NCBI GenBank assembly: GCA_018716065.1 | Contig: DVKJ01000017.1 | Location: forward strand, 2,031 to 66,030 | Direction of reading: 5' to 3' | Origin: Candidatus Pelethosoma merdigallinarum | GTDB lineage: Bacteria > Bacillota_I > Bacilli_A > RF39 > UBA660 | Length of the DNA: 64,000 nucleotides | Shown: one piece after another, positions 1-64,000 of the stretch | Layout: the number at the start of each line of letters is the position of its first letter | Numbering within the stretch: the first letter of the stretch is position 1 | The notes under the pieces: generated by a model | Database searches by the model: none | What the model was told of the DNA's origin: nothing | The model's input: only the letters and a program-made list of their open reading frames with translations | Position numbers and translations under genes: made by a program

Positions 1-304
1 CTCCATCCACTAAAGTCTCATTATCTACCTCTTCGTAATAATTATCTTTAATGTCTTGGAAAGTAGAGGCGATTTTTTGCAAAGCTTCTGCTTGTTCTTG
101 ATCCACTTGTTTTGCTATAATCTTAGTTCCAAAAAAATAACCCATAAATAAACTAACTACGCATGTAATCACAACAAGGCCTAACGTATCACTTGTTTTA
201 AAGAAAGGAATATTATCATTCTTATTTCTTTTTTTATTACTTTCTTTTTTCTTTATTTTGGTTTCTTTCTTTTTCTTCTCTTTTGTTTCTTGTTTTTTCT
301 CCAT
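1..304 (-). CDS. Partial CDS (N-terminal part; 3' end lies beyond window start); Lys-rich N-terminus followed by a transmembrane segment; hypothetical membrane protein
   Basis: ATG (cat on plus) at 302..304 preceded by AGGAGG RBS on minus strand; open frame runs to position 1; not in ORF track because truncated. Confidence 0.4.
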   Translation of the reverse strand, partial: MEKKQETKEKKKKETKIKKKESNKKRNKNDNIPFFKTSDTLGLVVITCVVSLFMGYFFGTKIIAKQVDQEQAEALQKIASTFQDIKDNYYEEVDNETLVDG

Positions 305-409
305 AGGGAAACCTCCTCTTTTTATTATATCATGTATAATATATACTATGAAAAGAAAATCATTGGAATAGACACCATTTTACGAAAAAGAGATTACAAA
401 AGTAATCTT

Positions 410-952
410 CTATTCGCTAATACGTTTTAATTCATTTACAATTTCTTCTTTGCCTTCAAAATATTCTGTCAATTGATGATCTTCTACTTTTATTAAGGTG
501 TCTCCTTTGATTCGTAAATCACTTATCGTATCAATCTCAAAATTACTTTCATCCGCTTTATATTTTTGATTAAATGGACTGGTAATATCAGAAGTATAGA
601 CTTTTAAAGCATCTTCTTTAGAAGTATAAGCACTTTTATATACTTCGTAAACTCCTTGAGTTTGACCACTTTCAGGATCAGATACTAGAACATAGTAACT
701 TCCATCTGATTGTTCTAATAGTGTTCCTAAAATAATTTCATCATATTGAATCACTGCAGCTTCATCTTGTGTAGAAGTAGTACTGTCTTCACTACGATCA
801 ACAAATTGAGAAATAATATAGAAAGCACCAAATAATACTACGATAACAACAATAAAGATGATTAGTTTCTTTACTTCCATATCGCCAGAAGTTGCTGTTT
901 CTACGAAGTTTGTTTTTTGTTTTCTTGTTTTCTTTTTTGACATAACTATCAC
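410..952 (-). CDS. Hypothetical membrane-anchored protein (single N-terminal TM, acidic extracellular domain)
   Basis: ORF track; hydrophobic stretch LIIFIVVIVVLFGAFYII; no recognisable catalytic motif. Confidence 0.45.
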   Translation of the reverse strand: MIVMSKKKTRKQKTNFVETATSGDMEVKKLIIFIVVIVVLFGAFYIISQFVDRSEDSTTSTQDEAAVIQYDEIILGTLLEQSDGSYYVLVSDPESGQTQGVYEVYKSAYTSKEDALKVYTSDITSPFNQKYKADESNFEIDTISDLRIKGDTLIKVEDHQLTEYFEGKEEIVNELKRISE

Positions 953-993
953 CTAGCCATTATTATAGCATATTTTTATGAAAAGTGGTAGTT

Positions 994-1992
994 TTATTTT
1001 CCTACAGGTAAAGCACTAATGGAACGGGCAACATTTAACAATTCGTCAGATTTCATCGTTTCAGATACAACATAATATTCTACTCCATTACTAATCCAAG
1101 TAATAGAGGTATCCGAAACGGCAGCTACACTATCAGCCATTATTTCTGGATCACCATACATAGGAATCGTTTCCATATCTTCAGAATAACTAGATGTCTC
1201 TTGCACAAGCATAAAAGGATTATCCCCATCAAACGTTAAAATAATACGTTCACCATCTTCTTTATCTACTTTATCTTGGCTCGTGAGTGTTGTATTTTCT
1301 GGAATATACATTGGATATATAATATCTTCTAGTTTACTGGTAGGTTTACTAATTTCTATGTTTTTTCCACTCATATTCGTTTTTAATGAAAAATAACTAT
1401 CTTTAAATGTAGAATCCATATCTACTTCATCAAACTTCATCGTAATCATAGCTCGGTCTTCTTTATTATATACTACTACTTTTTGAATATTTAATTTTTT
1501 GTCAAACGTAATTTCTTGTTTTACTAATTCTGGATTACTAGAATAATTAACGGTTGTCGTAAATAGATATCCCGATTTGGTTTCTTTATAAGTGTGTTCC
1601 TTATCATTTTCAATATCTTTTAAAATAGGCTGTAATAAATAGCTTTGTGAGTTGTTATATGGCCATTCGCTTTGAAATTTAAAACTCTTATTTAAAGATG
1701 GTGTTAAAACGAATATTCCTTCACTGTTTCGTAATATAATTTGTTCATGATTATTGGTTTTGTTTTTTAAACTTACTTTAAAATTTTCTTCTTTAGAATA
1801 AGATGCTTCTACATCATAAGTGTAAGTATCTTCGTTATTGACAATTTCTAAATCACCAGTTAAATGATAACCTTTTGTTTCTTCAATCTTTTTTGTTAAA
1901 TCTTTCAAAACATCTTGTTCATCTTTCTTACCGCAACCACACATCAATAAACTTCCTATGATTAGGATACCAATGAAAATCTTTCTCTTCAT
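994..1992 (-). CDS. Putative lipoprotein of unknown function
   Basis: Signal peptide ending in lipobox-like LLMCGCG; no other recognised domain. Confidence 0.5.
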   Translation of the reverse strand: MKRKIFIGILIIGSLLMCGCGKKDEQDVLKDLTKKIEETKGYHLTGDLEIVNNEDTYTYDVEASYSKEENFKVSLKNKTNNHEQIILRNSEGIFVLTPSLNKSFKFQSEWPYNNSQSYLLQPILKDIENDKEHTYKETKSGYLFTTTVNYSSNPELVKQEITFDKKLNIQKVVVYNKEDRAMITMKFDEVDMDSTFKDSYFSLKTNMSGKNIEISKPTSKLEDIIYPMYIPENTTLTSQDKVDKEDGERIILTFDGDNPFMLVQETSSYSEDMETIPMYGDPEIMADSVAAVSDTSITWISNGVEYYVVSETMKSDELLNVARSISALPVGK

Positions 1993-2108
1993 AAATTCAC
2001 CTCTTTATTTTCATTTCAATTTATTATATTGCAAAAAAAGTACAAATATGAATGAATAAAATAGAAATTTCTGGTTATTCTAATACTGATATTAGAAAGG
2101 AGAATATC

Positions 2109-2312
2109 ATGGAAACAATACAAAAAATTGCTTTAGTATTTACCATTATTGGTGCCCTAAACTGGGGGCTTATTGGATTATTTGATGTAGATCTAGTAGC
2201 TACTCTATTTGGTAGTATGTCTATGCTTTCTAGGGTAATTTATACGATTGTAGGAATTGCTGGTCTTATCAATATCGGGATCTTCTTATATCATTTCGAC
2301 GAAAAAAAATAA
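2109..2312 (+). CDS. DUF378-family small membrane protein
   Basis: Motif ALNWGLIGLFDVDLVATLFG typical of DUF378; ORF-track start 2052 is upstream; ATG at 2109 has an AAGGAG RBS and gives a ~67 aa product typical of the family. Confidence 0.55.
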   Translation: METIQKIALVFTIIGALNWGLIGLFDVDLVATLFGSMSMLSRVIYTIVGIAGLINIGIFLYHFDEKK

Positions 2313-2314
2313 CG

Positions 2315-2335
2315 GTTTCCCGTTATTTTTATTTG
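2315..2335. terminator. Bidirectional intrinsic terminator between convergent DUF378 gene and cdaR
   Basis: Hairpin aacgg-tttc-ccgtt flanked by T-runs on both strands. Confidence 0.4.
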
Positions 2336-3681
2336 ACAATTGTAATACTTACTTTCTTCGTTTTTGGTGTATAAACAACTTTTGGATCGGTTCCTTCCAC
2401 TTGAACTTCTACTTCATGAGTTCCCTCTCCATAACCTTTTAAATCAATATATGCGGTAATATCTTCAGCATTAATTTGATTAATAACAGATTCTACACCT
2501 TTTAACGTAACAGAAACTTTGATATCAGATTCACTAACACCTTGTACACTATATCCTTCTGCTAGATTACGAGAAGCAATTTGAACATTATTAACAACAC
2601 GACTTGTTGATTTACCTAAAGTAACATTAACGGTTACATTATTCACACTCATAGATTTTACACCTACAGGTTTTGGTAATTCTAATTTGAATTCGTGATC
2701 CTCTTTTAAACCATTTACATCCAACTCTAGTGGAACATAGTCTAATTCTGATAATACATCTTCACTTCCGTAAACACGAACACGTGTCTCACTTAACTGA
2801 ATATCACTGATTGCTTGACCAAAGCTTAATTCTCCTTTTGGCACAACACGAATTGGAACTTCTTTACTAGGTGATGAAATGACCACATCCGCATTAATTT
2901 TTTCTGGTACAATTTCAACATCTACGACATTTCCTTCGTCGTCAAAAGCTTTTAAAGGAATATCTTTCATCGTAATAGTTCCTTCTTCTTGGGTTGGTAA
3001 TTTTTTGACATCTACTAAAGCTTTAACGGTTGCGACTTCCGCTAATTGGTGTTCCGCACCTTTTACGACTACTTTATCGTTATCAATATTTACTTGATCA
3101 ATAACCAATTTATTATCCAAACTATCTTGATTTAAAATATCTGTCGTTAATGTTTTTGTTTCTGACACTTTTGGATAAATGATAACGGTTGCGACACTTG
3201 GATTTACTTTATACTCAATAGAAGCAAGTGCTTGATTATATTTAATATTAACTTTATGAGTACCTGGTTTTAATCCACTTAAATCCACTGTAATTTCGTG
3301 AGAAGGAGATTGTTTTGCAAAGTACAAATCGGCTTTACGACCAATCAAAGTGACATCTACCGTTTCTGGAAGTCCTTCTACAACGTATGCTTCCTCATTA
3401 TAGATAACATTTACTTTTTGTTCTTTTAATACTTCAGCAGAGTTTTCTGAAAATGATAATACTTTTTGATCTACGATGACAAAGATAAACACTGCGATAA
3501 ATAAAGATACAAATAATAAGGTAGTAGATTTCGATAACCAACCTTCTAACTTTTTACCAAAGTTGGTAAAGTAATCGGTAATTGGTAAAATTAATCTTGT
3601 AATTGGTAAGATAATTTTACGGTCAATAATCTTCCAGAGGTTGCGAAAGAAGATACCAAATTTATTTTTCGGCTTTTTCAT
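2329..3681 (-). CDS. cdaR: CdaR-like regulator of diadenylate cyclase (YbbR-like repeat protein)
   Basis: N-terminal TM plus repeated beta-rich YbbR-like segments; overlaps 20 nt with upstream cdaA, which is the conserved cdaA-cdaR arrangement. Confidence 0.7.
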   Translation of the reverse strand: MKKPKNKFGIFFRNLWKIIDRKIILPITRLILPITDYFTNFGKKLEGWLSKSTTLLFVSLFIAVFIFVIVDQKVLSFSENSAEVLKEQKVNVIYNEEAYVVEGLPETVDVTLIGRKADLYFAKQSPSHEITVDLSGLKPGTHKVNIKYNQALASIEYKVNPSVATVIIYPKVSETKTLTTDILNQDSLDNKLVIDQVNIDNDKVVVKGAEHQLAEVATVKALVDVKKLPTQEEGTITMKDIPLKAFDDEGNVVDVEIVPEKINADVVISSPSKEVPIRVVPKGELSFGQAISDIQLSETRVRVYGSEDVLSELDYVPLELDVNGLKEDHEFKLELPKPVGVKSMSVNNVTVNVTLGKSTSRVVNNVQIASRNLAEGYSVQGVSESDIKVSVTLKGVESVINQINAEDITAYIDLKGYGEGTHEVEVQVEGTDPKVVYTPKTKKVSITIVK

Positions 3682-4504
3682 TTTCTACATCCTCCTCTTC
3701 TTCATAATATGATTGTTCTTTTGGACGTAACTCTTCCAATAACATCATCTTAAATTCGTCTAATGTTAAATTGTAATGAAGAACTCCACCAACAGCAATT
3801 GAGATTCTTCCCGTTTCTTCGGAAACAATCAAAGCTAAACAATCACTTTGTTCAGATATTCCTAAAGCGGCACGATGACGCGTTCCTAAACGCTTACTGA
3901 TTTTCACACTATCACTCGTTGGGAATACAGCTCCCGCACTCGTAATTTGGTCTCCTTGAATAATGACACCACCATCGTGTAATGGATTATTAGGGAAGAA
4001 GATGGAAATTAATAATTCACTAGAAATATCCGCATAGAGCTTACGTGATTTTTCAATATACTCACTTAAACTATTGTCACGTTCAATGACCATAAGAGCA
4101 CCAATACGAGAACGTTTTAAATATTCTACTGCATTCATGATCTCATAAACCATCTTTTCACGTTCATCTACCGTAAGTGCTTTATGACGGCCTAATAGTT
4201 GACTTCTTCCTAATTGTTCCAAAACATTACGAATTTCTGGTTGGAAAATAATAATCAATGCGAGTGGTCCCCACATAATGACATAATCCAACAAGTAAGA
4301 AACGGTTACTAAATTAAAGAAATCACTCACTACTTTCAAGATGATAATCACTAAAATTCCTTTAAACAAAAGAACCATTTTTACATTTTTTCGAATATGT
4401 TTTAAGGCATAATAAATGAGTAACCATACCAATAAAACATCTAATAATTTTCGCGCTAAGATAATAATACTATCAAATGTCACCATATCTCCTCCTTTTA
4501 TCAT
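3662..4504 (-). CDS. cdaA: Diadenylate cyclase CdaA (c-di-AMP synthase), membrane-anchored
   Basis: DAC-domain motifs DGGVIIQGDQITSAGAVFPTSD and RHRAALGISEQSDCLALIVSEETGRISIA; three N-terminal TM helices; true start probably the internal ATG at 4486 (RBS AAAGGAGG just upstream). Confidence 0.85.
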   Translation of the reverse strand: MIKGGDMVTFDSIIILARKLLDVLLVWLLIYYALKHIRKNVKMVLLFKGILVIIILKVVSDFFNLVTVSYLLDYVIMWGPLALIIIFQPEIRNVLEQLGRSQLLGRHKALTVDEREKMVYEIMNAVEYLKRSRIGALMVIERDNSLSEYIEKSRKLYADISSELLISIFFPNNPLHDGGVIIQGDQITSAGAVFPTSDSVKISKRLGTRHRAALGISEQSDCLALIVSEETGRISIAVGGVLHYNLTLDEFKMMLLEELRPKEQSYYEEEEDVENEKAEK

Positions 4505-4557
4505 GTATTACCATTATATCATAATCCAGTTTCAAAAAAAATAGCTTTCGCTATTTT

Positions 4558-5112
4558 TTAAAATTTCCAAATATCATCAGTGTTCTCTTTATTTTCTTCT
4601 GTAGCTACAGCTTCTCCTTGATCTTTTGGTTCTTCTGGAGTTTCTACTGTTTCCTCTACAGGAGCAGGTTCTTCCATTGGCATTGGATCAACATTAGGAG
4701 TTGATTCTTCTACAGCAACTGTTTCTGGGTTAGAAACTGGTTCCGCTTCTGTAGGCTCCACATTTTCAGAAATAAGATCACTTGGTGTTTCAAACGCATC
4801 CATTAAACCATCACTAGAAACTTCTGTCGCGTCTTTCGTATCCGTTTCGACTGGAGTATCTAATTCAGATGGTGTATCTAATGGATTCGTTTCCACATTT
4901 TCATCTGGAATAGAAGGTACTACATCAGTAGACTCTAATTCTGTAACTACATCTTCTTTTTGTTTCTTTTTATCTTTTTTGGCTTTCTTTTCTTTCTTTG
5001 GCTTTTTCTCAAAGTTTGTATTATCCGCAATATATCCAATTAAAGCCATTAATAGAATAACACCAATAATAATAAAGATAATATAGTTGTTAATGATGAA
5101 ATCCATACACAT
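4558..5112 (-). CDS. Hypothetical membrane-anchored protein with Lys-rich juxtamembrane segment and highly acidic Pro/Glu/Thr-rich tail
   Basis: ORF track; low-complexity composition. Confidence 0.35.
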   Translation of the reverse strand: MCMDFIINNYIIFIIIGVILLMALIGYIADNTNFEKKPKKEKKAKKDKKKQKEDVVTELESTDVVPSIPDENVETNPLDTPSELDTPVETDTKDATEVSSDGLMDAFETPSDLISENVEPTEAEPVSNPETVAVEESTPNVDPMPMEEPAPVEETVETPEEPKDQGEAVATEENKENTDDIWKF

Positions 5113-5174
5113 CCTCCTTATTCTTATTCATAACATTATCTTATCATTAAATAACCAATATTACAATATAAATT

Positions 5175-5684
5175 TTAATCATTTGACAAATAATCGGCAC
5201 CTTTAAAAGGTTCTTCACGAAGTAAATCATTATAATCTTGTTGACGAAGTGCTTCATATAAGACAAGTGCGACACAATTAGATAAATTAAGCGCACGTAT
5301 TTTATCATTTGTAGGGATTCGCAAACAATGATCTAAGTCTTGTCTTAAAATTTCTTTAGGAATTCCTGTACTTTCCTTCCCAAAAATAAAATATAGATCT
5401 TCATTGGAATTGCTATAATCAAAAGAACTATGAGGTTTCTTTCCATATCGTGTTAAATAATAATATACCCCTGGATTCTTCTCTTTAAATTCTTCAAAAT
5501 TTTCATACACTTGATAATCACAATGTTCTAAGTAGTTCACCGCACTTCGACGTAAATATTTTTCATCCAAGGAAAACCCTAAAGGTTTTATTAAGTGAAG
5601 TTTCGTTCCGGTTCCCGCACATGTTCGCATAATATTTCCTGTATTTTGAGGAATTTCTGGTTGATAAAGTACGATATGATTCAT
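5175..5684 (-). CDS. trmL: tRNA (cytidine34/5-carboxymethylaminomethyluridine34-2'-O)-methyltransferase TrmL (SpoU/TrmH family)
   Basis: N-terminus IVLYQPEIPQNTGNIMRTCAGTG and ~165 aa length match TrmL; 4-nt ATGA overlap with upstream gene. Confidence 0.8.
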   Translation of the reverse strand: MNHIVLYQPEIPQNTGNIMRTCAGTGTKLHLIKPLGFSLDEKYLRRSAVNYLEHCDYQVYENFEEFKEKNPGVYYYLTRYGKKPHSSFDYSNSNEDLYFIFGKESTGIPKEILRQDLDHCLRIPTNDKIRALNLSNCVALVLYEALRQQDYNDLLREEPFKGADYLSND

Positions 5685-6184
5685 GATTCATTCACCTCAT
5701 AGTGATTAATCATCGTTTTAACATCATTCATGGTAATCGCTGTTGCCGTACGATACAATTGATCTTTCTTTTCGCCATTCTCAATCACAATCATGTTTGG
5801 CTCCACAACTTGATCTAACTCTAACCATTCTTGACTAAATTGAATTTGTTCTTCTTCTGTCATTTTTGACAGATCTAAATAAACCATACGATGTTGTAAT
5901 TCTTCTTCTTTTAAGTAATCTCGCAATTCTTTCTCAAAATTTTGGGTATTCTCAACTTGAGGATTTGATACATAGATAAAAACATTAGGATTTTCTAGTA
6001 AATAATTATCTATTTCATCGAAATTAATTTCGGTAATTGCTTGCGTAACAACCGATGCAGGTTGTAGTCCCTCTTCACGTAAGCGATACCAACGAACAAA
6101 ATAGCCCAAAACAAGACAAGTCGCAATCGCAAGGATAAGCACGATCACATAATTTTTTTTAGGAATCACACGTTCTTTTGTCAT
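5681..6184 (-). CDS. Hypothetical membrane-anchored protein (thioredoxin-like fold without CxxC is possible)
   Basis: N-terminal TM; no catalytic motif seen. Confidence 0.35.
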   Translation of the reverse strand: MTKERVIPKKNYVIVLILAIATCLVLGYFVRWYRLREEGLQPASVVTQAITEINFDEIDNYLLENPNVFIYVSNPQVENTQNFEKELRDYLKEEELQHRMVYLDLSKMTEEEQIQFSQEWLELDQVVEPNMIVIENGEKKDQLYRTATAITMNDVKTMINHYEVNES

Positions 6185-6267
6185 CTACAAATTCCTCCAT
6201 TCTATTTTTATTTTAACATACTTTACTATCCTTTTCAATGTCATTATATGTCGAAAAAAAGAAGATT

Positions 6268-7224
6268 TTACAATTCTTCTTTCGTTTCTACTTCTTCAAT
6301 GGTCACAACGGGAAGAGTAACTCCTTCTTCAGCACATAATTCTTGGAACGTTTCACGAAATTTTGCCAGTTCTTTAACAATACTATCAGGATAAATTCGT
6401 TTACTTGTTTTAATCGCATTGTATACATCTTCTACTGTTACCACCGTTTTATTTTGGAATAAAGCTTGGGAAAAAGCTTGGGTTAATACCGAAAAAGCAA
6501 CATCTGGATACATCGCAGATAATCCATATACTCTCTTATATTCCGAAGTTGCAGAAACAATTGCGGTTACTAACATTTCGGTCACATAAGCATTATATTT
6601 AAATTTAATTCCTGTTTGTTTTTCAATCTTTGGTAATGATCCCATCAAAATCTTTACGGTAGTTGGTTCATCTGGTTCTAAAACTTCAATCTTTTCAAAA
6701 CGACGTAAGAAAGCACGGTCACGAATAACATAAGTGTTATATTCAATAGTTGTAGTCGCTCCAATCGCCTTCACTTCTCCACGATCTAATCCTGCTTTTA
6801 ACATATTTGCCAAATCCATACTACCAGTCTCACCATTACCAATTAACGTATGAACTTCATCAATAAAAATAATCGTTTTCGTGATATTCTTTAATTCTTG
6901 TATTAACAAACTCATAATGAGTTCCTCTTTACCTTGAACTAAGATTTTTCCTACTAATGACGTTGAATTAAATTTTATAATACGATAACCTTTTAAAGCA
7001 TTTGGAACCATATCATGTTGAATTAAATAAGCAAGACCTTCCACAATCGCCGTTTTACCAATTCCTGGTTTACCTACTAACAATCCAGATTTTTCTGGGG
7101 TCAGAAGAACAATAATTAAACGTTTGATTTCTTCTTCACGGGCAATCGCTGGATTGGTGATATATTTCTTTTGTGTCAAATTCTCCCCATAAGTTTCTAT
7201 CACACTAAACGTGTTATCCATCAT
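6268..7224 (-). CDS. Stand-alone AAA+ ATPase resembling the D1 domain of ClpA/ClpB/ClpC
   Basis: LLVGKPGIGKTAIVEGLAYLI Walker A context and IFIDEVHTLIG Walker B/sensor arrangement resemble Clp D1; only 318 aa, with no N domain or D2. Confidence 0.55.
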   Translation of the reverse strand: MMDNTFSVIETYGENLTQKKYITNPAIAREEEIKRLIIVLLTPEKSGLLVGKPGIGKTAIVEGLAYLIQHDMVPNALKGYRIIKFNSTSLVGKILVQGKEELIMSLLIQELKNITKTIIFIDEVHTLIGNGETGSMDLANMLKAGLDRGEVKAIGATTTIEYNTYVIRDRAFLRRFEKIEVLEPDEPTTVKILMGSLPKIEKQTGIKFKYNAYVTEMLVTAIVSATSEYKRVYGLSAMYPDVAFSVLTQAFSQALFQNKTVVTVEDVYNAIKTSKRIYPDSIVKELAKFRETFQELCAEEGVTLPVVTIEEVETKEEL

Positions 7225-7233
7225 AGTATCCCT

Positions 7234-7650
7234 CTATTCTTTAATATAGCCATTGTCTTTCAGTTTATTTACAATATACTCATAATCTTTCGATCCATCA
7301 ATGCGGTTAAATTGTGGATCTTTTTCTTCCCCATCTTCTACAAAAACAGTAGTTGGAGTTCCTGTAAAACTAAATTTATTATTCAATTTAGATAATTCAA
7401 TATCTGTCAAATTATATATATCAATATAATAAATCGTTACACCATATTTATTTACGACATCAGTCATAGTTACTTTGTAACTCGCACAATGAGAACATTG
7501 CCTAGATCCCATTACTAGAACAAAGTCTTCTTTATTTTCAATCATTGTTTGTAATTTACTATAGGAAACTTCTTGATAAGGTTCTTTCGTTTTACTGTTA
7601 CAACCTACAAAAAGCACCAAACAACATAAAAGAATAACGATCTTCTTCAT
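7234..7650 (-). CDS. Thioredoxin-fold lipoprotein (extracytoplasmic thiol-disulfide oxidoreductase-like)
   Basis: Lipobox LFVGCNS; CxxC active site SRQCSHCAS. Confidence 0.55.
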   Translation of the reverse strand: MKKIVILLCCLVLFVGCNSKTKEPYQEVSYSKLQTMIENKEDFVLVMGSRQCSHCASYKVTMTDVVNKYGVTIYYIDIYNLTDIELSKLNNKFSFTGTPTTVFVEDGEEKDPQFNRIDGSKDYEYIVNKLKDNGYIKE

Positions 7651-7689
7651 AACTACCTCTTTTCTTTTACAATTATATAATAAATTTTA

Positions 7690-7730
7690 GCAAAAAAAAA
7701 GAGATTTTCTAAGATTCATCTCTTTTCTAA
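7690..7730 (-). terminator. Putative intrinsic terminator downstream of LysM gene
   Basis: Hairpin aagagat...atctctt followed by T-run on minus strand. Confidence 0.3.
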
Positions 7731-7736
7731 GTTTTT

Positions 7737-8225
7737 CTAAGCTTCTTCCATTTTCTCATCACGGACAGCTAATAACTGATCTGGTTGTAAATAAATACGA
7801 TCGTTTTGTAAACGTAATTGTAGTTCATTCGTTTTTAATTGATCCACTACTTTACTAACCGTATCTCCATCTCTTGTAATTAAGAATCTGGTACCAGCAC
7901 GAGGAATCAATATCTCTTCATTTGGATAAATAAATTCTCCATCTCGCATTCCATTTAAACGAATCAAGTCTTCGTAATTACTATTGGTTTTTTTCGCAAT
8001 CGCATACATCGTATCCCCAGGTTGTATCACATAGATTTCGAATAAAGATGTTGTGTTATTGGGAACAATTATTTGCGTATCAATAGATAATGGTTCTAGT
8101 GGAAGAAAACTATTAATTCTTTTTAATTCTGTTGGTGTTGTTTGAAATTCATTCGCAATCGAATTTAATGTATCTCCTTTTTTAACCGTATAGATTTTAT
8201 ACATGAAACTCACCTCTCTAACCAT
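7737..8225 (-). CDS. LysM-domain protein (two LysM repeats)
   Basis: YTVKKGDTLNSIANEF...LKRIN and YVIQPGDTMYAIAKKT...LIRLN LysM signatures. Confidence 0.65.
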   Translation of the reverse strand: MVREVSFMYKIYTVKKGDTLNSIANEFQTTPTELKRINSFLPLEPLSIDTQIIVPNNTTSLFEIYVIQPGDTMYAIAKKTNSNYEDLIRLNGMRDGEFIYPNEEILIPRAGTRFLITRDGDTVSKVVDQLKTNELQLRLQNDRIYLQPDQLLAVRDEKMEEA

Positions 8226-8257
8226 AGTATATGAGTTTCTTTTTCTTTGGCTACGCT

Positions 8258-9535
8258 TTATTTTTGATATACATAATAATCTAATGTTTTATTAAATTCA
8301 TATTCACGATTGGTATAAATAGAACGATTTCCTATTTGATCTTGATAAACACGTAACGTATTACCATTATAATAATAAACATAATCATCGATATAAGTTA
8401 CAAGATCTTTATCAATGGTAGTAAACAAGTACATCAATTGATTTGGGCTTTGAACATTCGCACGATATACCTCATATTGACCACCGGCTTGACGATAATA
8501 ATAAAGATAACCAGATTTTTCATTTCCTACTTTATCTACTTTTGCATAAGAAGAATCTTCTAATTGATATACATTAGTATTAAAGTAACGTTCTTGATTC
8601 ACGACATCGTAAATGGAAACTTCACTCCATGTACCTCGATCATAATACTGACTTGGTGTACTTTCATTCCCAATTTCTTCTATGGTTTTCTTCTTAGGGT
8701 TTATTTTATATTGTTTTCGATTACTTTTATCAATTAAATAAATTTCATCATCTACGACTCCTTGAATATAAGAATTATATGAAATATTAAAATTAAAATC
8801 TAAAGAAGAAACTTCATTACTTTTAATATTCACCACTTTTAAACTAGAGAAATCATAATCTTGACTATCATCAGGACTAATGTAATATAGTCCTGCTAAA
8901 GCGGTTAATTCTCTCTGATAAATATCATCATCAAACATTTTTACTTCATAAAGTTTTCTTGGATTTCGCGTATTAATCGTATATACCCCACGATAGCTAT
9001 TAATCGCTAGATAGTGTCCATCTACTACATTTTCTGTATATAATGTCATTTCTCCAGATTGGTATTTCTCCGTAGTAAGATCCTGAAAGTGATCTTCATA
9101 TAACTTTTCATTGATTAATTGAGCGACAAAAGCATCTAATCCACTATCTTTTCCTTTTAAATTTGTATAATTTTTTAAAACCCCTTGATCCAAACATAAA
9201 ACATCCATTATTTGTTTGTTTCCTTTAAAGATTGGATAAATGCACTGGTACGCTCCTTGGTAATAACGAACTTCTTTAATCACTTTCGAACTGTATCCAA
9301 AATGACGATACGTTTGAATACTAAAGGTTTGATCATTTATCTTAATATTCCAATGATAATTGGTTTTTTCTCCCTTTGTATTGGATACATAAGTTTCCTC
9401 TATGGTCACACTATTTGTTTTATTAAGAGGAACTGAATATGTCATCGAATATCCTTTACCAAATATTTTGAATAATCCCTGAATGATAAAGTAGAGAATA
9501 AACATCACTAATAATAACTTAAATAACTTTTTCAC
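8258..9535 (-). CDS. Hypothetical membrane-anchored extracellular protein, Tyr/Asn-rich
   Basis: N-terminal TM; no recognised domain. Confidence 0.4.
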   Translation of the reverse strand: MKKLFKLLLVMFILYFIIQGLFKIFGKGYSMTYSVPLNKTNSVTIEETYVSNTKGEKTNYHWNIKINDQTFSIQTYRHFGYSSKVIKEVRYYQGAYQCIYPIFKGNKQIMDVLCLDQGVLKNYTNLKGKDSGLDAFVAQLINEKLYEDHFQDLTTEKYQSGEMTLYTENVVDGHYLAINSYRGVYTINTRNPRKLYEVKMFDDDIYQRELTALAGLYYISPDDSQDYDFSSLKVVNIKSNEVSSLDFNFNISYNSYIQGVVDDEIYLIDKSNRKQYKINPKKKTIEEIGNESTPSQYYDRGTWSEVSIYDVVNQERYFNTNVYQLEDSSYAKVDKVGNEKSGYLYYYRQAGGQYEVYRANVQSPNQLMYLFTTIDKDLVTYIDDYVYYYNGNTLRVYQDQIGNRSIYTNREYEFNKTLDYYVYQK

Positions 9536-9621
9536 TCTATCACCTACTCTTAGTATAACTCAATTATATACAATAATAAGTTTTTTTTCAACATCCAAAA
9601 GAAAAACGGGAATTACCCGCT

Positions 9622-10062
9622 TTATCTTTGAACATTTCCATATTTTTTCTTTTCTTCTATCATATATTCTGTAACTTTCGTTTCAATCTCATCTAAAGCA
9701 TCTTTCTGAATTTTAGATAGCGTAACATATTCTTTTACGGTGTCAAGATATACCTTTCCCCAAATAATTCCAGAATGAACTTTTAAATCATTGAACATAT
9801 CTGGAGTAATAGTCGTATAGAAATATCCAAATACGACACGCTTGGTACCAATCAAAATACGTTTACTGGTGAGTGCAATCACATAGGTCGTAATAATATC
9901 TAAAGGATTATCGTTCTTTTGTGCAAAAAACGCATATAATACTTCTTCATCTGGGTTTAAAAATTGTTCGATAACCTTACAATGTCTTTTTAAACGCCAA
10001 CCTACAGATAATGGGTATTTTTGATTAAATTCTTTGACTGCATCATAAACAGTACGTTTCAT
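9622..10062 (-). CDS. Hypothetical protein, possibly bacterial PH-domain (bPH/YdbS-like)
   Basis: Size and beta-rich pattern; weak call. Confidence 0.3.
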   Translation of the reverse strand: MKRTVYDAVKEFNQKYPLSVGWRLKRHCKVIEQFLNPDEEVLYAFFAQKNDNPLDIITTYVIALTSKRILIGTKRVVFGYFYTTITPDMFNDLKVHSGIIWGKVYLDTVKEYVTLSKIQKDALDEIETKVTEYMIEEKKKYGNVQR

Positions 10063-10076
10063 AAAGAATCACCTCT

Positions 10077-10931
10077 TTATTCGATAAAACCTTGTTCACG
10101 GAAAAATTCTTCAAATACACTTTTTTCTACATATCCATCTTGGTGTCCTACTACTTCTTGATTTTCAATAACCATGGTAAGTGGGGTTCCAAAAGATTCT
10201 AATTCTTTTAAATAAGTAACAGAATTCATTAAGTTAGAAGAATCCTCTTCTGATAAATCCGTGATATTTAAGTAATTGATCGTAATATCATATTCTTCAA
10301 CAATCTCGTTAAGAACTGGTTTCGTTTCTTCACAATACATACATCCTGTTTGTCCAATTACTACAATTGATTTTTCTCCACTTTCTAGAATCTCAGTATA
10401 ACGAGCATAATCAATCATAGTTAAATTTGGATATTCAGATTTGTATTCTACATCACTAGCAATCATACCACTTTCTTGTAAGAAATTAAATAAAGTTTCA
10501 CGATCTAATGCGCCTGATTGTTCAGCAGTTACATCTCCATTATTCGTAATAGATAAATAAGGAGTTCCAAAATTAGATTCATCAATATTTAGTGCTTGTA
10601 ACAATTCTGATAAACCACTAGATGATAATTCATCTATATTGATATATTCATAATCAAAATCATAATCTTCACTTAATTGTTCAATAACAGGAGTAAACTC
10701 TACACAATAACTACAAGTTGGTCTTCCTAAGAAGAATAGATGTGTTTCGTCACTATTAATTTCTTCTAAAATATCATTTAATTTTTCTTCAGATTGTTTA
10801 GAACTGTAAATGGATACACCCACTACTAATCCGATCACTGCTACGATAGCGACTAAAATAAGTATAATTTTTTTTGTTTCATTCATTTTCTTTACCTCCA
10901 CCAATTTTATTTGAATGTCATTCTCATTCAT
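10077..10931 (-). CDS. Membrane-anchored protein with two thioredoxin-like domains
   Basis: N-terminal TM; two CxxC motifs (PTCSYCVEF and TGCMYCEET), each in a thioredoxin-like context. Confidence 0.55.
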   Translation of the reverse strand: MNENDIQIKLVEVKKMNETKKIILILVAIVAVIGLVVGVSIYSSKQSEEKLNDILEEINSDETHLFFLGRPTCSYCVEFTPVIEQLSEDYDFDYEYINIDELSSSGLSELLQALNIDESNFGTPYLSITNNGDVTAEQSGALDRETLFNFLQESGMIASDVEYKSEYPNLTMIDYARYTEILESGEKSIVVIGQTGCMYCEETKPVLNEIVEEYDITINYLNITDLSEEDSSNLMNSVTYLKELESFGTPLTMVIENQEVVGHQDGYVEKSVFEEFFREQGFIE

Positions 10932-11113
10932 TTATAAACAATAACACGTTCTCCCTTTATTTATGACGTAATTTAAAACACGTTTCAACTATATAGTTCG
11001 GTCTCTATAGTCCTGTTTTTAAATACGTTTTCATTATACACTAAATATATCTTTTTTACAACTTTCTGTCCAAAACTTAAGCTTAGATTTTTATTTCGTT
11101 CTTACACATAAAA

Positions 11114-11137
11114 AAGAATGTTCGCCAAACATTCTTT
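11114..11137 (-). terminator. Intrinsic terminator downstream of gene 11146..12090
   Basis: Perfect hairpin aagaatgtt-cgcca-aacattctt with T-run on minus strand. Confidence 0.45.
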
Positions 11138-11145
11138 TAGTATTA

Positions 11146-12090
11146 CTAAACCATAATATAAATCCAATCTCTATTTTCTAAAGTTTTTATTTTTTGATAA
11201 TATTGTGAAGGATCATACGTTTGATTCCAAATTTGCGCTTGGTTCCATGCGGCCGTATCATCAATTCTTAATTGTTCTTTTAAATAAGTTTCATCGGAAT
11301 CTATACTTCTTATAAAATAATGATGAATGGCTTGCAAATTGGACATAGTAAAGATTGGTTCAAAATCAAATACGGGATGTTTCTCTAAATATTCATCGTA
11401 AGAGCTTCTTTTACGACGTTCCTCAACTTGTGCGTGCATCTGTAAACTCATTGAAAGAGCTCGCATTTCTTTGTTTGTCAATTGATGAACAATAGGGTTC
11501 TGATTAGGAATCTCTAATTTAGTAATAACAGAATAATCATTTAAATGATCATCGGGAAAATGATATTTTATTTTTAATGACTGTTTAGAAATCTGATTCT
11601 TTTCTTTTAAAGTGTGATACAACTTCATTTTATCTATTACATATATATTTTCTTGTGAAGTAGAAGAAATCGTTCTTATTTTAGTACTAGTGGATTGACT
11701 AAAATTGATATTTTGATTCTCATATTGTTCTTTATAAGAATAAATTAATTGATTTTCTTCGGCCTCTTTTAAAGCTATCGTTAAAGTATAAATATTATCA
11801 TTATTCACCGTAGAATTCAAAATACTTTTATACTCTATAATTTCTTGACCTAAAGAATTTTTCTTTAATTGAATATTATGATTATGAATAAAATTTTTAT
11901 GATCTTTTCCTTTAAAAATAATCGTATTATTTTGTTCATCTATAGCTTCTATTTCACAATCCAAGACATTAGGTAAAAAATCATTTATAAATTGTTTAAA
12001 AATAATATTTTGCATGATTCTTGGAGCTTGATCATTCATAAAATGAATCATTTGTTCTTCTTTGTTCATAGTACATATTCCTTTCAACAT
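11146..12090 (-). CDS. Hypothetical protein
   Basis: ORF track; strong terminator downstream; no recognised domain. Confidence 0.4.
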   Translation of the reverse strand: MLKGICTMNKEEQMIHFMNDQAPRIMQNIIFKQFINDFLPNVLDCEIEAIDEQNNTIIFKGKDHKNFIHNHNIQLKKNSLGQEIIEYKSILNSTVNNDNIYTLTIALKEAEENQLIYSYKEQYENQNINFSQSTSTKIRTISSTSQENIYVIDKMKLYHTLKEKNQISKQSLKIKYHFPDDHLNDYSVITKLEIPNQNPIVHQLTNKEMRALSMSLQMHAQVEERRKRSSYDEYLEKHPVFDFEPIFTMSNLQAIHHYFIRSIDSDETYLKEQLRIDDTAAWNQAQIWNQTYDPSQYYQKIKTLENRDWIYIMV

Positions 12091-12171
12091 GTGTTTAAAA
12101 ATTAATTTATTAAATATATTATACTATCCTAAGCCTTATTTAACAATAAAAATTTAAGTATATTTGTTATT

Positions 12172-12207
12172 TAAAAGGAGTGAACAATTTGTTTTGTTCA
12201 CTCCTTT
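12172..12207 (-). terminator. Putative terminator downstream of PepSY gene
   Basis: 13-bp perfect inverted repeat aaaggagtgaaca/tgttcactccttt. Confidence 0.35.
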
Positions 12208-12299
12208 ACTTTACCATTTATCTTTTCTCAAGTGATTACCCTATTTATCACTCGAAAATAACAGATTTTAAAATTCGTACTAGTATATCTGTTTTTTTG

Positions 12300-12932
12300 C
12301 TAATCATGAAAATCTTTATCGTAACTAATGATTTCTCCACTCATCGCATCAATCGTATAATCATACTCATAGTTATCATAAATAAAATCTACTTCATAAA
12401 CTAAAGTTCTATGATCATGATCTAGTTCTGTTCTCAAAAAACTAACACTATTAGCAGCAAGATTAGCATGCGTTAAAGCAATATCTTTAGCTTCTTCTTC
12501 ACTGATATTAGCAGTTTGCTGATTTAAATTATTTTGGTTTGCATTACCATTATTACTGTTATCATTAAACTTATTGCCATTGCTGGAATTATTTTGATTC
12601 GTATCATTTCTAAAGTCAGTATAAATAACTTTACCATTTTTAGCATTTATTTTATATTCATAGTCTTTATTTTGATAATAAACTTCTACTTCATAAATTT
12701 TCTTATCCATTTCAAAATCAATACTATCAAAATATAAATCATTACTATTAGCATTCATATAATTAGCAACTATATTTTTAATTTCATTTTTACTCATAAA
12801 TGTAGTCTTAAAATAAATCAGAAAAATTAGAGCAACTACAACAATTATTCCTACTACAATAAGAATTATTTTTCCATATTTTTTCATAATAAGTTTCCTT
12901 TCTATTAAAAGATATTGTAAACGGTTATACAC
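12300..12932 (-). CDS. PepSY-domain membrane-anchored protein with Asn/Gln-rich linker
   Basis: N-terminal TM; PepSY-like segments (YEVEVYYQNKDYEYKINAKNGKVIY; YEVDFIYDNYEYDYTIDAMSGEII). Confidence 0.5.
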   Translation of the reverse strand: MYNRLQYLLIERKLIMKKYGKIILIVVGIIVVVALIFLIYFKTTFMSKNEIKNIVANYMNANSNDLYFDSIDFEMDKKIYEVEVYYQNKDYEYKINAKNGKVIYTDFRNDTNQNNSSNGNKFNDNSNNGNANQNNLNQQTANISEEEAKDIALTHANLAANSVSFLRTELDHDHRTLVYEVDFIYDNYEYDYTIDAMSGEIISYDKDFHD

Positions 12933-13079
12933 CTTTTTTGTTCTATATTACAAAGATAAACGAATAAATCAATTTATAACTAATTATATCCGATTTCTTG
13001 CTATTTAAAACAAAATATTATATATACAATAAGTTTTACTTTTTTATATCTGTTATCACTTTTCAATTATTATATATAT

Positions 13080-13997
13080 TTACCAATTATTTTTAAGTTC
13101 AAAATCTTTTGCATAAGAATAATCTATTATTTCTCCATCCTTCGTCTCAATCCATCCTTTAAATTTGTGCGACCATTCTGTCAATTGAGATGCACTTTTA
13201 TTTTCCAATTGAGATAGAACCTTATCCATAATAATGATTTCTTCTTTTGTAAACAAAGATAAATCACAGTCTTGATTGGGAGTAAATAATATTTTATCAT
13301 CTTCATCATTAGAAAAATTCAAGTAATTTTGGTGAACTAAAAGTTGTAAATATGTCCCTTGATTATCAATAACTGGTCCATAAGTCCCATGAGCATATTT
13401 AAATGATGTTATAGAATGATTCGTTTCCTTGACCGATTCAAAATCAATAGCAAAAAAGTTTTTCATTATTTGCGTTCTGTATAATGCATTGTTTTTTAAA
13501 ACATATAAAAACACATTAATGGTTTTTAAATCTAATTCAGCATTTATTAAATGACATATTCTATAATAATCTTTTTTATCCATTGAATCTTTGTTACTTT
13601 TTAAAATTTCAAGAAATGCATTCTTATTATTTTTAATATTTTTATAAATTAATAAATATTGTTTCCGAGGTAAAGACTCTGCATGTTCATATCTTATAAT
13701 TGTTCTTTTACTCCAACCAAGAGCCTTTGCAAATAATTCTTGTGATAGATTATAAGAATTACGTATTTCTTTTAATTTTTCAAAACTTAATCCATACAAC
13801 TCTAGATATGCATTATAAATGTTATATAATGAATCATTTAGATTGTCATTAATTAATTCGTTTTCACAGACAGGACACTTAAAAACTTGTTCTTCAACAT
13901 GAACTTCTTGATGTCGAACAACATAAGTATTATTTTGTATAGTGCAAAGTGGTTTAACATCTTTATCACAGTTAAAACAATATAGTTTTTTCTCCAT
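13080..13997 (-). CDS. MqsA-like antitoxin (zinc-ribbon + XRE-family HTH) with an extra ~170 aa C-terminal domain
   Basis: Two CxxC pairs (CFNC, CPVC) followed by an HTH (LSQELFAKALGWSKRTIIRYE), matching MqsA architecture; 20-nt gap to upstream toxin-like gene; C-terminal extension not recognised. Confidence 0.55.
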   Translation of the reverse strand: MEKKLYCFNCDKDVKPLCTIQNNTYVVRHQEVHVEEQVFKCPVCENELINDNLNDSLYNIYNAYLELYGLSFEKLKEIRNSYNLSQELFAKALGWSKRTIIRYEHAESLPRKQYLLIYKNIKNNKNAFLEILKSNKDSMDKKDYYRICHLINAELDLKTINVFLYVLKNNALYRTQIMKNFFAIDFESVKETNHSITSFKYAHGTYGPVIDNQGTYLQLLVHQNYLNFSNDEDDKILFTPNQDCDLSLFTKEEIIIMDKVLSQLENKSASQLTEWSHKFKGWIETKDGEIIDYSYAKDFELKNNW

Positions 13998-14017
13998 AGA
14001 TTTCTCCTCCTTTTTAA

Positions 14018-14377
14018 CTAAGTGCTTTCATGAAATGAAATACATATTATACCTCTATTATTCATTGTTAATTTAATATATACTATTTTTTTGTTAATAA
14101 TTTTCTTAAAAATATATACCTCAGAATTCATGTCTCTAGAATAATCTCGGTCTCGATCTATTTTAATGCAATTTTTTATTTCTAAAGAAAGTATATAATT
14201 CCATATATCCTTTTCTTTCATAATCCCAATATCGATTAAGGCTTGTTTCGCGGATATCATTTTACCATTGACGTTTACACTTCGATAGCCAACAAAATAA
14301 CAATTTCCTTTTTTTATTTCTTTTTTACAAATATTTAAAAATGAATTAACACTATCTATATCCAAAGTACTGAACAT
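14018..14377 (-). CDS. MqsR-like toxin (putative mRNA interferase)
   Basis: C-terminal VYIKLTMNNRGIICISFHE resembles the MqsR C-terminus (QVYLKITVIHDVLIVSFKE); ORF-track start 14449 is a TTG inside a promoter; ATG at 14377 with G-rich RBS gives ~119 aa. Confidence 0.5.
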   Translation of the reverse strand: MFSTLDIDSVNSFLNICKKEIKKGNCYFVGYRSVNVNGKMISAKQALIDIGIMKEKDIWNYILSLEIKNCIKIDRDRDYSRDMNSEVYIFKKIINKKIVYIKLTMNNRGIICISFHEST

Positions 14378-14421
14378 TGTTGACCCCCCTACATATGAAC
14401 TCCTTTCATCATTTATATTAA

Positions 14422-14450
14422 TTATATACCTTTTACTTTTTGGTGTCAAT
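14422..14450 (-). promoter_or_regulatory. Consensus sigma-A-type promoter for the mqsR/mqsA-like operon
   Basis: Minus strand reads TTGACA-17 nt-TATAAT (plus-strand tgtcaa 14445..14450; attata 14422..14427). Confidence 0.5.
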
Positions 14451-14826
14451 TGTCACCGTTCATTTTGTTTGAAAATATTTACATATTTATTATACAAATA
14501 CATTTTTATTTTAGACAGTCCATACATGGCATATTTTATCTTCATGATTCTATTAAACATAACATCTAAATTACAAATATAAACATTAGGTAATATTTTT
14601 CTTCTTTATTAATAATCCAATGTTCCTTTCAACATACATTATACATAATTGTTAGTTGAGTGGAACATAAAACAATATATTTTAAAAACAAAAAGAATGT
14701 TTACATATTTTTATGCAAGCATTCTCTTATTTTTAAGGTATTTTGCAGTATTCAATTTTTTTTGCAAACAATGTTAATACTTTTTAATTTTTCTTTAGCA
14801 CTTTTATTTCCTTGTTTTATATAGCT

Positions 14827-17322
14827 TTATGCGTTGCGACCACAACAATTCTTGTACTTTTTTCCACTTCCGCAGGGGCACAATTGATTGCGACCGACCT
14901 TTTTAGCTTTCTTTGTTGGAGTATTCTTTTCTTTACTCTTATCGGTTACAGCTGTACCTTTTGCGACTTGTTTACGTTCCGTATTTTGACGAATTTCTGC
15001 TTTTAATAAGAATAATGTTGTATCACGGTCAATAACATTTAATAATTCATCAAATAGTTCAAATCCTTCTAACGTATAAGCACGCAATGGATTTTCTTGA
15101 GCATATCCACGAAGACCAATTCCTTCACGTAAGTGAGACATCGTGTTGATATGATCCATCCAATGCGTATCAATGACACGTAGAGCAACGGCTTTTTCGA
15201 AATCATTAATAATTTCTACTGGTAATTCTTTAATTTTATGTTCGTATTCTTCAATTACTTTAGATATCAAGAAATCAACGATCTCTTGCTCTTTCATTCC
15301 GTCCATATCATCAATCGTAATTGGTGTATGTACTAAATTACTATTTACCATTTCTAAGATTTCATTACGATCTTTTCCAGAAATTTCTCCATCTTGAACA
15401 TGAGAATGAACTAATTCATCGATGAAATTCTTAATTGTTGATAAAACCGTTTCATGAATAGATTCTTGATCTAGAATTTCATTACGACGTTCATAAATAA
15501 TTTCACGTTGTTGATTAATAACATCATCATATTGTAATAAGTTTTTACGGGTATCAAAGTTATTTCCTTCTACACGTTTTTGGGCAGATTCAATAGAATT
15601 TGATAGCATCTTATTACGAATAGATAGTTCTCCATCAAATCCAACTTTTTGTAATAAAACTTTTGCTTTATCGGTACCAAAACGAACCATTAAATCGTCT
15701 TCAAATGAAACGCAGAATTGAGTTTCTCCTGGATCTCCTTGACGACCAGAACGTCCACGTAACTGATTATCAATACGACGTGATTCGTGTCTTTCTGTAC
15801 CAAGAACAAATAGTCCACCTAATTCTTTGACTTCATCATCAATTTTAATGTCGGTTCCACGACCTGCCATATTCGTTGCGATCGTAACCGCACCTTTTTT
15901 ACCAGCTAAAGCAATGATTTCTGCTTCACGAGCATTATTCTTCGCATTTAATACTTCGTGAGGAATACGTTCCTTTTTAAGCATATTACTTAAAAGTTCA
16001 CTTGCTTCTACCGCAATCGTACCCACTAGTACCGGTTGTCCTTTTTTATGACGCTCTTTAATTTCATTTACAATTGCCTTATATTTTCCAGCTTTTGTCG
16101 CATAGATTAAATCTCCATAATCTTTACGAATAACTGGTTTATTTGTAGGAATAGTAATAACATACATATTGTAAATATCACGGAATTCTTCTTCTTCTGT
16201 TTTTGCGGTTCCGGTCATTCCGGCTAATTTATCATATAAACGGAATAAATTTTGGAACGTAATCGTCGCAAGTGTTTTGGTTTCCTCATTAATTTTAACA
16301 TTTTCTTTCGCTTCTAAAGCTTGGTGTAAACCATCAGAGAATTGACGTCCTTCTTGAAGACGACCCGTAAATTGATCTACGATAATGACACGACCATCAC
16401 GTACAACGTAGTCAAAATCTAATTTCATTCCATAGTTTGCTTTTAAAGCTTGATTAATATGATGAACAAGAGTTGTTTGTTTAATATCGTATAAATTATC
16501 TACATGGAAAGTACGTTCTGCTTCTGCAATTCCTTTTTCATCCAAAGAAACGGAACGTGTTTTCTCATCATAAATATATCCATCATTTTCTTTTAAAGTT
16601 TTGGCAAACTTATCTGCTTGTTGATAAAGATTAGCCGTACTCATATGTCCACCAGAAATGATTAATGGCGTACGTGCTTCATCGATTAACACAGAGTCAA
16701 CCTCATCGATAATAACAAAATTTAATTTACGTTGAACACGATCTTCAGCGCGAACAACCATGTTATCACGTAGATAATCAAATCCAATTTCATTATTCGT
16801 AGAATACATAATATCACAATTATAAGCTTCTCTTTTTTCTTTATGGTTTAAATCGTGATAATTAACACCTACGGTAAGACCTAAGAAACGATAGATTTCT
16901 CCCATCCATTCCGCATCACGTCCAGCTAGGTATTCATTGACTGTAATAATATGAACTCCAAGACCAGATAACGCATTTAAATAAGCAGGCATCGTTTCCG
17001 TTAATGTCTTACCTTCTCCTGTTTTCATTTCGGCAATATTTCCATAGTGAATGGCAAATCCACCTAAAATCTGAACATAGTATGGTTTTTCACCAATCAC
17101 ACGATAAGCTGCCTCACGAGCAACCGCAAAAGCTTCAATTTTAATATCTTCTAACGTTTCACCATTACGAAGACGATCTCTAAACTCTTCTGTTTTATTT
17201 TTCAAGTCTTGATCGCTTAGGTTTGTCATTTCTTCATCTAAGGACATCACTTGATCCGCATATTTTTTAAACTTTTCTAATTCTTTATATTCATGATCAA
17301 ATATTTTCTTTAAAAAGTTCAT
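14827..17322 (-). CDS. secA: Preprotein translocase ATPase SecA
   Basis: Full-length SecA with DEAD-like motor motifs and C-terminal zinc-binding CPCGSGKKYKNCCG. Confidence 0.95.
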   Translation of the reverse strand: MNFLKKIFDHEYKELEKFKKYADQVMSLDEEMTNLSDQDLKNKTEEFRDRLRNGETLEDIKIEAFAVAREAAYRVIGEKPYYVQILGGFAIHYGNIAEMKTGEGKTLTETMPAYLNALSGLGVHIITVNEYLAGRDAEWMGEIYRFLGLTVGVNYHDLNHKEKREAYNCDIMYSTNNEIGFDYLRDNMVVRAEDRVQRKLNFVIIDEVDSVLIDEARTPLIISGGHMSTANLYQQADKFAKTLKENDGYIYDEKTRSVSLDEKGIAEAERTFHVDNLYDIKQTTLVHHINQALKANYGMKLDFDYVVRDGRVIIVDQFTGRLQEGRQFSDGLHQALEAKENVKINEETKTLATITFQNLFRLYDKLAGMTGTAKTEEEEFRDIYNMYVITIPTNKPVIRKDYGDLIYATKAGKYKAIVNEIKERHKKGQPVLVGTIAVEASELLSNMLKKERIPHEVLNAKNNAREAEIIALAGKKGAVTIATNMAGRGTDIKIDDEVKELGGLFVLGTERHESRRIDNQLRGRSGRQGDPGETQFCVSFEDDLMVRFGTDKAKVLLQKVGFDGELSIRNKMLSNSIESAQKRVEGNNFDTRKNLLQYDDVINQQREIIYERRNEILDQESIHETVLSTIKNFIDELVHSHVQDGEISGKDRNEILEMVNSNLVHTPITIDDMDGMKEQEIVDFLISKVIEEYEHKIKELPVEIINDFEKAVALRVIDTHWMDHINTMSHLREGIGLRGYAQENPLRAYTLEGFELFDELLNVIDRDTTLFLLKAEIRQNTERKQVAKGTAVTDKSKEKNTPTKKAKKVGRNQLCPCGSGKKYKNCCGRNA

Positions 17323-17447
17323 TCTCTTGACCTTCTTTCTTTATACAAACAATATTTTATCAAAAAATCATGAAAAACACTAGGAAATTTAAGAGAAAAG
17401 GCAATTTTTATGAAAAAACTTATCCCCATAGGAATAAGCTTTTCATT

Positions 17448-17984
17448 TTATTCATGTGTTTCAATAATTCCGTAATTATTGTCTTTTCTTTTATATACTA
17501 CTGCGATGTGACCATCTTCTGCATTTTTAAATACAAAGAAGTCATGTCCCAATAAGTCCATTTGAAGAACTGCTTCTTCTTCACTCATTGGTTTTACATC
17601 TACTTGTTTTCTCTTAATAATTGTATTCTTATTTTCTTCTTCTTCTGTTATATCAAAATCCATATTCATGAAAGTGAATCTTTCATTATGAATCTTATGT
17701 TTCATTTTTGTCTTATTTTTACGAATTTGTCTTTCTAACTTTTCCACTACACCATCAATAGCTGTATATAGATCTTTATCACGATCTTCGGCACGTAAAA
17801 TAACTTTTGGTGCTGGAATTGTTACTTCGACAACTTGTGAAACTCCGCTTGGATGTACTAAGACATTCGCTTTCATTTCACCTGGATTTTCAAAGTATTT
17901 ATCTAACCTCCCAATTCTTTTTTCAATGTAAGCTTTGATTGCTTCGGTAACCTCTAATTTGCTACCACGGATATTAAATACCAT
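17448..17984 (-). CDS. hpf: Ribosome hibernation-promoting factor, long form (HPF/YvyD)
   Basis: Starts MVFNIRGSKLEVTEAIKAYIEKRIG like Bacillus YvyD; long C-terminal dimerisation domain; ORF-track start at 18008 is 8 codons upstream; ATG at 17982..17984 has a better RBS. Confidence 0.85.
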   Translation of the reverse strand: MVFNIRGSKLEVTEAIKAYIEKRIGRLDKYFENPGEMKANVLVHPSGVSQVVEVTIPAPKVILRAEDRDKDLYTAIDGVVEKLERQIRKNKTKMKHKIHNERFTFMNMDFDITEEEENKNTIIKRKQVDVKPMSEEEAVLQMDLLGHDFFVFKNAEDGHIAVVYKRKDNNYGIIETHE

Positions 17985-18029
17985 AACATCAATCCTTTCC
18001 ACCTTCATTATATCACACTTTATGTGAAA

Positions 18030-18071
18030 AAAAGACGAAAAAAAAGAAAAACTGCTATACTAAAGCAGTTT
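18030..18071 (-). terminator. Intrinsic terminator of cold-shock gene
   Basis: Hairpin aaactgct-atactaa-agcagttt overlapping the csp stop, followed by T-run on minus strand. Confidence 0.4.
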
Positions 18072-18267
18072 TAATCTCAACAACGTTCTTTGCTTGTAAT
18101 CCCTTATCAGTTCTTACTAACTCAAATTGAACTTCTTGTCCTTCAACTAAAGTTTTGTATCCCTCTGATAAAATAGCAGAATAATGAACAAAAATATCTT
18201 CTCCATCTTTATATTCGATGAATCCGAAACCTTTGTCATTGTTGAACCATTTAACACGACCGGTCAT
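18055..18267 (-). CDS. csp: Cold-shock protein (CspA family)
   Basis: [20 protein letters not shown]1 motif; 70 aa; long AT-rich 5' UTR region upstream. Confidence 0.9.
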
Positions 18268-18608
18268 ATCTCACATCTCCCTTCTACTTCACAACTACAT
18301 TGTACCCCTTTCACCCTTCACATTTCAAGAAAATACGTTCGCCAAATTTCGACATTTTTTTCGCTATTCGCAAATTGTAGTTTTTGAAACATCTTAACAG
18401 AATGTTATCGGGTAATTCTAATTTTACAGGATTTATTCACTCACTTATCATTTTTTGTACGAAATATCCATTTTTGTCAATGAACGACTTTTTTTGCTTT
18501 AATTTAATTAAAATAATAAATTTCAAACATCAAAAGTTCGTTTTTAAGTAATTTTTGTGTTTTTTACACTAAAACATGAAATAATGTTTTCTAGGAAGTA
18601 GTGGTAGT

Positions 18609-19211
18609 ATGAGACAAAGATTTGTTAATGGAGGATATCAGTATATTATTCATTATCAACCCAATTTAGACCAATTAACAAAAGATAAAATAAAATATGG
18701 GTTAGAATCCTTCTATATCTTAATTACAAAACTTGTCTTTATCTTCTTCGTTGCATGGATCTTAAATATAGCTTTAGAAGTTCTTATCTTTCTATTTCTA
18801 TATAATATAATTAGAACAACATCTTTCGGACTACATGCGACAAAAAGTTGGATTTGTTTAGTATCTTCTACTTTAATCTTCATCCTCGTACCAATGATGT
18901 GTTTATATGTCGATATTCCAATCAACATAAAAACCATCTTAGGAGTTATAGGAACAATATGTATGATTAAAAATGCCCCAGCAGATACTTATAAAAGGCC
19001 AATAATTAATCCAAAACGCAGACTGATTTATAAAATATTATCTACAATTATTGCCCTCGGTTTAACCATTACTTCGATTTTGCTTGAAAATACATTTTGG
19101 GCAAATTGTTGTATCATGGCATTAGTTGTTCAATGTTTCATGATATCACCTTTAGTATATAAATTGTTTAAATTACCTTATAATAATTATTTAAAGTATC
19201 AACATTCATAG
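18609..19211 (+). CDS. agrB: AgrB-like accessory gene regulator protein B (AgrD-processing membrane peptidase)
   Basis: ~200 aa polytopic membrane protein with conserved His/Cys pair (GLHATKSWIC); followed 42 nt later by an AgrD-like propeptide. Confidence 0.7.
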   Translation: MRQRFVNGGYQYIIHYQPNLDQLTKDKIKYGLESFYILITKLVFIFFVAWILNIALEVLIFLFLYNIIRTTSFGLHATKSWICLVSSTLIFILVPMMCLYVDIPINIKTILGVIGTICMIKNAPADTYKRPIINPKRRLIYKILSTIIALGLTITSILLENTFWANCCIMALVVQCFMISPLVYKLFKLPYNNYLKYQHS

Positions 19212-19253
19212 TTATTTAAACATGTTTAAATATAGTAGTAAAAGGAGGTTAAT

Positions 19254-19376
19254 ATGAAAAGTTTATTTGCATCAATCCTTTCAATGTTTTCTGTAGGATT
19301 AGCGGATATGGGAAGCAGCGCATGTGTATTCGTTGTAATTGATGAGCCAGAAATGCCAGAAAGTTTAATTAAATAA
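19254..19376 (+). CDS. agrD: AgrD-like autoinducing-peptide precursor (40 aa)
   Basis: Not in ORF track. AGGAGG RBS 7 nt upstream; MKSLFASILSMFSVGLADMGSSACVFVVIDEPEMPESLIK has an amphipathic leader, a single Cys followed by a hydrophobic tetrapeptide, and a C-terminal acidic IDEPEMPESL recognition tail like S. aureus DEVEVPKEL. Confidence 0.6.
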   Translation: MKSLFASILSMFSVGLADMGSSACVFVVIDEPEMPESLIK

Positions 19377-19409
19377 ATGATTACTAAAAAATGTAAGGAG
19401 ATTAAACCC

Positions 19410-20732
19410 TTACATTTTTACTTTAATTATTTGTGACATAATATTCTTATAAATGGAAGTTTCACTCACTAAATTTTTTTCCTCTCTTAATATTTCTTTA
19501 GCCAAAGACAATCCATATCCATGTTTTCCACCTTTTGAGGTATAGCCCATTGTCCCCATTTTTTCAATATCTAACATTCCAGAAAAAGTGTTAGAAATCA
19601 ATACACAAAAATATCCTTCTTCCAAGAAAAATTCTATATCAATTTCTTTGTTTTTTAGTTTTTTAGCAGCATCAATTGCATTATCTAAATAAATACCTAC
19701 GATTTTCACGAACTTTCTCATAGTTTGAAAATCTATATTTTTTATTACCTTACTATTTACTTCTCGTCCAATCCTCAAGTCATAGTTAACTTTTAATTGT
19801 TCACATAACAACAGTTTATGATATACTAATCCACGCAATCCTCCTGATGGAATTGATAAAGTTAAACGATAAAGTTGGTCGTTACCTTTTAATTCTTTCT
19901 CAACTTTATCACAATCTTTAAGCATAGCTTCTATTTGTCTTTTCGCTTTGCTATTTCGCTTACTAATCAATCCATTCAATATAATTAAATCATTCTTGTT
20001 TTCATGAACATCTCTTCTATTTTTGTCTATTATATTTTCATATTCTACAGATTTATCTAACAAGCTTTCATACTCTGTCTTTATAAGTATACTCTTATTT
20101 TGTTCTTCCAAAAATTTGCATGTTAAAACTATATAAATACAAATAGTTGCCGAATTCAAAAAGAAAAACTGGATTGATGATAATTGATAATATGCACTAT
20201 AAATAAACAAGTTGGCAACCAACATCAATACTAATAAAATAAAAATTGTAAACTTAACATCAATTTTTTCACTTAATGAAAAAAGCTTACTTTCTAACTT
20301 AAAAAAACAAATTAGTTTAAAAGTTAAACTTGTTATAATTGCTACGCAAGCATTCATCAAAAAAACACCTGTATATTGAATAGCTAACGTCTCTATATCT
20401 ACCGATAATAAATAATATCCCACTATCACAAATACAAACTCTGAAAATATTAATAATAATTGACTCAAAAATACTGCTAATATTTTTGAACGAATATTGG
20501 AATTAAAACAAAAAGAACAAGTCAATAAACTTATAGAAAAAGTGATAATCAATTTTAAACTACTACTAACATACAAATTAATAAATACTGATGATATAAT
20601 TAAAAAGAATATCCAACACCATGATTTTTTTGATTTCCAATTAGGCTTTTCTTTTAAAAACTCTGACCAAATTTTAAAATCGATAAGTGTTAATAAAATT
20701 ACACTTAAAGTAATACTTATGACCTTAATCAC
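19410..20732 (-). CDS. agrC: AgrC-like sensor histidine kinase (HPK10 family)
   Basis: Polytopic N-terminal sensor; C-terminal GHKL ATPase with G-box GGKHGYGLSL; overlaps 8 nt with upstream LytTR regulator. Confidence 0.7.
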   Translation of the reverse strand: MIKVISITLSVILLTLIDFKIWSEFLKEKPNWKSKKSWCWIFFLIISSVFINLYVSSSLKLIITFSISLLTCSFCFNSNIRSKILAVFLSQLLLIFSEFVFVIVGYYLLSVDIETLAIQYTGVFLMNACVAIITSLTFKLICFFKLESKLFSLSEKIDVKFTIFILLVLMLVANLFIYSAYYQLSSIQFFFLNSATICIYIVLTCKFLEEQNKSILIKTEYESLLDKSVEYENIIDKNRRDVHENKNDLIILNGLISKRNSKAKRQIEAMLKDCDKVEKELKGNDQLYRLTLSIPSGGLRGLVYHKLLLCEQLKVNYDLRIGREVNSKVIKNIDFQTMRKFVKIVGIYLDNAIDAAKKLKNKEIDIEFFLEEGYFCVLISNTFSGMLDIEKMGTMGYTSKGGKHGYGLSLAKEILREEKNLVSETSIYKNIMSQIIKVKM

Positions 20733-21441
20733 AGCTCAACAACTCCTTTATATAATGTGATGAAACATAATCACATTGAATACCTGTGTCAAAAATTATT
20801 TTTTTATTTCTTTTATCGATAAGATTAATTCTAGAAGTATTTACAATACAAGAACGATAAGAAAATTTAAAATCATCTCCTAATATTTTCAACATTTCAT
20901 TTAACGGTTTAGATAGCTTAAATTCAGTGGTATCTGTAACAATGATAATTTTTCTTTCAACAGCGTCTCTTGTAATATATAAGATATCTTTTTCTGGGAT
21001 AGTAAAGATTGCGCCGTGATGTTCAAAACGAAGTATTTTGCTTTTACCGATTACTTGAACGCTTTTCCGGATGGCAGAAGCGAGACGTTTTTTATAATTA
21101 TCTAATTTATTAATGAACGTCAAAAACATGATTTCATCACGCAATAATACTGATCCTAATTCATCATGTGAGGTCAAGAAAATAATGACGCTATTCACAT
21201 CTTTGATTCTTATTTTTCGAGCGACATCGATTCCAGAAGAGTGTTTGGTTTCAATATCTAATATATAAATTTTATTGGATAAACGCTGGTTCATTACTTT
21301 ATAAAATCCTTGGTCATATTCAGTAAATGAGTGAATTTTATAAGCGTAATTATTTTTCATCATGACTTTTGCGATAATTTCTTTTACACTTGAAAGTATT
21401 TCTACTTTATCGTCACAAATTATAAAATTAATCATGAACAT
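20725..21441 (-). CDS. agrA: AgrA-like response regulator with LytTR DNA-binding domain
   Basis: N-terminal receiver domain; C-terminal LytTR (ILRFEHHGAIFTIPEKDILYITR...). Confidence 0.75.
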   Translation of the reverse strand: MFMINFIICDDKVEILSSVKEIIAKVMMKNNYAYKIHSFTEYDQGFYKVMNQRLSNKIYILDIETKHSSGIDVARKIRIKDVNSVIIFLTSHDELGSVLLRDEIMFLTFINKLDNYKKRLASAIRKSVQVIGKSKILRFEHHGAIFTIPEKDILYITRDAVERKIIIVTDTTEFKLSKPLNEMLKILGDDFKFSYRSCIVNTSRINLIDKRNKKIIFDTGIQCDYVSSHYIKELLSCD

Positions 21442-21563
21442 ACACTCCTTTAGTTTATTGTTATTTTTATGGTAGCATAGCTATTTTATAAAATCAATGA
21501 ATTTTTTGCCATATTTTGTATTTTTTTAACTATTAGCATATTTTTAAATCCGTTAAAAACGAC

Positions 21564-21941
21564 TTAAAGTCGTTCTCCATTTATGATTATGTTACACATC
21601 CAAACAACAAGAACTGCTAGTATAATCCACACTCCATACTTCTGTGAAATTCTTTCTATATATGCCAAATATTTGGTTTGATTTTTGATGATATCTACAA
21701 CGAGAAAGATCATAGATAATATGATAAATATAAATAGTGGTATAGCTAATAAGTTATATCGCAAAGATTCAAGAATATTACCTTGAAGAATTAATTTAAA
21801 TGCTCTTGTCATTCCACATCCTGGACATGGTATATGAAAATAATAATTAAAAGGACATACATAGGTAATGTCTAGAATGATGAATAAAATACCAAGAAGA
21901 ATCGGAATGAAGATCCAAAAAATATTAGTCAGTCGTTTCAT
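21564..21941 (-). CDS. DUF2752-family membrane protein
   Basis: CPFNYYFHIPCPGCGMTRAF signature. Confidence 0.5.
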   Translation of the reverse strand: MKRLTNIFWIFIPILLGILFIILDITYVCPFNYYFHIPCPGCGMTRAFKLILQGNILESLRYNLLAIPLFIFIILSMIFLVVDIIKNQTKYLAYIERISQKYGVWIILAVLVVWMCNIIINGERL

Positions 21942-22264
21942 TATATTAATTCATTTCCATCCGCATCTTCGTTAATCGATCCCGTTAAAATTAATATTCC
22001 TTCGATAAGTCCCCAAATACCAATAATAGGGCTAAGTAATCCACAAGTTAAAACTGTTAGTAATAACTGAGCAAGTGCTTTACCAGTATAACCTAAATAG
22101 AAGTTGTGAATACCAAATGTTCCCAATAATATTCCTAAGACTCCAGCTACTATTTTTGATTTACCGGTAGTAGATGTAGAAGCTTGTTCGTGGACTAGTT
22201 TTCCACAGTTTAAACAAACATCTTGATTTTCTTCTAGTTTTTTTCCACAATACTTACAATACAT
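21941..22264 (-). CDS. Zinc-ribbon plus TM2-domain membrane protein
   Basis: N-terminal CxxC..CxxC; TM2-like GILLGTFGIHNFYLGYTGKA. Confidence 0.5.
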   Translation of the reverse strand: MYCKYCGKKLEENQDVCLNCGKLVHEQASTSTTGKSKIVAGVLGILLGTFGIHNFYLGYTGKALAQLLLTVLTCGLLSPIIGIWGLIEGILILTGSINEDADGNELI

Positions 22265-22351
22265 AAAGTTTCCTCCTACTTTTTTATTATAGCTTTAAAA
22301 GATTAGAAAATCAATAAATTGTCAAAAAAATGCGTGAAATGAAAAAGAGAA

Positions 22352-23038
22352 TTATCTTCTCTTTTCTTTTTGTTCATTATACCAAGATTCAAAACTTTCT
22401 TTTGCTTTACTTCCGTACTCTTTTGTCTTGTCCCATAATTCACTGGCTTTATCTTTCACATTTTGTTTGATTTCGTTATAGCGATCGTGTCCAATTTGAT
22501 CTCCGATTGCATCTTCGATAGAATTTTTAAATTCACTTAATTTTTCTTTGGCTATACCAAATACTTCAGCTGCTTTTTCTTTATAATCTGGATATACATT
22601 CATTAATGTTTCATCCATAAAGTTTAGTGTTCCCACCACTGCGCCTTTTGCCGTTCCTGTCATTTCTTTGAAATAAATTCCTCCAATAGGTTTTTGATTG
22701 TTTACAAAGTCAACAGTATCCACTAATCGATCAAAAGACCAGTCTTTAATATCTTCTGCATTGATTTCTGAAATGTTGGCAAATTGTTCTTTTAATTGAT
22801 CAAAGTATTCCACAACTTCTCCCTCACTTTTAGAGTCAGATGAAGGTTCGGTGACTTGTGGATCTTTAGTTTCTTCTGTCACAGTTGGTTCTTGGGCTGG
22901 ATTCTGTTCTTTTTCTTTAACAGTACATCCTATCATACTAGTGATTAATGTAATAGATACTCCTGCTTTTAATAGAGCTTTTATCTTAGTAGAATTAATG
23001 TTTAACTTTTTTTCCATAATCATCACTTCCACCTTCAT
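22352..23038 (-). CDS. Hypothetical lipoprotein
   Basis: Signal peptide with lipobox-like MIGCT; acidic helical body. Confidence 0.4.
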   Translation of the reverse strand: MKVEVMIMEKKLNINSTKIKALLKAGVSITLITSMIGCTVKEKEQNPAQEPTVTEETKDPQVTEPSSDSKSEGEVVEYFDQLKEQFANISEINAEDIKDWSFDRLVDTVDFVNNQKPIGGIYFKEMTGTAKGAVVGTLNFMDETLMNVYPDYKEKAAEVFGIAKEKLSEFKNSIEDAIGDQIGHDRYNEIKQNVKDKASELWDKTKEYGSKAKESFESWYNEQKEKRR

Positions 23039-23066
23039 TCTAATTCAGTTTGTCTTTTTTGTCAAA

Positions 23067-25724
23067 TTATACCCCACCAATTTGTCCTTTGGTTCGTAAA
23101 TATATTTTACGGAACCAGTCTACTGGGATAACGGTTACGGCAATCATCAACATAATCACAAATTCTTTGAATGTTAAACCTGCAGTGCGGAATAAATCAC
23201 CACCATAGTAAATTAAAATTAGTTGAACCACAATAATAAAGAGAATAATGAATACAAAAACCATATTTTTACGTAGATGAGCTAGTAAATTTAAGCGATG
23301 GGTACGAGCATTAAAACAATTGAAAATTCCAATAAAGATGAATAAACCAAAGAAAGCTGTTAATAAATATTGATCCTGTTCCCCTGGACGAAATAAACTA
23401 TGAATCCATGGACTCTTTAAAAAGAATATACATAAAAGAGAGGAATAGAGTCCGGTAAAAAAGATTTCACCTTTCATGTAACGATTCATAATTTGCTCAT
23501 TTTTCTTTTTTGGATATTCATCCATATATTCTGGAAGTGGTGGTTCAAAGGCAAAGGCAAGTCCAGCAAAGGTATCCATCACCATATTAATCCACAACAT
23601 TTGAATGACAGTTACTGGGGTATCTACTCCAATAAATGGTCCGATAATGGATAAGGACACGGCACATACATTAACGGTTAGTTGAAAAATGATAAACTTA
23701 CGAATACTTTTAAAGATTGTTCTTCCAAATAAAATAGATTTGGATATGGAATTGAAGTTATCATCTAATATGATAATATCACTGGCTTCTTTAGATACTT
23801 CCGTTCCACTTCCCATGGAAAATCCAACATCGGCTTTTTTTAGTGCCGGAGCATCATTTACACCATCTCCAGTCATTCCAACAACAAGACCTAATTCTTG
23901 ACTGATGCGAACCAAACGACTTTTATCTTGAGGTAAAGAACGAGCGACGACTCTTAGATGAGGTAAAATTCGTTTAACTTCGTAGTCAGACATCTCTTTT
24001 AATTCATCACTTGTTAAAATAACATCTTTAGAATTCTTTAAAAGACCTACTTCTTTTGCGATTGCCATAGCTGTATCTTTATTATCTCCTGTAATCATAA
24101 CAGTTTGAATATGAGCACGTGTTACTTCTTCTACTCCAAGTTTAGCTTCTGGACGAATTTCATCTTTAATAAACACTAAACCAACAAAGGTAAGATTAGA
24201 TACAAGTGTTTCGCGTTCACTAGTGGCGAGTAAAATCACACGAATTCCCTGTTTTGTTGTAGCTTCTAATAACTCACGAATACGATTCTTTGTAGTAAAA
24301 GGCTTTTTACTTCCCCATTCATCATACATCGAAGTACAAGCTCCTAATAGTTTTTCAGGTGCACCTTTGACTAAATAAATGGGTTTTCCATCTTCAATTA
24401 AAGTCATAGAATATTTTCGTTTACTATCAAAAGGAATTTTCTTTTTTACACGTACTGGTTTCGGTTTAATTCCTTGTGTAAAACGAAGTAAAGCTCGATC
24501 GGTAATATTCCCTCCTAAAATTTTACCTTGTTCATCAAAAAGACTTTCATTATTATAGTAAAGAGAAGTTGTTAGTATTTGTTGAACTTGAGGGTGATCT
24601 TTTAATTCTTTTAGGGAACGATAGCTTTTACCATTACTTGTTGTAACACCAATGACTTCTAGTTTTCCTTTCGTTAGAGTTCCTGTTTTATCCGTGAATA
24701 AGATATTTAAACTACCTGCGGTTTCAATTCCAACTAATTTTCTTACCAAGACATTATTCTTTAGCATTCTCTTCATATTAGAAGATAACACTAAGGTAAT
24801 CATCATAGGAAGTCCTTCCGGAACACTTACAACAATAATCGTTACTGCAAGTGTAAGAGCATATAAAATATGGCCAGAAATGACTGGAAAGTTGTGTAGT
24901 GTTGCCATGATTTTAACTGTATCGAATTGATTTTCGATAACGATGGTGGAAAACAAATAAGACACAACCACCAAAATAGCTCCACAATAGCCAAAGAAAC
25001 TAATGGTTTTAGCTAAAGAACGTAGACGAAGTTTTAATGGACTTTCCGGTTGTTTTTCTTGAAGTTCAGAAGCTAACTTTCCATAAAAAGTTTGATCTCC
25101 TACTTTTTTTACTTTCATAATAGCCTGTCCAGAATATACAACAGTTCCTCGATATACACTATTTTTAGAACCTTCTTTTTTGGCATCTTTATAAGCTTCT
25201 TTGGTTTCCCCGTTTAGTGAAGATTCATCCACACTCAGTGTTCCACGAACCAATACACCATCGGCAGGGATTTTATCTCCTGACTCTAGCAAGACAATGT
25301 CTCCTGTTACAACTTCGTCAATATTGATTTCCATGACTTTACCATGACGACGAACTCGACACTTTGTCTTCGATGATTCTTCTTGTAGTTTTGCGAAAGC
25401 TTGTTCACTTCCATATTCTGATAAAGTAGAGATAAAGGAAGCGAGAAAGATCGCAATCACAATTCCTACGGTTTCAAACCAATCAAAATCTTTCATTAAA
25501 AACACAAGTTTAATTCCTAAAGCAATTAATAAAATACGTATAATAGGATCCCCAAATGATTCTAGTAATAGTTTTAGAAACGTATCCTGTTTGTTTATTG
25601 TGATTTGATTACTGCCATATTTTTCACGATTTTTTTCTACTTCTTGTTTATCTAATCCGAATGTGATATCAACGTTATTCATGGTCTCCTCCTCATGGTT
25701 CAATATATTACAGAGTAAAAGCAA
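23067..25724 (-). CDS. Calcium-translocating P-type ATPase (PMCA/SERCA-type, P2)
   Basis: DKTGTLT phosphorylation motif, TGDN, GDGVNDAPALKKADVG hinge, 10 TM segments; 885 aa. Confidence 0.85.
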   Translation of the reverse strand: MLLLCNILNHEEETMNNVDITFGLDKQEVEKNREKYGSNQITINKQDTFLKLLLESFGDPIIRILLIALGIKLVFLMKDFDWFETVGIVIAIFLASFISTLSEYGSEQAFAKLQEESSKTKCRVRRHGKVMEINIDEVVTGDIVLLESGDKIPADGVLVRGTLSVDESSLNGETKEAYKDAKKEGSKNSVYRGTVVYSGQAIMKVKKVGDQTFYGKLASELQEKQPESPLKLRLRSLAKTISFFGYCGAILVVVSYLFSTIVIENQFDTVKIMATLHNFPVISGHILYALTLAVTIIVVSVPEGLPMMITLVLSSNMKRMLKNNVLVRKLVGIETAGSLNILFTDKTGTLTKGKLEVIGVTTSNGKSYRSLKELKDHPQVQQILTTSLYYNNESLFDEQGKILGGNITDRALLRFTQGIKPKPVRVKKKIPFDSKRKYSMTLIEDGKPIYLVKGAPEKLLGACTSMYDEWGSKKPFTTKNRIRELLEATTKQGIRVILLATSERETLVSNLTFVGLVFIKDEIRPEAKLGVEEVTRAHIQTVMITGDNKDTAMAIAKEVGLLKNSKDVILTSDELKEMSDYEVKRILPHLRVVARSLPQDKSRLVRISQELGLVVGMTGDGVNDAPALKKADVGFSMGSGTEVSKEASDIIILDDNFNSISKSILFGRTIFKSIRKFIIFQLTVNVCAVSLSIIGPFIGVDTPVTVIQMLWINMVMDTFAGLAFAFEPPLPEYMDEYPKKKNEQIMNRYMKGEIFFTGLYSSLLCIFFLKSPWIHSLFRPGEQDQYLLTAFFGLFIFIGIFNCFNARTHRLNLLAHLRKNMVFVFIILFIIVVQLILIYYGGDLFRTAGLTFKEFVIMLMIAVTVIPVDWFRKIYLRTKGQIGGV

Positions 25725-25833
25725 TTAGAAACAAAAGGATATGACATCATTTGACACTTTATTTTTTGTTGTTTTAGATAAATAAAAAGTAAACTTTTTG
25801 AAAGATAATTATATAAAAATGTAAAAAAAGACA

Positions 25834-26070
25834 CTATTGTGCCTGATGAAGAATGGATTCTAAAATATACATTGCTTGTTCACGATTTTTTGTTGTTTTA
25901 AAAATCATTTGATAGTTTTCGGTTACAAAAGTACCTATTTTAATAGTTGGATTCACCTCTTCTGCAGTCATGAGTAATCCATAATGATGATTTCGAACTT
26001 TTAATAAATAAACGATAATATATTCGATTCCATCTTCTAATACAATAGCGTCTCCTTCTTTATAATTCAT
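25834..26070 (-). CDS. Small hypothetical protein, DUF1292-like
   Basis: ~78 aa; pattern ..EYIIVYLL...NHHYGLL... resembles DUF1292; weak. Confidence 0.3.
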   Translation of the reverse strand: MNYKEGDAIVLEDGIEYIIVYLLKVRNHHYGLLMTAEEVNPTIKIGTFVTENYQMIFKTTKNREQAMYILESILHQAQ

Positions 26071-26080
26071 AATATCCCTC

Positions 26081-26314
26081 TTATTCTTCGTTTAGACTTT
26101 GTTTCATATGTTCAACAAATTGATTATAAATATAATTCATAATATCTGGTTCGTTCAAAAATTTTATTTGATGATCTTCACGCATCGCTAACTTAATTTC
26201 TACAGGTTTTGCGATGGAACATAAGTAATAATATTCCGTTCCTTTAATATTTAATTGATCCACTACAAAATATTTCTTTTGATTACTTAACGTTAAAACT
26301 GTATCTTCCATCAT
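26081..26314 (-). CDS. Small hypothetical protein, DUF1292-like paralogue
   Basis: ~77 aa; similar beta pattern; tandem with previous gene. Confidence 0.3.
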   Translation of the reverse strand: MMEDTVLTLSNQKKYFVVDQLNIKGTEYYYLCSIAKPVEIKLAMREDHQIKFLNEPDIMNYIYNQFVEHMKQSLNEE

Positions 26315-28045
26315 TTACTTCACCTTTCTCTGTTCTTCTTGCTTTGGAAGAATTTCTAATGGGGTATTATAATCATAGAAATGGTTCTTTCCATCAATCG
26401 GAACGGCAAATGAGAACTCACCTTTAGAAACGGATTTAATACCTAATTTTTTCATCAAATCCTCAATCGTCTCCCCTGGGGTTACGGTCATCAATTCTTT
26501 TTCTTTGCTTACTACACTAAGAGCAGTAATAGGATATTCCATTCCTTCTACCATTACGACATCACCTACAGCTAAGTTTTTATTAACATGACGATGAAGT
26601 AACGTTTTCAAAATCTTTCGTTTCATATATTCATGGGTCGCAATAGTAGACTCTTTAATCTTTTTCTTTGTTTGAGGATTAACTTTAACTTTTTCTTCTT
26701 TAACTATTTCAAATGTATTTGGCTCAATTAGAACATTATTTTGTTCTTTGTGTACCATGCGATTTAAAGAATATAAGTTTTCAAACATTTGTTGACGTTC
26801 ACGAATCATTTGTAAATAGTCATTTTTTAAACTTTGATTATTTCTAACAGAACCGTTGCCTGCTTTGATAGAAGCTTCGGTCTTTTTCCGCATTTCTTCT
26901 TGTTGTTGTAACAGATTTTTTCTAGCAACCTTATAAAAATCTTTTCCAGGAGTTCCATTTTTAATCGCATTTTCTAATAATTTCGTTGTTTGTTTTTCAT
27001 CAAATCCTAATTTATTATAAATTTTTTGTAATGCGCCTTTAGGAGACAATTTAACAATCTCTTTCATCTTAGCGTTTAGATCATTTTTTAAGGTTTGGTA
27101 AATGTCTTCCTTTTGATCTTGATCATCTGTTAAAATACAGTGATTATCTTCTAATTGTTGCCATATTTTTTTAATCGCTTCTTCTTTTTGTTCTTTATTA
27201 CTTTTTTCATTTAAAAGATCGTCAATTAATTCTTTATTGATTCCATAATCTTTTGCAAATCTATATAATTCTTCTTTGTTATTTTTATAACGATCTAAAG
27301 GGATAATGGGACATTCTACATAATTTTTTAAATAAGAAGAACGTAAAGGATGGGGTGCATGTTCTATCGTTTCATTGAAGTTCTTTATTTCTTCCGCTTT
27401 TTTTTGTTTTAACTCTTCGTCTAACATTTCAGAAGCCATCGCTTTCGCATTTTCATTCATGTGTTGCTTTTCTAAAGATGCTAAAATAGCCGTTTTAATT
27501 TCATCTGTTAGTTCAACCGTCAAACAACCTTCTTCTTCATATTTACCTTTAAATATCTGAATCTCTTCATCATCGATATTTCTTGTTTTTAAATAAGCTT
27601 CTAATTTTTCCAAAAAAGATTGAATACGTTCTTTACGTCCGGTTTCAAAAGCATTCATGTCTTTTTCAAGTGTTTTAATGGCTTCTAATACTTCTTGTTT
27701 AGAAACTAATTCCCCACTTGGTAATTCCATATCAGGTTTGGAACCTTTCATTTCTTCTTTCATTTCATCTACCGCTATACGACTCATTTGCGCAACTTGA
27801 TTTTTTAACAACTCTAATTGTTTATTCTCCAAAGTAGTATATAAGTCTTCAACAAGACTGTTTTCTTCTTGAACATGATTGATCGCTTCTAATACGGTAC
27901 TTACACTTAGTGTTTCACTTGTATCAATATCACTTTTTTCTAAATCTTCTATTAGTTCTTTTATGTGTTCAGTCATAAAAAATTCATTAGTTTCATTATC
28001 TTCTGGATTTATTTTATTCATAATTTCTTCAAATGTCTGATTCAT
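26315..28045 (-). CDS. Hypothetical coiled-coil-rich protein
   Basis: Glu/Lys-rich helical composition; no recognised domain. Confidence 0.4.
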   Translation of the reverse strand: MNQTFEEIMNKINPEDNETNEFFMTEHIKELIEDLEKSDIDTSETLSVSTVLEAINHVQEENSLVEDLYTTLENKQLELLKNQVAQMSRIAVDEMKEEMKGSKPDMELPSGELVSKQEVLEAIKTLEKDMNAFETGRKERIQSFLEKLEAYLKTRNIDDEEIQIFKGKYEEEGCLTVELTDEIKTAILASLEKQHMNENAKAMASEMLDEELKQKKAEEIKNFNETIEHAPHPLRSSYLKNYVECPIIPLDRYKNNKEELYRFAKDYGINKELIDDLLNEKSNKEQKEEAIKKIWQQLEDNHCILTDDQDQKEDIYQTLKNDLNAKMKEIVKLSPKGALQKIYNKLGFDEKQTTKLLENAIKNGTPGKDFYKVARKNLLQQQEEMRKKTEASIKAGNGSVRNNQSLKNDYLQMIRERQQMFENLYSLNRMVHKEQNNVLIEPNTFEIVKEEKVKVNPQTKKKIKESTIATHEYMKRKILKTLLHRHVNKNLAVGDVVMVEGMEYPITALSVVSKEKELMTVTPGETIEDLMKKLGIKSVSKGEFSFAVPIDGKNHFYDYNTPLEILPKQEEQRKVK

Positions 28046-28054
28046 AATATCCTC

Positions 28055-28384
28055 CTATTTTAAACCATTCTTTTTTAATAGATTATATAAGCACGAATAA
28101 CTACGACGATTATAAAATTTACAAAACTTTCGCAAACTAACATGAGAGTTTTTATATAATTGAATGATTTTTTGTGATTCTTCACGACTTAAGGCATTTT
28201 TAGGGCGACGATTCTTATTCCCGTGTTCTAAACGAATCGTTCCATTAAGTAATTGCCTTTTTAACTTCGAAATATACTTTACGTGATATCCCGTAATGTT
28301 GGCAATTTCTTGATAACTTAAAAAGGTTTCATTATTTAATTTCTTACGAATAAGCTCAACCGCATACTCTTTATTATGTTTCAT
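28055..28384 (-). CDS. Small HTH-domain protein (resembles N-terminal DNA-binding part of some transposases; possibly a remnant)
   Basis: YQEIANITGYHVKYISKLKRQ HTH followed by HGNKNRRPKNALSREESQKIIQLY; only 109 aa. Confidence 0.35.
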   Translation of the reverse strand: MKHNKEYAVELIRKKLNNETFLSYQEIANITGYHVKYISKLKRQLLNGTIRLEHGNKNRRPKNALSREESQKIIQLYKNSHVSLRKFCKFYNRRSYSCLYNLLKKNGLK

Positions 28385-28544
28385 TAGAATCCCTTCTCTC
28401 CGTAAAGACCACTAATTACTAATAATTATATTATAAAAGTAAATTTTTAGCAAGATAAAACCCTTTAAAAAAGCATACTATCTATCAATAATATTACTTT
28501 TTTCAATAATTTTTATAAAAAATTATTGAAAAAAAATTAAGAGC

Positions 28545-29249
28545 TTAAGCAGCTCTTAATTGATCCATATAACCACGAACTTGAGAAGCCCATGAAGTAC
28601 TTGCCGCATACTTCGGATTCATTAACTCAGGAGTGGTTAATCCGTAGGCATAATAGTTATTGTATAGATTATCCATATAACTATTAATACCTTCTTCTAG
28701 GGTTGCAAATGCTTTATAAGATCCTCCTCCACAACCAGGAGAACCTTTCATACCTCCGACGTTGTTACATTGGGTGACCAATGTAGAACATTGCCATGTA
28801 CATCCTGTTTCATGAAGAACAATTGACACTGCTAGATAAGGATCAATTCCCAACTCTACCGATCTGGAAGCGAATAAATATCCTGTTCCAGATAAAGTAG
28901 ATGTTAAAGAACGATCTAATTTTGCCGCTAACTCATCGAGTGTCATCCCTTCAAAAACAATAGGATCTACAGGCGCACTTGCTTCTTCTATTACAGGCTC
29001 TTCCACCTGTTCTTCTTCTACATTTTCTTCTTGTGTATCTTGTTGTGCTTGTGGTTCGGCTTCTTTAATTTCTACTACCTTTGGCATAGAAGCCTTTTCT
29101 TTGTCGTTATAGACAACCAATGTTTCTGTTTTAGCATCGTCCTGTAATACAATACGTTCACTTGCCGTTGCATTACAAATGACGAAGGCAGAAACAAAAG
29201 TACATGCTAAGTAAGTTGCATACGCAATTACTTGCCGTTTTGTTTTCAT
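28545..29249 (-). CDS. Secreted peptidoglycan hydrolase with mannosyl-glycoprotein endo-beta-N-acetylglucosaminidase-like domain
   Basis: Signal peptide; acidic linker; C-terminal GTGYLFASRSVELGIDPYLAVSIVLHETG... resembles LytD/FlgJ-type glucosaminidase. Confidence 0.5.
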   Translation of the reverse strand: MKTKRQVIAYATYLACTFVSAFVICNATASERIVLQDDAKTETLVVYNDKEKASMPKVVEIKEAEPQAQQDTQEENVEEEQVEEPVIEEASAPVDPIVFEGMTLDELAAKLDRSLTSTLSGTGYLFASRSVELGIDPYLAVSIVLHETGCTWQCSTLVTQCNNVGGMKGSPGCGGGSYKAFATLEEGINSYMDNLYNNYYAYGLTTPELMNPKYAASTSWASQVRGYMDQLRAA

Positions 29250-29334
29250 TTTTTCACCTCAACATCGTTTTTTTATAGCGACGTAGACTATTTTAGCACA
29301 CTTCCTTAAACTCGTCAAATTGAGTAATTTGGGA

Positions 29335-30942
29335 TTATTTCCTTGGTATTACAAGCTGTTGTCCAATCACCAAACTATTACTAGTTAAATTATTGAGACG
29401 TTTTAACTCATCTACCGTCGTATTATAAGTTTGTGCAATTTTGTACAAACTATCCCCATTTTTTACCACATAAGTAAAAGTTGTACTATTTGAGGTAGGA
29501 ATACGTAATACTTGACCGACACTTAAGTAATCCGTAGTCAGTCCATTAATTCTTCTAATATCATCTACCGTTGTATTAAACTTCATTGCGATTTTATATA
29601 AGCTGTCTCCACTTTGAACCACATAATTTGTTAAACTTTCTCCCTCTGGATTAATAACCTCATCCGTTGTTGGCACCTTTAATACTTGACCTATCTGTAA
29701 ATTATTACTAGTCAAATTATTTAATCGTTTTAATTCATCTACGGTCGTATTGAATTTTCTAGCAATACTCCATAGACTGTCACCACTTTGAACCGTATAG
29801 GTATTGGTACTTCCAGAACTTGTGGATGGAACAATAAGTACTTGACCAATAGTTAATGTATCACTGGTTAAGTTATTCAAACGTTTCAATTCTGCGACTG
29901 TTGTATTAAATTTCTGAGCTATGTTATATAAACTGTCACCACTCTGTACTGTATACGTAGTTGTTCCTTCGCTTTCTGAATCTTCTCCACCACTGGTACT
30001 TGGAATAATTAATACTTGACCTACACTTAGATTATCGCTAGTTAAATTATTTACACGTTTTAATTCTGCGACCGTGGTATTGAACTTTCTAGCAATCTTA
30101 TATAAACTATCGCCACTTTGAACCGTATAACTAGTACCCCCCTCTATCGGAGCGTTACTAGGAATTAATAAAATTTGACCTACACTTAAGGCATCACTCG
30201 TTAAATTATTCAAACGCTTAATTGCATCCACCGTCGTATTAAATTCACGAGCCAATTTCCATAATGTATCTCCACTTTTTACAACATAGCTAATAGTTCC
30301 TTGAGGTGGAATCTCTCCACCCATTTTCGTCGCAATCAACGCATCGACAACCGCATCCACATATTCACGATAATTTTGTTTAATACGATTCAAATCATTG
30401 GCATTATTAATAAACCCATATTCAACAATAACTGGTTCGGTTACACCTGTATTACGATGAATGAAATAATAATCTTTGGATGTATCACTTGGTAAACGAC
30501 GTTGATAGTAACTTCTTCCAATTTGACCGGCATTTTCCAAAGCATTTAAAATATTAGAAGCTAGAGTATCATCGTTACGAAGAGCATAGATAACTTCAGC
30601 TCCTTCCGCAGTTCCTGTTGTATTGGAATTAATATGATTGGAAATGACAACAACATCTTCATTATTTCCAAATGCATTTAAAATACGATTCACACGTTCC
30701 GTTGGACTAACAGTTTCATCCGTTGTTCTTGTCATCACAACAGGGACTCCCATTTCTTTAAATCGTTCATACATATATTGTGAAATTAGTAAGGTTAAAT
30801 CTTTTTCTTTGGTATCTCCGGATACTGCACCAGGGTCATCTCCACCATGGCCAGCATCAATGACCACTTCAAAATCGTACATGTTTATGACCTCCTCTAA
30901 CATAATATATGACAAAAATATAATATTGTTAGTTGATTTCAT
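29335..30942 (-). CDS. N-acetylmuramoyl-L-alanine amidase (Amidase_3) with six C-terminal LysM repeats
   Basis: VVIDAGHGGDDPGA Zn-amidase motif; six ~44-aa LysM units (Y[TV]VQSGDSL[YW]KIA.KFNTTV.ELKRLNNLTS..L.[IV]GQVL.[IV]P). Confidence 0.85.
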   Translation of the reverse strand: MKSTNNIIFLSYIMLEEVINMYDFEVVIDAGHGGDDPGAVSGDTKEKDLTLLISQYMYERFKEMGVPVVMTRTTDETVSPTERVNRILNAFGNNEDVVVISNHINSNTTGTAEGAEVIYALRNDDTLASNILNALENAGQIGRSYYQRRLPSDTSKDYYFIHRNTGVTEPVIVEYGFINNANDLNRIKQNYREYVDAVVDALIATKMGGEIPPQGTISYVVKSGDTLWKLAREFNTTVDAIKRLNNLTSDALSVGQILLIPSNAPIEGGTSYTVQSGDSLYKIARKFNTTVAELKRVNNLTSDNLSVGQVLIIPSTSGGEDSESEGTTTYTVQSGDSLYNIAQKFNTTVAELKRLNNLTSDTLTIGQVLIVPSTSSGSTNTYTVQSGDSLWSIARKFNTTVDELKRLNNLTSNNLQIGQVLKVPTTDEVINPEGESLTNYVVQSGDSLYKIAMKFNTTVDDIRRINGLTTDYLSVGQVLRIPTSNSTTFTYVVKNGDSLYKIAQTYNTTVDELKRLNNLTSNSLVIGQQLVIPRK

Positions 30943-31224
30943 ATAAAAGGAAGCTTCACTTTACACATTGACTAGTTATCTATCAAAATAATTACTTTTA
31001 ACAATTAAAAAAAAGAGAATTATCAAACTGATATTTCTCCTTGAAAATCATTTACTTCTATTCTATTTTTGTTTAAACACATGCCATTTTCAGAAAGGTT
31101 TTTTTGTTACTTCTTTAGGCGTTTGTACCATTTTGCCAACGTCGGCAAAATGGTCATTAGTATGGATCGCACTTTTTTACAAGATAGTGTTATCTTTTAC
31201 AATATTAAATCATTATTTCAATTT

Positions 31225-32238
31225 TTAACTAATTTTCCAAGTTAATCCTTGATCATCACTTATCATCACTACTTTTTCTGGTATATTGGAATAATAGAAA
31301 CTTCCTATCAATTTTAACTGATCTTGTTCATAATAAGGCATTTCTTCAATATATAAATTTTTTAAAGATTGAGAATCAATTTCAAACTGAGCAGGGTTAA
31401 AAGTTCGACCACCATCTCTAGTTACTAATAAACCTTTATTAGAATTATCTTTAAATTCTTTAATAAATCCAATTGTCTCATCTAAGAATAGATAAATCTC
31501 ATCTCTTCCTACAGTTAATGTTTGACTTTTTAGTTGATTTACAAAAGAATTTCCACCGTCTATCGATTTTTCTACTATAATTACATCTTTATATCCAATT
31601 TCTGCTTCGCCAGATTTAACACGAATGATTGTTTGAGGCGCTATTTCTTTAATGTATAATATTTTTTCTTCAAAAAAGTCATCAGAATTCAAATCACTAG
31701 AATTATTATCTTCTAACTTATTTATTATTTTACCTTTATCATCATAATATGTCGTACCTAAGTAATCAGTTTCACTTAAAGAATTATTGTAATTTTTAGT
31801 AAATCTAGGTTGTTTCCTTCGAAATATAATATTTTCAAAATCATAATAATCAATACGATTTGAAAGTAAAAAACTATATTTTATCTCTACATATTTTTTA
31901 TCATCAATAGTTACAATTTTTTCAGTTTGACTTAATAATGGAAACAAAATAATAATGAGAAATACAAGTGAGAAAAAACCTTCTATAATAAAATATGAAA
32001 TGTAAAATGATATTTTGTCTCTATCTGAACATTCCAAATGATGAACGATTTGAAAGGTACCTCCAATCATACCCAAAATAATCATGATAGTTGAGATCGC
32101 TTTAAACATAAATAAATATTCATAGTTGAGTCTTGATAATATAAACCATCCTAAAATAAAAAGAAAGAAATATATTAAAGAAAATACAAAAAGATAATTT
32201 TTCCTACATGCTTTTTTCATATCTATCCATCCAAACAT
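31225..32238 (-). CDS. Hypothetical polytopic membrane protein with C-terminal extracellular domain
   Basis: Four predicted TM helices; C-terminal DDQGLTW resembles a BNR/Asp-box; weak. Confidence 0.35.
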   Translation of the reverse strand: MFGWIDMKKACRKNYLFVFSLIYFFLFILGWFILSRLNYEYLFMFKAISTIMIILGMIGGTFQIVHHLECSDRDKISFYISYFIIEGFFSLVFLIIILFPLLSQTEKIVTIDDKKYVEIKYSFLLSNRIDYYDFENIIFRRKQPRFTKNYNNSLSETDYLGTTYYDDKGKIINKLEDNNSSDLNSDDFFEEKILYIKEIAPQTIIRVKSGEAEIGYKDVIIVEKSIDGGNSFVNQLKSQTLTVGRDEIYLFLDETIGFIKEFKDNSNKGLLVTRDGGRTFNPAQFEIDSQSLKNLYIEEMPYYEQDQLKLIGSFYYSNIPEKVVMISDDQGLTWKIS

Positions 32239-32688
32239 AATTAATTGTTACCATTATACCATGTCGCAGACGTCGTACACAACCTAAGCATTTTAAAACA
32301 GTAAGATCTGATTTATTAAAGATAACTCGTATATACACGAAAGATTGTAATGGAACTAAAAATACATATTTATTAACTCAATGTGCTCATACTCTATTAC
32401 ATTTATTAAACTATGGCGATATTTTAATAGCGGGTATATAGATGCTTTAAATTCAAAATTAAAAAGTGAGATAAATACTTCTACAGTATAAATCTCACTT
32501 TTGTTTTACATATATATCTATATATGATGATTTCTTAGAATGTAGTATATTATCCACTATTATAAAGTTTTCTATTCCTACCGTTACTTGATTAATGTGT
32601 TCAATGGATAATTATTATTTCTCTTCTACGTAACTAAATGATTGCTATTTTTATATTTATAAAACAATTGGTAAATATCAAAATAGTA

Positions 32689-32722
32689 TCTCTGCAAATT
32701 TCTCTGCAAATCTCTGCAAATT
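32689..32722. repeat. Short tandem repeat (three copies of tctctgcaaa(tt)) in an intergenic region
   Basis: Direct reading of sequence. Confidence 0.5.
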
Positions 32723-32824
32723 CATTTAATAATCTTAATTTTTAATTATCCATAAAGATATCGAAATCACATTTTACATATAAGCTCATTATCTTTCGAA
32801 AAAGTGACTTTTAATACTTTGATT

Positions 32825-34561
32825 TTAATGATTACTATTTTTTATTTCAGATTCGTATAAATATTTATAAGATTTACATTTCTTTAATAACTCAGTATGA
32901 GTTCCTGAATCAACTATTGTTCCATCCTCTATAAAATAGATTTTATCACAATTTACAATCGTTGATAAACGATGGGCAATAATCATAATAGTATATTCTC
33001 CTTTTAAATGATCTATTGCCTCTTGAATCTCACTTTGAGTTTTATTATCTAATGCACTTGTTGCTTCGTCAAAAAGAATAATCTTTGTTTTTTGAATTAA
33101 AGCACGGGCTATCGCTAGACGTTGTCTTTGCCCTCCTGAAAGATTAACTCCACCTTCTCCAATCATCGTATCATAACCTAGAGGTAATGATTTGATGTAA
33201 TCATCTAAACAAGCAAGATGACAAGCTTCTTTCATTTCTTTCTCAGTTAAGTCTTTTTTCACCAATTTCAAATTATCCTTAATACTCATGTTAAAAATAT
33301 ATGGATTTTGAGAAATAATTGTAATATTTTTTCGAATAGATTCTTCGTCTAATTCATTAATATCACATCCGTCTATTAAAATCTTCCCATTATTTATAGA
33401 ATACATTTTACATAAAAGATTAAATATAGTTGTTTTTCCGGATCCACTTTTTCCAACAAATCCAATCGTCGTACCAGCTTGTATTTTAAAAGATAAATCT
33501 TTTAACACTTCCTTTTCACTATATCCAAAAGATACATGTTGAAATTCAAAATTTCCTTTCACATTAGATAGATGTTTAGATCCAAATTTTTCTTTCTTAA
33601 ATTTTTTGCTATAGATAATACTAAACACACGATTGGTAGAAATATTAAAACTTTTACATTCTTCCAATAAAGACGAAACAGTTCCCATTAAATCAGTAAG
33701 AACAGTCGCACGATAACTATAAAGGGCAACTCCTACGGCAATATCAAAGACATTGTTAGTTACCAAATAAACTAATAAAATAACAGTTAGAAATTCCAAT
33801 AAATATTTAATAGAATCAATAAGCAAATTCAATTCCATATCTATATTTCGCATTTCAAAATTCTTTTCACTTTGTAGTAATATATTGCGATCTAATTCTT
33901 TCATAAAGCTATCTTTAGCATACAGCATTTTGATGTCTCTAGCACCACGAACCAATTCTCCAGTAAGACCAGCAACATGATCACTCTGCTTTCTAAATTC
34001 AATATCTTTTTCACCAACTCGCTCACTTTTAAGGTAATATAAAACCGTCAAAATAATTGAAGCAAATAAATAATATAAAAACATGTGATAATCAATAACT
34101 AAAATAGCAACAAATGAACCAATATTAGATAAAAATCCTGTCATTTTTCCCATACCGGTAGTAAACATGCCAGCCATTTTATCTGTATCATTAGTTAACC
34201 TTTGAATAAAAGTACCACTTGAATTTTTATCTAATGTATCTTGATCTAATTTTAAAATTTCTCTTCCTAATGCCATCTGCATATTTCGAACCGTACCACG
34301 TCTAAAAATCTGAGTGTTTTTACGAATAATTAATGTTTTTACAGCGTCAATAAGTGCAAGTCCAAAAAGAATTAAAGCCATAAAAATAGCTTGCTTAAAT
34401 ACAGAATCTGTAAAAGCAACAATAAATTGAGCAGATAATAGAGGAACTGTAATATTAATTGCAATTCCAACAATGCAGCAAATAACTTGTATGATTAATG
34501 CTCTCTTATATTCTTTCCCATAACGATAAACTCGTTTCAAGTTTCTTAATGTTTCCTTCAT
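32825..34561 (-). CDS. ABC exporter, fused permease/ATP-binding protein (ABCB-type)
   Basis: Six N-terminal TM helices; Walker A GKSGSGKTT; signature LSGGQRQRLAIARAL; Walker B ILFDEATSALD. Confidence 0.85.
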   Translation of the reverse strand: MKETLRNLKRVYRYGKEYKRALIIQVICCIVGIAINITVPLLSAQFIVAFTDSVFKQAIFMALILFGLALIDAVKTLIIRKNTQIFRRGTVRNMQMALGREILKLDQDTLDKNSSGTFIQRLTNDTDKMAGMFTTGMGKMTGFLSNIGSFVAILVIDYHMFLYYLFASIILTVLYYLKSERVGEKDIEFRKQSDHVAGLTGELVRGARDIKMLYAKDSFMKELDRNILLQSEKNFEMRNIDMELNLLIDSIKYLLEFLTVILLVYLVTNNVFDIAVGVALYSYRATVLTDLMGTVSSLLEECKSFNISTNRVFSIIYSKKFKKEKFGSKHLSNVKGNFEFQHVSFGYSEKEVLKDLSFKIQAGTTIGFVGKSGSGKTTIFNLLCKMYSINNGKILIDGCDINELDEESIRKNITIISQNPYIFNMSIKDNLKLVKKDLTEKEMKEACHLACLDDYIKSLPLGYDTMIGEGGVNLSGGQRQRLAIARALIQKTKIILFDEATSALDNKTQSEIQEAIDHLKGEYTIMIIAHRLSTIVNCDKIYFIEDGTIVDSGTHTELLKKCKSYKYLYESEIKNSNH

Positions 34562-34572
34562 ATTTTCACTTC

Positions 34573-35118
34573 CTATCTTAATTTTATAATAATATTATTA
34601 ATTAGATTATATAATTCTTGATCTGTTAACTTGATACTTTTGGCACATAATTGGCAAGCCATTCCGTGAGTAAAGAAACGAACATCACGATATAATGCTT
34701 CAGCTTTTTCCATAGTTAAATGAAAAGTTTCTTTTGTACTTTCAATCGTCTCACGATTCCAACTTGAGTGTAGTACTTCCTCTATCGTTCTAATTTTTGC
34801 TAAATCAGTCATAAACAAGGCCTGAAATAAATTGGGTTCTTTTTTAGCATAAATCGCATACGCATAACTAATAGTTAATAAATAATTATCTTTGTCAATA
34901 TATTTTTCGATAAATTTTTCATAATGTTTATGTATTTCAGATCTCAAATCTACTTTATAATCGTACAACGTTTTATAATGCCTAAAAATAGGTTGTGTGG
35001 AACAGCCAATAAATTTACCTAAATCACGGGCATTTAACTTATCAATACCATATTTATCAACAAATTTTACACCATATTTCAATAAATCTTTTTTGGTATA
35101 TTTCTCTTTTCTTGCCAT
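34573..35118 (-). CDS. TetR/AcrR-family transcriptional regulator
   Basis: N-terminal HTH (LNARDLGKFIGCSTQPIFRHY); ~180 aa; adjacent to ABC exporter. Confidence 0.7.
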   Translation of the reverse strand: MARKEKYTKKDLLKYGVKFVDKYGIDKLNARDLGKFIGCSTQPIFRHYKTLYDYKVDLRSEIHKHYEKFIEKYIDKDNYLLTISYAYAIYAKKEPNLFQALFMTDLAKIRTIEEVLHSSWNRETIESTKETFHLTMEKAEALYRDVRFFTHGMACQLCAKSIKLTDQELYNLINNIIIKLR

Positions 35119-35301
35119 AAGATCACCTCTCTAATTAAATAACGTTCGTTATTTATTATACATGTTTTTTTTCTTTTTGTCAATATTAAATAACGAATGT
35201 TATTTTTTATTTGAGTAAACTTTTTAATGATTGCTTATACTATAATTTTTTTCTTATATATTCAAATAAAAGATTGAAACAAACTCGTTTCAATCTTTTT
35301 A

Positions 35302-37278
35302 TTAGAATGTAACATATTCTCCACTATTATAAAGTTTTCCATCCACTTCTAAATAAATCGAATATTTTCCACTTAAACCTTCTGCATTTATGTATTTTGT
35401 AACTGTGATACCATTTTCAGTTTCTTCTTCACTAAAGATATCTACACATAATGCAGTATAAGGTTTCTTACTGATAGACACATTATAAACTTTCGTAAAT
35501 AAATCTTGATATAATACAATATTGACGTCTACTCCACGTTTAAAGCGTCCAGTGAATACTAAGCGATCTTCTTCTTTCGTAAATTCAATTTCATGTTCTT
35601 CTTTTATTTCTTTCAGATCAGAAGTAGAAGATGATAAACCAAAACCAGTTTTTGTTACTTCTGTTTTACCAAGACTTCCAAGTCTTTTTGCTTGTCCTTT
35701 TTGGTATTCTCCCACTTCGTATACATTCATTTTTTCTACACGATAATTATTAGTTGGTAACTTTATTTCGAAAATCACTTCATCATTTAATAATTCAACA
35801 GTATCAGAAACAAGCTCGTCTGCTCCACCTAATCCTGCTGGTTGATTTTGAACTTTTCCATCTTTATAAACGATTCCTCCTGAATGAACAATATAATGAT
35901 CTTTTTCAATATAATCAACGTCTGAAATATATGGAGAATAGAATTCACTTCCACGTTCTTTTCCATATTCCCATACTTGTTCAATTGTCATTTCATCCGT
36001 ATCTATTTTATACATCACACCACGAGTATAACTATCTTCGGCAGATACATATTCTTCTTTTACTTTTGATTTATTATTTCCATTATCTAAAATAAATACA
36101 TATCCTTCTGGTGTAATCATTGCCGCATGTTGACTCCATTGCCATTCAAAGTCATCTCCAACAGGGGTAAAGAAATATTTTTGATACTCTTCACTCCAGT
36201 TCGTTGAATCACCAATAATCCAATTTAATTCACCTGACTCATAATCAATGTTGATAACCGCATCTTGATGTCTTCCTGATAGCGTAATAGAATTGGTAGC
36301 TTCATCATACCAAACCGAATTATTGTGGAACCAGTCATAATTAATCCAATTCTCACTTTTTCCTTCTTCCATTGGTAATACATCTTTTAAATCAAATGTT
36401 TTTACAATATTTCCTGTCGTACGATCTAACTCTACAATATAATCTTCTACTGTGCCGGATGGATTATTAAAATCATCACTCGCAACTAATAAATTTCCGT
36501 TTGGAAGTTCATCATAATCATGGTGATAACCACCTGGCAAACTATATTCTTGATAGATTTTACCTAGTAAATCAATCTCATATAATCCTGTCATATAATA
36601 AGGAGAGTTGATTAAACGTTCCGTACTAATTAATAAATGTCCGTTCTCTAATCTTGCATTATCCCATAAGGCATTACTACTCAAATACCAACGAACATCT
36701 CCATTTACATCATACGCACAAGTATATCCCTTGCTAGAAGGAGTGAAAAAATATAAATCATTTGAAAGATTTTCTTTATCAGCTTCTACACTTGTTGGCA
36801 AGATAAAATCTTCTGGTAGAGCTTCTGTTTTAATTTTAAGTTCTTTCTCTTTTTCCTCTCCATCTTCTGTATAGGTAATCGTAACGGTATTTTCTGTATC
36901 TGGATATAATCCATAAACTGGTAAATAGTGAATTTTACTAGACTCAAAAGTATGACTAAAGGTAGATAACTCATCTTCGCCATGAACTGTTATGGTTGGT
37001 GTTACTTCTTCTTCTGTTTCAAACATCACTAAAGCTGTTAGTGGGGAATTGTGATAGGGATCTAACACAACATTAGGATTATCAATCGTATATCCTTTTG
37101 TGATTAGTTCTTCTTCATACTTTGCTTGTTTGGTAATTAAACTTTCTGTTACCACTAGTTCTTTGTTATTTACAAATTGATTATTATATATCAATATACC
37201 TCCAAAAATAAGTACTAACAGTATCACGATAATAATTAAAATAATATTCTTTTTCTTCATCATTTTCCTCCTCAACAT
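35302..37278 (-). CDS. Arylsulfotransferase (ASST)-family beta-propeller protein, membrane-anchored
   Basis: N-terminal TM; HHDYDELPNGNLLVASDDF and repeated propeller-like blades consistent with aryl-sulfate sulfotransferase family; moderate confidence. Confidence 0.45.
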   Translation of the reverse strand: MLRRKMMKKKNIILIIIVILLVLIFGGILIYNNQFVNNKELVVTESLITKQAKYEEELITKGYTIDNPNVVLDPYHNSPLTALVMFETEEEVTPTITVHGEDELSTFSHTFESSKIHYLPVYGLYPDTENTVTITYTEDGEEKEKELKIKTEALPEDFILPTSVEADKENLSNDLYFFTPSSKGYTCAYDVNGDVRWYLSSNALWDNARLENGHLLISTERLINSPYYMTGLYEIDLLGKIYQEYSLPGGYHHDYDELPNGNLLVASDDFNNPSGTVEDYIVELDRTTGNIVKTFDLKDVLPMEEGKSENWINYDWFHNNSVWYDEATNSITLSGRHQDAVINIDYESGELNWIIGDSTNWSEEYQKYFFTPVGDDFEWQWSQHAAMITPEGYVFILDNGNNKSKVKEEYVSAEDSYTRGVMYKIDTDEMTIEQVWEYGKERGSEFYSPYISDVDYIEKDHYIVHSGGIVYKDGKVQNQPAGLGGADELVSDTVELLNDEVIFEIKLPTNNYRVEKMNVYEVGEYQKGQAKRLGSLGKTEVTKTGFGLSSSTSDLKEIKEEHEIEFTKEEDRLVFTGRFKRGVDVNIVLYQDLFTKVYNVSISKKPYTALCVDIFSEEETENGITVTKYINAEGLSGKYSIYLEVDGKLYNSGEYVTF

Positions 37279-37346
37279 TATCTTATCTTAAGTAAGTATT
37301 CTTTTTCAATAACGAGGAAGTTGAAAAAACTCAACGTAAGGTTGAG

Positions 37347-38054
37347 TTAACAGTGATCTAGTGATAAAGGGACTTTATAGGTTGTTGTTTTTCCATTCAT
37401 ATCGGTCGCATTAATTTGTAAATAAAGGTTTTCATTTTTATAAATTTTACATTGTTGTTCATAATTATCAATTTTAAAAGTAATATCTTTTAAGAATTCT
37501 TCTAAAGTCATTGATGTATCTTTTTTGACATATTCTTGAATCTTAGTCTCTGTATTTTGATTTACTTCATATAAATTACATTCTAAGTATTGATACATAG
37601 TTGTATCTTCTTCGCCACAATATTCGATATGTGAAATATAAATTGAAGATTTATTCTCGTTATAGGCAATACTTCCTGAAAGTTTAAATTGATTACAATT
37701 CGCAGAAATGGTTTTAAACTCAAATTCATCTTGATGATGAGAATAAAAGTATCCAAAAATACCTAGTAAGAATACAACAACAATACCTAGGATATACCAT
37801 TTATATTTTTTCACAAATGATTTTTTTGGAGTAATACTTGTTTTTCCATCTAGTAAATCTTCCATAGGAATTTCGAAATCCTTACCGATTTCTCGAAGTA
37901 ATACAATATCGGGAATATTTTTTCCATTTTCCCATTTACTAACGGCTTGATAAGTTACGCCATATTTATCGGCAAATTGTTTTTGTGTTAAATGGTTCTT
38001 TTTACGAATATCTTTAATCATTTGACCAATACGTTCTGGATTCATAAACATCAC
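37347..38054 (-). CDS. XRE-family HTH regulator with a TM segment and C-terminal extracytoplasmic domain
   Basis: N-terminal LTQKQFADKYGVTYQAVSKWENG HTH; central hydrophobic helix. Confidence 0.6.
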   Translation of the reverse strand: MMFMNPERIGQMIKDIRKKNHLTQKQFADKYGVTYQAVSKWENGKNIPDIVLLREIGKDFEIPMEDLLDGKTSITPKKSFVKKYKWYILGIVVVFLLGIFGYFYSHHQDEFEFKTISANCNQFKLSGSIAYNENKSSIYISHIEYCGEEDTTMYQYLECNLYEVNQNTETKIQEYVKKDTSMTLEEFLKDITFKIDNYEQQCKIYKNENLYLQINATDMNGKTTTYKVPLSLDHC

Positions 38055-38158
38055 CTATATTGATTGTAATATTTTTTTTATTTTTTTGTCAAGATATCAC
38101 AATTTTAAAGAAGACATCTTTCTAAATATTTGATATACTATCTACAGAGGTGTTTATT

Positions 38159-38854
38159 ATGAGAAAATGTTTTATGATGGTGGTTCTAATGTTGGTCTTA
38201 GTACCTGGGTTTGTAGTACACGCAGAAGGTACTACTCAAGATTATACGATCAATGATTTAAATATGACCGTTTCTTTAAATCAAGATTGGTATACTTTAA
38301 CCAAAGATACGACACTTAGCGCAGAACAAATCGAATTGCTTGGTATGAGTCAAACAGAATTTGAACAATATTTTACGAACAATCAAATAGATCTATATTC
38401 TATGTCTGATAGTTTTGACTTTTTTATTCGTTCCAATGATTCCGATATCAACAACTTAAGCAACTATTCAAATCAAGATATTCAAAGCTTAGCAGATGAA
38501 ATTGCAAAAAGTTCTAATTCTTTACAATATCAACTTTGGAAGAATCAAGGCTTAACTTATATTGAATCTAGTTACTACGATAGTATTAATTCTTTATATA
38601 TTTATGAATTTTATACTGTGGTGAATCGCAAAAATATTACCTTTACCGCACAAAAATTAACAGAATTTACTGATGAAGAAAAAACAGAAATTAAAAACAT
38701 TATGGAAAATGTAAAGATAGAAATTTTAGATCAATATAAAAATGAAGAAAGTGGTCTAGCCATTGAAATGACTCCTCTTCTATCAGGATTCTTAATAGTA
38801 GGTGGAGTTATTTGTGTAGGTATTATTATTTTACTAACGAGAAAGAAACATTAA
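38159..38854 (+). CDS. Hypothetical secreted protein with C-terminal membrane anchor
   Basis: Signal peptide and C-terminal TM (LLSGFLIVGGVICVGIIILL); ORF-track start 38150 is GTG; ATG at 38159 has a GAGGTG RBS. Confidence 0.4.
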   Translation: MRKCFMMVVLMLVLVPGFVVHAEGTTQDYTINDLNMTVSLNQDWYTLTKDTTLSAEQIELLGMSQTEFEQYFTNNQIDLYSMSDSFDFFIRSNDSDINNLSNYSNQDIQSLADEIAKSSNSLQYQLWKNQGLTYIESSYYDSINSLYIYEFYTVVNRKNITFTAQKLTEFTDEEKTEIKNIMENVKIEILDQYKNEESGLAIEMTPLLSGFLIVGGVICVGIIILLTRKKH

Positions 38855-39918
38855 TCAATATTTTTTACTAAATCGAAGGTATATCCTTCTTTTTTCATGG
38901 TTTTAATAAAATCATCCATGGCCAAATAATTTCCCTTAGAAGTAGGATGTAATAAATAAATCGCACCATTATGAACACGTTCCATCATCGATTCTAAAGC
39001 TTCTTCTTTGGTTAATTTATCATCCCAATCTTGATATGCCGCACTCCAAAAATAAGTTTTATAACCTAAATCTTTTACAATGGATAAACTACGTAAACTA
39101 TATTCTCCTTTGGGTTCACGATAAATATGATCCATCGGTTTACCAGTCGCTTTTTCAAAGGCTTCTTCCGTAACAATTAATTCATTCAAATATTTTTCAA
39201 AATGAGCTTTCGTCGCAAGACTAGGCATAGATGGATGCGTTGAAGTATGGTTGCCAACAGAATGACCTTTCTCTACTAAATGACGCATCAGTTCCGGATG
39301 ACTTTCAATATAATGACGACATAAAAAGAAAGTCGCTTGAACATCATTTTGATCTAATATTTTTACAATCTCTTCTAAATACGTTTCATTATTTCCTTCA
39401 TCAAATGTTAGATATAGAACCTTTTCATCCGCTCCCATCGCATAGGCACCATATTTCTTTAATTCTTCATTGGATATATCAATCGTCGGTCTTTTTCCAT
39501 CTCGTTTATTGTTAGTACCCCAACCATGAATGGTATTATCAACTTGGTCATATTCTGCTTTATATTCCGCTTTTGTACTTAACTTTATATTGACAAAACG
39601 TTTAGCTTCTATCGTGTTACCTAGCGAATTTGTTACCTTATAAGTAATCTCATAAGTACCTGGTGTTTGATTGTCAATATTGTTCTTTACCTTTACTTTT
39701 TTTGTTAAACTGCCATCGTGATCATCATGAGCCACATATCCCTTTTCTTGATATTCTTCTCCTAATTGTAATTGAATCATACGTGAACCTTTCAATTCTA
39801 AAACAGGATAATCATTCACTTTTCTGGAATGGGAGATAAAAAAATGATTAAATGTGAAAATAATGCATAATAAAAGAATGGCAAGTATTATCAATAAATA
39901 AACTCTCTTCTTGGTCAT
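38851..39918 (-). CDS. Polysaccharide deacetylase (NodB/CE4 family), membrane-anchored
   Basis: TFDEGNNETYLEEIVKILDQNDVQATFFL and HTSTHPSM motifs. Confidence 0.75.
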   Translation of the reverse strand: MTKKRVYLLIILAILLLCIIFTFNHFFISHSRKVNDYPVLELKGSRMIQLQLGEEYQEKGYVAHDDHDGSLTKKVKVKNNIDNQTPGTYEITYKVTNSLGNTIEAKRFVNIKLSTKAEYKAEYDQVDNTIHGWGTNNKRDGKRPTIDISNEELKKYGAYAMGADEKVLYLTFDEGNNETYLEEIVKILDQNDVQATFFLCRHYIESHPELMRHLVEKGHSVGNHTSTHPSMPSLATKAHFEKYLNELIVTEEAFEKATGKPMDHIYREPKGEYSLRSLSIVKDLGYKTYFWSAAYQDWDDKLTKEEALESMMERVHNGAIYLLHPTSKGNYLAMDDFIKTMKKEGYTFDLVKNID

Positions 39919-40013
39919 AGGTTCCTCCTTAATACTACATTATATGGAAGAGGATCAAAAAAAAGACATTAGGATGCCTTTCTTTTAAACTGTTTTAAAA
40001 GAAAATAATAGAA

Positions 40014-40430
40014 TTAATTACTGTTTATTTTTTGTTCTTTTTCCCACTGTTGAATACGATCACTTAATGTTCCCTTTTCATCGTAAGTGAAATTGATCGT
40101 AAATTTACCATTATCATCCAATCGCACATTCATACGCGACCATTTATCTCCAACATCATGACACAATTTTTTGATGTCTTGCGCTATAAGATAAATTTCA
40201 TCTAAGTGATTTCCTACGATTTCATCGTCGTGATTAAACGAATATTCTAATAAATCATAAGTTTTACCATTACTTTGATATACAATTTGATAATCGACGC
40301 TTTCTATCTCATCTTCTTCAGAATAAAATACACCTAAATATACGTGATCCCATTCTGTAGGGATACTCTCACTTAAATGAGTAACCATTTTTTTAATTAA
40401 CATATCCATTTTTTCTTTATTTTCTTTCAT
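40014..40430 (-). CDS. Hypothetical cytoplasmic protein (immunity-protein-like size and composition)
   Basis: ORF track only. Confidence 0.3.
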   Translation of the reverse strand: MKENKEKMDMLIKKMVTHLSESIPTEWDHVYLGVFYSEEDEIESVDYQIVYQSNGKTYDLLEYSFNHDDEIVGNHLDEIYLIAQDIKKLCHDVGDKWSRMNVRLDDNGKFTINFTYDEKGTLSDRIQQWEKEQKINSN

Positions 40431-40441
40431 AAAACCATTCC

Positions 40442-40708
40442 TTACTTATTTGTTAAATTATAATAGTTAAATTCAGAGATTTGATCTGCCACTGTCGCTA
40501 AATCTTCTAATTCTTCCGGAGATTGTTCTAAAATATCCTCAATCATAAACAATAAACTTTTCATATCACTAAAATCATGATAGTCAAGATTATATCTTTT
40601 TAATACCTCCACTTGATAATCAGATAAATATAAATCATTTTCTCTTAATTTGTGTTCATTTTTCTCAAAATCAAATTCTTCTACTAATTCATTTTCTTTT
40701 TCTTCCAT
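40442..40708 (-). CDS. Hypothetical small acidic protein
   Basis: ORF track only. Confidence 0.3.
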   Translation of the reverse strand: MEEKENELVEEFDFEKNEHKLRENDLYLSDYQVEVLKRYNLDYHDFSDMKSLLFMIEDILEQSPEELEDLATVADQISEFNYYNLTNK

Positions 40709-40814
40709 ATGAACCTACTTTCTATGTTTTTATTATATCGAAAATACATCATTAACACAATTTCATTTATATTTTTTTTCGAAATTAATATACTACTAAT
40801 GAAAGGAGAACTTT

Positions 40815-41273
40815 ATGAAAAAATACGTTGTTGGTGCATTTCGCTTATTTTTACCCATTATTTTAGGAAGTTTCGTAGGTTTTATCATTAAAGATTTTAT
40901 CGACTATAACATGTTAGTAAAACCAGCTTTTTCTCCTAGTAGTGTAGTTTTTCCTATTGCGTGGACCCTACTATATCTTCTCATGGGAATATCTTACTTT
41001 TTACTCAAGCAAAATAAGAAGGAGGATACCGAAAACGAAAGTTTTCTCTATTACGCCCAACTATTTGTCAATTTAGTGTGGCCTATTATCTTCTTCGTAT
41101 TAAAATGGTATTTTACTTCGATTGTATGGATTTTATTACTTCTTGTGTTGGTGATTCCCATGGTACTTCATTTTTATGAAAAAAATAAATCGGCAGGAAT
41201 TCTTATGATTCCATATGTCTTATGGTTATTATTTGCGGCATATTTAACTATTGGTATTTTCATCTTAAATTAA
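40815..41273 (+). CDS. tspO: TspO/MBR-family tryptophan-rich sensory protein
   Basis: Five TM helices; FPIAWTLLYLLMGISYFLL motif. Confidence 0.7.
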   Translation: MKKYVVGAFRLFLPIILGSFVGFIIKDFIDYNMLVKPAFSPSSVVFPIAWTLLYLLMGISYFLLKQNKKEDTENESFLYYAQLFVNLVWPIIFFVLKWYFTSIVWILLLLVLVIPMVLHFYEKNKSAGILMIPYVLWLLFAAYLTIGIFILN

Positions 41274-41363
41274 ATCGGGAAACCGATTTTTTTCTATTTA
41301 TTGGATATACTAAAAGTTGAAGTTCTCGTCGAGTTCGATTATAATAATAATAGGAGGGATATT

Positions 41364-42065
41364 ATGGCATATATTGAATTTAATAAAATCTCAAAAGTAT
41401 ATCACATGGGAGATACCGAAATAAACGCACTAAATAAAACAACATTTACGATTGATCAAGGAGAACTCGTTTGTATTCTAGGACCTAGTGGGGCAGGAAA
41501 AACAACGGCTCTTAACATTCTAGGAGGAATGGATACGGCGACGAGTGGAACTTTAATTGTCGATGGAAAAGAAGTAACGAAGTTAAATAATAAAGGATTA
41601 ATTACGTATCGTAGACACGATATTGGATTTGTCTTTCAATTTTATAATTTGATTCAAAATTTAACCGCTTTAGAAAATGTAGAATTAGCTGTTCAACTAT
41701 GTAAGAAACATTTAGATCCTAAAAAAGTCTTAAAACAAGTAGGATTACAAAAAAGAATGGACAACTTCCCTGCTCAACTTTCTGGAGGAGAACAACAACG
41801 TGTCGCCATTGCCCGTGCGATTGCGAAAAACCCTAAACTATTATTATGTGATGAACCTACTGGGGCATTAGATTATAAGACCGGAAAACAAATTCTAAAA
41901 CTATTGGAAGATACATGTCGAAAAGAACACATGACTGTCATCATCATCACGCATAATAGTGCAATTGCGCCTATGGCCGATAAAATCATTAAATTTAAAA
42001 ATGGACAAGTAGAAGATATCATCATCAATGAAAAACCAACTCCGATTGAAGAAATTGAGTGGTAA
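41364..42065 (+). CDS. ABC transporter ATP-binding protein (MacB/FtsE-like)
   Basis: Walker [10 protein letters not shown]; signature [15 protein letters not shown]; Walker [13 protein letters not shown]; true start ATG 41364 with AGGAGG RBS (ORF track starts at 41301). Confidence 0.85.
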
Positions 42066-44518
42066 CGATGAAAAATAAATTAAGATTAAGTAATATTCGT
42101 GATATTAAAAGTACCTTTAAAAGATTCCTCTCTTTAACCTGCATGTCTCTTTTAGGAGTTGGATTCTTTGTTGGAATTAAAATTACTTCGCCCGATATGC
42201 TGGTGACGATCGATGATTATTTAGATGACCGAAACGTTTATGACTTAAAAATCACTTCTACTTTAGGATTTAATGATGATAATATAAAGGCTATTGAAGA
42301 ATTAAAATCAGTTGGTCAAGTGAAACTGATTCATAGTAAAGATCAAGTGGCCATTATTGATAAAGAAGAGTATGCCATAAAATTTATAGAAGTTCATTCT
42401 AAGATGAACAAAATTACGATTACAAAAGGAAGATTACCTCAAAAGAAAAATGAAATTGTCGTAGAACAAGCTCTTTTAACCAATCAAAAGTTAAAAGTAG
42501 ATGACACGATTACCATGGATGATGATCAAGAATATCAGATTGTCGGGGTCGCAGAAAGTCCTTTATATTTTTCTTATTACCGTGACACCACGACCGTAGG
42601 AAATGGAAAAATTAACTATTATGCTTTTGCGAATAAAGATTTCTTTGATGAAACTTCGATCGAGGAAATTTACCTAACGGTCGAAGGCGCAAAAGAATTA
42701 GAAACTAGTAGTGATGAATATGTAGACAAAATTGAAAAAGTAGAACAAGAAATCGAAGATATCACCGAAGAGCAACAAGAAAATTGCTATCAAGAAGTCT
42801 ATGGTGCCTATTTAAGTAACCCTATGATAAATACCGATACACTAAATCTTACACCCGTTAAATGGTATACCAATTCGCGAGAGAATAACTCTGCTTATAA
42901 TGATTTTATTAATGCGACCGATAATCTAAAACAAATTGGAAACGTCTTCCCACTTGTCTTTTATGTGATTGCCGTATTAGTTAGTTTAATCACGATGACA
43001 CGTATGGTAGAAGATGATCGTAGTGATATTGGAACACTAAAATCATTAGGTTTTAATAATTTATCCATCATTTCAAAATATGTACATTATGCGCTAATTA
43101 CAACCATTCTAGGAGGAATCATTGGTATTGCGATTGGAACAACTATATTACCGATGATTATCTGGGATATATATGGAATTATGTTTACCTTACCTCCAAT
43201 TCATCTAGGATTTAATCTTCTCTATACAACCTTAGGTATTGTAATTACGGCTCTATGTATTGGTTTATCTACCATTTATGCGGCTATTAAAGTATTAAAA
43301 GAAACGCCTGCGAATCTCATGCGTCCAAAAGCTCCGAAAGCAGGACGTCGTGTATTACTAGAACGTATCTCTATCATCTGGCGTCATTTAAAATTCTCAA
43401 ACAAAATCACTGTGCGAAACATCTTTCGTTACAAATCTAGAGTACTAGCTAGTATTTTAGGAACGGCAGGATGTACGGCACTCATACTAGCTGGATTTGG
43501 TTTAAAAGATTCTATTCAAGATATTTCCAAAAATCAATTTAATCATGTCTTCTTGTATGATGCGATGATTTCGTTTACCAATACCAATAATGTATCAAAA
43601 TTAAAAAACTCTTTAGAAGAACGAGATGACGTACTAGATGTCGTCCAGACACGAATCGATTCTTTGGTCATTGTTAAAGATGAGAAAGAATATGCGACCA
43701 ATGTTATCGTAGAAGGCGAAGATTCCCTAGATACCATGATTCAATTAAATGATGTCAATAATCAAAATAAACAAATTCATTTAAAAGAAGGAGAAATCAT
43801 TTTAAGTGAAAAGTTAGCTAAACTAGCCGATATTAAACCAGAAGATACCATTACAATAAAGAAAAATAATAAAGAATATCGTTTCAAAGTTCAAGCGATT
43901 GTTGAAAACTACATTGATCATTATAGTTATATGACCAAACAAACCTATGAGAACGAATTTGGAGAATACGAAGATAATTCATTATTACTAACATATAATC
44001 ATTTGAATGAACAAGAAGAAAAGAAATTAAATACCGATATTATGAATCAAAGTGAAGGCGTTATTATTACGACTAGTCGTGATATTAAAAATACAGTAGA
44101 TGATATGATGTCTTCTCTAGACTCAGTAGTATTTATCTTGATTGTTTCTTCGGCATGTTTAGCCTTTGTTGTTCTTTATAATTTAGCTAATATTAATATT
44201 ATCGAACGTAAAAGAGAAATTGCAACATTAAAAGTCTTAGGATTCTATCATCGTGAAGTCGATAGTTACATTATTAAAGAATCTATCTTATTAAATATTA
44301 TTGGAATTGCTTTAGGACTTGTTGCAGGATTGTATTTATGTTTCTATATTATTTCTACTTGTGAGACCGATAATATGATGTTTACAAGACATATTAATAT
44401 TGAGAGCTATATTTTATCAGCATGTATTACGGCCATATTTGTCATCATTGTAAGTATTTTCACTCATTATCAATTAAAGAAAAATGATATGATTGAATCT
44501 TTAAAAAGTGTCGAGTAA
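42059..44518 (+). CDS. ABC transporter permease with two FtsX-like domains (MacB/BceB-type)
   Basis: 819 aa with two four-TM FtsX-like modules; adjacent to and translationally coupled with the ATPase; ATG at 42068 is an alternative start. Confidence 0.8.
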   Translation: MVTMKNKLRLSNIRDIKSTFKRFLSLTCMSLLGVGFFVGIKITSPDMLVTIDDYLDDRNVYDLKITSTLGFNDDNIKAIEELKSVGQVKLIHSKDQVAIIDKEEYAIKFIEVHSKMNKITITKGRLPQKKNEIVVEQALLTNQKLKVDDTITMDDDQEYQIVGVAESPLYFSYYRDTTTVGNGKINYYAFANKDFFDETSIEEIYLTVEGAKELETSSDEYVDKIEKVEQEIEDITEEQQENCYQEVYGAYLSNPMINTDTLNLTPVKWYTNSRENNSAYNDFINATDNLKQIGNVFPLVFYVIAVLVSLITMTRMVEDDRSDIGTLKSLGFNNLSIISKYVHYALITTILGGIIGIAIGTTILPMIIWDIYGIMFTLPPIHLGFNLLYTTLGIVITALCIGLSTIYAAIKVLKETPANLMRPKAPKAGRRVLLERISIIWRHLKFSNKITVRNIFRYKSRVLASILGTAGCTALILAGFGLKDSIQDISKNQFNHVFLYDAMISFTNTNNVSKLKNSLEERDDVLDVVQTRIDSLVIVKDEKEYATNVIVEGEDSLDTMIQLNDVNNQNKQIHLKEGEIILSEKLAKLADIKPEDTITIKKNNKEYRFKVQAIVENYIDHYSYMTKQTYENEFGEYEDNSLLLTYNHLNEQEEKKLNTDIMNQSEGVIITTSRDIKNTVDDMMSSLDSVVFILIVSSACLAFVVLYNLANINIIERKREIATLKVLGFYHREVDSYIIKESILLNIIGIALGLVAGLYLCFYIISTCETDNMMFTRHINIESYILSACITAIFVIIVSIFTHYQLKKNDMIESLKSVE

Positions 44519-44579
44519 TATAAAACAAACAAAAAAAGAAGATTTTATCTAGTTCAGTGATAAGATCTTCTTTTTATTA

Positions 44580-46193
44580 TTAAGATAAAGTTTCTGGTAC
44601 ATCATAGTCTTCAATTAAACTTTCTGCGACCTTTAATCCATCGATAGCTGCAGTTGTAATACCACCGGCATATCCTGCACCTTCTCCACAGGGATAAATT
44701 CCTAAGATCGAAGATTCCATATGTTCATTACGAAGAATACGAACCGGTGAAGAAGTCCTACTTTCAATTCCTGCCATAATCATGTCTTCTTGATCAAAGC
44801 CTGGCATTTTACGTCCAAAGACAGGAAGTGCTTCTTCTAAAGCTTCTGTAATTTCTCGAGGCATCCATTCTTTTAGATTATCAAAGTGATAATGACCTTT
44901 AAAGATTGGTTCTACTTCTCCAAATGAAGTAGAGGCTCTATTCTTTTGAAAATCTTTATATAATTGAACCGGTATTTTACCTTGTCCTCTTTCATAGGCG
45001 AGGTGCTCCAAGGTTTGTTGATAATGCATACCATCTAATGGTTGATCACCAAAATCTTTCGTATTTAAAGTAACTACAAGGGCACTATTGGCATTCTTCT
45101 CCCCTCGATCATGATTACTCATGCCATTAATCGCTAAATGTCCTTCTTCACTAGATGCGTTTACAACAAATCCCCCTGGACACATACAAAAAGAGTACAC
45201 TCCTCTACCTTTGGTTGTGGTATAAGTTAATTTATAGTCGGCTGGTGGTAATAATGACTCATATTTAGGTCCATATTGAACATGATTAATGAGTGTTTGT
45301 GGGTGCTCAACACGTACACCAATCGCAAATGGTTTCGCATGCATTTCTAAGTTATGGTGATACAACATTTCAAAAGTATCACGGGCACTATGACCAATTG
45401 CTAGAATAAGATGGGTACATGGAAAAGTCTCATCATGATTACACTCTATCGCAACTAATTTTCCATCTTCGATGATAAGATCAGTTAAACAGGTTTGATA
45501 ACGAAATTCACCACCCATTGAAATAATCTCTTCTCTCATACGCACAATGACCTGACTTAAAAGATCCGTCCCAATATGTGGTTTTTGTAAATAAAGAATA
45601 TCAGATGGGGCACCATGCTTTACAAACGTTTCAAAGACTTTTCGTCCACGACCTTCTTTATCTTTTGTTAATGTATTTAACTTACCATCGGAAAACGTTC
45701 CAGCACCTCCCTCGCCAAATTGAACATTAGATTCGGGATTTAATTTCCCTGTTTGCCAGAAAGATTCCACGGTTTTCTTGCGCTCTGCCATCTTCTCTCC
45801 ACGTTCGATAATGATTGGCTGATAACCCATTTCAGCAAGCAAATAAGCCGCAAATAACCCTGCTGGGCCACTTCCTACGACAACAGGACGATAAAGTAAT
45901 TTCTTGGTTCCTCGTTTAGGGAGGTGATAATGTTCATCAGGTGTTGGAAAGATATCTTTAGAATGATTTTTCTTTAGAATTTTTGATTCTTGATCTACCT
46001 CTACATCTAATTCATAAACAAAGAAGATTTGATCTTTATGGCGGGCATCTATCGATTGTTTGCGAATCATTACTTTTTGAATATCTTCCATCTTACAACG
46101 AAGTAGTTTAGAAACCTTTTGTTTTCTAGTATTTTCACTATCTTGCTCTACTAGGATTTTAACTTGTCGTAATCGAATCATCTTACTTTCCAC
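44580..46193 (-). CDS. FAD-dependent oxidoreductase (COG2509-like FAD-dependent protein)
   Basis: GSGPAGLFAAYLLA dinucleotide-binding motif; ~540 aa. Confidence 0.65.
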   Translation of the reverse strand: MESKMIRLRQVKILVEQDSENTRKQKVSKLLRCKMEDIQKVMIRKQSIDARHKDQIFFVYELDVEVDQESKILKKNHSKDIFPTPDEHYHLPKRGTKKLLYRPVVVGSGPAGLFAAYLLAEMGYQPIIIERGEKMAERKKTVESFWQTGKLNPESNVQFGEGGAGTFSDGKLNTLTKDKEGRGRKVFETFVKHGAPSDILYLQKPHIGTDLLSQVIVRMREEIISMGGEFRYQTCLTDLIIEDGKLVAIECNHDETFPCTHLILAIGHSARDTFEMLYHHNLEMHAKPFAIGVRVEHPQTLINHVQYGPKYESLLPPADYKLTYTTTKGRGVYSFCMCPGGFVVNASSEEGHLAINGMSNHDRGEKNANSALVVTLNTKDFGDQPLDGMHYQQTLEHLAYERGQGKIPVQLYKDFQKNRASTSFGEVEPIFKGHYHFDNLKEWMPREITEALEEALPVFGRKMPGFDQEDMIMAGIESRTSSPVRILRNEHMESSILGIYPCGEGAGYAGGITTAAIDGLKVAESLIEDYDVPETLS

Positions 46194-47412
46194 TCGCCTT
46201 TCCAGCTAACATGCCACTAATCCAAGCAAAGGTCAAATTATAACCGCCACAATCTCCATCCACATCTATGATTTCTCCTGTAAAATAAAGCCCCGATACT
46301 TTCTTTGACTCCATGGTTTCCAGATTAATTTCTGATAAACACACTCCACCACTACATACCTGAGCGGCATCAAATGACTTGGTTGATGTAATATCGACTG
46401 GGAAAGCCATTAAATGTGTCACTAATAAATCTTTTTCTTTGGTAGACAACATCGACCATGTACTTTCACGAGAAATATGGCATTTCTTTAACATGACATG
46501 AATGAGTTTATATGGAAGGAATCCTTCTAATAATTGTTCCACCGTACGATTGGACATATGTCGTTCTCTATCGGTTAAAAAGTTAATCACTTTGTCTTTA
46601 GAGACTTCTTCAAACCATGGGATAAAATTAATTCGAATTTGTTCTGAAAATCCTTTGTTTAATCCTTTAGAAATGTATTCACTTAAATTTAAAATACAAA
46701 TACCACTAACTCCATAATCGGTTAACAAAATTTCTCCTGCTTGTTCTTGAATTTTTTTATTTTCTTCGTATAAAGAAACAATGACTTCGGCACGAATTCC
46801 TTTCCAGTCTTTGAAATACTTTTCTTCCCCACAACATTGAACTAAAGATGGTAAAACATCAATGATTTGATGACCAAACGATTTGGCCAATTCATATCCA
46901 TTTCCATCAGATCCTGTCTTGGGAAAAGCTTTAGATCCTGTAGAAATAATGACTTGATCTGCTTGATAAGTAGGCCCTTCGGTTTCAATGGTAAAACCTA
47001 AATCAGTTTTTACAATCTTAGTAACAAAAGTATCGGTTATCATATGAACACCTTGATGAATTGCTTCGTTTAGAAGTGCTTCTTTGATACTGGTCGCTTG
47101 ATTAGAAAAAGGATAATAGTATCCATTTTTTATTTTTGGAATGATTCCTATTTGCGAAAATAGAGAAGTAATTTCTTCTAAGTTCTTTGTGGAAATAATG
47201 GTCGATAATAAATCGGGATGTGAAGAGTGATAGTGAGTGAGGGATTGATCCTCATTCCCGTAGTTACAATGTCCATTTCCAGTCATTAATAATTTTTTCC
47301 CACAACTGGAATTACGTTCTAAAATAGTTACTCTATTTCCCTTGCGTGCAGAATAGATGGCCGCAACTAGTCCTGATGCGCCACCACCAATAATAAATAC
47401 ATTTTTCATCAT
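46183..47412 (-). CDS. HI0933/BaiN-family NAD(FAD)-utilising dehydrogenase
   Basis: GGGASGLVAAIYSARKG Rossmann motif; ~410 aa typical of the family. Confidence 0.7.
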   Translation of the reverse strand: MMKNVFIIGGGASGLVAAIYSARKGNRVTILERNSSCGKKLLMTGNGHCNYGNEDQSLTHYHSSHPDLLSTIISTKNLEEITSLFSQIGIIPKIKNGYYYPFSNQATSIKEALLNEAIHQGVHMITDTFVTKIVKTDLGFTIETEGPTYQADQVIISTGSKAFPKTGSDGNGYELAKSFGHQIIDVLPSLVQCCGEEKYFKDWKGIRAEVIVSLYEENKKIQEQAGEILLTDYGVSGICILNLSEYISKGLNKGFSEQIRINFIPWFEEVSKDKVINFLTDRERHMSNRTVEQLLEGFLPYKLIHVMLKKCHISRESTWSMLSTKEKDLLVTHLMAFPVDITSTKSFDAAQVCSGGVCLSEINLETMESKKVSGLYFTGEIIDVDGDCGGYNLTFAWISGMLAGKASGK

Positions 47413-47515
47413 ATCACCAACTTTCTTTTATTATATCACATGAAAAGACACGGCCGAAACCGTGAATGTAAAATATTTGTTTTAGTTGAATAAATATAAT
47501 TTTATTAATATATGT

Positions 47516-48157
47516 TTATTTCATGATGTATTGTTTACAAGATTTTTGGACTAGATCTGTTTTTTTAGAAAGGGCTAGAAACTTGGGATGATAAGTCCAA
47601 ATAACCTTTTTCTGTTCATCAATTAAAACCGGCTGTTTAGATGAAATGGTTTCTGTTATCTGACAATTTAATTTTTCTAAGAAACGTTTAATTAAATGTT
47701 TATACACTGAATTCGGTGAGGACATAATGATCACACTACTTGGTTGACTAATTTGATACAAGTTCCATAAATATTCTTCACTAAGTTGAAATAAGAACTC
47801 AGAAACTTCTGGTGTCCCCATAGAATCACGTTTTCCACATAATAATAAATTAGTCCAAACAACAGAATCATACAATGGTTCATGAATCATATCTTTAATA
47901 AATTTCCAATAAGGACGGTTCGTCGCCCCATTTTTCAAGAAAGAATCATAAAGATATTCAAGTTGTTCAACAGATAATTCATTATTACCTTGATTTCCCC
48001 ATGTATTGGTTTCTTGCCCTACATATAGAATTTTGCCTGTTTTTTCGATACACTTTGGCGATACCAAAAGAGGATAAGATAATTGTTCAGGAGATTCATG
48101 CGAACATAATAAATATTTTTCATAAGTTTTTATATTACAAAGGTGTAAAGAATTCAT
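47516..48157 (-). CDS. Hypothetical protein with weak uracil-DNA-glycosylase-superfamily-like motifs
   Basis: ILYVGQETNTWG (motif-A-like) and IWTYHPKFLA (motif-B-like) parallel VLVGEAPANNGW / LPIYHPSPIS of gene 60426..61331; weak. Confidence 0.3.
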   Translation of the reverse strand: MNSLHLCNIKTYEKYLLCSHESPEQLSYPLLVSPKCIEKTGKILYVGQETNTWGNQGNNELSVEQLEYLYDSFLKNGATNRPYWKFIKDMIHEPLYDSVVWTNLLLCGKRDSMGTPEVSEFLFQLSEEYLWNLYQISQPSSVIIMSSPNSVYKHLIKRFLEKLNCQITETISSKQPVLIDEQKKVIWTYHPKFLALSKKTDLVQKSCKQYIMK

Positions 48158-48813
48158 AAGATCACCTCACGGATGACTATTATATAGGAAATTTATGAAA
48201 AAGTAAAATTGGAAAAAATAGAATGATAAATTGTTTTTAAGATATTTAATCAATTTAATATTTTTAGCTTATAGTAATATAGTTCAATAATTTATTCAAT
48301 AATTTATTTGTTAATTTTATTGAATATCTTAGATAATCATGATAAAATGTATATGGATGAGAAATCCTCATATAATTAAAGAGGATATACCTAATAGTAG
48401 TTAGGTACACTCCATTTTTAGGTTGTGCACACTAATACGTATTTACGTTAGTGTGCTTTTTGCTATTTAAATAGTAGAATAAATACTAAAATAAATAGGA
48501 GAATGATGATGAAATATTGAGATTTCTCTCTTTTCGTCATATTCCTCACCTCCTTTACTATAAGGAGGACACCTAACGTTTGGTATATCCAAATGTTATT
48601 GTAACAAATCTTTTTGGATTTCGAACAAAATTAACTAAACATTATTAAATAATCTATAGTAAAATTAAAACAGTAAGTATTTATTTTGATAAAAAAAAAT
48701 AGCATTTATAAAAACACCTAAATTTAACGTGGTATAATAAAAGTGGACAACAACGAGAAAATTTTATACAAAAGAAGGTACAAAGTTGTATAATTATTTA
48801 AAAGGAGATCGAA

Positions 48814-48876
48814 ATGTTGAAGAAAATTTGGAGAGCATTGAGAAAACTATACGATTACATCATATGGGTGGAGTAG
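48814..48876 (+). CDS. Candidate 20-aa cationic amphipathic peptide ORF (MLKKIWRALRKLYDYIIWVE)
   Basis: AAAGGAG RBS 7 nt upstream of ATG in an otherwise non-coding ~1 kb region; speculative. Confidence 0.2.
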   Translation: MLKKIWRALRKLYDYIIWVE

Positions 48877-49151
48877 AAAGACTAGATGATAGTTCTTTTT
48901 CTTTAGAACAAAAAATATATAAATAAGAGTAAAATAGAGAAAGAAAGAAAGAAATAAAAAAGCAATAAAATTATTTATAAAAAGATAATATTTATTCTTT
49001 AACAGAAAAAATTAAAGAATAAGTAAAAATAATAATACAAAGATTAGTAATATTATTAAATATAATAGGATCCAGTACAATACAATCAAAAAATGAGTTT
49101 TTTAATTTAAGTATTATCAATATCATCAAATTGATAATAGCAAATTTGATT

Positions 49152-50044
49152 GTTTTGAATCGCCAAACATGACATAGAACTAAAACTGACTCTAAAAACT
49201 GTACACTATTAGCTAAGTTTTAATACCATCAAAGATGACATAGAACTAAAACTTGTTGTACAAAACATCTCTCATTTATTTCGTTTTAATACCATCAAAG
49301 ATGACATAGAACTAAAACCTGCATTATTTTCTAATTTCTTTTTTTCTTGTTTTAATACCATCAAAGATGACATAGAACTAAAACTCAGTTAATAGTAACG
49401 TTTCAGTTTCATAAGTTTTAATACCATCAAAGATGACATAGAACTAAAACTGCGTTTTAATTTTTTATCTGCTATAATTGGTTTTAATACCATCAAAGAT
49501 GACATAGAACTAAAACTTACAACTAGGTTTTCTTTTAAGCAAATTAGTTTTAATACCATCAAAGATGACATAGAACTAAAACAGCAAGGTATTTTAGAAC
49601 TAATTAGATGTGGTTTTAATACCATCAAAGATGACATAGAACTAAAACTATAAGATAATCTATTAATTAAATCATAGTGTTTTAATACCATCAAAGATGA
49701 CATAGAACTAAAACATCTAACGTTGCAAATGGTATATAGTTAATGTTTTAATACCATCAAAGATGACATAGAACTAAAACTTATTTCTTCTTTATACCCA
49801 AGAATTTTATGTTTTAATACCATCAAAGATGACATAGAACTAAAACATTTCTAACATATTTTTCCACCCTTTCTTTGTTTTAATACCATCAAAGATGACA
49901 TAGAACTAAAACGATAACATTAAGTGTTTTATTTGGAAATGTGTTTTAATACCATCAAAGATGACATAGAACTAAAACATGCTTTACTACAAGCACCTAT
50001 CCCACCGAGTTTTAATACCATCAAAGATGACATAGAACTAAAAC
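49152..50044 (-). CRISPR. Type II-A CRISPR array: 14 repeats (36 bp; the repeat at 49152..49186 is degenerate, 35 bp) and 13 spacers, all 30 bp
   Basis: Plus-strand repeat gttttaataccatcaaagatgacatagaactaaaac at 49217, 49283, 49349, 49415, 49481, 49547, 49613, 49679, 49745, 49811, 49877, 49943, 50009; transcribed strand (minus) reads GTTTTAGTTCTATGTCATCTTTGATGGTATTAAAAC; leader side is next to csn2 (50045..50121); degenerate repeat is at the distal end. Confidence 0.95.
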
Positions 50045-50121
50045 CTCAAATAAGGTTAAATCTATGTACATATACCATAGAGTAGTAATTTCTTTCATGG
50101 TATTTTCTACATCATCTATTG

Positions 50122-50802
50122 TTATTCTAACATAAATTCATCTAAATCTGAATCAATTATTAACTTTTTCTCAAATTCTAATTTTGTACCATAAGATTGA
50201 GAATCAATTAATAGAACATCAACTTGGTTATAAATACTATATTTATAAAACTCTAATAATTCTTCTCTTGTTAGATATTGTTTTAAATTGACAAAAACTA
50301 ATAAATTATTTGTTTTCAAAACTTTCTCTAAATCGATTAATAATAAGAGATTATCTAATAAATCATTCTTCATTACAATATTTAATTTCATCAATTTTGT
50401 TAAGTTTTCAATATCAATATCTGGATTAATAGATAATGGCAAATCTATTTCATTCAATATTTTCTTGTAAATATTACCAATTTTAGTATATTGTTTTATT
50501 AATTGTTCTCTATGTTCTTCATCCAATTCAGATTCTATATATCTTGATATTTCATTGATTACTTTTTTTGAACCCAGTTGAAAATCAAAATAATCAATAA
50601 ATATTTTTAATTTATTAGAATAATTAAGCTCATGATTTTGTTCATCTAAAAATATAATTTCATCTGATATATTTTTTTGAAAGATATTATATAATCCTAA
50701 TACAATTCTGTAAAAATATTTTTTGTTTTCTATTTCTAACACAGAAACAGATTCTTTGGAAAATTCGATTTCATGATCCAAATAATTAATCTTAATTTTC
50801 AT
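50122..50802 (-). CDS. csn2: Csn2 (type II-A-specific adaptation protein)
   Basis: ~220 aa short-form Csn2 directly downstream of cas2 and upstream of the array. Confidence 0.85.
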   Translation of the reverse strand: MKIKINYLDHEIEFSKESVSVLEIENKKYFYRIVLGLYNIFQKNISDEIIFLDEQNHELNYSNKLKIFIDYFDFQLGSKKVINEISRYIESELDEEHREQLIKQYTKIGNIYKKILNEIDLPLSINPDIDIENLTKLMKLNIVMKNDLLDNLLLLIDLEKVLKTNNLLVFVNLKQYLTREELLEFYKYSIYNQVDVLLIDSQSYGTKLEFEKKLIIDSDLDEFMLE

Positions 50803-51125
50803 AATACAATTAATTTGTCCTCCGTATCGATGATTTTATTTTGTGTTTCACCGATTATATATTCAATTTGGGAATACTGTTTCTCTGTAATTGTCATAAC
50901 TTGAATAATTCCTTTTTTAGGTGCATTTTTTCTAATTCGATTTATTAACAATCCTGATTGCTGTGAATTTAAAGCTATCTTAGAATATACAGATTCTTGC
51001 ATCATGATAAATCCTTCATTAATTAAATATTTTCTAAACTTTATATAATTTTTCTTATCCCTCAAATAAACATTAGGTAAATCAAAAAATACCATAGTTC
51101 TCATTACTCTATCCCTCATAAACAA
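50799..51125 (-). CDS. cas2: Cas2 endoribonuclease (adaptation)
   Basis: MVFFDLP...FRKYLINEGFIMMQESVYSK matches type II Cas2; overlaps cas1. Confidence 0.9.
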   Translation of the reverse strand: MFMRDRVMRTMVFFDLPNVYLRDKKNYIKFRKYLINEGFIMMQESVYSKIALNSQQSGLLINRIRKNAPKKGIIQVMTITEKQYSQIEYIIGETQNKIIDTEDKLIVL

Positions 51126-51978
51126 ATCCTTTATATTTTTCTATGTCTTTCATTGCATCTAACGTATTTTTTACATACATTTTAATAATATCTTTTAATA
51201 CATATTTTTTTCCTAAATAAGTATAATTGCCATTAAAAATATTGACAATATCTAATTTATATTCGGTATTAAATATTCTTCCTTGATTATAATATACAAA
51301 TCGATCAATTAAAATTCGAAACGGTTCCATTAAATCACAAGTTAAATTAAACGGATTAAATTCGTTTTTATGGTGAATTCCAATTTGAGTTAAATATCCA
51401 TTACTAACAATTTCTTTATTAATAGTAGATAGCAAAACCGCATACCCATAATTTAAAGCTGCATTAATATCATTGTTTTCATTTCTTGAAAATTTTTTAC
51501 CAAATAATTCATTAAAATATACTTTAGCAGCATGTCCTTCACGATTGGTCTTATCACCAATTGTAACTTCTGTAATATAACTTATAATTAATTCATATTT
51601 TGATGATTTTATCTCTTTTAATAAACTTGCTTGATTAATTATTTTATTTTCAACGATTTTAAACCATAACTCATCTTTAATAGATTTTTTCCATTCAAAT
51701 TGCTCACGAATTTTCTTACTCGTGTTATGCCGTGAATAAAAGGAGGATAGTTCTCCAAAAGGATTATGTTTTTCATCACAAAAAATAATATTTATCTTAT
51801 AGTCAGATAGTTCCTTTAAAAGATACGCAGAAATAGATACAGAAATTGAATCTACAATTATTGTATCTATTTCTGACAAATGAATATACTTTTCATCATT
51901 ATCTTGTTTTACTACTAAAAATCTATTCTTATAACTAATTTTTGATTGTCTAGTGATTACAACTGTCCTAAAACTCAT
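51109..51978 (-). CDS. cas1: Cas1 integrase (adaptation)
   Basis: N-terminus RTVVITRQSKISYKNRFLVV typical of type II Cas1; 289 aa; overlaps cas9 end. Confidence 0.9.
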   Translation of the reverse strand: MSFRTVVITRQSKISYKNRFLVVKQDNDEKYIHLSEIDTIIVDSISVSISAYLLKELSDYKINIIFCDEKHNPFGELSSFYSRHNTSKKIREQFEWKKSIKDELWFKIVENKIINQASLLKEIKSSKYELIISYITEVTIGDKTNREGHAAKVYFNELFGKKFSRNENNDINAALNYGYAVLLSTINKEIVSNGYLTQIGIHHKNEFNPFNLTCDLMEPFRILIDRFVYYNQGRIFNTEYKLDIVNIFNGNYTYLGKKYVLKDIIKMYVKNTLDAMKDIEKYKGFVYEG

Positions 51979-54900
51979 ATTGCCTTTCCTTTATCCCTGT
52001 AACTGACTTATTAATAACAATTCCTTGAATAACTATTCTTCCATTTTTTTTACCAAATGCAGAAGAATAGGATTTATCTAAAAATTTAAAATTTGCATTC
52101 TCACTGTTACAATTTAACAGTTTAGTTAATTCCTTTATTATTTGTTCTTTTTTCTCAGTCGAATTAACATCTAGATCATCATATTGACTCATTCTTTTTA
52201 AATCACTTACTAAATTTTGATACAATACATACTCTGTTGAAATTTTTTCGATGATATATCGTATGATTTTATTTAGGCTTTCATTATATTCTCGCTCATC
52301 AAGTTTTTGTTTTGGACGATGAAATAACTGGTGTAAAGCATATTTATACTTTATATAAAATGGCTTATCATAATGGAATTCTTTTGCATTACAAACTTCA
52401 ACAGTATCTGAGGCACCCACTAAATAACAAATCTGATTATCCCATTTCAAATATGAATAAAATGGAAGTGGTTTACTAATAATTTCACAATCATCATCTT
52501 TATTTATTTTTAAAAGACTTTTTAAATATTGATACAATTGTTCTTTCGGCTGATTAACATAATAAATAGGAACTCCAACTAGGCGTTTATTTTCTTTACC
52601 TCGTTTTTTAAACATAACCATTACCGCATAAGCTGGTTTAATACTAGTATATGATCCATATAAGGATGATGGCATATTTCCCTTCAATGCCAAACCTTTC
52701 AAACCTTTTTTCTGCTTTGTTTGATTATAGAACATTCCAGTTCTAACTTCTGTTTTTTTACTAACTAAAATATCATTTCGATATAATGTATTTTCGATTT
52801 TTTGATTAAATTTATGAGCATCAAATAATATTTCTCCTGACTCATCATCTACCAAATTTTTCGATATATCATTTACAATATCGCTTGCTTCTTCGTCTAA
52901 ACTATTAATCACATAACCATATTTTAATTTTTTGAATTGATTTAATTCTTTAAATCGATCATTCATTTCCTTAACCATTTGAAAATTAATATCCTTTTTC
53001 ATATATTTTTCTTTATACTCACCTAGTACAGCAGCCAAATAGGCATCATGTGCGTGATGATAATCATTAATTTCACGGAATTTAAATAAATCGTATCTTT
53101 CACGATAATTATGTGATAAATTAGCTTTTAAATATACTACCTTTGTCTTTTTATAATAATTGTTTAATATATTTGCAACATGTTTTGTTATTTGTCTTGT
53201 TTCAACTAATTGACGATTAATAAACCCTTGAATATCTTCGTCACTATAATTTCTTCTACTTAAATTGTGAAATTTTTTTGCAGAGATTAATCCTAATTTT
53301 TTTAATCTTGCCCACCATCTCTTATTTGCTTCATTTCTATATTCTAAAGGTAAAACATAACTAGCAGCTTTCTTTTGATTACACTCTCTATACACCAATG
53401 CTTTATTATCAATAGAATCGTCTTTGATTAAAGTTCTAGGAATAATATGATCAATTTCATAAGAATCAAGATCTTCAATATTTAGTGATCTACCAGAATA
53501 TAAACACTTTCCTTCTTGAATAAAGTATAAAAATAATTTTTGAGTATTAATTTCGTGGTCTTTCAACTCATCTCTCAATGTTTTATAATTTTCAATTTCT
53601 GTTTTACAATTATCATATATTTTTTCCAAATATTTTTTTCGATCGTCTTTTCTTTGCTTTTTTTCTTCCCCTCTTGCCATTTCAATCATAATACGAACTG
53701 GTTCATATCCCATATATTCTACGATCTCTTTAACAATTTTTAAAGCTTGATAAATTCCTCGTTTAGTTGCAGGAGAAGTGGCCAAAGGTTCAACAACTTG
53801 ATAGTTTAACGTGTTTATACTTTTCTTACTATTTTTTTCTTGAATCATTTTTTGAAATTGATACTTATCATTATTAATGATCTGCATGAAGTTTTCATCA
53901 GTCTCATTCATTAAATCCATGATTGATTTAGATATATTTGTTTCTTTGTCTTTATAATATTTAGTAGATAATAATTCTTTCGATAAACTTCCCCATCCAG
54001 AATATTTTTTTGATAAGATCTTTTTAATTTGTTGATCAGATAAATCCGGAAATTCTCGTCTTAATTTATGTTCTAAAATATCTTTATCATCAAATATGGT
54101 AATCCATTCAATAATCTTATCAGCTTGTTCTTCATTATATTTTGTGTTTTCAAATATACCATCTGGTCCAAAAAAATCATAATAAGACTGTAAATTATTG
54201 GCAAACTTATTATCACTAGAATATCCTCTAATGTTAAATTCACCATTGTACATATCCATTTCGTGCCAACTGTTCAAAAATTCTAAAAATTTAATTTGTG
54301 TAATTGTTCCTTTTGTTTTTTCAAATAATTCTTTGATAATATATTGTTGTTGTTCATTTGATAGTTTTTGGTCATTCACTCTTATTTGTTTTAATTCATT
54401 CAAAACTTTATATCTTGAATAATAAATAGAATTGTTAGGAAGTGCATATTCATCTAATAAATAAGTACAATGAGAAATCATCCTTTTAATGAATTTTTCA
54501 GCAGTTTTTTCCTTATCAATAACTTCATCAAAATTATATGGTGTAATTTTCACATTATCAACTTTTCGTTCCATCCATGCAAATGAACTTTTTGTATCAG
54601 AAACTAATGGTCCAACATAGTATGGAATTTTAAATTCTAATAATTTTACAATTTTATAACTTTCATCCTTTGTTTTATCTAGTAAAAATGGATAATACTT
54701 ACCTTGATTTTCTATAATCTTTATTAATTCATCTTTATTTAATTGATAAGGAAATTTTCCATTTTCGGCATCCGTAATTCTAGGTAGAAAATCACCATTT
54801 TCAATTCTCTTTTTTACATCTTCAGTAAATAACTCAAAATATTTTTGATCTTTTTCTTCGGATTGATCAATTAATAAACTAATTAATTTTATTAATTCTT

Positions 54901-56005
54901 TTGAAAATTCTTCTTGTGTCATATGATTAGAAATATAATTATCATATAAACATTCTTCTTTTCCGTTAGTTTTTAATAACTTTTTACGTAATTTTTTATT
55001 TGGTCGGAAAATTTCTTTTAATAATTTCAAATCTTTTTGGTGTTGATCATATCTTGAAACCATAAGACCGGAAAGACTAACATGATCACTCCCGTTAAAT
55101 AATCTTTTTAGAAATACAGTATCATATAAATTTTTTAATTCTTGTAACGCCTCTACCTTATCCCCTAGAAGTTGTTCAATATCTGCATATTTATCATCAA
55201 AATCATTCCCATTAAAATAAATTTCTACTTTTGTTTCTGGATTTTCTATCATAAATAATTTTGCAACATTAAACTTATTTCCAACTAGAGCTTTTGATAG
55301 TTCAGCAATGAATTTTTTATCACATAGGTCAGATAATAATTCCTTAATTCCAACCTTAATATCATTTTTTGATGGGTTTAATAATATCTTTGCAAATTGA
55401 TTAAAATCAATTATATCTTTATAATTATCTGGTATTTCTAATAAAGAAATATGATTTTGAAATGAATCAAATACTTGATATAAATTTTCTGTTAAATTTA
55501 AATTATTAACGTTAAATGATGAATTACCATACAAAAAGTTACCACGATACTTTATCATATGATGAATTGCCAAATATACTAAACGAATATCTTCTTTACT
55601 TGGATCATTGATTAATCTATTTCGTAAATGATAAATTGTTGGATATTTTTCATAATAATTCTTGATTTGTTCTCTTTCACCATTAGTTAATTTTATTGTT
55701 TTATTTTTATTATCTTTTTCATGATACTTTGATTCTTGCATCTTCGTAAAAAATGTAGTGTCTACTTTATTTATTTCACTTAAAAATTCATTTTGTAATA
55801 GTTTAATACGATTTCTACGACGATCATATCTTCTTCTCGTGCTTCGATAATTTCTTCGTTCTTCAGCAGTACGTGCTTCTTCAAACAAACGAACACCCCA
55901 TAATGCCTTATTTCCTTTTCTTATAATATTTTGTGTTCCATCCTCAACAACAGCCCATCCAACGGATGTTGTACCAATATCTAATCCGATATTATATTTT
56001 TTCAT
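51968..56005 (-). CDS. cas9: Cas9 (type II-A), 1345 aa
   Basis: RuvC-I IGLDIGTTSVGWAVV with catalytic Asp; HNH motif YEIDHIIPRTLIKDDSIDNKAL; size and gene order cas9-cas1-cas2-csn2. Confidence 0.95.
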   Translation of the reverse strand: MKKYNIGLDIGTTSVGWAVVEDGTQNIIRKGNKALWGVRLFEEARTAEERRNYRSTRRRYDRRRNRIKLLQNEFLSEINKVDTTFFTKMQESKYHEKDNKNKTIKLTNGEREQIKNYYEKYPTIYHLRNRLINDPSKEDIRLVYLAIHHMIKYRGNFLYGNSSFNVNNLNLTENLYQVFDSFQNHISLLEIPDNYKDIIDFNQFAKILLNPSKNDIKVGIKELLSDLCDKKFIAELSKALVGNKFNVAKLFMIENPETKVEIYFNGNDFDDKYADIEQLLGDKVEALQELKNLYDTVFLKRLFNGSDHVSLSGLMVSRYDQHQKDLKLLKEIFRPNKKLRKKLLKTNGKEECLYDNYISNHMTQEEFSKELIKLISLLIDQSEEKDQKYFELFTEDVKKRIENGDFLPRITDAENGKFPYQLNKDELIKIIENQGKYYPFLLDKTKDESYKIVKLLEFKIPYYVGPLVSDTKSSFAWMERKVDNVKITPYNFDEVIDKEKTAEKFIKRMISHCTYLLDEYALPNNSIYYSRYKVLNELKQIRVNDQKLSNEQQQYIIKELFEKTKGTITQIKFLEFLNSWHEMDMYNGEFNIRGYSSDNKFANNLQSYYDFFGPDGIFENTKYNEEQADKIIEWITIFDDKDILEHKLRREFPDLSDQQIKKILSKKYSGWGSLSKELLSTKYYKDKETNISKSIMDLMNETDENFMQIINNDKYQFQKMIQEKNSKKSINTLNYQVVEPLATSPATKRGIYQALKIVKEIVEYMGYEPVRIMIEMARGEEKKQRKDDRKKYLEKIYDNCKTEIENYKTLRDELKDHEINTQKLFLYFIQEGKCLYSGRSLNIEDLDSYEIDHIIPRTLIKDDSIDNKALVYRECNQKKAASYVLPLEYRNEANKRWWARLKKLGLISAKKFHNLSRRNYSDEDIQGFINRQLVETRQITKHVANILNNYYKKTKVVYLKANLSHNYRERYDLFKFREINDYHHAHDAYLAAVLGEYKEKYMKKDINFQMVKEMNDRFKELNQFKKLKYGYVINSLDEEASDIVNDISKNLVDDESGEILFDAHKFNQKIENTLYRNDILVSKKTEVRTGMFYNQTKQKKGLKGLALKGNMPSSLYGSYTSIKPAYAVMVMFKKRGKENKRLVGVPIYYVNQPKEQLYQYLKSLLKINKDDDCEIISKPLPFYSYLKWDNQICYLVGASDTVEVCNAKEFHYDKPFYIKYKYALHQLFHRPKQKLDEREYNESLNKIIRYIIEKISTEYVLYQNLVSDLKRMSQYDDLDVNSTEKKEQIIKELTKLLNCNSENANFKFLDKSYSSAFGKKNGRIVIQGIVINKSVTGIKERQYEF

Positions 56006-56006
56006 A

Positions 56007-56035
56007 TTGACTACCTCCCAAAAATATGATACTAT
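56007..56035 (+). promoter_or_regulatory. Putative promoter of tracrRNA (divergent from cas9)
   Basis: TTGACT (56007..56012)-17 nt-TACTAT (56030..56035) on plus strand; overlaps the cas9 RBS region on the opposite strand. Confidence 0.4.
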
Positions 56036-56041
56036 GTAATT

Positions 56042-56134
56042 GTCTTAATACCATTTAAGATGACATAGAGAGTTAAAATAAAGGTTTTACCCTAAATGCT
56101 CACGTATGTGTTCAACTGCTTAGGCAGTTTTTTT
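56042..56134 (+). ncRNA. tracrRNA: tracrRNA (inferred)
   Basis: Anti-repeat cttaataccatttaagatgacatagagagttaaaataaagg is imperfectly complementary to the minus-strand crRNA repeat; GUUAAAAUAAAGG matches the nexus region of S. pyogenes-type tracrRNAs; terminator hairpin ctgcttaggcag plus T7 at 56116..56134. Confidence 0.65.
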
Positions 56135-56556
56135 GTATTTTTTTACGAAAAAAGGGTTAGTTAAAACCATATAAAGTCTGTACTAGCCCTTTATTATCAT
56201 GGTATCTCACTTACAATTACATTGTAACATGGATATATTTATAAATCAACAAAATACGACATTTTGTGTTCATATTGCAAATCTTATTTTTACTTATTAT
56301 AACTTTTTAAATTAAGAAAATAATAAATTAACCATAATTAAAAACATCGATTGTATCAGATGATCTGAATATCGACGTTTTATTTATATACTGATATTAA
56401 AATGATTATTAACAAATAGCACGTTTTTATATCAAATTTCGATTTTTACTTTCATCGGGCGATGAGGGTCATCTTTTAAAACATAAGACAAAAATCGATT
56501 CCTTGTAGTGTATGTTAGCTCTGTTTGAGGAGGATTGCAAGTTATATTAAAACAAC

Positions 56557-57120
56557 TTAGTCTAACTCTTCTAATTTGACTTCTTTTAAAACTTGAATTG
56601 GATATTTTAACAAATATTCATTTAATACTGGCCTACCATATGGATCCTCTCCATCCTCCCAATATATTTTTGCCATTGCTGCAATATTATAATGCATAGA
56701 ACCACTTATTAAACTCATATTATGTTTTTCAAAATAATCTGATTTCACTTCGTATATCTTGTAAAATGTATCAGATAAATTATTATCATTTATAAATTTT
56801 TTAACGCCTTCACTATCAAACGCATAAAAAGCTTGGTATCGTGATAGTTTTTCTTTGTAATTTAATAATCTTTCATACTCAAATATTATATCCATAACAT
56901 TACTTAATGGCATGACATTATTATTAAACAAATGATTATTTAATAAATATTGAATACCATGATGTGAAAGTCCATCATTATAATATGGCATTACCATATT
57001 TAAAAGTTTAGTGTTATTTTTATTTCCAAGAGAAATATTTTTTTGTAAATCAAGTGTTTGACCCACATTTATAGTTCCACTTCTATCTATGTGATATAAT
57101 TTCATTCTTATCACCTTCAA
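56557..57120 (-). CDS. Hypothetical protein; 3'-terminal partner overlapping the DUF2075 nuclease/helicase gene
   Basis: Overlaps upstream gene by 38 nt (translational coupling); no recognised motif. Confidence 0.4.
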   Translation of the reverse strand: MKVIRMKLYHIDRSGTINVGQTLDLQKNISLGNKNNTKLLNMVMPYYNDGLSHHGIQYLLNNHLFNNNVMPLSNVMDIIFEYERLLNYKEKLSRYQAFYAFDSEGVKKFINDNNLSDTFYKIYEVKSDYFEKHNMSLISGSMHYNIAAMAKIYWEDGEDPYGRPVLNEYLLKYPIQVLKEVKLEELD

Positions 57121-58984
57121 CTTTTCTTTTAAAATAATGTTGTAGCTTTTTGTCTATGCAATATATATAGCAGCCTTTCATTCCTCTTGTCATTAATGTC
57201 CTATATGTATTTTTTATTATTTTGTCTGCTATTTGATTTGCTACTTCTTGACCTTGTTCTTTGGCAATTTTATTGATTCCTTTTAATGATTGATCTGTTT
57301 TTGCTCTTTTTGTATAATCTGTAATAATTTTTCCATTTTCATATCTAATATCCTCACCTATTATTACTCCTACATAGTCAAATTCTAACCCTTGACATGT
57401 GTGGATACATCCCACTTCATTTACAGACATAGGATCAATTGCCCATGTTTGTGAATTTCCTAAATTCCAACTCATTTCAAAATTGTATTCTGGGATTACT
57501 ATATCATGAACATTAGAGTCATTTTTACCACTACTAATCCAATTCCAACAATATCCAGCAACTAATCTTGACTTATTATTTATTTTATTTTTTTCTTCTA
57601 TTAATTTTCTTAACTCATTAGGATTATCTACTACTCTAAAATCATAGTCAAAGTCCATACCATCGAAGTTTGCAGTTTTTCTTATATCTAAAACATTGTC
57701 TAACCAAGCAAGATATCCATCGGATCCATTACATCTAAATTGACTTTCTAACTCCACAATTTTTATTCCTGCATTTAATTCTTTAGCATATTTCTTTATT
57801 TCATCTACTGAGCCAATATCTTTTAGTGTAACTTTTTGATCTTCATCAATAAAGAATATTGAAAAATTGGAAGCATTGATAATCTCTTTAATTTGATTTT
57901 CTCCTAAGTTTTGGAACATTCCAGATTTTGCATTTAATCTATGTGCTTCATCTACAATCAAACAATCAACTTCATTGCTCTCGGCTTCTGTGAACTGTCC
58001 TGATCCTTGAAATAAATTATTAATATATGTCATTTTAAATGAGCCTTTTAATTTATCTCTAAAGACTGCCCTTGGTGCTGCATTCTTAGTTACATAGAAA
58101 CAAGTCATATTTCTGTTAGTAAGTTCAACCAATAAATTAATTGCTAAAACTGATTTTCCGGTACCTGGTCCTCCTTGTACGACCAATACATTTTTATCAT
58201 TTGCTGATAAAGTATCTATTGCCATTCTAATAGCATCTTCATAGATTACTTTCTGCTCATCAATCATGTTAAACTCTTTATTGCCTTGTAACATTTTAGT
58301 AAGTGAGTCTTGTAGTCTTTTGGATGGCCTGATTTTTCCATTTTCAATTTTATATAAAGTTTCCCTATCATCACCCTCAAGAATATATCTTTTTATAAAA
58401 CTTCTTAGTTTCATAAAATCATTAGACCCAAACATTGGAGCTTCTTTTATGTATTCTTGATATTGACTACTGCAAATTGGATCATCTTCATTTAATACAT
58501 AGTTATGTAGAAAAGCACAAGGGTGTAAACCTATATCTTCTAGCTGCACTGTTTCATTAAAGTCTTTAATTAAATTAGCATAGCTCATAGCTTGATATGA
58601 CGGATGTGTAACTTCTCTTATTGCATGCCCAGTAAAAGTAGAAACAATTCCGTCTTTTCCTTCTACTGCGTCACATTTTTCCCATTGCTTTAGTTCTATA
58701 ATAATAACAGAATCTTTTTTATTTCTATCTCTACCAGATAGAATAAAGTCTATTCTTTTAGAAGTCGTTGGAATATTAAATTCAATAGCTACTCCTGCAT
58801 TGTCTGGTATTTCATTGTCATCTAATACACCTCGCATATATTGCATAGAATTTTTCCACGAGTTTAATTGAGAATCACTTGTTCTTCCAAAATATTTTTG
58901 ATATTTTTCATAAATTTTATTTACAATGAGATTTAAGTTGACATCATTAATAAAACCTGATTTTATTCCTTCATACACTAACAT
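57083..58984 (-). CDS. DUF2075/Schlafen-type SF1 helicase-like ATPase with N-terminal PD-(D/E)xK-like nuclease domain (candidate defence nuclease-helicase)
   Basis: N-terminal RIDFIL...IIIELKQW (D...ExK); Walker A VVQGGPGTGKS; Walker B CLIVDEAHRL; C-terminal TLMTRGMKGCYIY typical of DUF2075 proteins. Confidence 0.6.
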   Translation of the reverse strand: MLVYEGIKSGFINDVNLNLIVNKIYEKYQKYFGRTSDSQLNSWKNSMQYMRGVLDDNEIPDNAGVAIEFNIPTTSKRIDFILSGRDRNKKDSVIIIELKQWEKCDAVEGKDGIVSTFTGHAIREVTHPSYQAMSYANLIKDFNETVQLEDIGLHPCAFLHNYVLNEDDPICSSQYQEYIKEAPMFGSNDFMKLRSFIKRYILEGDDRETLYKIENGKIRPSKRLQDSLTKMLQGNKEFNMIDEQKVIYEDAIRMAIDTLSANDKNVLVVQGGPGTGKSVLAINLLVELTNRNMTCFYVTKNAAPRAVFRDKLKGSFKMTYINNLFQGSGQFTEAESNEVDCLIVDEAHRLNAKSGMFQNLGENQIKEIINASNFSIFFIDEDQKVTLKDIGSVDEIKKYAKELNAGIKIVELESQFRCNGSDGYLAWLDNVLDIRKTANFDGMDFDYDFRVVDNPNELRKLIEEKNKINNKSRLVAGYCWNWISSGKNDSNVHDIVIPEYNFEMSWNLGNSQTWAIDPMSVNEVGCIHTCQGLEFDYVGVIIGEDIRYENGKIITDYTKRAKTDQSLKGINKIAKEQGQEVANQIADKIIKNTYRTLMTRGMKGCYIYCIDKKLQHYFKRKVEGDKNEIISHR

Positions 58985-59012
58985 TTTGCATACTCCTTAC
59001 TATATTAAAAAC

Positions 59013-59330
59013 TTATTTTAACTTTGTATATTTTGTACTTACTCCTTTAGCTTTTTCTATTGGATATTTTTTTGCTGTAATTTTCATTTTATCCAAAACA
59101 ATTTTCTCAGGATCTACTCCTAATTTATCTGCCAGCAATAATGCATAGTTAATTACATCTGCAAGTTCTGATTTTACTTCTTCAATATCATAATTAGAAT
59201 TCCATTGAAAACATTCCAATAATTCTCCTGCTTCTATTGATATTGATTTTGCCAAATTCTCAGGACTATGAAATTGATCCCAGTCACGTTCTTCATTAAA
59301 CTCTTTAATTTTTTTTGTTAACTCTTGCAT
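59013..59330 (-). CDS. MazG-like nucleoside triphosphate pyrophosphohydrolase (all-alpha NTP-PPase)
   Basis: ~105 aa with SIEAGELLECFQW (EAGEL-type metal-binding helix) and ELADVINYALLLA. Confidence 0.6.
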   Translation of the reverse strand: MQELTKKIKEFNEERDWDQFHSPENLAKSISIEAGELLECFQWNSNYDIEEVKSELADVINYALLLADKLGVDPEKIVLDKMKITAKKYPIEKAKGVSTKYTKLK

Positions 59331-59340
59331 AGTAACCCTC

Positions 59341-60186
59341 CTAAAATAACTCTTTTACAATCAAATCTTCTGAGTGTAGATTATTATTTTTACCCAATAA
59401 TAAATTCTCATAAAATTTAATTAAATAACTTTTGTCTTCTTTGATATTTAAATAATTATTAAAATAATTACTTCTTACTAAAGCATTTCTAAAATACACT
59501 GATTTATCCTTAAATAACGAATTATCTACGTTATACCCTAAACTAATTAAATATTTTTCTATAAATACTGCTGTTGTTCTAGTATTACCTTCTCTAAAAG
59601 GATGTACTTGCCATATACTGGAAGAAAAGTTAGTAATATTTTTTATAACTTCTACAACAGTCATATCTTTATAGCTTTTATCTTTTTCTAAGCTAATATC
59701 ATATTCTAGTGACTCGGTTAATGTTTTAGAGTCTCCATATGCAACTGTATCATTATTTAATATTTTTTCATGTTTCGAAAAATCTATTTTTCTAAACTCT
59801 CCTGCAAATTCATAAACATCTTGAAATAAATATTTATGAATATATTTTAGATAATTTACTGATAATTCAAAATTATCTTGATCTAATAATTCAACTATTC
59901 TCATAGATACAAAGTCACATTCTAATTCCTTATGATTAATATCTTTTTGTTTTTCTTTTGTAGTGTAATATTCTCTTAAACTTTGCTCTACTTCTTTAAT
60001 TGTTAATTCACCTAAAATATTTTTTTCACTCATCTGTTCAAGATATTTAGATGGTTTTAAGTTATCTACCTGTTGTAATCCTATCGCCATATCCCATTGT
60101 AACTGTTTTATATAACCTTTAGGTTTTTGTTCTTCTTGATATGGATTCATACTAGAATCTAAATCTTTTTCACTCATGAAAATCAC
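59341..60186 (-). CDS. Fic/Doc-family protein (putative AMPylase/phosphotransferase) with variant active-site motif
   Basis: HPFREGNTRTTAVF corresponds to Fic motif HPFx[DE]GNGRxxR with Gly-to-Thr substitution; 10-nt gap to downstream MazG gene. Confidence 0.7.
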   Translation of the reverse strand: MIFMSEKDLDSSMNPYQEEQKPKGYIKQLQWDMAIGLQQVDNLKPSKYLEQMSEKNILGELTIKEVEQSLREYYTTKEKQKDINHKELECDFVSMRIVELLDQDNFELSVNYLKYIHKYLFQDVYEFAGEFRKIDFSKHEKILNNDTVAYGDSKTLTESLEYDISLEKDKSYKDMTVVEVIKNITNFSSSIWQVHPFREGNTRTTAVFIEKYLISLGYNVDNSLFKDKSVYFRNALVRSNYFNNYLNIKEDKSYLIKFYENLLLGKNNNLHSEDLIVKELF

Positions 60187-60425
60187 CTACATATATTCAT
60201 TAACATTATATCATATCTATAAACATATCTCATCCTATTAAACTTTATCTACAAAAATAATTTCTATGATAAACTCGAATTCAACAATAAAAGTATAAAA
60301 TAATTCTTTTCAAATACAATACACTAACAAAAATATATGTTTTTTACTTATAGAGAACGAAAGTTAAAACAAATCAAAAATGTGTAAATTTCCATTACAC
60401 ACTTTTACCTATTCTCTTACAAATA

Positions 60426-61331
60426 TTACTGATCCATATATTCTTTCAGTTTCATAAAAACTGGAAGATTCCCTTTATAACTCTTAGGTGATATAGGGCT
60501 AGGATGGTATATTGGTAATACTTTAAAACCATCAACCTCATAAAGTTTTCCCACTACATCACCAAATTTATTAAATTTAAAGTCCAATAAATTTCTTGTT
60601 GGAAATTTTCCAAGAGTAATAACCAACTTAGGGTTTAAAATTTTTAATTGTTCTAACATAATATCCTTACAATTTTTTGAACATGTTTTCAAACTCTTTC
60701 TTTCTAGAGGGTAACATTTTACAGATTCTAAAAAAGTAGTATCAAAGATATTTCTATCAATAATATCAAATAATCTTTGTAATATAACACCACTTGGTAA
60801 TACCTTTCCATTGACATCACACCACAATTTATGACTCTTTCTCCATCCATTATTGGCAGGAGCTTCTCCCACTAAGACAATATCATGATTCTTTCCTAAA
60901 TATACTGTAGCATCATTCGGAAATTTTTCCACTAATTTTCCACAGCTTTTACAACCATGTACTCTTTCATCAACCTTTGTGAGTAATTTCTTAATAAGCC
61001 TTTTCTTTAATGACTCATATCGTTGTTTTGTATTTTCTGTTAATATTAAATCTCGATTCATTATTTCATAATCTGTATAATCAATCTCACTATCAAATTG
61101 ACTAGCAGTTAAATCAACAACTTGATCATTCAAGATATTAAAATAATGACTCACTCCATTCACATGAATCTTACCAATTTTACCGCCAAAATAATCTTGA
61201 ACAATAAGTGCGGTAATCCCACTCATTCCAAAACACTTATTACTTTCCGTCCAATCCTCACTTACATTAGGAACACACAACTCTTTTGTGTAACACTCCA
61301 ATAACGCTTTCTGTATAGTTTTAATATCCAC
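60426..61331 (-). CDS. Fusion protein: unknown N-terminal domain (~125 aa) plus uracil-DNA glycosylase-superfamily domain (family 4/5-like with Fe-S cysteines)
   Basis: CKSCGK (CxxC) ~25 aa before VLVGEAPANNGW (motif A, GEAPA); YHPSPISPKS (motif B, HPSP); further Cys residues (CYPLERKSLKTCSKNC) consistent with a 4Fe-4S UDG. Confidence 0.55.
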   Translation of the reverse strand: MDIKTIQKALLECYTKELCVPNVSEDWTESNKCFGMSGITALIVQDYFGGKIGKIHVNGVSHYFNILNDQVVDLTASQFDSEIDYTDYEIMNRDLILTENTKQRYESLKKRLIKKLLTKVDERVHGCKSCGKLVEKFPNDATVYLGKNHDIVLVGEAPANNGWRKSHKLWCDVNGKVLPSGVILQRLFDIIDRNIFDTTFLESVKCYPLERKSLKTCSKNCKDIMLEQLKILNPKLVITLGKFPTRNLLDFKFNKFGDVVGKLYEVDGFKVLPIYHPSPISPKSYKGNLPVFMKLKEYMDQ

Positions 61332-61371
61332 TTATACCACCTCACTTCTATTATCTTCTACTACAATTATT

Positions 61372-62154
61372 TTATTTACTTACTTTTGAAGAGCTAATTT
61401 TTAACTCTAAAAACTTTTTATGTCGCTTAGAAATTCCACTCATCTTTTTAATCTTATATTCCGTATCATTAGTTCTGTGCATAGGTCTTAATAAATCTTT
61501 TCTCACAGAAATATATCCATTTGATAAATAATAGTTAAAAGTTACAAATACACCGTTTCGTTCTAAAAGATATTGAATGACCGTTAAAGTCTTTCCAAAA
61601 TTTCTAGTTAATACTTTAAATGAATCAGTAAAAAATCCTTTACTCTCTGTTGCAACGGCAATCTCAAGCATTTGACATAAGTGCTCATTAAATGTGGCCG
61701 TCATTCCATCCTCTAACACAGTTTGCTTATCACTTGTAAATTTAGACATGTGTTGGGGAGTTATGGAAATAAAATGATTTTTATCCACAGGAATTGCATC
61801 AAAATATAATTCTGATGATTTTAAGTTTGCCGTTTTACACACAACTTCCCACGCTAAAGGATATTTTTTGATCGCTTTTAAATAATAATTGTCTATGTTT
61901 TTTTCTTTTAAGTTATTACTTACTTCTTCAAAATTAAGCTTCTTAAAATACTTAATTGCAAAAGAAGTTATAGTTTTAATTTCTTCTTCCTTCAATTGAT
62001 GTTCAAAACCTACTTGTTTATAATTACTAGAACTTACACTTTCTATTAAACTATTACGAATGGTTGTTACAACAAATGATTTAATATCGATGTTCGCATC
62101 TGGCAAATAAAATCGAGCTTCTTCTTTGGCAAACAATAAAATACCCTTTCTCAT
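61372..62154 (-). CDS. Hypothetical protein, probably co-transcribed with the UDG-fusion gene
   Basis: 40-nt gap to downstream gene; no recognised domain. Confidence 0.4.
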   Translation of the reverse strand: MRKGILLFAKEEARFYLPDANIDIKSFVVTTIRNSLIESVSSSNYKQVGFEHQLKEEEIKTITSFAIKYFKKLNFEEVSNNLKEKNIDNYYLKAIKKYPLAWEVVCKTANLKSSELYFDAIPVDKNHFISITPQHMSKFTSDKQTVLEDGMTATFNEHLCQMLEIAVATESKGFFTDSFKVLTRNFGKTLTVIQYLLERNGVFVTFNYYLSNGYISVRKDLLRPMHRTNDTEYKIKKMSGISKRHKKFLELKISSSKVSK

Positions 62155-63129
62155 CTCTCTATCATTCTAAACTTGAAGTAAAGAGTTCATACGCATTTCA
62201 ATATCACTCAATATTCTTTGGTATTCTAAGATATTATTCTTTACCAATTGATTTTTTAAATAATTCAAATAATTATCTACCATATATTCTTCTTTCATAC
62301 CATCACTTCCTGAACTAAATCTATTTGTATTATACCATATTGAAGTACAACAAAAAAGAACACTAAATAGTATTCCTTATGTATAAGCTAAATGGACTAA
62401 GATAAGGGATTCATTTACAATCTTTCTAGTTATTTTTTAATTTTTAAAATCTTGAAAAATCAAGTTTTTTTTTACTTTATTAATTTGTTTAAAATTTTAT
62501 AAATTCAAAATATTTGTACCTGATTTGTACCTAAAAAGCTAGCCGAGTTAGTCAATAATCAAATACAATAATCGATCACTACTAATATATCATTTTATTA
62601 GAAAATTACAATAAAAAACTGTTGGCTTGTACATCGCACTATATCACAATACCTTATAATGAAAAGAAAGAAAACATGAAAATTTCCGTAAAAATTGGAA
62701 AAATAAAAAAACTTACATTTTCTAATTTTAAGAAAACGTAAGATCAAAAAAACTCGTCGAAGTTAGAGCTAAACTCCTTCTTCATTGATTATCTTAATAC
62801 AAAAAAATTTCGTTGTCAATATGGTAAAATTTATAGCTGAAAAATATCAAAAAAGTATTACAGATTTACATTTTTTCAATGCTTTGTAATTTATTAATAT
62901 TAAATAACATGATAGATAAAAAATTTATTCCATCTTCTACACGTTTTTTATTGTTTTCAATTGAATTATGCTATATCTGACAGCTTCTCCGTGAGTACCA
63001 TCGCTTAGTATATGATACAATTCTAAAATATTATTAATATCATTATCTATAAATTCCTCTGCATTTTTTATATCTATCCCTTTTTTTACAGAAAATATTT
63101 TATTTTTGATTTTCTTGTAGCATTTCCTC

Positions 63130-63400
63130 TGTCAATTTAATCGCATTCTAATCATTATGATTAATATCTTTTTGTTGTTCTTTTGTGGAGTAATATTTTC
63201 TAAAACTTTATTCTACTTCTTTGATTAGTAATTCACCCAAAATATTTTTTACTAATCTGTTCAAGATATTTAGATGGCCTTAAATTTTCTACCTGTTGTA
63301 ACCCAATAGCCATATCTCATTGTAACTGTTTTATATAACCTTTAGTTTTTTGTTCTTCTTGATATGGATTCATAATAGAATCCATATCTTTTTCACTCAT
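63130..63400 (-). pseudogene. Degraded duplicate of the 5' portion of the Fic gene (59341..60186)
   Basis: 63153..63400 aligns with 59932..60177 at ~85% identity with indels that break the frame (e.g. ttatgattaatatctttttgtt...gatatggattcataatagaatccatatctttttcactcat). Confidence 0.6.
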
Positions 63401-63527
63401 ATAACTTTACCTAACATTTCTATATCGTTGAATCATATTATCCATATTTTCTATAATTATTATTTTTATTGCTTTATCTTTCGCTCAAGTCTTTTTTATT
63501 TATAAATGATGGTAATTCAATATTATC

Positions 63528-63740
63528 TTACGTGCTATCATTTACTTTTTCATAATTTACTAAATCCTTATAAAAGTTATTATTACAGTTATAACAGTGA
63601 TATATCGGCTGTTCTAATCCTACAAAAACTTCGCATCCACCTAAGTATATTTCTTTCTTTTCAACTTTTTCAAATACTTCTGGAGTTGGCATACCATATA
63701 TTATTTGAACTAAATTTTTGTTACAAATTGGACATTTCAT
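63528..63740 (-). CDS. Small zinc-ribbon protein (CxxC...CxxC)
   Basis: MKCPICNK ... HCYNCNN; 70 aa. Confidence 0.3.
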   Translation of the reverse strand: MKCPICNKNLVQIIYGMPTPEVFEKVEKKEIYLGGCEVFVGLEQPIYHCYNCNNNFYKDLVNYEKVNDST

Positions 63741-63752
63741 TTTCTATCACCT

Positions 63753-64000
63753 TTACACAAGTTCTATATTCTTTTCATTTACATATAACAATAAGGCTTT
63801 TTCCCAAGAATTATAGTATAAAGCGGGTATTTTTTCTTCACTTTTATATCTAGGGTCTTGCGATACAACTAGTTCAAGAAACTTATTAAATTCTTCATAA
63901 ATTCTTTTATCTATGCATAATCCATTACCAAACCCCATATATACAAACTTATATTTACCATCATAGTCTTCTTTAGCATAATTTTTCCACGCTTCTTTCC
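63753..64000 (-). CDS. Partial CDS (C-terminal part; open frame continues upstream beyond window end), hypothetical
   Basis: Frame stays open from 63938 through 64000 on minus strand (...KEAWKNYAKEDYDGKYKFVYMGFGNGLC...). Confidence 0.3.
   Translation of the reverse strand, partial: KEAWKNYAKEDYDGKYKFVYMGFGNGLCIDKRIYEEFNKFLELVVSQDPRYKSEEKIPALYYNSWEKALLLYVNEKNIELV

Follow-up and report, generated by a model that had tools for sequence, protein, structure and literature searches.

A probable type II MqsR:PanA toxin-antitoxin cassette on the chromosome of Candidatus Pelethosoma merdigallinarum

Results

Identity and setting of the cassette

Our analysis of a 64-kb window (the whole stretch of DNA that was analysed, 64,000 nucleotides) of Candidatus Pelethosoma merdigallinarum, an uncultured gut Mollicute-like bacterium (MAG), revealed a chromosomal cassette that is very probably a type II toxin-antitoxin system of the MqsR:PanA kind, with a function that we infer from homologues and the literature. 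The cassette sits between secA and the gene of a PepSY protein, and its neighbours are housekeeping genes (secA, hpf). Along the minus strand, the promoter is followed by the toxin gene and, after a spacer of 20 nt, by the antitoxin gene (Table 1). Other bacteria have this architecture too, and there it has been described and tested by experiment (Ernits et al. 2023, PMC10440598); the present cassette is a well-preserved, ordinary example of it.

Table 1. Features of the cassette, with positions counted from the first letter of the window.
Feature	Position	Strand	Evidence
Toxin gene, 119 aa, MqsR/RelE-fold putative mRNA endoribonuclease	14018..14377	-	Pfam, AF2 model, PDB fold search
Antitoxin gene, 305 aa, PanA type: zinc-ribbon + HTH + Panacea	13080..13997	-	Pfam, NCBIfam, model, alignments
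Zinc-ribbon domain, residues 1-52, C7/C10/C41/C44, predicted toxin-neutralising part	13842..13997	-	invariant Cys, MqsA alignment
XRE-type helix-turn-helix region, about residues 67-135	13593..13799	-	Pfam HTH_3, invariant RYE
SocA/Panacea (DUF4065) domain, Pfam match residues 178-282	13152..13466	-	PF13274
Ribosome-binding site AAGGAGGAG in toxin-antitoxin spacer	14004..14012	-	sequence
Shine-Dalgarno-like GGGGGG, 6 nt before toxin ATG	14384..14389	-	sequence; relatives have GGAGG or GGGGG at equivalent place
Leader mini-ORF MMKGVHM-stop	14389..14412	-	sequence, relatives' leaders
Sigma-70-type promoter: TTGACA (14449..14444), 17-nt spacer, TATAAT (14426..14421)	14421..14449	-	12/12 consensus match
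16-nt quasi-palindrome GGTGACAATTGACACC enclosing -35 box, candidate operator for antitoxin HTH	14442..14457	-	conservation

A toxin homologue directly followed by a full-length zinc-ribbon-HTH-Panacea homologue was found in 56 out of 57 genome loci, with toxin identity going down to about 30%. These loci belong to gut Bacilli, Mollicute-like and Clostridia genomes. Their genomic contexts vary, and secA adjoins the pair in only three other loci. Intact genes that stay paired in so many loci and in such varied contexts mark a module that is mobile and actively maintained.

No paralogue of either gene was found in the window, and Rfam and tRNA scans of it gave no matches. Upon search with the PADLOC defence models, there was no match for the toxin, and the antitoxin had only weak HTH-type matches. 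In PHROGs, the antitoxin matched phrog_10390 (unknown function) and the toxin had no match. Phage and plasmid collections contained only distant relatives (identity at most 33%), and an IMG/VR scan with the toxin profile gave no matches.

The toxin

The preliminary description of this DNA had likened the C-terminus of the upstream gene (...KKIVYIKLTMNNRGIICISFHEST) to that of MqsR, and had proposed profile searches for MqsR and MqsA as checks. The likeness to MqsR was borne out. The Pfam profile MqsR_toxin (PF15723) matched the toxin with E=1e-4 and 23.1 bits, which is below its gathering score of 26.2. Close homologues of the toxin (55-85% identical) score 25.1-27.9 bits on this profile, and 4 out of 10 tested reach the cut-off; at E<0.01, the profile was matched by 33 out of 34 members of the toxin family. 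The AF2 model of the toxin (pLDDT 87) has a long N-terminal helix. A Foldseek search of the PDB with this model ranked two E. coli MqsR chains, 3hi2_B and 3hi2_D, first and second (probability 1.00, target TM 0.73-0.74). MqsR 3HI2 was the only strong match, the remaining ones having a TM of at most 0.43. When PDB chains were searched with the toxin sequence, singly and as a profile, no MqsR was found, and the hhalign comparison of the toxin alignment with E. coli MqsR was weak (probability 8%, E=0.004). The link to MqsR was made only by the Pfam profile and the fold search.

Across the 34 diverse homologues that were compared, Y100 and H116 of the toxin never vary, nor do 21 other positions, and K72 is shared by at least 90% of the sequences. 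In the weak hhalign alignment (probability 8%), K72 corresponds to K56 of E. coli MqsR, Y100 to Y81, and H116 to K96, and Q68 of E. coli falls in a gap, with no confident counterpart in the toxin. By this alignment, the position of the catalytic K96 would be taken in the toxin family by an invariant His, not Lys.

The antitoxin

The antitoxin is 100% identical to the NCBI protein 'DUF4065 domain-containing protein [Candidatus Pelethosoma merdigallinarum]'. Similar plasmid proteins of 336 aa are named 'MqsA family' by the NCBI annotation pipeline.

Our analysis agreed with the preliminary description on the length of this protein and on its MqsA hallmarks, namely two CxxC pairs (CFNC, residues 7-10; CPVC, residues 41-44) and then an XRE HTH. 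The four cysteines are invariant in 38 antitoxin homologues. In an hhalign comparison of the antitoxin alignment with MqsA (E=3.8e-6), they correspond to C3, C6, C37, and C40 of the E. coli protein, and the RYE motifs are also aligned, the invariant R102-Y103-E104 of the antitoxin with R101-Y102-E103 of MqsA. The model shows a beta-ribbon with strands at residues 5-40, and metal binding is predicted. The MqsA family profile TIGR03830 matched residues 7-131 with 60.8 bits (E=1.1e-16; model positions 1-126 of 127); the cut-off is 61.8, so this search, like that for MqsR, yielded a match that stays below the cut-off, here by 1 bit. Many of the homologues carry a precomputed PF15731 match. HTH_3 was matched at residues 75-115 with 32.8 bits versus a cut-off of 23. 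With the full-length model as query, the top PDB fold match was MqsA 3GN5 (3gn5_A, probability 1.00, 131 columns).

For the extra C-terminal domain of about 170 aa, said earlier to be of unknown function, a Panacea/DUF4065-like domain had been one guess. This guess was right and the family is a known one: PF13274 matched with 52.2 bits, against a gathering score of 25.7, and the match spans model positions 2-112 of 113. In the structure model, a larger region, about residues 157-300, is confidently folded (pLDDT 85-98), and the degree of conservation of the domain across loci is much the same as that of the N-terminal half of the antitoxin. The PDB fold search with the antitoxin model returned no solved structure for Panacea, all matches being to the zinc ribbon-HTH part. 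With its 305 aa and third domain, the antitoxin departs from the two-domain MqsA type of about 130 aa and is therefore better filed as a PanA with an MqsA-type N-terminus.

Promoter and candidate operator

The perfect promoter claimed in the preliminary description is present, although its coordinates had been given as 14422..14450, off by one. Exact TTGACA-N16-18-TATAAT occurs twice in the window versus 0.23 expected from shuffles, and related loci have kept both hexamers as well as the 17 nt between them. Transcription would start at about 14414.

The sequence GGtGACA(A/G)TTGACACC reaches about 2 bits per position in 37 out of 38 related cassettes; promoter and quasi-palindrome have been kept in these cassettes while the flanks, which are unconserved, diverged. 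One related cassette (L042) has a perfect palindrome, GGTGTCAATTGACACC. No further copy of the quasi-palindrome was found in the window, where a 3-mismatch match inside secA is at chance level. An IMG/VR scan with the 16-mer gave 47 matches out of 48 in unrelated GC-rich coding DNA, and the remaining one (L068) is a true cassette that is cut by the contig end. We regard GGTGACAATTGACACC as a likely candidate operator. A terminator-like hairpin on the plus strand at 14441..14458 is the same quasi-palindrome, and a terminator role was rejected because no plus-strand gene ends there.

Toxin start codon and leader mini-ORF

The ATG at 14377..14375 is the correct toxin start. It had been proposed before together with its GGGGGG, and of the 95 clusters of near-full-length homologues, 75 have a length of 117-121 aa and begin at the equivalent Met. 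A 143-aa ORF with a TTG start was rejected: this TTG (14449) belongs to the -35 hexamer, of which it forms the first half, the leaders of relatives vary from 22 to 68 nt by non-multiples of three, and the homologues start at the internal Met. The TTG had rightly been called probably wrong in the preliminary description, but the fault is that of a longest-ORF track and not of the public annotation; in public records of identical contigs, the toxin is already called with 119 aa.

The ATG-TAG that had been noticed before the toxin was confirmed at 14394..14389, and it makes up the last sense codon and the stop of the leader mini-ORF. Inside the mini-ORF there is an AAAGGAG (14406..14400), 5 nt before ATG 14394, and the last base of the TAG is the first G of GGGGGG. 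Relatives have mini-ORFs that read MKGVNI, MKGVNM, MKGDII, and MKGDIM, each followed by a stop. A start-stop was found in 12 out of 38 leaders and ATGAAAGGAG in 13 out of 38; in the 130-aa toxin forms, mini-ORF and toxin make up one continuous reading frame. The mini-ORF is partly conserved among the cassettes, not universal, and it has a putative role that is considered below.

Discussion

MqsR-like proteins are the commonest known toxin domain beside Panacea antitoxins (PMC8832971). According to Ernits et al. 2023 (PMC10440598), MqsR with a zinc-ribbon-HTH-Panacea PanA has been validated in Bacillus fungorum (MqsR(D2):PanA, WP_099686063.1 / WP_099686064.1) and Lactobacillus rossiae (MqsR:PanA, WP_017263062.1 / WP_017263061.1). 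The validated PanA is described there as 'Panacea; ZBD (MqsA); HTH' (ZBD, zinc-binding domain), the ZBD-HTH construct comprises residues 1-174, and Y97 of B. fungorum MqsR, a tyrosine in the presumed role of Y100, is required for toxicity. Our cassette resembles these systems in its domain order (zinc ribbon, HTH, Panacea), in having the zinc ribbon-HTH in about the first 170 residues with Panacea C-terminal, and in a putative catalytic Tyr near 97-100. It differs in its host, which is an uncultured gut Mollicute-like MAG, and the accessible text of that paper does not mention a -35-overlapping quasi-palindrome or a leader mini-ORF.

The cassette also shares with E. coli MqsR/MqsA (3HI2, 3GN5, 3O9X) the toxin-first order, the MqsR fold, the Cys4 zinc ribbon and XRE HTH with RYE, and, at the promoter, a palindromic DNA element. 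However, the antitoxin has an extra 170-aa Panacea domain compared with E. coli MqsA, and the toxin is 21 aa longer than E. coli MqsR, with its long N-terminal helix and, by the weak alignment, the invariant His in place of K96. N97 of E. coli MqsA, which Brown et al. in 2011 are said to have found in contact with DNA, aligns with Arg98 of the present antitoxin. The operators of E. coli mqsRA are ACCT-N-AGGT palindromes; unlike these, the operator candidate here is a single copy over the -35 box.

The Panacea/DUF4065 domain (PF13274) is common to our antitoxin, SocA of the Caulobacter type VI system SocA/SocB, and Panacea-only PanA (Kurata et al. 2022, PMC8832971). SocA and Panacea-only PanA, whose toxins are unrelated, use it as a ClpXP adaptor or a direct neutraliser (PMC8832971). 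The present antitoxin, in contrast, has a separate MqsA-type domain that is predicted to neutralise, and its partner is MqsR-like rather than SocB-type. MqsR with a PanA partner in Herbaspirillum frisingense was predicted earlier, with DUF4065 proteins as alternative MqsR antitoxins (Kaldalu et al. 2013; Kurata et al. 2022, PMC8832971); this MqsR was toxic in E. coli and was not rescued by its own PanA (PMC8832971).

By analogy with these homologues, the single promoter would give a bicistronic mRNA for toxin and then antitoxin. When free, the 119-aa toxin, a predicted endoribonuclease of the MqsR/RelE fold, would cut mRNA and arrest growth. The four-cysteine zinc ribbon at the N-terminus of the antitoxin would bind and neutralise it, and the XRE HTH would dimerise and bind the 16-nt quasi-palindrome around the -35 box, by which the operon would be repressed. 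The C-terminal Panacea would not be the neutraliser and would more likely modulate or sense the trigger that frees the toxin. The neutralising role given to the zinc ribbon follows the B. fungorum truncations (PMC10440598), in which the zinc ribbon alone or the zinc ribbon-HTH neutralises but Panacea alone or HTH-Panacea does not; Panacea is dispensable there.

The truncations also bear on a different assignment of the two halves, in which Panacea would neutralise the toxin directly, as in Panacea-only PanA, and the zinc-ribbon-HTH would be a DNA-binding regulator only. Direct neutralisation by Panacea is known in several PanAT pairs (PMC8832971, PMC10440598), and the Panacea half here is about as strongly conserved as the N-terminal half. 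However, B. fungorum is the only dissected system with equal architecture and gave the opposite result, and the four Zn ligands are invariant in the antitoxin homologues; we consider such an exchange of roles improbable. Even harder to credit is a SocA-like type VI system, in which Panacea would act as a proteolytic adaptor that passes the toxin to ClpXP with no sequestration. The C-terminal domain does belong to the SocA_Panacea Pfam family, but the partner is MqsR-like and not SocB-like by Pfam and fold, the PanAT pairs that have been tested are type II, forming stable complexes (PMC8832971), and the antitoxin has a dedicated zinc ribbon of the toxin-binding MqsA type, so we give this the smallest chance of all.

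The cassette might also be a domesticated or decayed remnant, with a transcription factor and an inactive MqsR-fold protein that is no longer a toxin. The sub-threshold Pfam score of the toxin, the His at the catalytic K96 position, and the location among housekeeping genes would fit with this, as would the reports that several PanT toxins are non-toxic in E. coli and that one MqsR:PanA pair was unrescued there (PMC8832971). Decay is nevertheless difficult to reconcile with H116, Y100, and the other invariant toxin positions in such diverse homologues, or with two intact genes that remain paired in nearly all loci and in varied contexts, and we think a remnant very unlikely, slightly less so than a SocA-like system.

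On the preferred reading of a working MqsR:PanA pair, one further proposal can be made, which we put forward as speculative and doubtful. Panacea might sense a trigger (for example, a phage product) and make the zinc ribbon release the MqsR RNase, so that the cassette would act in gut Mollicute-like bacteria as a switch for abortive infection. Two unreported controls might be added to this: an HTH operator, present once and fused with the -35 box, and a near-leaderless mini-ORF of 6-7 codons, whose stop overlaps the toxin ribosome-binding site and which may gate toxin translation.

The cassette leaves general knowledge of toxin-antitoxin systems unchanged. It is a clean and well-conserved MqsR:PanA example from uncultured gut bacteria with small genomes, a lineage that has been little studied, and it supplies testable elements, namely the leader mini-ORF and the candidate operator of 16 nt that is fused to the consensus promoter. 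Its more than 50 natural variants could help to address the question of Ernits et al. 2023 as to what role Panacea has when a separate domain neutralises the toxin.

Organisation of the cassette

Two closely spaced minus-strand ORFs lie between secA and a PepSY-domain gene, in a window with a G+C content of 29% and nearly all of its long ORFs on the minus strand. Over the whole 64 kb, Rfam gave no family at gathering score and no tRNA genes were found. An agr-like quorum-sensing cluster (18609..20732) follows on the far side of secA, hpf and a cold-shock gene.

Features of the cassette, its surroundings and a related viral contig
Feature	Position	Strand	Remark
HATPase_c_5 histidine kinase	19410..20732	−	Pfam label from identical contig L001
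40-aa ORF in agr-like cluster			called on identical contig
AgrB	18609..19211	+	Pfam label from identical contig L001
secA	17322..14827	−	upstream neighbour
Quasi-palindrome GGTGACAATTGACACC	14457..14442	−	16 nt, encloses −35 box; 7/8 dyad pairs complementary
Sigma-70 consensus promoter, TTGACA-17 nt-TATAAT	14449..14421	−	12/12 match
Upstream ORF as listed	from TTG 14449	−	143 aa, longest-ORF track
Leader mini-ORF MMKGVHM-stop	14412..14389	−	7 codons; ends in ATG-TAG (14394..14389)
GGGGGG	14389..14384	−	6 nt 5′ of toxin ATG
Toxin ORF	internal ATG 14377..14018	−	119 aa, C-terminus ...VYIKLTMNNRGIICISFHEST
Antitoxin ribosome-binding site AAGGAGGAG	between toxin TAG and antitoxin start	−	sequence
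Antitoxin ORF	13997..13080	−	305 aa, begins 20 nt past toxin TAG
PepSY-domain gene	from about 12887		downstream neighbour
Promoter, leader mini-ORF and toxin start in L068	locus 119..~20	−	runs off contig end

The 143-aa TTG-started ORF was ruled out; its TTG is that of the −35 hexamer. Among near-full-length toxin clusters, 75 of 95 have a length of 117–121 aa with the Met matching ATG 14377 as start, and 119 aa was also called on six public contigs with an identical locus. The leaders between −10 box and start codon vary from 22 to 68 nt among relatives and are therefore non-coding; the ...VTIDT... that opens some over-extended public toxin calls is the palindrome GTGACAATTGACACC translated in frame. 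Judged from these comparisons, the 119-aa start is correct, as the preliminary description had proposed together with its GGGGGG ribosome-binding site; the wrong start arose in the longest-ORF track and not in public annotation.

The toxin

The sole Pfam match of the toxin was MqsR_toxin (PF15723; E=1e-4), whose 23.1 bits fell short of the gathering score of 26.2 bits. The toxin family is tight (111 clusters at 90% identity); PF15723 matched 33 of 34 diverse members, ten members scored 25.1–27.9 bits, on either side of the cut-off, and one that is 85% identical to the window toxin reached 26.3 bits. Sequence searches with the toxin against PDB chains gave no match. AlphaFold, given the family alignment, produced a confident model (pLDDT 87), and Foldseek against the PDB placed both MqsR chains of 3HI2 on top (probability 1.00, target TM 0.73–0.74), all remaining matches having a TM of 0.43 or less. 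The suggested likeness of the upstream gene to MqsR was thus upheld by the fold and by the profile match, sub-threshold though the latter is. By its predicted structure the toxin has the MqsR fold, and it stands at the margin of the Pfam family.

In hhalign the toxin family gave a weak match to E. coli MqsR (E=0.004, probability 8%), which paired E. coli K56, Y81 and K96 with K72 (at least 90% conserved), Y100 and H116 (both invariant), respectively. Compared with E. coli MqsR, the window toxin has an N-terminal helix about 20 residues longer and a putative Lys-to-His change at one catalytic position. In Bacillus fungorum MqsR the tyrosine corresponding to Y100 is Y97, which is needed for toxicity (PMC10440598).

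The antitoxin

NCBIfam TIGR03830 (MqsA family) matched antitoxin residues 7–131 with 60.8 bits, 1 bit short of its cut-off, and Pfam HTH_3 was above cut-off at residues 75–115. C7, C10, C41 and C44 as well as R102-Y103-E104 were invariant across 38 homologues; hhalign against E. coli MqsA (E=3.8e-6) paired the four cysteines with C3/C6/C37/C40 and the RYE with R101-Y102-E103. Two CxxC pairs followed by an XRE HTH, the MqsA hallmarks described before, were therefore confirmed. In the AlphaFold model (pLDDT 92) a beta-ribbon and a helical HTH region are followed by a C-terminal alpha/beta domain that stands apart; the best PDB match of the model was full-length MqsA (3GN5).

SocA_Panacea (PF13274, formerly DUF4065) covers residues 178–282 at 52.2 bits (cut-off 25.7). 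By this profile match the extra C-terminal 170 aa are a Panacea domain: the Panacea/DUF4065 option offered earlier was right, and the stretch labelled "unknown function" belongs to a known family. The antitoxin is 100% identical to the NCBI entry [quoted passage not shown], an organism filed under Mycoplasmatota.

Promoter, candidate operator and leader

The perfect promoter noted before was recovered, one base away from the coordinates first assigned. The 64-kb window has two exact matches to the promoter pattern (spacer of 16–18 nt), where shuffles predict 0.23; the other is TTGACA-N18-TATAAT at 35155..35183 (−), just 5′ of ORF 35118..34573.

The quasi-palindrome around the −35 box occurs once in the window. 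When 37 cassettes were aligned on the −35 box, GGtGACA(A/G)TTGACACC, the 17-nt spacer length and TATAAT were kept at up to 2 bits per position, and neither the flanks nor the spacer sequence showed conservation. The 16-nt form GGTGACA(A/G)TTGACACC was kept in 37/38 cassettes (L007-L045 of the related loci) with diverged flanks, and in one of them, L042, the palindrome is perfect (GGTGTCAATTGACACC). Dyad symmetry reaches further into the flanks in several loci (L036-L039, L023, L030), with bases differing by locus. A cassette-borne palindrome covering the −35 box has the look expected of a site bound by the dimeric HTH of the same cassette, and we infer it to be a candidate operator. E. coli MqsA reportedly reads ACCT-N-AGGT palindromes via N97 and R101 (attributed to Brown and colleagues, 2011). 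In the antitoxin, R101 is retained as R102 and N97 pairs with R98 by hhalign, which fits a different operator sequence.

The ATG-TAG noted ahead of the toxin proved to be the tail of a 7-codon mini-ORF. It opens a few bases at most from the predicted transcription start. One G of its TAG is also part of the GGGGGG, so that the stop sits on the ribosome-binding site of the toxin. Close relatives have the peptides MKGVNI*, MKGVNM*, MKGDII* and MKGDIM*, others have 4–10-codon ORFs ending at or overlapping the toxin start, and 130-aa toxin forms are the mini-ORF joined in frame to the toxin. A start-stop was present in 12/38 leaders and ATGAAAGGAG in 13/38, and distant cassettes have leaders of 22–30 nt with a ribosome-binding site only; the mini-ORF is therefore real but confined to certain lineages. 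One could speculate that it limits or couples toxin translation.

Distribution of the cassette

Scanning one genome per species turned up toxin relatives at 57 loci, the majority in gut MAGs that carry the labels Bacilli, Tenericutes/Mollicutes or Clostridia. A full-length zinc-ribbon-HTH-Panacea homologue is directly downstream in 56 of them, and a contig end cuts the 57th. The two halves of the antitoxin, N- and C-terminal, have diverged about equally fast. Upstream, secA recurs in three other loci only, and PepSY was never seen downstream among the related loci. With such varied neighbours and the pair retained, the cassette behaves as a self-contained module. No second copy was found in the window.

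The toxin profile had no match in IMG/VR. The 16-mer had 48 viral matches there, 47 in unrelated GC-rich coding sequence; the 48th (L068, IMGVR_UViG_3300018495_002055, 1..7817) is a genuine cassette promoter with its leader, located where the contig ends. Tail, tail-fibre and endolysin genes are present on this phage fragment, and from its layout at least one cassette is just past a phage lysis module. Phage and plasmid collections held distant relatives only, including Clostridium estertheticum plasmid proteins annotated "MqsA family". The zinc-ribbon-HTH-Panacea homologue of plasmid pCF009-c of that species (L064, NZ_CP086242.1 20510-24562) is annotated "type II TA system antitoxin MqsA family protein" (336 aa inside a 359-aa ORF). 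No obvious MqsR-like ORF was found within 1 kb upstream of it; it is perhaps an orphan antitoxin, or has another partner.

Relation to known systems

DUF4065 proteins are said to have been predicted as alternative MqsR antitoxins (Kaldalu and colleagues, 2013). The window antitoxin differs from canonical MqsA in not being two-domain, and the pair is not of the SocAB type. Kurata et al. 2022 listed 343 PanA proteins with an HTH and found MqsR-like proteins (n=90) to be the commonest recognisable toxin beside Panacea antitoxins (PMC8832971). Ernits et al. 2023 (PMC10440598) validated MqsR:PanA pairs of B. fungorum and Lactobacillus rossiae, their PanA being "Panacea; ZBD (MqsA); HTH" (ZBD, zinc-binding domain); neutralisation was obtained with the zinc ribbon, either by itself or joined to the HTH, and not with Panacea or HTH-Panacea, and a sensory role was proposed for Panacea. 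In architecture and in gene partner the window pair agrees with these two.

The pair belongs to the already known MqsR:PanA kind, and the cassette is very probably a typical, intact type II toxin-antitoxin module of it; its individual mechanistic steps, drawn from homologues, are less certain. What the cassette adds is modest: a conserved fusion of candidate operator and promoter, and a leader mini-ORF.

Follow-up and report, generated by a model that had tools for sequence, protein, structure and literature searches.

Work on agr-type peptide signalling has dealt almost only with cultured pathogens. In staphylococci, a single agrBDCA operon stands beside a divergent RNAIII, the AIP consists of a five-residue ring with an exocyclic tail, and the hypervariable region takes in part of agrB and goes with group-specific processing. 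Four agr specificity groups are described in S. aureus and two to six in CoNS (PMC12312760). In C. acetobutylicum, agrBD and agrCA form separate units and RNAIII is lacking (PMC12312760, PMC3754575). Six-residue AIPs without a tail are known both from this species, where the macrocycle [CVLVTL] is aliphatic (PMC12312760), and from Ruminiclostridium cellulolyticum, whose Rc-AIP1 (a cAIP, CWFWSY) is a C+5 core that directly precedes the follower peptide (PMC8251862). R. cellulolyticum carries four agrBD pairs and uses the signal in sporulation control. Finally, the ComCDE, BlpRH and Pln systems join an HPK10 kinase to a LytTR regulator, direct-repeat operators and within-species pherotypes, and rely on linear double-glycine-leader peptides and ABC exporters.

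The locus described here, which lies in a 64-kb window (the whole stretch of DNA that was analysed), draws features from each of these systems. With staphylococcal agr it shares the AgrB/AgrD/AgrC/AgrA chemistry, the His/Cys pair of AgrB, AIP and AgrC groups that co-vary and, at the level of the clade, LytTR repeats of the 9+12-bp kind, but its transcription units are convergent with cspA as the divergent neighbour, its predicted ring has six residues, agrB lies outside the variable region with AgrB differing by 0-1 aa between alleles, and the whole of agrC, unlike in staphylococcal agr, is divergent. It resembles C. acetobutylicum in its two separate units, its six-residue aliphatic, tail-less predicted macrocycle and its lack of RNAIII, whereas the convergence of the units on a shared terminator sets it apart, as do its within-species pherotypes, of which PMC12312760, PMC3754575 and the agr papers compared make no mention for C. 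acetobutylicum. The likeness to Rc-AIP1 extends to conserved residues before the Cys, which suggest a tail-less product and a possible S-to-N acyl shift (PMC8251862); here, however, a non-clostridial lineage of small genome carries just one locus, with a predicted product. ComE is the best PDB match of the regulator, but an AgrB peptidase and an AgrD-type precursor take the place of the double-glycine peptide, and no transporter is adjacent. We found no description of a convergent agr orientation in the agr literature searched, and no paper linking RF39 to agr, quorum sensing or a cyclic-lactone-autoinducer.

The locus is a genuine agr-type signalling locus, ordinary in kind, and its host is an uncultured small-genome gut bacterium. 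Judging from sequence, we put the probability that it is a working agr-type peptide quorum-sensing cassette of two convergent transcription units at about 85%. Strands and coordinates (Table 1) agree with the initial annotation, every feature of which was found in place: agrB and agrD on the plus strand converge on agrC and agrA on the minus strand, with the regulator upstream of the kinase. That annotation was also right in seeing no collinear agrBDCA operon, as the two units lie on opposite strands and are separated by a terminator common to both, whose folding energy is -14.2 kcal/mol (z -6.2) for the plus strand and -13.2 kcal/mol (z -4.7) for the minus strand. A tblastn search of the window found no second agrB, agrC or agrA. 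No obvious RNAIII-like effector had been seen, and this stands: Rfam over the whole 64-kb window gave no match to an RNAIII-like or other family, so no known RNAIII-like family is present there, and the divergent neighbour is cspA.

Table 1. Features of the agr locus and its flanks, in window coordinates.
Feature	Position	Strand	Details
Candidate -10 TAAAAT, divergent transcript towards cspA	18421..18426	-	suggestive; 29 nt from hexamer end to 18456; possible start near 18414
Candidate AgrA (LytTR) binding pair	18456..18486	+	TGTACGAAAT at 18456-18465 and TCAATGAACG at 18477-18486; exactly 21 bp start to start
Candidate -10 TAAAAT, activator-dependent agrBD promoter	18509..18514	+	20 nt after proximal 12-mer; without a good -35; predicted start near 18521
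agrB	18609..19211	+	membrane cysteine endopeptidase/cyclase, 200 aa, 4 hydrophobic segments
agrD ribosome-binding site	19242..19249	+	AAAGGAGG, read from sequence; 5 nt before ATG 19254
agrD	19254..19376	+	40-aa propeptide MKSLFASILSMFSVGLADMGSSACVFVVIDEPEMPESLIK; single Cys = Cys24
Hypervariable pherotype cassette	19316..20800		codons of the AgrD core and tail, the terminator and the entire agrC
Codons of predicted macrocycle Cys24-Val-Phe-Val-Val-Ile29	19323..19340	+	pherotype-determining
Bidirectional intrinsic terminator	19387..19419	both	perfect inverted repeat of 12 bp around a 9-nt loop; T-run on either strand
agrC	19410..20732	-	HPK10-type sensor histidine kinase, 440 aa
agrA	20725..21441	-	receiver + LytTR response regulator; overlaps agrC start by 8 nt
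agrAC sigma-70 promoter, probable constitutive	21469..21497	-	-35 TTGATT 21497-21492, 17-nt spacer, extended -10 TGcTACCAT 21477-21469
Hairpin + U-run after upstream DUF2752 gene	21553..21572	-	separates DUF2752 gene from agrAC

Profile searches place all four genes in their families. AgrB scores 105.5 bits against the Pfam model PF04647 (cutoff 23), and its predicted catalytic pair, His76 and Cys83 within FGLHATKSWIC, is invariant in an alignment of 22 homologues, in keeping with the AgrB-like membrane peptidase with a His/Cys pair proposed at the outset. The pair has the seven-residue spacing of H77/C84 in S. aureus. A PDB sequence search with AgrB found no relative. AgrC matches HATPase_c_5 (PF14501) at 43.7 bits (cutoff 22), shows about six to seven TM helices by hydropathy in residues 1-208, and carries His243 (RRDVHENKNDL), an N box (YLDNAIDA) and a G box (GGKHGYGLS); its best PDB matches are the S. 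aureus AgrC structures 4BXI and 6E52. AgrA reaches 44.2 bits against LytTR (PF04397; cutoff 22.6) and, slightly below the cutoff of 30.2, 29.6 bits against Response_reg, with the receiver residues Asp10/Asp11, Asp62 and Thr90 present; its match to ComE (4CBV) spans residues 6-223. The pairing of a LytTR regulator with an AgrC-type HPK10 kinase is upheld by the domain models and the PDB sequence matches. Neither protein attains the equivalog level: the best NCBIfam match of AgrA, NF046049 (AgrA), gives 37.9 against a cutoff of 400, and AgrC gives 58.4 against a cutoff of 500 for the staphylococcal model NF046015. The true start of agrA is more likely ATG 21435, which has a ribosome-binding site 9 nt upstream and yields the 236-aa protein called by other pipelines.

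The small open reading frame after agrB clears the curated AgrD model (TIGR04223 quorum_AgrD, 30.1 bits; cutoff 19). Its product divides into a leader (residues 1-20), the pre-Cys residues S-S-A (21-23), a core C-VFVVI (24-29) and an acidic tail DEPEMPESLIK (30-40), and contains no Gly-Gly cleavage motif. The frame is kept in 72 of 80 species-level relatives, and the homologues in these 72 species share the same layout of leader, core and tail. Codon differences are synonymous throughout the leader (56 synonymous, 0 non-synonymous) and the tail (64 and 0), whereas the core shows 10 synonymous and 70 non-synonymous differences. Because leader and tail together show 120 synonymous and no non-synonymous differences, agrD evolves as coding sequence, and on this pattern AgrD is translated and under selection. 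The proposal of a 40-aa AgrD with a ribosome-binding site, an amphipathic leader, a single Cys and an acidic tail is well founded. Its description as unannotated holds for the first ORF track, from which it was absent, but not for public contigs carrying the locus, on which it is already called.

The core is also informative about the size of the ring. From the Cys (or Ser) to the invariant D-E(-P) there are exactly five residues, all variable, in 72 of 72 species. The 29 close AgrD variants comprise 21 distinct C-x5 cores, with four to five different residues at each core position against one to three at most other positions. Since these five variable residues precede D-E-P in every species, and since Ile29 varies together with the rest of the core, the predicted ring is probably C+5, that is, the six residues CVFVVI. 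The smaller macrocycle first suggested, C-VFVV, fits the fixed C-x5-DEP spacing less well. For cyclo(CVFVVI) the calculated [M+H]+ is 661.3742, and for thiolactones with an A, SA or SSA tail it is 732.411, 819.443 and 906.475. A cyclic AgrD peptide, as had been expected, remains the prediction, but the thiolactone form is less secure: the product may lack a tail and rearrange to a lactam instead (PMC8251862).

About 170 species-level genomes, which go by the labels uncultured Bacilli, Tenericutes or Mollicutes and come from gut metagenomes where a source is stated, carry the complete cassette; RF39 and a closed genome of 1.26 Mb are among them. Most scorable species-level relatives (uncultured gut Bacilli, including RF39) have kept both the convergent arrangement and cspA as the neighbour, and the arrangement itself persists in nearly every relative of sufficient sequence length. 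Together with the codon pattern of agrD and the co-variation of signal and receptor described below, the family models, the catalytic residues and the retention of the small frame bear out the original reading of an agr-like quorum-sensing locus with a real AgrD propeptide.

The two intergenic regions differ in regulatory content. The initial annotation had given the gap upstream of agrA (21442-21563) as 140 bp, where it is 122 bp, and had suggested LytTR direct repeats both there and in the region upstream of agrB (18268-18608); the second of these suggestions holds at clade level, and the first finds no support. A repeat search of 21442-21563 found no direct repeats, the clade shows no enrichment of 21-bp repeats upstream of agrA, and the ten species used to train a half-site matrix have no strong half-site pair there. 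A pair picked out by hand in this gap, ATAGTTAAA-N12-ATGGCAAAA (6/9), was rejected on the same lack of 21-bp enrichment in the clade and on its failure to fit the half-site model. The sequence TATGGTAAT, enriched upstream of agrA, was likewise rejected as an operator, as it is the extended -10 (TGnTAATAT) that accompanies a TTGCA-type -35. The agrAC promoter of the window is homologous to the TTGCA-17-TGnTAATAT promoters of most relatives. The hairpin upstream of it folds at -10.1 kcal/mol (z -3.3) and is conserved in two relatives (L007 and L010).

Upstream of agrB, 10-mer direct repeats at a spacing of exactly 21 bp occur in 27 of 61 species, against about six at any other spacing from 12 to 33. 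The clade repeats sit at -145 to -168 from the agrB ATG and the pair in the window at -153. The latter is degenerate, with 5 of 10 positions identical between copies; it still shows the (C/T)GAA core of the half-site matrix, which was trained on the ten species of a sub-clade with a well-defined half-site, and we treat it only as a candidate because it scores just -1.7 against that matrix. LytTR-type repeats at 21-bp spacing are thus supported by sequence comparison at the level of the clade, with the pair in the window as their candidate counterpart. Across the ten matrix species, the pair is confined to the cspA-agrB spacer and the repeats all lie in agrB orientation. Scanning the 64-kb window with the matrix gave no significant match, the candidate pair ranking tenth on its strand, so that no regulon can be predicted. 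A further enriched motif upstream of agrB, TTCGACA, was rejected as an agr element and assigned to the cspA leader or promoter because it keeps a constant distance of about 85 nt from the cspA ATG.

From these features we propose the following circuit. The agrAC unit would be read, constitutively, from an ordinary sigma-70 promoter, supplying the polytopic HPK10 kinase AgrC and the LytTR regulator AgrA. AgrB would use His76 and Cys83 to remove the invariant tail DEPEMPESLIK and to cyclise Cys24 onto Ile29, giving the macrocycle C-V-F-V-V-I, a step suggested by the chemistry of the family and the fixed C-x5-DEP spacing. The leader would be removed by a protease (a regex screen of the window found no CPBP/MroQ-type leader protease), and, should no exocyclic tail be left, the thiolactone would convert to a lactam, as it does in clostridia. 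The membrane half of AgrC would then detect the peptide, and AgrA~P would bind the 21-bp-spaced repeats of the cspA-agrB spacer, supported for the clade and represented in the window by the candidate pair, to raise agrBD transcription.

The direction of this last step is where a rival explanation carries most weight. The cassette might not be chiefly a self-inducing density sensor, and its main output might instead be a divergent transcript driven by AgrA-P into cspA, either a long-leader mRNA or a small RNA in the position of RNAIII, with agrBD served by a basal promoter; we regard this as unlikely. The clearest positional -10 signal faces cspA and not agrB: in 23 of 35 species a -10-like hexamer sits on the minus strand, 26-29 nt away from the distal half-site, and would place the pair at about -42 to -73 of that promoter, and no peak of comparable sharpness appears on the agrB side. 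AT-rich palindromic strings, however, can pass for a -10 on either strand, and a plus-strand control on the cspA side of the repeats shows a weaker rise at 23-25 nt. Moreover, the ten-species sub-clade has a -10-like hexamer on the agrB side, 19-22 nt after the proximal 12-mer (by eye, unscored), and the shared orientation of the repeats towards agrB also speaks for agrBD. Scoring of consensus -35/-10 matches to the two sides of the repeats gives 7.6 and 7.5 of 12, is uninformative in 29% GC DNA and cannot fix the promoter position relative to the repeats, and an anchored information-content profile is blurred by register jitter. The genomic neighbourhood is similarly two-sided. cspA and agrB point away from each other in 60 of 61 species, while the flank on the agrA side is kept in 2 of 80 relatives, and a block of the spacer (18330-18414) is conserved; but cspA has its own conserved promoter closer to the gene, and its linkage may be plain synteny, since hpf (50/60) and secA (47/60) are syntenic as well. 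A tentative extension is that the repeat pair acts as a shared operator for two divergent promoters, with cspA or the 18330-18414 leader as a direct quorum-sensing output in the RNAIII position. If so, seven or more trans-species pherotypes with one AgrB would turn the locus into a switch for strain recognition that acts on an RNA chaperone in gut bacteria of reduced genome.

Whichever promoter is the target, the main new result is signal/receptor polymorphism within one species. Contigs of one species carry at least seven AgrD cores, among them CVFVVI, CVVLFV, CALVIL, CMVLIV, CLVVVI, CMVVVI and CVVLIV, with AgrB differing by 0-1 aa across them and both flanks 97-100% identical over about 9 kb. 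Each core goes with its own AgrC sensor allele: sensors that share a core are 99% identical or more, those of different cores 20-93%, and 52 pairs drawn from independent samples show one core recurring with sensors of at least 99% identity. In sliding comparisons with same-species contigs, nucleotide identity, 97-100% in the flanks, drops to 60-85% over the kinase half and to 27-66% over the sensor half. The left edge of the variable block falls inside agrD, at about 19316 by base-by-base comparison, and leaves agrB outside; the boundaries are equal in all alleles, and in some alleles the block reaches the 3' end of agrA, up to about 20900. Signal core and receptor are thus, as read from these comparisons, linked alleles (pherotypes), at least seven in number and served by one invariant AgrB. 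Such linkage would make for strain-specific signalling, and, by analogy with staphylococci, pherotypes probably inhibit one another.

It could be argued that AgrB and AgrD serve chiefly to make an interference or antimicrobial peptide directed at other strains or species, with the kinase and regulator answering another cue. The cores are very hydrophobic, synthetic gut AIPs are reported to inhibit pathogen biofilms (PMC11953309), and cross-inhibition between pherotypes is a known property of agr (PMC12312760). We nonetheless find this improbable: the strict co-variation of AgrD core and AgrC sensor is what a ligand and its receptor predict and would otherwise go unexplained, and no immunity, export or transporter genes adjoin the locus in the window (for transporters, nor in related contigs). 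It is still harder to credit the polymorphism to assembly chimeras or to mixed species sharing a conserved agrB, for although every comparison sequence is a metagenome contig or MAG and an exact-AgrB look-up pre-selects identical AgrB, each core/sensor combination recurs, at least 99% identical, across independent samples and assemblers, within flanks that match on both sides and between the same block boundaries, and look-ups by AgrD rather than AgrB again gave AgrB with 0-1 differences.

With ligand and receptor read as a linked pair, the locus offers a complete, selectively maintained agr cassette in uncultured gut Bacilli, whose seven or more signal/receptor alleles in one species exceed the four of S. 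aureus. It constitutes a natural system for pherotype diversification and strain-level recognition in the gut. Since the processing enzyme AgrB is constant, experiments would have to exchange no more than the peptide and the sensor; the predicted short cyclic hexamers are directly synthesisable and might help in manipulating or cultivating these organisms. AgrD cores one residue apart have the closest AgrC sensors, and the pherotype alleles also cross into a sister species.

The convergent locus shows the features that define agr-type systems and, judged from its sequence, would work like one. All of the ORFs in the initial annotation are present exactly as it described them, in both the ORF list and the raw sequence, with agrBD on the plus strand and agrC and agrA on the minus strand, so that a collinear agrBDCA operon is indeed absent. 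No second agr gene occurs elsewhere in the 64-kb window. Among solved structures, the kinase best matches S. aureus AgrC (4BXI, 6E52) and the regulator pneumococcal ComE, while a PDB sequence search with AgrB returned no relative. About 6-7 hydrophobic helices lie within residues 1-208 of the kinase, which also has an H-box histidine at position 243 and recognizable N and G boxes. The receiver domain of the regulator falls just short in the profile search (Response_reg 29.6 bits, cutoff 30.2). The catalytic His/Cys pair that had been proposed for AgrB is conserved, with His76 and Cys83 invariant across 22 homologues and spaced as His77 and Cys84 are in S. aureus. For agrA, an AAGGAG site lies just 3 nt from the listed ATG at 21441 and 9 nt from an ATG at 21435; other pipelines call a protein of 236 aa.

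Features of the agr-type locus and its surroundings
Feature	Coordinates	Strand	Details
cspA	18055-18267	-	divergent neighbor of agrB
cspA-agrB spacer	18268-18608		
conserved block	18330-18414		TTCGACA-type elements, especially 18348-18372
hexamer TAAAAT	18421-18426 (plus-strand coordinates)	-	-10-like
candidate repeat pair	18456-18465, 18477-18486		TGTACGAAAT, TCAATGAACG; degenerate, 21 bp apart
agrB	18609-19211	+	200 aa; Pfam AgrB 105.5 bits (cutoff 23)
agrD	19254-19376	+	40 aa; preceded by AAAGGAGG; NCBIfam TIGR04223 30.1 bits (cutoff 19)
inverted repeat	19387-19419		perfect, 12 bp; putative bidirectional terminator
agrC (kinase)	19410-20732	-	440 aa; HATPase_c_5 43.7 bits (cutoff 22)
agrA (regulator)	20725-21441	-	238 aa; LytTR 44.2 bits (cutoff 22.6)
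DUF2752 gene	21564-21941	-	125 aa

Scanning genomes with an AgrB alignment gave 171 relatives, of which 80 were retained as loci. Every one is a MAG, and the labels read uncultured Bacilli, Tenericutes, Mollicutes, Erysipelotrichaceae and, in some cases, Muribaculaceae; among them are a closed chromosome of 1.26 Mb and Candidatus Faecisoma merdavium, placed in the GTDB order RF39 by Gilroy et al. (PMC8035907). The window has a G+C content of 29%, and the AgrB of the best species representative is only 79% identical to its own; its species would probably belong to RF39 or close to it. The small ORF proposed as agrD proves to be a real gene, given its TIGR04223 match, a coding-type codon pattern, and a peptide of the same layout 3' of agrB in 72 of the 80 loci (leader, G-S-x-A, Cys or, in one locus, Ser, five residues, D-E-P-x-x-P-x-S-L-I-K). 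The 40-mer as a protein query retrieved 27 clusters, and a look-up by exact AgrB found the locus, in unchanged gene order and with a 40-aa gene called, on numerous metagenome contigs. Among seven same-species alleles, codon differences are exclusively synonymous in the leader (56 to 0) and the tail (64 to 0), and overwhelmingly non-synonymous in the five-residue core (10 synonymous, 70 non-synonymous). This pattern is direct evidence that agrD is translated, and it indicates purifying selection on the parts that AgrB must recognize and diversification of the signal.

This diversification segregates within a single species. AgrB can be 100% identical between contigs whose AgrD cores differ (a core being the cyclization residue and five more; CVFVVI is predicted in the window) and whose kinases are just 42-62% identical to the window's. 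In a sliding comparison the flanks of the variable block are 97-100% identical at the nucleotide level, and the contigs therefore come from one species. The divergent block has sharp edges: it begins within agrD at ~19316, takes in the terminator and agrC in full, and ends at ~20730-20900; the sensor-coding half of agrC is effectively unalignable between alleles. The block is contiguous because the convergent layout joins the 3' ends of agrD and agrC. Look-ups with four AgrD variants added 24 contigs, and the window's species, with AgrB differing by 0-1 aa, has seven cores: CVFVVI, CVVLFV, CALVIL, CMVLIV, CLVVVI, CMVVVI and CVVLIV. Core and sensor travel together as a pherotype: identical cores have sensors at least 99% identical (52 pairs, independent samples), unlike cores have sensors 20-93% identical, and cores one residue apart have the most similar (CMVLIV/CVVLIV 93%, CLVVVI/CMVVVI 80%). 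A sister species (contigs L007 and L099-L104; AgrB 98.6% identical between them, ~80% to the window's) is polymorphic too: at least two pherotypes occur in it, CIIVII and CMVLVI, and their sensors share just 26% identity. Identity is 62% between its CMVLVI sensor and the CMVLIV allele of the window's species, so allele lineages cross species, through either ancient balanced polymorphism or transfer. In five relatives (L013, L033, L055, L056, L080), agrC, agrA or both are separated from agrD by 1.5-4 kb more than usual, through insertions or rearrangements within the cassette; the best AgrC match in L056 is on the plus strand.

The ring of the predicted peptide is probably larger than the C-VFVV macrocycle first suggested. 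The variable stretch after Cys is exactly five residues in 72 of 72 loci and directly adjoins the invariant D-E-P, and its Ile varies together with the other core positions, which argues that AgrB would cut before Asp30 to give the six-residue C-V-F-V-V-I. Six-residue rings are found in C. acetobutylicum ([CVLVTL]; PMC12312760) and in Rc-AIP1 (CWFWSY; PMC8251862). The residues before Cys (G-S-Q/S-A) are conserved throughout the clade, which suggests a protease site, not a specificity-bearing tail. If tail-less, the thiolactone would probably rearrange to a lactam, as shown by Molloy et al. (PMC8251862). Two relatives have Ser at the cyclization position (L076:5595.. and L085:5602..; STSASPIVILDEP, GSEASLVVIFDEE), predicting lactone-type peptides. 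S. pseudintermedius has a peptide of this type.

A search for LytTR repeats had been suggested upstream of both agrB and agrA, and only those upstream of agrB are borne out across species. Among 10-mer direct repeats (at least 8/10 matching, start-to-start spacing 12-33 bp), a spacing of exactly 21 bp occurs upstream of agrB in 27/61 species, against ~6 for every other spacing; the same species set has no 21-bp peak upstream of agrA. The repeats sit 145-168 bp 5' of the agrB ATG and vary in sequence by sub-clade. A ten-species sub-clade shares the half-site TGCACGAATGCA; each ~10-kb locus has a single pair, confined to the cspA-agrB spacer and in agrB orientation, with a -10-like hexamer read by eye 19-22 nt after the proximal 12-mer. 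The window's degenerate pair occupies the corresponding position, with TAAAAT 20 nt after the proximal 12-mer; it remains a candidate operator because it scores poorly against the sub-clade's matrix. Upstream of agrA, TTGATT, a 17-nt spacer and TGcTACCAT look like an ordinary sigma-70 promoter (TTGCA-17-TGnTAATAT in most relatives). This promoter, and repeats upstream of agrB only, make it likely that the receptor is constitutive and the signal autoinduced, a circuit also proposed for clostridial two-operon agr systems. Between the stop codons of agrD and agrC, the inverted repeat folds on the two strands at -14.2 (z -6.2) and -13.2 kcal/mol (z -4.7), with a U-run after each hairpin, as expected of a bidirectional terminator.

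The repeats might also serve cspA, with agr output passing through a second divergent promoter that reads through 18330-18414. Anchored on the repeat pair, a minus-strand -10-like hexamer (TAAAAT in the window) is found at a distance of 26-29 nt from the distal half-site in 23/35 species, and a strict criterion gave no similar peak towards agrB; cspA is divergent from agrB in 60/61 species-level relatives (gap 212-565 bp, mostly 300-360), and on the agrA side the neighbors (DUF2752, TM2) are conserved in just 2/80. However, cspA is already served by a conserved promoter of its own, and synteny extends to hpf and secA, so we consider this output unlikely. The TTCGACA-type elements (TTCGACA, TTCGCTA, TTCGCAA), ~85 nt 5' of the cspA ATG, are strongly enriched across species (z ~20), are repeated in tandem every 10 bp in some, and may be a 'cold-box'-like cspA leader or an operator; the block has no Rfam match. 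Double-glycine pheromone systems have a GG leader and an exporter, and with neither here such a system is ruled out.

In organization and peptide type, the agr-type locus is closest to the C. acetobutylicum agr. In population structure its pherotypes most resemble the agr specificity groups known from staphylococci (PMC12312760), although there only the 5' half of agrC diverges, whereas here all of it does, and agrB lies inside the hypervariable region there but outside the variable block here. The staphylococcal locus is also a single operon with RNAIII, which is not encountered here, and equivalog-level similarity to it is lacking; no Rfam family matched anywhere in the window. A specialist would expect this biology in kind; what stands out is that a large uncultured clade has kept the convergent layout, that seven or more pherotypes share one AgrB, and that alleles are trans-species. 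The finding is of use as a natural series of pherotypes, amenable to experiment, among uncultured gut bacteria.

Elsewhere, a strain-variable island occupies 12609-14835, past the 3' end of secA. Same-species contigs are unalignable there and differ in their toxin-antitoxin or abortive-infection genes: SocA_Panacea and HTH in L001 as in the window, HigB in L002, AbiEi/AbiEii in L003-L006, and RhuM with an amidase in L006. In L090 (77-1861), an NCBI MAG contig of the window's species, an IS-type transposase (DDE_Tnp_1) replaces hpf beside cspA. The DUF2752 gene is truncated to 82 aa in L004, L087 and L095, suggesting a frameshift or alternative start in some strains.

Follow-up and report, generated by a model that had tools for sequence, protein, structure and literature searches.

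Four minus-strand genes lie side by side next to cas9 in a stretch of DNA of 64,000 nucleotides from Candidatus Pelethosoma merdigallinarum, hereafter called the window. They code for a Fic-domain protein, a MazG-like pyrophosphatase, a nuclease-helicase of the DUF2075 family and a small protein that had escaped recognition. In the initial annotation, they were read as one probable operon encoding a single defence arrangement, with the last gene translationally coupled to that of the helicase. This raises the question of whether the four products form one system, or whether independent modules happen to share a defence island.

Organisation of the gene cluster

The four ORFs were found again where they had first been placed (Table 1), and re-measurement confirmed their tight packing. 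The Fic stop codon and the MazG ATG are separated by 10 nt, the MazG stop codon and the helicase ATG by 28 nt, and the helicase gene overlaps the 187-aa ORF by 38 nt, a value that falls to 23 nt when counted from the real start of the latter. This start is ATG 57105, which is preceded by a ribosome binding site (GAAGGTGA) and gives a protein of 182 aa, as in the NCBI annotation; the corresponding N-terminus, MKLYHIDR, is invariant in all of the 34 aligned homologues. For Fic, translation most likely starts at ATG 60177, yielding 278 aa, a length common to all homologues. Since many homologues with strong E-values were retrieved for each of the four genes, these are not chance ORFs.

The spacing upholds an operon-like organisation. 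The AT-rich, promoter-like gap described 5' of Fic is present; it measures 239 nt and contains a -35/-10 match, of a kind that shows no enrichment when compared with shuffled sequences. No terminator is predicted on the minus strand between the four genes, and all of them are probably co-transcribed from a promoter upstream of Fic.

Table 1. Positions in the window of the genes, domains and other sequence features discussed in the text
Feature	Position	Strand	Remarks
CRISPR array	49217-50044		36-nt repeats
Anti-repeat	56043-56134	+	with weak tracrRNA model match
120-bp conserved sequence	56430-56548		far boundary of variable cargo slot; 84% identical to L032 14768-14885
Hairpin and T-run	56448-56469	+	inside the 120-bp sequence
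DUF2441-like ADP-ribosyltransferase-fold protein (predicted), 182 aa	56557-57105	-	187-aa ORF, 56557-57120; putative stand-alone cargo, variable slot at helicase 3' end
DUF2075 (SLFN-g3) SF1 helicase, 633 aa, nuclease-like N-terminus	57083-58984	-	PF09848, E 3e-108, residues 264-611
Putative recombination junction within helicase 3' end	57148-57157		L032 homology ends at 57148; L001 homology begins at 57157
Helicase N-terminal domain (residues 1-245), putative RecB/NERD-type PD-(D/E)xK nuclease	58250-58984	-	invariant motif residues
MazG-like all-alpha NTP pyrophosphatase, 105 aa	59013-59330	-	PF12643, E 4e-20; conserved helicase partner
Fic-domain protein, 278 aa (most likely start)	59341-60177	-	ORF 59341-60186; PF02661, E 4e-12; PADLOC PDC-S72; apparently a separate module
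Promoter-like site upstream of Fic	60205-60233	-	ATGAGA, 17 nt, TATAAT, extended TG; consensus match only

Relations among the four genes

The overlap at the end of the cluster, previously taken as a sign of translational coupling, appears to be a recombination junction, the two sides of which can be recognised in two related loci. In L032, which carries Fic, MazG and helicase, the sequence is 93.6% identical to that of the window up to position 57148, and in L001 a cassette containing the partner gene is 80% identical from 57157 on. The 5' leader of the partner, which is intergenic in L001, is read in the window as the C-terminal tail of the helicase. The two genes thus overlap through extension of the helicase ORF into a conserved 5' leader that belongs to the partner itself. 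A homologue of the 182-aa gene with 47% identity, found in a ThyX/transporter synteny, likewise overlaps the transporter gene located upstream. Gene neighbourhoods, proposed earlier as a check on the partner, were also informative. The 182-aa gene was found in none of the 85 helicase loci sampled initially (61-96% helicase identity) and, reciprocally, neither helicase nor MazG occurs in any of 28 genome loci containing a partner homologue (30-83% identity). In the nearest outgroup of the gene (81-83% identity), an HsdR-like gene is located upstream and no helicase is present. Judging from these comparisons, the 182-aa gene is a stand-alone cargo fused to the helicase end by the junction.

As first reported, its product has no Pfam match. 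PF10386 gives no hmmscan match at E<=10; precomputed annotation lists this family for the protein and also for its homologues. An ART-like fold is predicted for the protein, pointing to DUF2441/BC2332 (PDB 2AUA) and the ADP-ribosyltransferase clan (Arr, DarT), with only ~19% identity to 2AUA. Invariant H5, R8, S47, H49, E76, E78, R79, E119 and E126 would be candidates for catalytic residues.

The Fic domain was readily confirmed by profile search. Over its full length, the protein matches PDC-S72, a candidate single-gene Fic defence (E 5.8e-84, residues 14-279 against profile positions 7-271 of 377), from which it differs by lacking the last ~100 profile positions. Its active-site motif, HPFREGNTRTTA, departs from the HxFx(D/E)GNGRxxR canon of AMPylating Fic enzymes, with T in place of G and A in place of the last R. 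The nearest solved relatives are the Fic domains of Bep and VbhT, SoFic is matched weakly (8e-5), and all NCBIfam equivalog matches fall far under their cut-offs. An AbiEi-type gene precedes Fic in 6-7 related loci but is absent at this place in the window. Moreover, Fic accompanies the helicase in 13 of 85 loci (~15%) and, at the same chromosomal site, genes with 92-94% identity to it are followed by other defence or restriction systems (L121-123, L127-128). From this distribution, Fic appears to be a separate add-on module and a candidate single-gene defence.

A four-component defence system, in which Fic, MazG, the helicase and the 182-aa protein would cooperate and the last gene would be coupled to the helicase, agrees with the short gaps, the 23-nt overlap and the lack of predicted terminators between the genes. 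In addition, the block occurs with a 100% identical partner protein in at least seven different flank contexts within the source species, and was therefore inherited there as one piece. However, the four genes occur together only in loci with an identical partner protein, and the block is restricted to Candidatus Pelethosoma merdigallinarum, with no conservation across distinct lineages. Beside helicases belonging to the same 90%-identity cluster, the downstream cargo is different. The reciprocal absence of partner and helicase from each other's loci, the rarity of Fic in MazG-helicase loci, the nature of the overlap and its parallel with an unrelated transporter gene also argue against a single system, which we find highly improbable. 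Within this lineage, Fic or the ART-fold protein may still be functionally connected with the other two genes. The reading that we favour, and that is probably correct, is that the cluster represents a segment of a fast-changing defence island, in which three independent modules are transcribed in the same direction: a MazG-helicase core, Fic and the ART-fold gene. For the annotation of the window, a false call of a four-gene system is thereby prevented.

The MazG-helicase pair

According to its phylogenetic spread, the association of MazG with the helicase, overlooked in the initial annotation, is a deeply conserved unit. MazG is located upstream of the helicase and co-oriented with it in 71 of 84 loci (helicase identity 61-96%), and is found upstream in at least 64 of the 67 loci for which at least 1 kb of upstream DNA is available. 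The identities of the two proteins are correlated (Spearman 0.46, p 5e-5). In a record of the haloarchaeon Halalkalicoccus (helicase 53% identical), the annotated MazG CDS ends 5 nt upstream; the pair is also present in a Priestia record (41% identical) and in a Microcystis phage record (55% / 47% identical, 14-nt gap). In Halomonas, MazG is downstream of the helicase, so that the order has changed and the linkage has been kept. On plasmid pBT62A of B. thuringiensis, a gene of a different NTP-pyrophosphatase subfamily is followed by HNH and then DUF2075. MazG is absent beside the helicase in Methanosphaera, Hymenobacter and Streptomyces records and in L038. Co-localisation across distinct lineages is therefore seen for this two-gene module, and no mention of the pairing turned up in PADLOC or the searchable literature.

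The DUF2075 assignment of the helicase was confirmed by the PF09848 match, and the motifs first listed, Walker A GGPGTGKS, DEAH and TLMTRGMKGCYIY, are all present. The Schlafen helicase domain has its prokaryotic relatives in the DUF2075 helicases. Over 8000 homologues were retrieved; full-length relatives with 41-62% identity are carried by plasmids in Archaea, Bacteroidota, Gammaproteobacteria and Bacillota, and the family as a whole has a patchy distribution on plasmids of Archaea and of four bacterial phyla. In the N-terminal domain, E68, R77, D79, E97-L-K99, W101, H127-P128 and Q131xxxY135 are invariant among 25 sequences, down to 20% identity. These residues include those of a putative PD-(D/E)xK nuclease motif (E68, D79, E97-x-K99, Q131xxxY135). 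Pfam NERD matches weakly 3 of the 25 members, a profile search of the domain against the PDB gave no match, and the AF2 model, built from a 7-sequence alignment, has a pLDDT of 44, too poor for a fold test. The domain family comprises 1818 representatives (E<=1e-3); in all of the 150 best matches listed, the domain is at or near the protein N-terminus and the full-length proteins measure ~620-650 or ~790 aa.

The Nhi-type architecture proposed earlier, a nuclease-like N-terminus followed by DUF2075, also holds. Nhi (S. epidermidis SERP2475) and Nhi-like (Millman et al., 2022), described as single-gene nuclease-helicase defences, have the same plan, in which a PD-(D/E)xK-type module precedes an SF1 core overlapping DUF2075, corresponding to the PF09848 and D...ExK...QxxxY signatures observed here. 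Like the window helicase family, they reside in defence islands. The PADLOC Nhi model is matched only partially (57 bits, E 3e-16, residues 240-420 against profile positions 183-332 of 470), as are the AbiO and PDC-S41 profiles (range for the three, E 1e-16 to 1e-18); with the latter two, the P-loop/DUF2075 helicase region is in common (E ~1e-18) and the window protein is a full-length member of neither. Unlike Nhi, the window helicase family almost always comes with a MazG-like pyrophosphatase, a pairing undescribed for Nhi, and has cargo genes embedded within the MazG-helicase operon. To our knowledge, immunity has to date been tied solely to single-gene DUF2075 versions (Nhi and Nhi-like).

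The MazG domain claimed for the 105-aa protein was likewise recovered, the PF12643 score of 72 bits being well over the cut-off of 27. The nearest solved structures are the pyrophosphatase 4qgp and dCTP pyrophosphatase 1/RS21-C6 (E ~1e-16). The likeness to DCTPP1 and RS21-C6, all-alpha MazG house-cleaning enzymes, extends over the whole protein and includes the metal-binding motifs, which are intact (ExxE = EAGE, ExxD = ELAD). It should, however, be noted that the window protein is prokaryotic, of minimal size, and genetically linked, within defence islands, to a nuclease-helicase. At the sequence level, the domains of the two proteins, their intact motifs and their linkage across phyla are thus established.

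From these features, we infer the activities, substrates and anti-phage role of the pair. The nuclease-helicase would load on and degrade invading or replicating phage DNA, and the pyrophosphatase would hydrolyse dCTP-type or base-modified dNTPs. This hydrolysis would either starve phage replication or block the building of modified, nuclease-resistant phage DNA. The near-obligate linkage of a DCTPP1-like pyrophosphatase to one DUF2075 branch, a linkage seen from Bacilli to haloarchaea, suggests that this kind of immunity involves a step acting on the nucleotide pool, and the pair offers a simple two-gene construct for testing.

Alternatively, MazG and the helicase may form a housekeeping operon for nucleotide sanitation and DNA repair, a conserved anchor offering recombination or integration sites to a defence hotspot. 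The house-cleaning function of the MazG relatives DCTPP1 and RS21-C6 would fit such a role, as would the NT5C, NUDIX, YunG-UDG fusion and adenosine deaminase neighbours of some loci, the prophage integrase that abuts the helicase stop codon and uses the helicase 3' end in L029-31, and the very high conservation of the pair (hundreds of cluster representatives at 86-98% identity), which is high among gut Bacilli. This is nevertheless unlikely, in view of the other defence systems that occupy the place of the pair at the same CotJB/Fic site of the chromosome in close relatives, the patchy occurrence of the pair on plasmids and in one phage record across two domains of life, a domain plan equal to that of the validated defence proteins Nhi and Nhi-like, and the interruption of the operon itself by inserted defence genes. 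It can also be proposed that the helicase alone is an Nhi-like defence, MazG being an unrelated hitch-hiking small gene. In favour of this, a single gene suffices for Nhi and for Nhi-like, MazG is missing beside some DUF2075 relatives, and defence cargo is frequent between the two genes. But the linkage holds across phyla while helicase identity falls from 96% to 41%, and it outlasts both the change of order in Halomonas and the subfamily swap in B. thuringiensis, which makes a hitch-hiking MazG very unlikely.

Putative cargo slots in a defence island

The defence-island setting first suggested by the adjoining type II-A CRISPR-Cas locus, whose cas9, cas1, cas2 and csn2 genes were confirmed by Pfam matches, is borne out by related loci, where neighbours or replacements include restriction-modification, DRT, Septu-like, AbiE and CRISPR systems, PDC candidates and Csm6. 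Genes flanking these loci are C5 MTase, AbiEi, PDC-S73, PDC-M30A, Type ISP, Csm6 and cas9. A known or candidate defence gene lies between MazG and the helicase in 40 of 71 loci, the inserts being an AbiU2-type HEPN, an Mrr type IV REase, DRT UG13b, a PtuA-like ATPase or PDC-S61. On the other side of the helicase, the slot is bounded by the 120-bp sequence (Table 1), the L032 copy of which comes after four other cargo genes (PDC-M30A-like, radical SAM, DUF6119 and a 429-aa gene). The MazG-helicase interval and the helicase 3' end thus appear, from these comparisons, to be slots for defence-gene exchange by recombination.

Precedents for defence genes lodged within other defence operons, and for hotspots with conserved flanks, are found for example in type I R-M loci and P2/P4-like elements. 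As in these, conserved flanks stand here beside packed, co-oriented, interchangeable and unrelated defence cargo; the difference lies in the identity of the flanks, here MazG and a DUF2075 helicase, an arrangement of which no description was found in the searchable literature. Because the slots within and after the operon are full of known defence genes, their unannotated occupants are good candidates for new defence genes. Inserts of 196, 200, 264 and 298 aa, as well as the DUF2441-like gene with the ART fold, are examples.

Finally, the MazG-(X)-DUF2075 operon might be a modular defence platform, in which the pair would supply a shared function in sensing or DNA processing, and the exchangeable genes would depend on this function or be licensed by it. 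We consider this quite unlikely; if true, it would reveal a principle of organisation new for defence operons, in bacteria and archaea alike. The exchangeable genes would then be HEPN, Mrr, HNH, DRT, PtuA-like and PDC candidates and, in the window, the ART-fold protein and Fic.

Gene starts and transcription signals

The four minus-strand ORFs lie where the initial annotation had placed them, and the gaps of 10 nt and 28 nt as well as the 38-nt ORF overlap of the last two genes were reproduced. Two starts had to be moved. The fic gene begins 9 nt further downstream than proposed, at an ATG that agrees with the homologues and with the NCBI annotation (278 aa). The last gene, hereafter the partner, encodes 182 and not 187 aa. 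Its start is placed at the ATG preceded by the RBS GAAGGTGA, since every one of the 34 homologues aligned begins with MKLYHIDR, and the overlap with the helicase gene is then 23 nt. The AT-rich, promoter-like gap proposed upstream of fic was also found (239 nt, -35/-10/TG match at 60233-60205), and no terminator-like site was detected on the minus strand between the four genes. The corresponding NCBI proteins are HIT11549-HIT11552 (Candidatus Pelethosoma merdigallinarum MAG). Across the window, Rfam at gathering thresholds gave no match and a tRNA scan found none.

Features of the cluster and its flanks, in window coordinates
Feature	Position	Strand	Remark
CRISPR array	49217-50044		36-nt repeat
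tracrRNA-like anti-repeat	56043-56134	+	complementary to the 36-nt CRISPR repeat
120-bp sequence	56430-56548		84% identical to L032/L033 14768-14885; absent from all other loci compared
Partner ORF	56557-57120	minus	start corrected to ATG 57105
Helicase ORF	57083-58984	minus	
MazG-like ORF	59013-59330	minus	
Fic ORF	59341-60186	minus	start corrected to ATG 60177
YunG-UDG fusion gene	60426-61331	minus	also L032 14952-15869
Decayed fic copy	63157-63400	minus	similar DNA over 63139-63477

The MazG-helicase pair and its cargo

The earlier domain calls, Fic, MazG-like and DUF2075, are borne out by Pfam (PF02661, E 4e-12; PF12643, E 4e-20; PF09848, E 3e-108). The helicase shares the domain plan of Nhi and Nhi-like proteins, yet its matches to the PADLOC models for Nhi, AbiO and PDC-S41 are all partial, and it belongs to none of these families over its full length. 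In its N-terminal 245 residues, E68, R77, D79, E97-L-K99, W101, H127-P128 and Q131xxxY135 are invariant among 25 sequences, down to 20-29% identity; as judged from the alignment, they correspond to a PD-(D/E)xK plus QxxxY pattern. A profile search against the PDB and per-member Pfam scans gave only weak NERD matches for this domain, and sequence searches of the PDB with the helicase or the partner gave no match. Among representative proteins, 1818 carry the domain at E<=1e-3 and 941 at E<=1e-10; in the 150 best matches listed it sits at or near the N-terminus, and full-length proteins have about 620-650 or about 790 residues. Its structure model, built from a shallow 7-sequence alignment, is poor (pLDDT 44) and does not confirm the fold. 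The MazG-like protein, for which PADLOC has no model, has as nearest solved relatives the archaeal pyrophosphatase 4qgp and dCTP pyrophosphatase 1/RS21-C6 (E about 1e-16), and its ExxE and ExxD motifs are both intact.

In 71 of 84 loci the helicase gene has a co-oriented MazG gene upstream; among loci with at least 1 kb of upstream sequence, the figure is at least 64 of 67. The arrangement extends to a Halalkalicoccus jeotgali plasmid (helicase 53% identical, the annotated MazG CDS ending 5 nt 5' of it), a Priestia aryabhattai plasmid (41%, MazG upstream) and a Microcystis phage record (helicase 55%, MazG 47%, 14 nt upstream). On a Halomonas replicon (helicase 52%, MazG 47%) MazG is found downstream of the helicase, and on B. 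thuringiensis pBT62A (helicase about 25%) a gene of a different NTP-pyrophosphatase subfamily is followed by an HNH gene and then by the helicase. MazG is absent beside the helicase in the Methanosphaera, Hymenobacter and Streptomyces records and in locus L038. The pairing is a cross-phylum linkage; no mention of DUF2075 together with MazG or a pyrophosphohydrolase was found in the searchable literature.

The spaces around this pair are variable. An ORF separates MazG from the helicase in 40 of the 71 pairs, tightly packed and co-oriented, and the annotatable inserts are AbiU2-type HEPN, Mrr type IV restriction, DRT UG13b, PtuA-like ATPase and PDC-S61 genes. These inserts fit the report that DUF2075 genes adjoin modification-dependent nucleases (PMC6765204). 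Just as variable is the region 3' of the helicase, occupied by C5 methylase, PDC-S73 (Mrr-nSTAND3), PDC-M30A with radical SAM, Csm6 with arrays, serine recombinases, prophage integrases or cas9. The conserved unit of the cluster is a nuclease-helicase of the Nhi type that has a pyrophosphatase as its conserved companion, with slots for cargo built into the arrangement. The pair is accessory, not core, at a fixed chromosomal site, and the proposal of a defence island is supported. Domain content, intact catalytic-type motifs and this setting are observed. In the mechanism proposed for the pair, the helicase-nuclease would act on phage DNA as Nhi does, and the DCTPP1-like MazG would remove dCTP-type or modified dNTPs, which would starve replication or expose phage DNA.

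Several genes of the MazG-helicase slot have no Pfam or PADLOC match (196, 200, 264 and 298 aa; L029 5392-5982, L035 5587-6189, L058 3389-4183 and L072 5413-6309, respectively); in view of the slot's other occupants, they are candidate novel defence genes. In L029-L031 (e.g. L029 7887-7899) a prophage tyrosine integrase gene converges on the helicase gene, with 12 nt between its end and the helicase stop, and the helicase 3' end therefore seems to be a phage attachment site there. The helicase also occurs at 88% identity in a Methanosphaera sp. record (P0145) and at 62% on the Methanosphaera plasmid pNP174 (L114), which means a recent gut bacteria-archaea transfer or, for the 88% record, a binning error. 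A Hymenobacter plasmid (L116) carries tandem DUF2075 nuclease-helicase paralogues (6001-7857 and 8098-9987; 50% and 32% identical to the window helicase) next to an R-M system, with no MazG there.

Fic, the ART-fold partner and the helicase-partner junction

The initial annotation had grouped the four genes as a probable operon. A single four-gene system is not supported by the gene neighbourhoods: the partner is found in none of the 85 initially sampled helicase loci (61-96% helicase identity), Fic in 13 of the 85, always upstream of MazG, and neither helicase nor MazG near partner homologues in any of 28 genome loci (30-83% identity), whose neighbourhoods are heterogeneous. In the source species, an identical partner protein is found in seven or more different flank contexts, always as Fic-MazG-helicase-partner, and the block is inherited or moved there as one piece. 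This signal is shallow because the proteins are identical, and the block would be expected to stay whole because no intergenic space is available for recombination between the genes. Even so, a functional link specific to this lineage retains a small probability.

Fic strongly matches the PADLOC single-gene candidate PDC-S72 (E 5.8e-84), of which no mention was found in the searchable literature, and its active-site motif, HPFREGNTRTTA, differs from the AMPylase consensus HxFx(D/E)GNGRxxR. Homologues at 92-94% identity occupy the same chromosomal site (CotJB/Mn-catalase upstream) and are followed by other systems, either a D12 methyltransferase, an HNH protein and an OLD-like ATPase or a Type ISP restriction enzyme, so that Fic is not an obligate companion of the MazG-helicase pair. 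Given also its presence in just 13 of 85 helicase loci, Fic is therefore an independent module, and with its altered motif it most likely works on its own. In 6-7 of these 13 loci an AbiEi-type gene lies ahead of Fic. This gene (200 aa; PADLOC AbiEi, E 5e-56), directly 5' of Fic in L036, L054, L058, L059, L061 and L087 (e.g. L058 1598-2200) and lacking in the window, is coupled there with Fic instead of the usual AbiEii nucleotidyltransferase, and the two may form a toxin-antitoxin-like module. The window also holds a degenerate second copy of the fic 5' end. Some 81 codons long and 80-84% identical to the N-terminus of the intact protein, it is interrupted by two in-frame stops and a frameshift, and orf260 and the YunG-UDG gene lie between it and the intact copy. 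Its presence suggests an older island boundary or a duplication.

The partner model (pLDDT 95.8) has among its fold matches a consistent ADP-ribosyltransferase-fold series (Arr, DarT, OspC3, MbcT, RES toxins, LT and pertussis toxin). DUF2441 is a member of the Pfam ART clan (PMC7955679); PF10386 gave no match on the partner with hmmscan at E<=10. Phage relatives are seen in PHROGs (phrog_5663) and, as uncharacterised proteins, in BFVD (TM 0.72-0.80), although tblastn against phage genomes found no match. The family is small (75 homologues). Those at 81-83% identity follow an HsdR-like 1024-aa gene, those at 71% have FIST/aldehyde dehydrogenase genes as neighbours or lie at the margin of a serine-recombinase/Bro-N element, and one at 47% is in stable synteny with ThyX, AI-2E transporter and F420-ligase-like genes, overlapping the transporter gene by 4 nt. 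No antitoxin gene adjoins the partner, which most likely acts alone, with a chemistry that may be Arr-like or DarT-like. Some distant homologues follow a small canonical Fic/Doc protein (184 aa, HPFLDGNGRTMR) and others a DUF1653 protein of about 86 aa (L005, L013, L017, e.g. L017 9395-9949; L021-L024); an ART-fold gene beside a Fic gene is thus a recurrent arrangement that does not depend on the window's Fic.

Translational coupling of the partner to the helicase had been proposed from their overlap. DNA homology to L032, the closest helicase locus, stops at 57148, 65 nt short of the helicase stop, and similarity to L001's partner cassette starts at 57157 and takes in the partner's own leader of roughly 50 nt with its RBS. 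This leader, intergenic in L001, is translated in the window as the helicase C-terminal tail. The overlap is therefore a scar left by recombination and did not evolve as a coupling device, and the proposal does not hold; the 23-nt overlap is no evidence for it, since the partner brings its own leader to the junction and its 47% homologue overlaps an unrelated transporter gene. Helicases of the same 90%-identity cluster as the window's differ in the length of their tails (proteins of 633, 629, 625 and 623 aa), and these differences track different downstream cargo.

The downstream boundary and the adjoining CRISPR-Cas locus

The 120-bp sequence marks the end of the variable cargo 3' of the helicase, both in the window and in L032/L033, and contains a hairpin resembling a plus-strand terminator (56448-56469). 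Beyond it, the type II-A locus reported next door is present, with cas9, cas1, cas2, csn2 and an array. The anti-repeat has a full-length but sub-threshold Rfam tracrRNA match (29 bits, E 0.018), has a hairpin and T-run at its end (56114-56129) and is transcribed opposite to cas9; by these sequence features it is the probable tracrRNA of the adjoining cas9. The 120-bp element, also considered for this role, was rejected because it is shared with L032, where no cas9 lies within about 3 kb downstream, and because the real anti-repeat lies elsewhere.

A 301-aa protein in which a YunG domain is fused to a family-4 uracil-DNA glycosylase is encoded upstream of Fic in the window but at the distal island end in L032, which indicates that the island has been rearranged.

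Follow-up and report, generated by a model that had tools for sequence, protein, structure and literature searches.

A gene for a uracil-DNA glycosylase (UDG)-type protein lies near a type II-A CRISPR-Cas locus in the 64,000-nucleotide stretch of bacterial DNA analyzed here (the window). The locus raises two questions: which base does the enzyme remove, and does its location among defence genes tell us its role? A sequence-only reading of this DNA had described a UDG-superfamily fusion with an unrecognised N-terminal domain, paired it with a 260-aa unknown protein as a two-gene unit, and proposed restriction-like activity on modified or uracil-containing invading DNA.

Domains of the fusion protein

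The gene occupies positions 60426..61331 on the minus strand, starts with GTG, and encodes 301 aa; the open reading frame and the motifs quoted from it exist as claimed. Pfam divides the product into two domains, YunG at the N-terminus and UDG at the C-terminus. This architecture of about 300 aa is stable: both domains are present in all of the best 120 of 1194 homologues, and the arrangement is retained down to 40% identity. In the AF2 model of the full-length fusion (pLDDT 95, pTM 0.91) the two domains are linked by a single long helix (residues 99-126). The UDG subfamily holds more than 1,000 sequence clusters, mostly from gut and other metagenomes; the small number of records with a name belong to uncultured Firmicutes or Bacilli. 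UDG-only versions of the same subfamily are found at 62-79% identity, and the member at locus L003 carries a different N-terminal domain that gave no match in a PDB search.

Sequence matches and the predicted structure together show the C-terminal 185 residues (aa 117-301; 60426..60983, minus strand) to be a putative [4Fe-4S]-type, family-4-like UDG-fold enzyme, in agreement with the earlier assignment of a UDG fold. The Pfam UDG model (PF03167) matches with an E-value of 2.5e-13 (50.7 bits against a cut-off of 24.3), and the matches in a PDB sequence search are the family-4 UDGs 4zbx, 1ui0, 1l9g, and 1vk2. Foldseek with the AF2 model likewise gave family-4 UDGs as best matches (E 1e-9, target-normalised TM 0.67-0.71), among them 1ui1, 1l9g, and 4zby (E 1e-9, probability 1.00). 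The NCBIfam family-4 models score far under their curated cut-offs (TIGR00758, 47.6 vs 125.3; NF040953, 52.5 vs 250).

Four cysteines, C127 (60951-60953), C130 (60942-60944), C206 (60714-60716), and C221 (60669-60671), align with the cluster cysteines of 4zbx, 1ui0, and 1l9g and could hold the predicted 4Fe-4S cluster, as the sequence-only reading had suggested; they are kept in 56, 56, 67, and 56, respectively, of the 68 sequences of the family alignment, and one clade of the subfamily has lost them. The CxxC said to precede motif A is C127/C130, 25 residues before G155 (VLVGEAPANNGW). Motif A (G155-W163; 60843-60869) reads GEAPA(N/R)(N/T)GW, not the GE(A/G)PG of family 4. Motif B, reported as YHPSPISPKS and located at residues 275-284, has an invariant H276-P-S-P core (H276-P279; 60495-60506) that lines up with HPS in 1ui0 and 4zbx. 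Invariance was measured over 68 diverse fusions at 40-74% identity to the window protein, in which G155, E156, P158, G162, W163, W170, E202, H276, P277, S278, and P279 never change. The alignments show a retained, predicted catalytic scaffold: the G-E-A-P of motif A, the putative leaving-group His276 of motif B, and the four cluster cysteines.

The N-terminal domain (aa 1-116; 60984..61331, minus strand) had been called unrecognised; it is the Pfam family YunG (PF24585), matched over residues 3-116 at E 1e-30 (106.5 bits vs a gathering score of 27; model positions 2-115 of 116). Cys, His, and Asp columns are nearly invariant in the family. In the window protein the signature is incomplete: His62 (61146-61148) and Asp73 (61113-61115) are present, and Ser37 (61221-61223) replaces the Cys of nearly all relatives. 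Among 232 fusions this presumed nucleophile column is C in 225, S in 6, and G in 1. The cysteine singled out earlier as conserved was C33, which varies between C, S, and T. The order of secondary structure and the three columns were taken from the window protein's model (pLDDT 97.8 for the YunG domain alone) and family alignments; position 37 begins helix 37-48, His62 lies within strand 60-67, and Asp73 directly follows strand 70-72. Foldseek gave no significant PDB match for the domain model. A possible kinship with papain/transglutaminase-like cysteine enzymes receives an hhalign probability of just 3.8%, in an alignment that matches the three residues to the Cys, His, and Asp of one transglutaminase-like domain.

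YunG has about 1,200 matches among representatives clustered at 50% identity. Most YunG proteins stand alone or join unrelated enzymes, and fusions to NUDIX, HD, HAD, GNAT, Ada_Zn, and nucleoside deoxyribosyltransferase domains occur elsewhere; a literature search on YunG found no paper. We conclude that YunG, a small alpha/beta module marked by its Cys, His, and Asp, is an accessory part of the fusion, since the same UDG subfamily is also found without it or with another N-terminus. The domain is eroding in the window's lineage, with Cys37 changed to Ser, other putative active-site changes, and a 32-residue deletion in the YunG part of relatives; G35E, G35V, H62Y, or loss of the helix are the changes seen in relatives. 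Between the window and locus L012, the UDG part has a dN/dS of 0.117 and the YunG part one of 0.42.

The base pocket

A few pocket residues serve to classify UDG-fold enzymes and to predict what they act on. In Thermus thermophilus (Tth) UDGa, Asn80 reads N3 and O4 of uracil, Glu47 excludes thymine, and Phe54 stacks on the base; N80A lowers k2/Km more than 40-fold and E47A about 100-fold (PMC5387724). In the fusion Asn80 corresponds to Glu202 (60726-60728), Phe54 to Trp170, and Glu47 to Gly162 with an inserted Trp163, each invariant in the subfamily by sequence alignment. Three alignments, free of gaps and fixed at the cluster cysteine of VKC(R/Y)P, set Glu202 on Asn80 (Tth) or Asn82 (Sulfolobus tokodaii), and the Sulfolobus alignments set Trp170 on the stacking Phe. 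Since three uracil-pocket residues are swapped for other invariant ones, these three aligned positions suggest a non-uracil substrate, and Gly162 in place of the C5-side Glu may enlarge the pocket. Of the earlier proposal that uracil-containing or modified DNA is the target, the idea of something other than a plain uracil enzyme fits the invariant Glu at the uracil-reading Asn; the step from location to a defence role is not supported by the contexts of relatives described below. In the anti-phage glycosylase Brig1, E147 has been equated with Sulfolobus N82, and both E147A and E147Q abolish immunity (PMC11078745).

Genomic setting and inheritance

The defence island itself is as the sequence-only reading had it. 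A CRISPR array (49217-50044) is followed by the type II-A genes cas1, cas2, and csn2 (50122-51978) and cas9 (51968..56005, minus strand). Further minus-strand genes lie between cas9 and the fusion: a Schlafen-group-3/DUF2075-type helicase (57083..58984; PF09848, E 3e-108; weaker PADLOC AbiO and Nhi matches), a MazG-like pyrophosphatase (59013..59330; PF12643, E 3.7e-20), and a Fic-domain gene (59341..60186; Pfam Fic; PADLOC candidate PDC-S72, E 5.8e-84) with a dN/dS of 0.11. The MazG-like and SLFN-helicase genes occur as the same pair at L109. On the other side of the fusion lie PDDEXK_4 and Macro genes and, just past the window end, Lamassu LmuA/LmuB. Upstream of the 308-codon gene described below lie the decayed 5' remains of a second Fic gene (63109..63403, minus strand), 89% identical in nucleotides to 59915-60177; tblastn with Fic resolves them as aa 3-105 over two frames with in-frame stops and a frameshift, and they are present in L106 too. 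An Rfam scan of the whole window gave no family at gathering score. In the interval between UDG and Fic no intrinsic terminator was reported by the scan; at about 60375-60400 there is a weak hairpin, 6 bp long, with a T-run behind it.

The 260-aa open reading frame (61372-62154, minus strand) is on the same strand as the fusion gene, 40 bp upstream of it, but is only the 3' part, from ATG codon 49, of a 308-codon gene (61372..62298, minus strand). That gene is interrupted by TGG to TAG at codon 44 (62167-62169), and a 43-aa open reading frame (62167-62298, minus strand) is its other piece. Intact relatives exist, such as P0121 (308 aa, 92% identity, TGG at the position of the TAG), and the L012 copy carries an independent AGA to TGA at codon 47. 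An alternative genetic code for the in-frame TAG was rejected: long open reading frames, including the 1345-aa Cas9, are intact under table 11, the stop in the related locus L012 is another one (TGA) and lies three codons away, and P0121 has TGG. The product has no Pfam, PADLOC, or NCBIfam match, and searches of PADLOC and PHROGs gave no match for either the fusion or the 308-aa protein; a single PHROG tail-fibre match to P0121 (E 2e-5) was judged to be chance. The gene adjoins the fusion in just 2 of 61 distinct contexts. It is a nonsense-interrupted, loosely linked neighbour and not an obligate partner, and the two-gene unit is not supported.

Relatives of the fusion were compared at 100 loci, which represent 61 distinct contexts, and the neighbourhood is very variable. 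What is kept at 51-95% identity is synteny with cotJB/cotJC: loci at 51-83% identity have this pair at a distance of 1.3-5.7 kb from the gene, and in L106 and L107, both at 95%, it is no more than 6 kb away. The surrounding defence cargo changes meanwhile: the window has Lamassu and Cas9, L106 has type I R-M, L012 has a methyltransferase, and L002 has ApeA. The segment PDDEXK_4-Macro-degraded Fic-308-UDG-Fic is 94-95% identical between the window and L106, with unlike flanking defence genes; the block 59343-62412, which includes Fic and has counterparts in L012 and L106, matches L012 at 93% identity, again with unlike flanks. Defence or defence-candidate genes stand beside the fusion in the window, L012, L106, L002 (ApeA/PDC-S58), and L022 (RhuM/PDC-S05). 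No defence-type location was seen in L004, L016 (LigD primase-polymerase in the neighbourhood), L020 (Tag, NUDIX, and NADAR genes), or L024 (NUDIX, dCMP-deaminase-type, and AP_endonuc_2 genes). In a clade at 73% identity (P0082, on 134 contigs) dinB lies directly upstream, among housekeeping genes.

Not one neighbour family is shared by more than 5 of the 61 contexts, and a PADLOC scan of 150 immediate neighbours gave scattered matches. The family met most often in that set is NUDIX (9/150). Tight NUDIX linkage was rejected (near ORFs 9/183 vs far ORFs 5/263, p = 0.10), and we claim a loose association alone. Searches of phage, plasmid, and IMG/VR collections found no copy of the fusion. Purifying selection on its UDG part is strong (dN/dS 0.12). 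The gene is part of the hotspot's conserved backbone, not of its exchanged cargo, and it looks like a vertically inherited resident beside a defence-gene hotspot. Against a defence role drawn from location stand the conserved cotJ synteny beside differing defence genes, the housekeeping context of the dinB clade, the lack of a recurrent neighbour family, and the absence from the mobile collections searched. Some copies do lie in variable islands, whereas the sequence-only reading had named a complete absence from such islands as refuting it, and the defence reading is weakened rather than removed.

Function and comparison with known systems

The explanation that we favour, with about an even chance of being right, is a resident glycosylase for a non-uracil base, usually engaged in genome maintenance, next to a cotJ-linked defence hotspot. 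As judged from the aligned residues, the UDG domain would flip out a non-uracil base and remove it by hydrolysis, so that an abasic site remains; its likeliest target would be a pyrimidine whose Watson-Crick face resembles that of cytosine, or else some other modified or damaged base. The gene would be vertically inherited on the chromosome with genome maintenance as its usual role, and its placement beside the hotspot, where defence systems insert and exchange, would be incidental. An ordinary family 4 enzyme, the main or back-up cellular UDG with YunG as a neutral or regulatory add-on, is decidedly unlikely. The best PDB and NCBIfam matches are family-4 UDGs, JGI labels relatives "uracil-DNA glycosylase family 4", and the motif B His and Fe-S ligands are conserved, but the scores fall far under the family-4 cut-offs and the counterparts of Asn80, Glu47, and Phe54 are all replaced, two of them residues whose loss costs Tth UDGa more than 40-fold and about 100-fold in k2/Km (PMC5387724).

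An anti-phage role is possible but doubtful: the UDG would excise a modified phage base, e.g., a 5-substituted cytosine, and flood invader DNA with abasic sites as Brig1, Brig2, and Brig3 do, and YunG may strip or recognise the decoration. Consistent with this, the window gene has Lamassu, PDDEXK_4, and Macro to one side of it and, to the other, the genes for Fic (PDC-S72), the SLFN helicase, and Cas9, defence candidates adjoin it in other lineages too, and the many contexts also fit an accessory gene; Glu202 takes the place of the uracil-reading Asn as the immunity-critical Glu147 does in Brig1 (PMC11078745), Gly162 may give a larger pocket, and Brig3 and BapA, encoded in one operon, are an earlier case of a glycosylase that has a hydrolase as its partner. 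Sequence similarity to Brig1 is undetectable, PADLOC (database dated 2023) gave no match for the fusion, and the conserved cotJ synteny amid changing cargo, the widespread dinB-linked clade with its fixed housekeeping context, the lack of a family recurring beyond 5/61 contexts, the absence from the phages, plasmids, and viral contigs searched, and the strong purifying selection on the UDG part all count against it. Very unlikely is a coupled two-step enzyme, in which the YunG Cys-His-Asp would act on the lesion or product of the UDG, removing an amide- or ester-linked group before excision or trapping the abasic-site aldehyde covalently like UdgX or HMCES. The fusion is stable over wide divergence, the modelled pTM suggests a fixed two-domain arrangement across helix 99-126, the three residues are nearly invariant, and they share the low-probability transglutaminase-like register; against this stand the UDG-only versions, the other N-terminus of L003, the Ser37 of the window and the disrupted YunG parts of relatives, the YunG fold without a significant structural match, and the prevalence of YunG proteins that are free-standing or joined to unrelated enzymes. 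We also regard as unlikely a broader proposal that YunG-UDG is an undescribed UDG family whose Glu/Trp/Trp pocket would accept a cytosine-type or hypermodified base, with YunG either taking an amide- or ester-linked decoration off before the base is excised or capturing the abasic site, as a single-polypeptide restriction-like defence against modified-DNA phages; the window's Ser37 copy would then be a derived form that dropped the YunG chemistry. For Brig3 the hydrolytic removal of the decoration is supplied in trans by BapA.

The joint change of three pocket residues in one conserved subfamily (Asn to Glu, Phe to Trp, and Glu to Gly plus Trp) offers a concrete and cheap test of a new base specificity. 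A modified cytosine or phage base as substrate would mean that the UDG fold had been recruited to defence a fourth time, independently; a lesion as substrate would mean a further repair activity that annotation now mislabels "uracil-DNA glycosylase family 4". Either finding would give YunG its first functional handle, and the recurring partners of YunG (NUDIX, HD, HAD, deoxyribosyltransferase, and UDG) are nucleotide-processing domains. Because the gene belongs to the backbone of the hotspot, the locus shows that position next to CRISPR or Lamassu is by itself weak evidence for defence.

The closest known enzymes are the family 4 UDGs (UDGa; Thermus thermophilus 1UI0, Sulfolobus tokodaii 4ZBX/4ZBY, Thermotoga TM0511), with the same fold, four [4Fe-4S] cysteines, a motif A starting G-E-A-P, and a motif B H-P-S with the leaving-group His. 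Identity to them is about 22-25%, and NCBIfam scores are far under cut-off. Unlike them, the fusion ends this part of motif A in Ala (GEAPA), has Glu for the uracil-reading Asn, Trp for the stacking Phe, and Gly with an inserted Trp for the thymine-excluding Glu, adds YunG, and includes a clade without cluster cysteines. UdgX and family 5 UDGb are Fe-S UDG-fold relatives further down the Foldseek list. The motif A of UDGb is GLAPA; the fusion shares its APA ending but keeps the motif A Glu. Membership in UdgX was rejected: TIGR03914 scores 18.6 vs 189.95, motif A is GEAPA, and the defining KRRIH loop (R-loop) and GEQPG motif are absent (PMC10359453). Brig1, an anti-phage alpha-glucosyl-hmC DNA glycosylase of the UDG superfamily (PMC11078745), also has a UDG fold with a Sulfolobus family-4 UDG as closest solved structure, has Glu where uracil enzymes have Asn, and shares with the window copy a defence-island setting; by alignment the likeness would be one of mechanism, not ancestry. 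Homology was rejected by hhalign of the 68-sequence profile against the Brig1 sequence from the paper's supplement (probability 0.1%). Brig1 differs in its motif GLNPG and in being without cluster cysteines and YunG, and relatives of the fusion appear to lie mostly outside defence islands. The N-terminal 116 residues, finally, match the full-length model of the YunG family (PF24585; Bacillus subtilis YunG), here joined to a UDG and with Ser in place of the conserved Cys.

A family-4-like glycosylase fused to a YunG domain

Two co-oriented ORFs are present on the minus strand as the sequence-only reading described, a 301-aa ORF with a GTG start (60426-61331) and an upstream ORF (61372-62154). 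The former carries the quoted CxxC (C127/C130), the motif A region VLVGEAPANNGW with G155 25 residues past C130, and motif B YHPSPISPKS (residues 275-284). Pfam assigns residues 147-284 to a UDG domain (E 2.5e-13), and the only solved structures matched by the fusion sequence are family-4 UDGs (4zbx, 1ui0, 1l9g, and 1vk2; E 5e-8 for the sequence alone, 1e-13 when a profile of 68 sequences is used), whose iron-sulfur ligands align to C127, C130, C206, and C221. When the full-length AF2 model (pLDDT 95, pTM 0.91) was searched with Foldseek, the top matches were family-4 UDGs (E 1e-9, target-normalised TM 0.67-0.71), with UdgX, TDG, and family-5 UDGb ranking after them. The refuting condition that a UDG fold be missing from the predicted structure is thus not borne out, and the UDG assignment of the C-terminal domain stands.

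YunG-UDG is a stable architecture. The first homologue search with the fusion gave 1194 matches, with both domains in all of the best 120, and a second search, started from a member with 42% identity, gave 275 further matches, the listed ones having the same architecture. The named records are MAGs of uncultured Firmicutes or Bacilli, and one of Acidobacteria; the fusion was not found in the 50,697 phage records, 72,556 plasmid records, and IMG/VR contigs searched. Pfam annotations already show the architecture, and relatives carry the JGI name 'family 4 UDG'; we found no description in the literature of the YunG-UDG subfamily, its pocket substitutions, or YunG. In an alignment of 68 members (pairwise identity ≤90%, 40-74% identical to the window protein) the invariant residues include G155, E156, P158, G162, W163, W170, E202, H276, P277, S278, and P279. 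One clade (P0297-P0308, e.g., L020 6001-6975) has lost C127, C130, C217, and C221 together and retained C206 and all catalytic motifs, a natural cluster-free version of an Fe-S glycosylase.

The N-terminal domain, previously called unrecognised, is Pfam PF24585 'YunG' (residues 3-116, 106 bits), a family on which no paper was found. Used alone as query against 1.84 billion representative proteins, it gave 1231 matches, those listed being mostly free-standing proteins of about 110-200 aa; in 63 longer proteins the partners are NUDIX, HD, GNAT, UDG, HAD, Ada_Zn_binding, nucleoside deoxyribosyltransferase, and others. YunG alignments show a Cys-His-Asp signature, the Asp invariant and the Cys and His nearly so; other conserved positions include Asn65, Thr75, Gln78, Phe79, Arg104, and Tyr105. 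C33, which had been taken as conserved, lies in a column that varies between C, S, and T; it is position 37 that is conserved, with Cys in 225 fusions, Ser in 6, and Gly in 1, and there the window protein has Ser. In the domain-only model (pLDDT 97.8) helix 37-48 has the Cys column at its N-terminal end; the long strand that comes next carries His62, and Asp73 directly follows the strand after that. This order of Cys-helix, His-strand, and then Asp is typical of papain- or transglutaminase-like enzymes. A kinship with them is unproven: Foldseek gave no significant match in the PDB or among viral structures, and hhalign against one transglutaminase-like protein placed Cys, His, and Asp in register at a probability of only 3.8%. 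Eight of 58 free-standing YunG proteins also match PF24591 'Phage YunG-like protein' weakly (best E 0.0016), and for this reason phage-encoded relatives of the domain may exist; its best BFVD structural match is weak (E 0.09, TM 0.5-0.58).

YunG is an accessory domain, because the UDG subfamily also occurs without it or with another N-terminus. UDG-only versions (189-215 aa, 62-79% identity), without an evident trace of YunG ahead of them, were found in at least eight loci (L058, L064, L071, L075, L078, L086, L091, and L094), and in a 515-aa protein (L003 3426-4973) the UDG is preceded by a different N-terminal region (about 270 aa) and extended at its C-terminus. Between the window and the related locus L012, dN/dS (small counts) comes to 0.117 in the UDG part and 0.114 in Fic, against 0.42 in the YunG part and 0.32 in the upstream gene. 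Within the clade of 83-98% identity, conserved YunG positions have changed (C37S, G35E or G35V, H62Y, and F64V), and in P0009, the L012 protein, a 32-residue in-frame deletion takes out the nucleophile-bearing helix. In the window lineage the glycosylase part is under maintenance and the YunG chemistry appears relaxed or lost.

The defence island and the upstream gene

The defence-island setting proposed earlier is genuine. The window holds a CRISPR array (49217-50044; about 12.5 copies of the 36-nt repeat GTTTTAATACCATCAAAGATGACATAGAACTAAAAC) with cas9, cas1, cas2, and csn2, a Fic gene matching PADLOC candidate PDC-S72 (E 6e-84), a DUF2441 gene, a Schlafen-group-3 helicase, and a MazG-like gene; no Rfam family, tracrRNA-type models included, reached gathering score across the window. 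G+C drops to 23-28% over the last 16 kb. The island continues past the window end with a Macro-domain gene, PDDEXK_4 (PDC-S26-like), and a Lamassu pair, LmuA (E 4e-73) and LmuB (E 7e-168), at L008 308-3041, about 5-8 kb past position 64000; in L008 numbering the pair comes first and the PDDEXK_4 and Macro genes after it. The MazG-like gene (105 aa) and the Schlafen-group-3/DUF2075 helicase (57083-59330, minus strand) are paired again at L109 5177-7398, where the context is unrelated, and in the window the DUF2441 ORF follows the helicase gene with a 38-nt overlap; together they may form a small defence module.

The "260-aa unknown" at 61372-62154 exists as an ORF but is only the tail of a 308-codon gene (61372-62298, minus strand), in which codon 44 (62167-62169) has changed from TGG to TAG; intact relatives such as P0121 (92% identity) have Trp. 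L012 carries an independent AGA to TGA change at codon 47 (7166-7168), so that two related lineages have nonsense mutations three codons apart. Codon 49 is ATG in the window and L012, and Thr or Val in the intact P0121 and P0124. These independent stops suggest that loss of the first 48 residues was selected for more than once, or else that the gene was repeatedly inactivated. The family is small (24 matches), matches nothing in Pfam, NCBIfam, or PADLOC, and adjoins YunG-UDG in the window clade and L016 (54% identity); it occurs without the fusion beside it in Paenibacillus, L018, and L109. Because it neighbors the fusion in only 2 of 61 distinct contexts, the proposed two-gene unit is not supported as an obligate pairing. 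A 273-aa chimera, P0141, joins about 120 residues of this family to a type I restriction HsdR C-terminal domain (PF12008) and points to recombination between the two genes in another island. Upstream of the 308-UDG pair, the 5' part of a second Fic gene survives in degraded form (63109-63403, minus strand), 89% identical in nucleotides to 59915-60177 (minus strand), with in-frame stops and a frameshift, and also found in L106; the pair is thus bracketed by direct Fic repeats.

Neighborhoods of the fusion gene

The segment running from PDDEXK_4 through Macro, a small ORF, the Fic fragment, the 308-codon gene, and YunG-UDG to Fic is 94-95% identical between the window and L106. In L106 one of its flanks holds cotJB/cotJC and two NUDIX genes, and the opposite flank an HTH gene, a 556-aa ORF, and type I HsdR. 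The 308-UDG-Fic block of L012 (93% identity) is bordered at one end by cotJB and a serine recombinase and at the other by a methyltransferase. cotJB or cotJC lies 1.3-5.7 kb from the fusion in L063, L002/L046, L044, L034, L071, and L012 (51-83% protein identity) and <6 kb away in L106/L107 (95%). Since cotJ proximity is kept across 51-95% identity while the flanks differ, the fusion gene looks like part of a vertically inherited, cotJ-linked backbone around which defence systems are exchanged. Its place beside CRISPR, from which a defence role had been drawn, is better evidence on the locus than on the gene.

Among 100 loci there are 61 distinct contexts, with no neighbor family in more than five. 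The clade of P0082 (73% identity; on 134 contigs) always has a dinB-type Y-family polymerase immediately upstream, with G5, YlmH, and MatE genes downstream. Other clades lie beside a LigD primase-polymerase; Tag, NUDIX, His_Phos, and NADAR genes; ASCH, HIT, NUDIX, and RhuM genes; or NUDIX, a dCMP-deaminase-type gene, DHH, and AP_endonuc_2. NUDIX is the commonest Pfam family (9) in 150 immediate neighbors, followed by GNAT families (4); PADLOC matches are scattered (mad2 3, PDC-S07 3, PDC-S04 2, and singles including a type I methyltransferase and RhuM). The link to NUDIX is loose and regional, with NUDIX-box ORFs at 9/183 within the nearest two genes versus 5/263 beyond the third gene (p = 0.10).

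Base pocket and candidate substrate

In Thermus (Tth) UDGa, Asn80 makes bidentate hydrogen bonds with uracil N3 and O4, Glu47 keeps thymine out, the base stacks against Phe54, and His155 stabilises the leaving group (PMC5387724). With alignments anchored on the V-K-C-(R/Y)-P cluster cysteine, four residues C-terminal to E202, the invariant Glu202 occupies the Asn80 (Tth)/Asn82 (Sulfolobus tokodaii) position in the 1ui0, 4zbx, and TM0511 alignments. Trp170 falls on the stacking-Phe position in the Sulfolobus alignments; by sequence, Gly162 falls on Glu47 with Trp163 inserted after it, and His276 on His155. The fusion also scores far under the cut-offs of the NCBIfam family-4 and UdgX models. 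On these grounds the UDG keeps the catalytic scaffold without the uracil-specific contacts. In human UNG, N204D brings a gain of cytosine excision. From sequence alignment we infer a non-uracil substrate for the fusion, the simplest candidate being a base whose Watson-Crick face resembles that of cytosine.

The best-supported reading, to which we give about even credence, takes the fusion for a monofunctional Fe-S glycosylase that is resident and belongs to a distinct family-4-like subfamily; by removing a base other than uracil it would feed base-excision repair. An ordinary uracil enzyme is unlikely given the pocket residues. Mechanistic coupling of YunG and UDG in one enzyme is attractive but very doubtful, as YunG-less versions exist and the window protein has the Ser37 form. 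An anti-phage glycosylase, possible though distinctly less probable than the resident enzyme, is favored by variable neighborhoods, several defence-candidate neighbors, and a Glu like that of Brig1, an anti-phage alpha-glucosyl-hmC DNA glycosylase of the UDG superfamily.

Glu147 of Brig1 stands where Asn is usual (N82 in Sulfolobus UDG), and immunity is abolished by E147A as well as by E147Q (PMC11078745). Brig1 and YunG-UDG thus share a Glu (Glu202 in the latter) at the uracil-reading Asn position. Hhalign between Brig1 and the YunG-UDG family detected no similarity (probability 0.1%), and any likeness between the two is therefore convergent.
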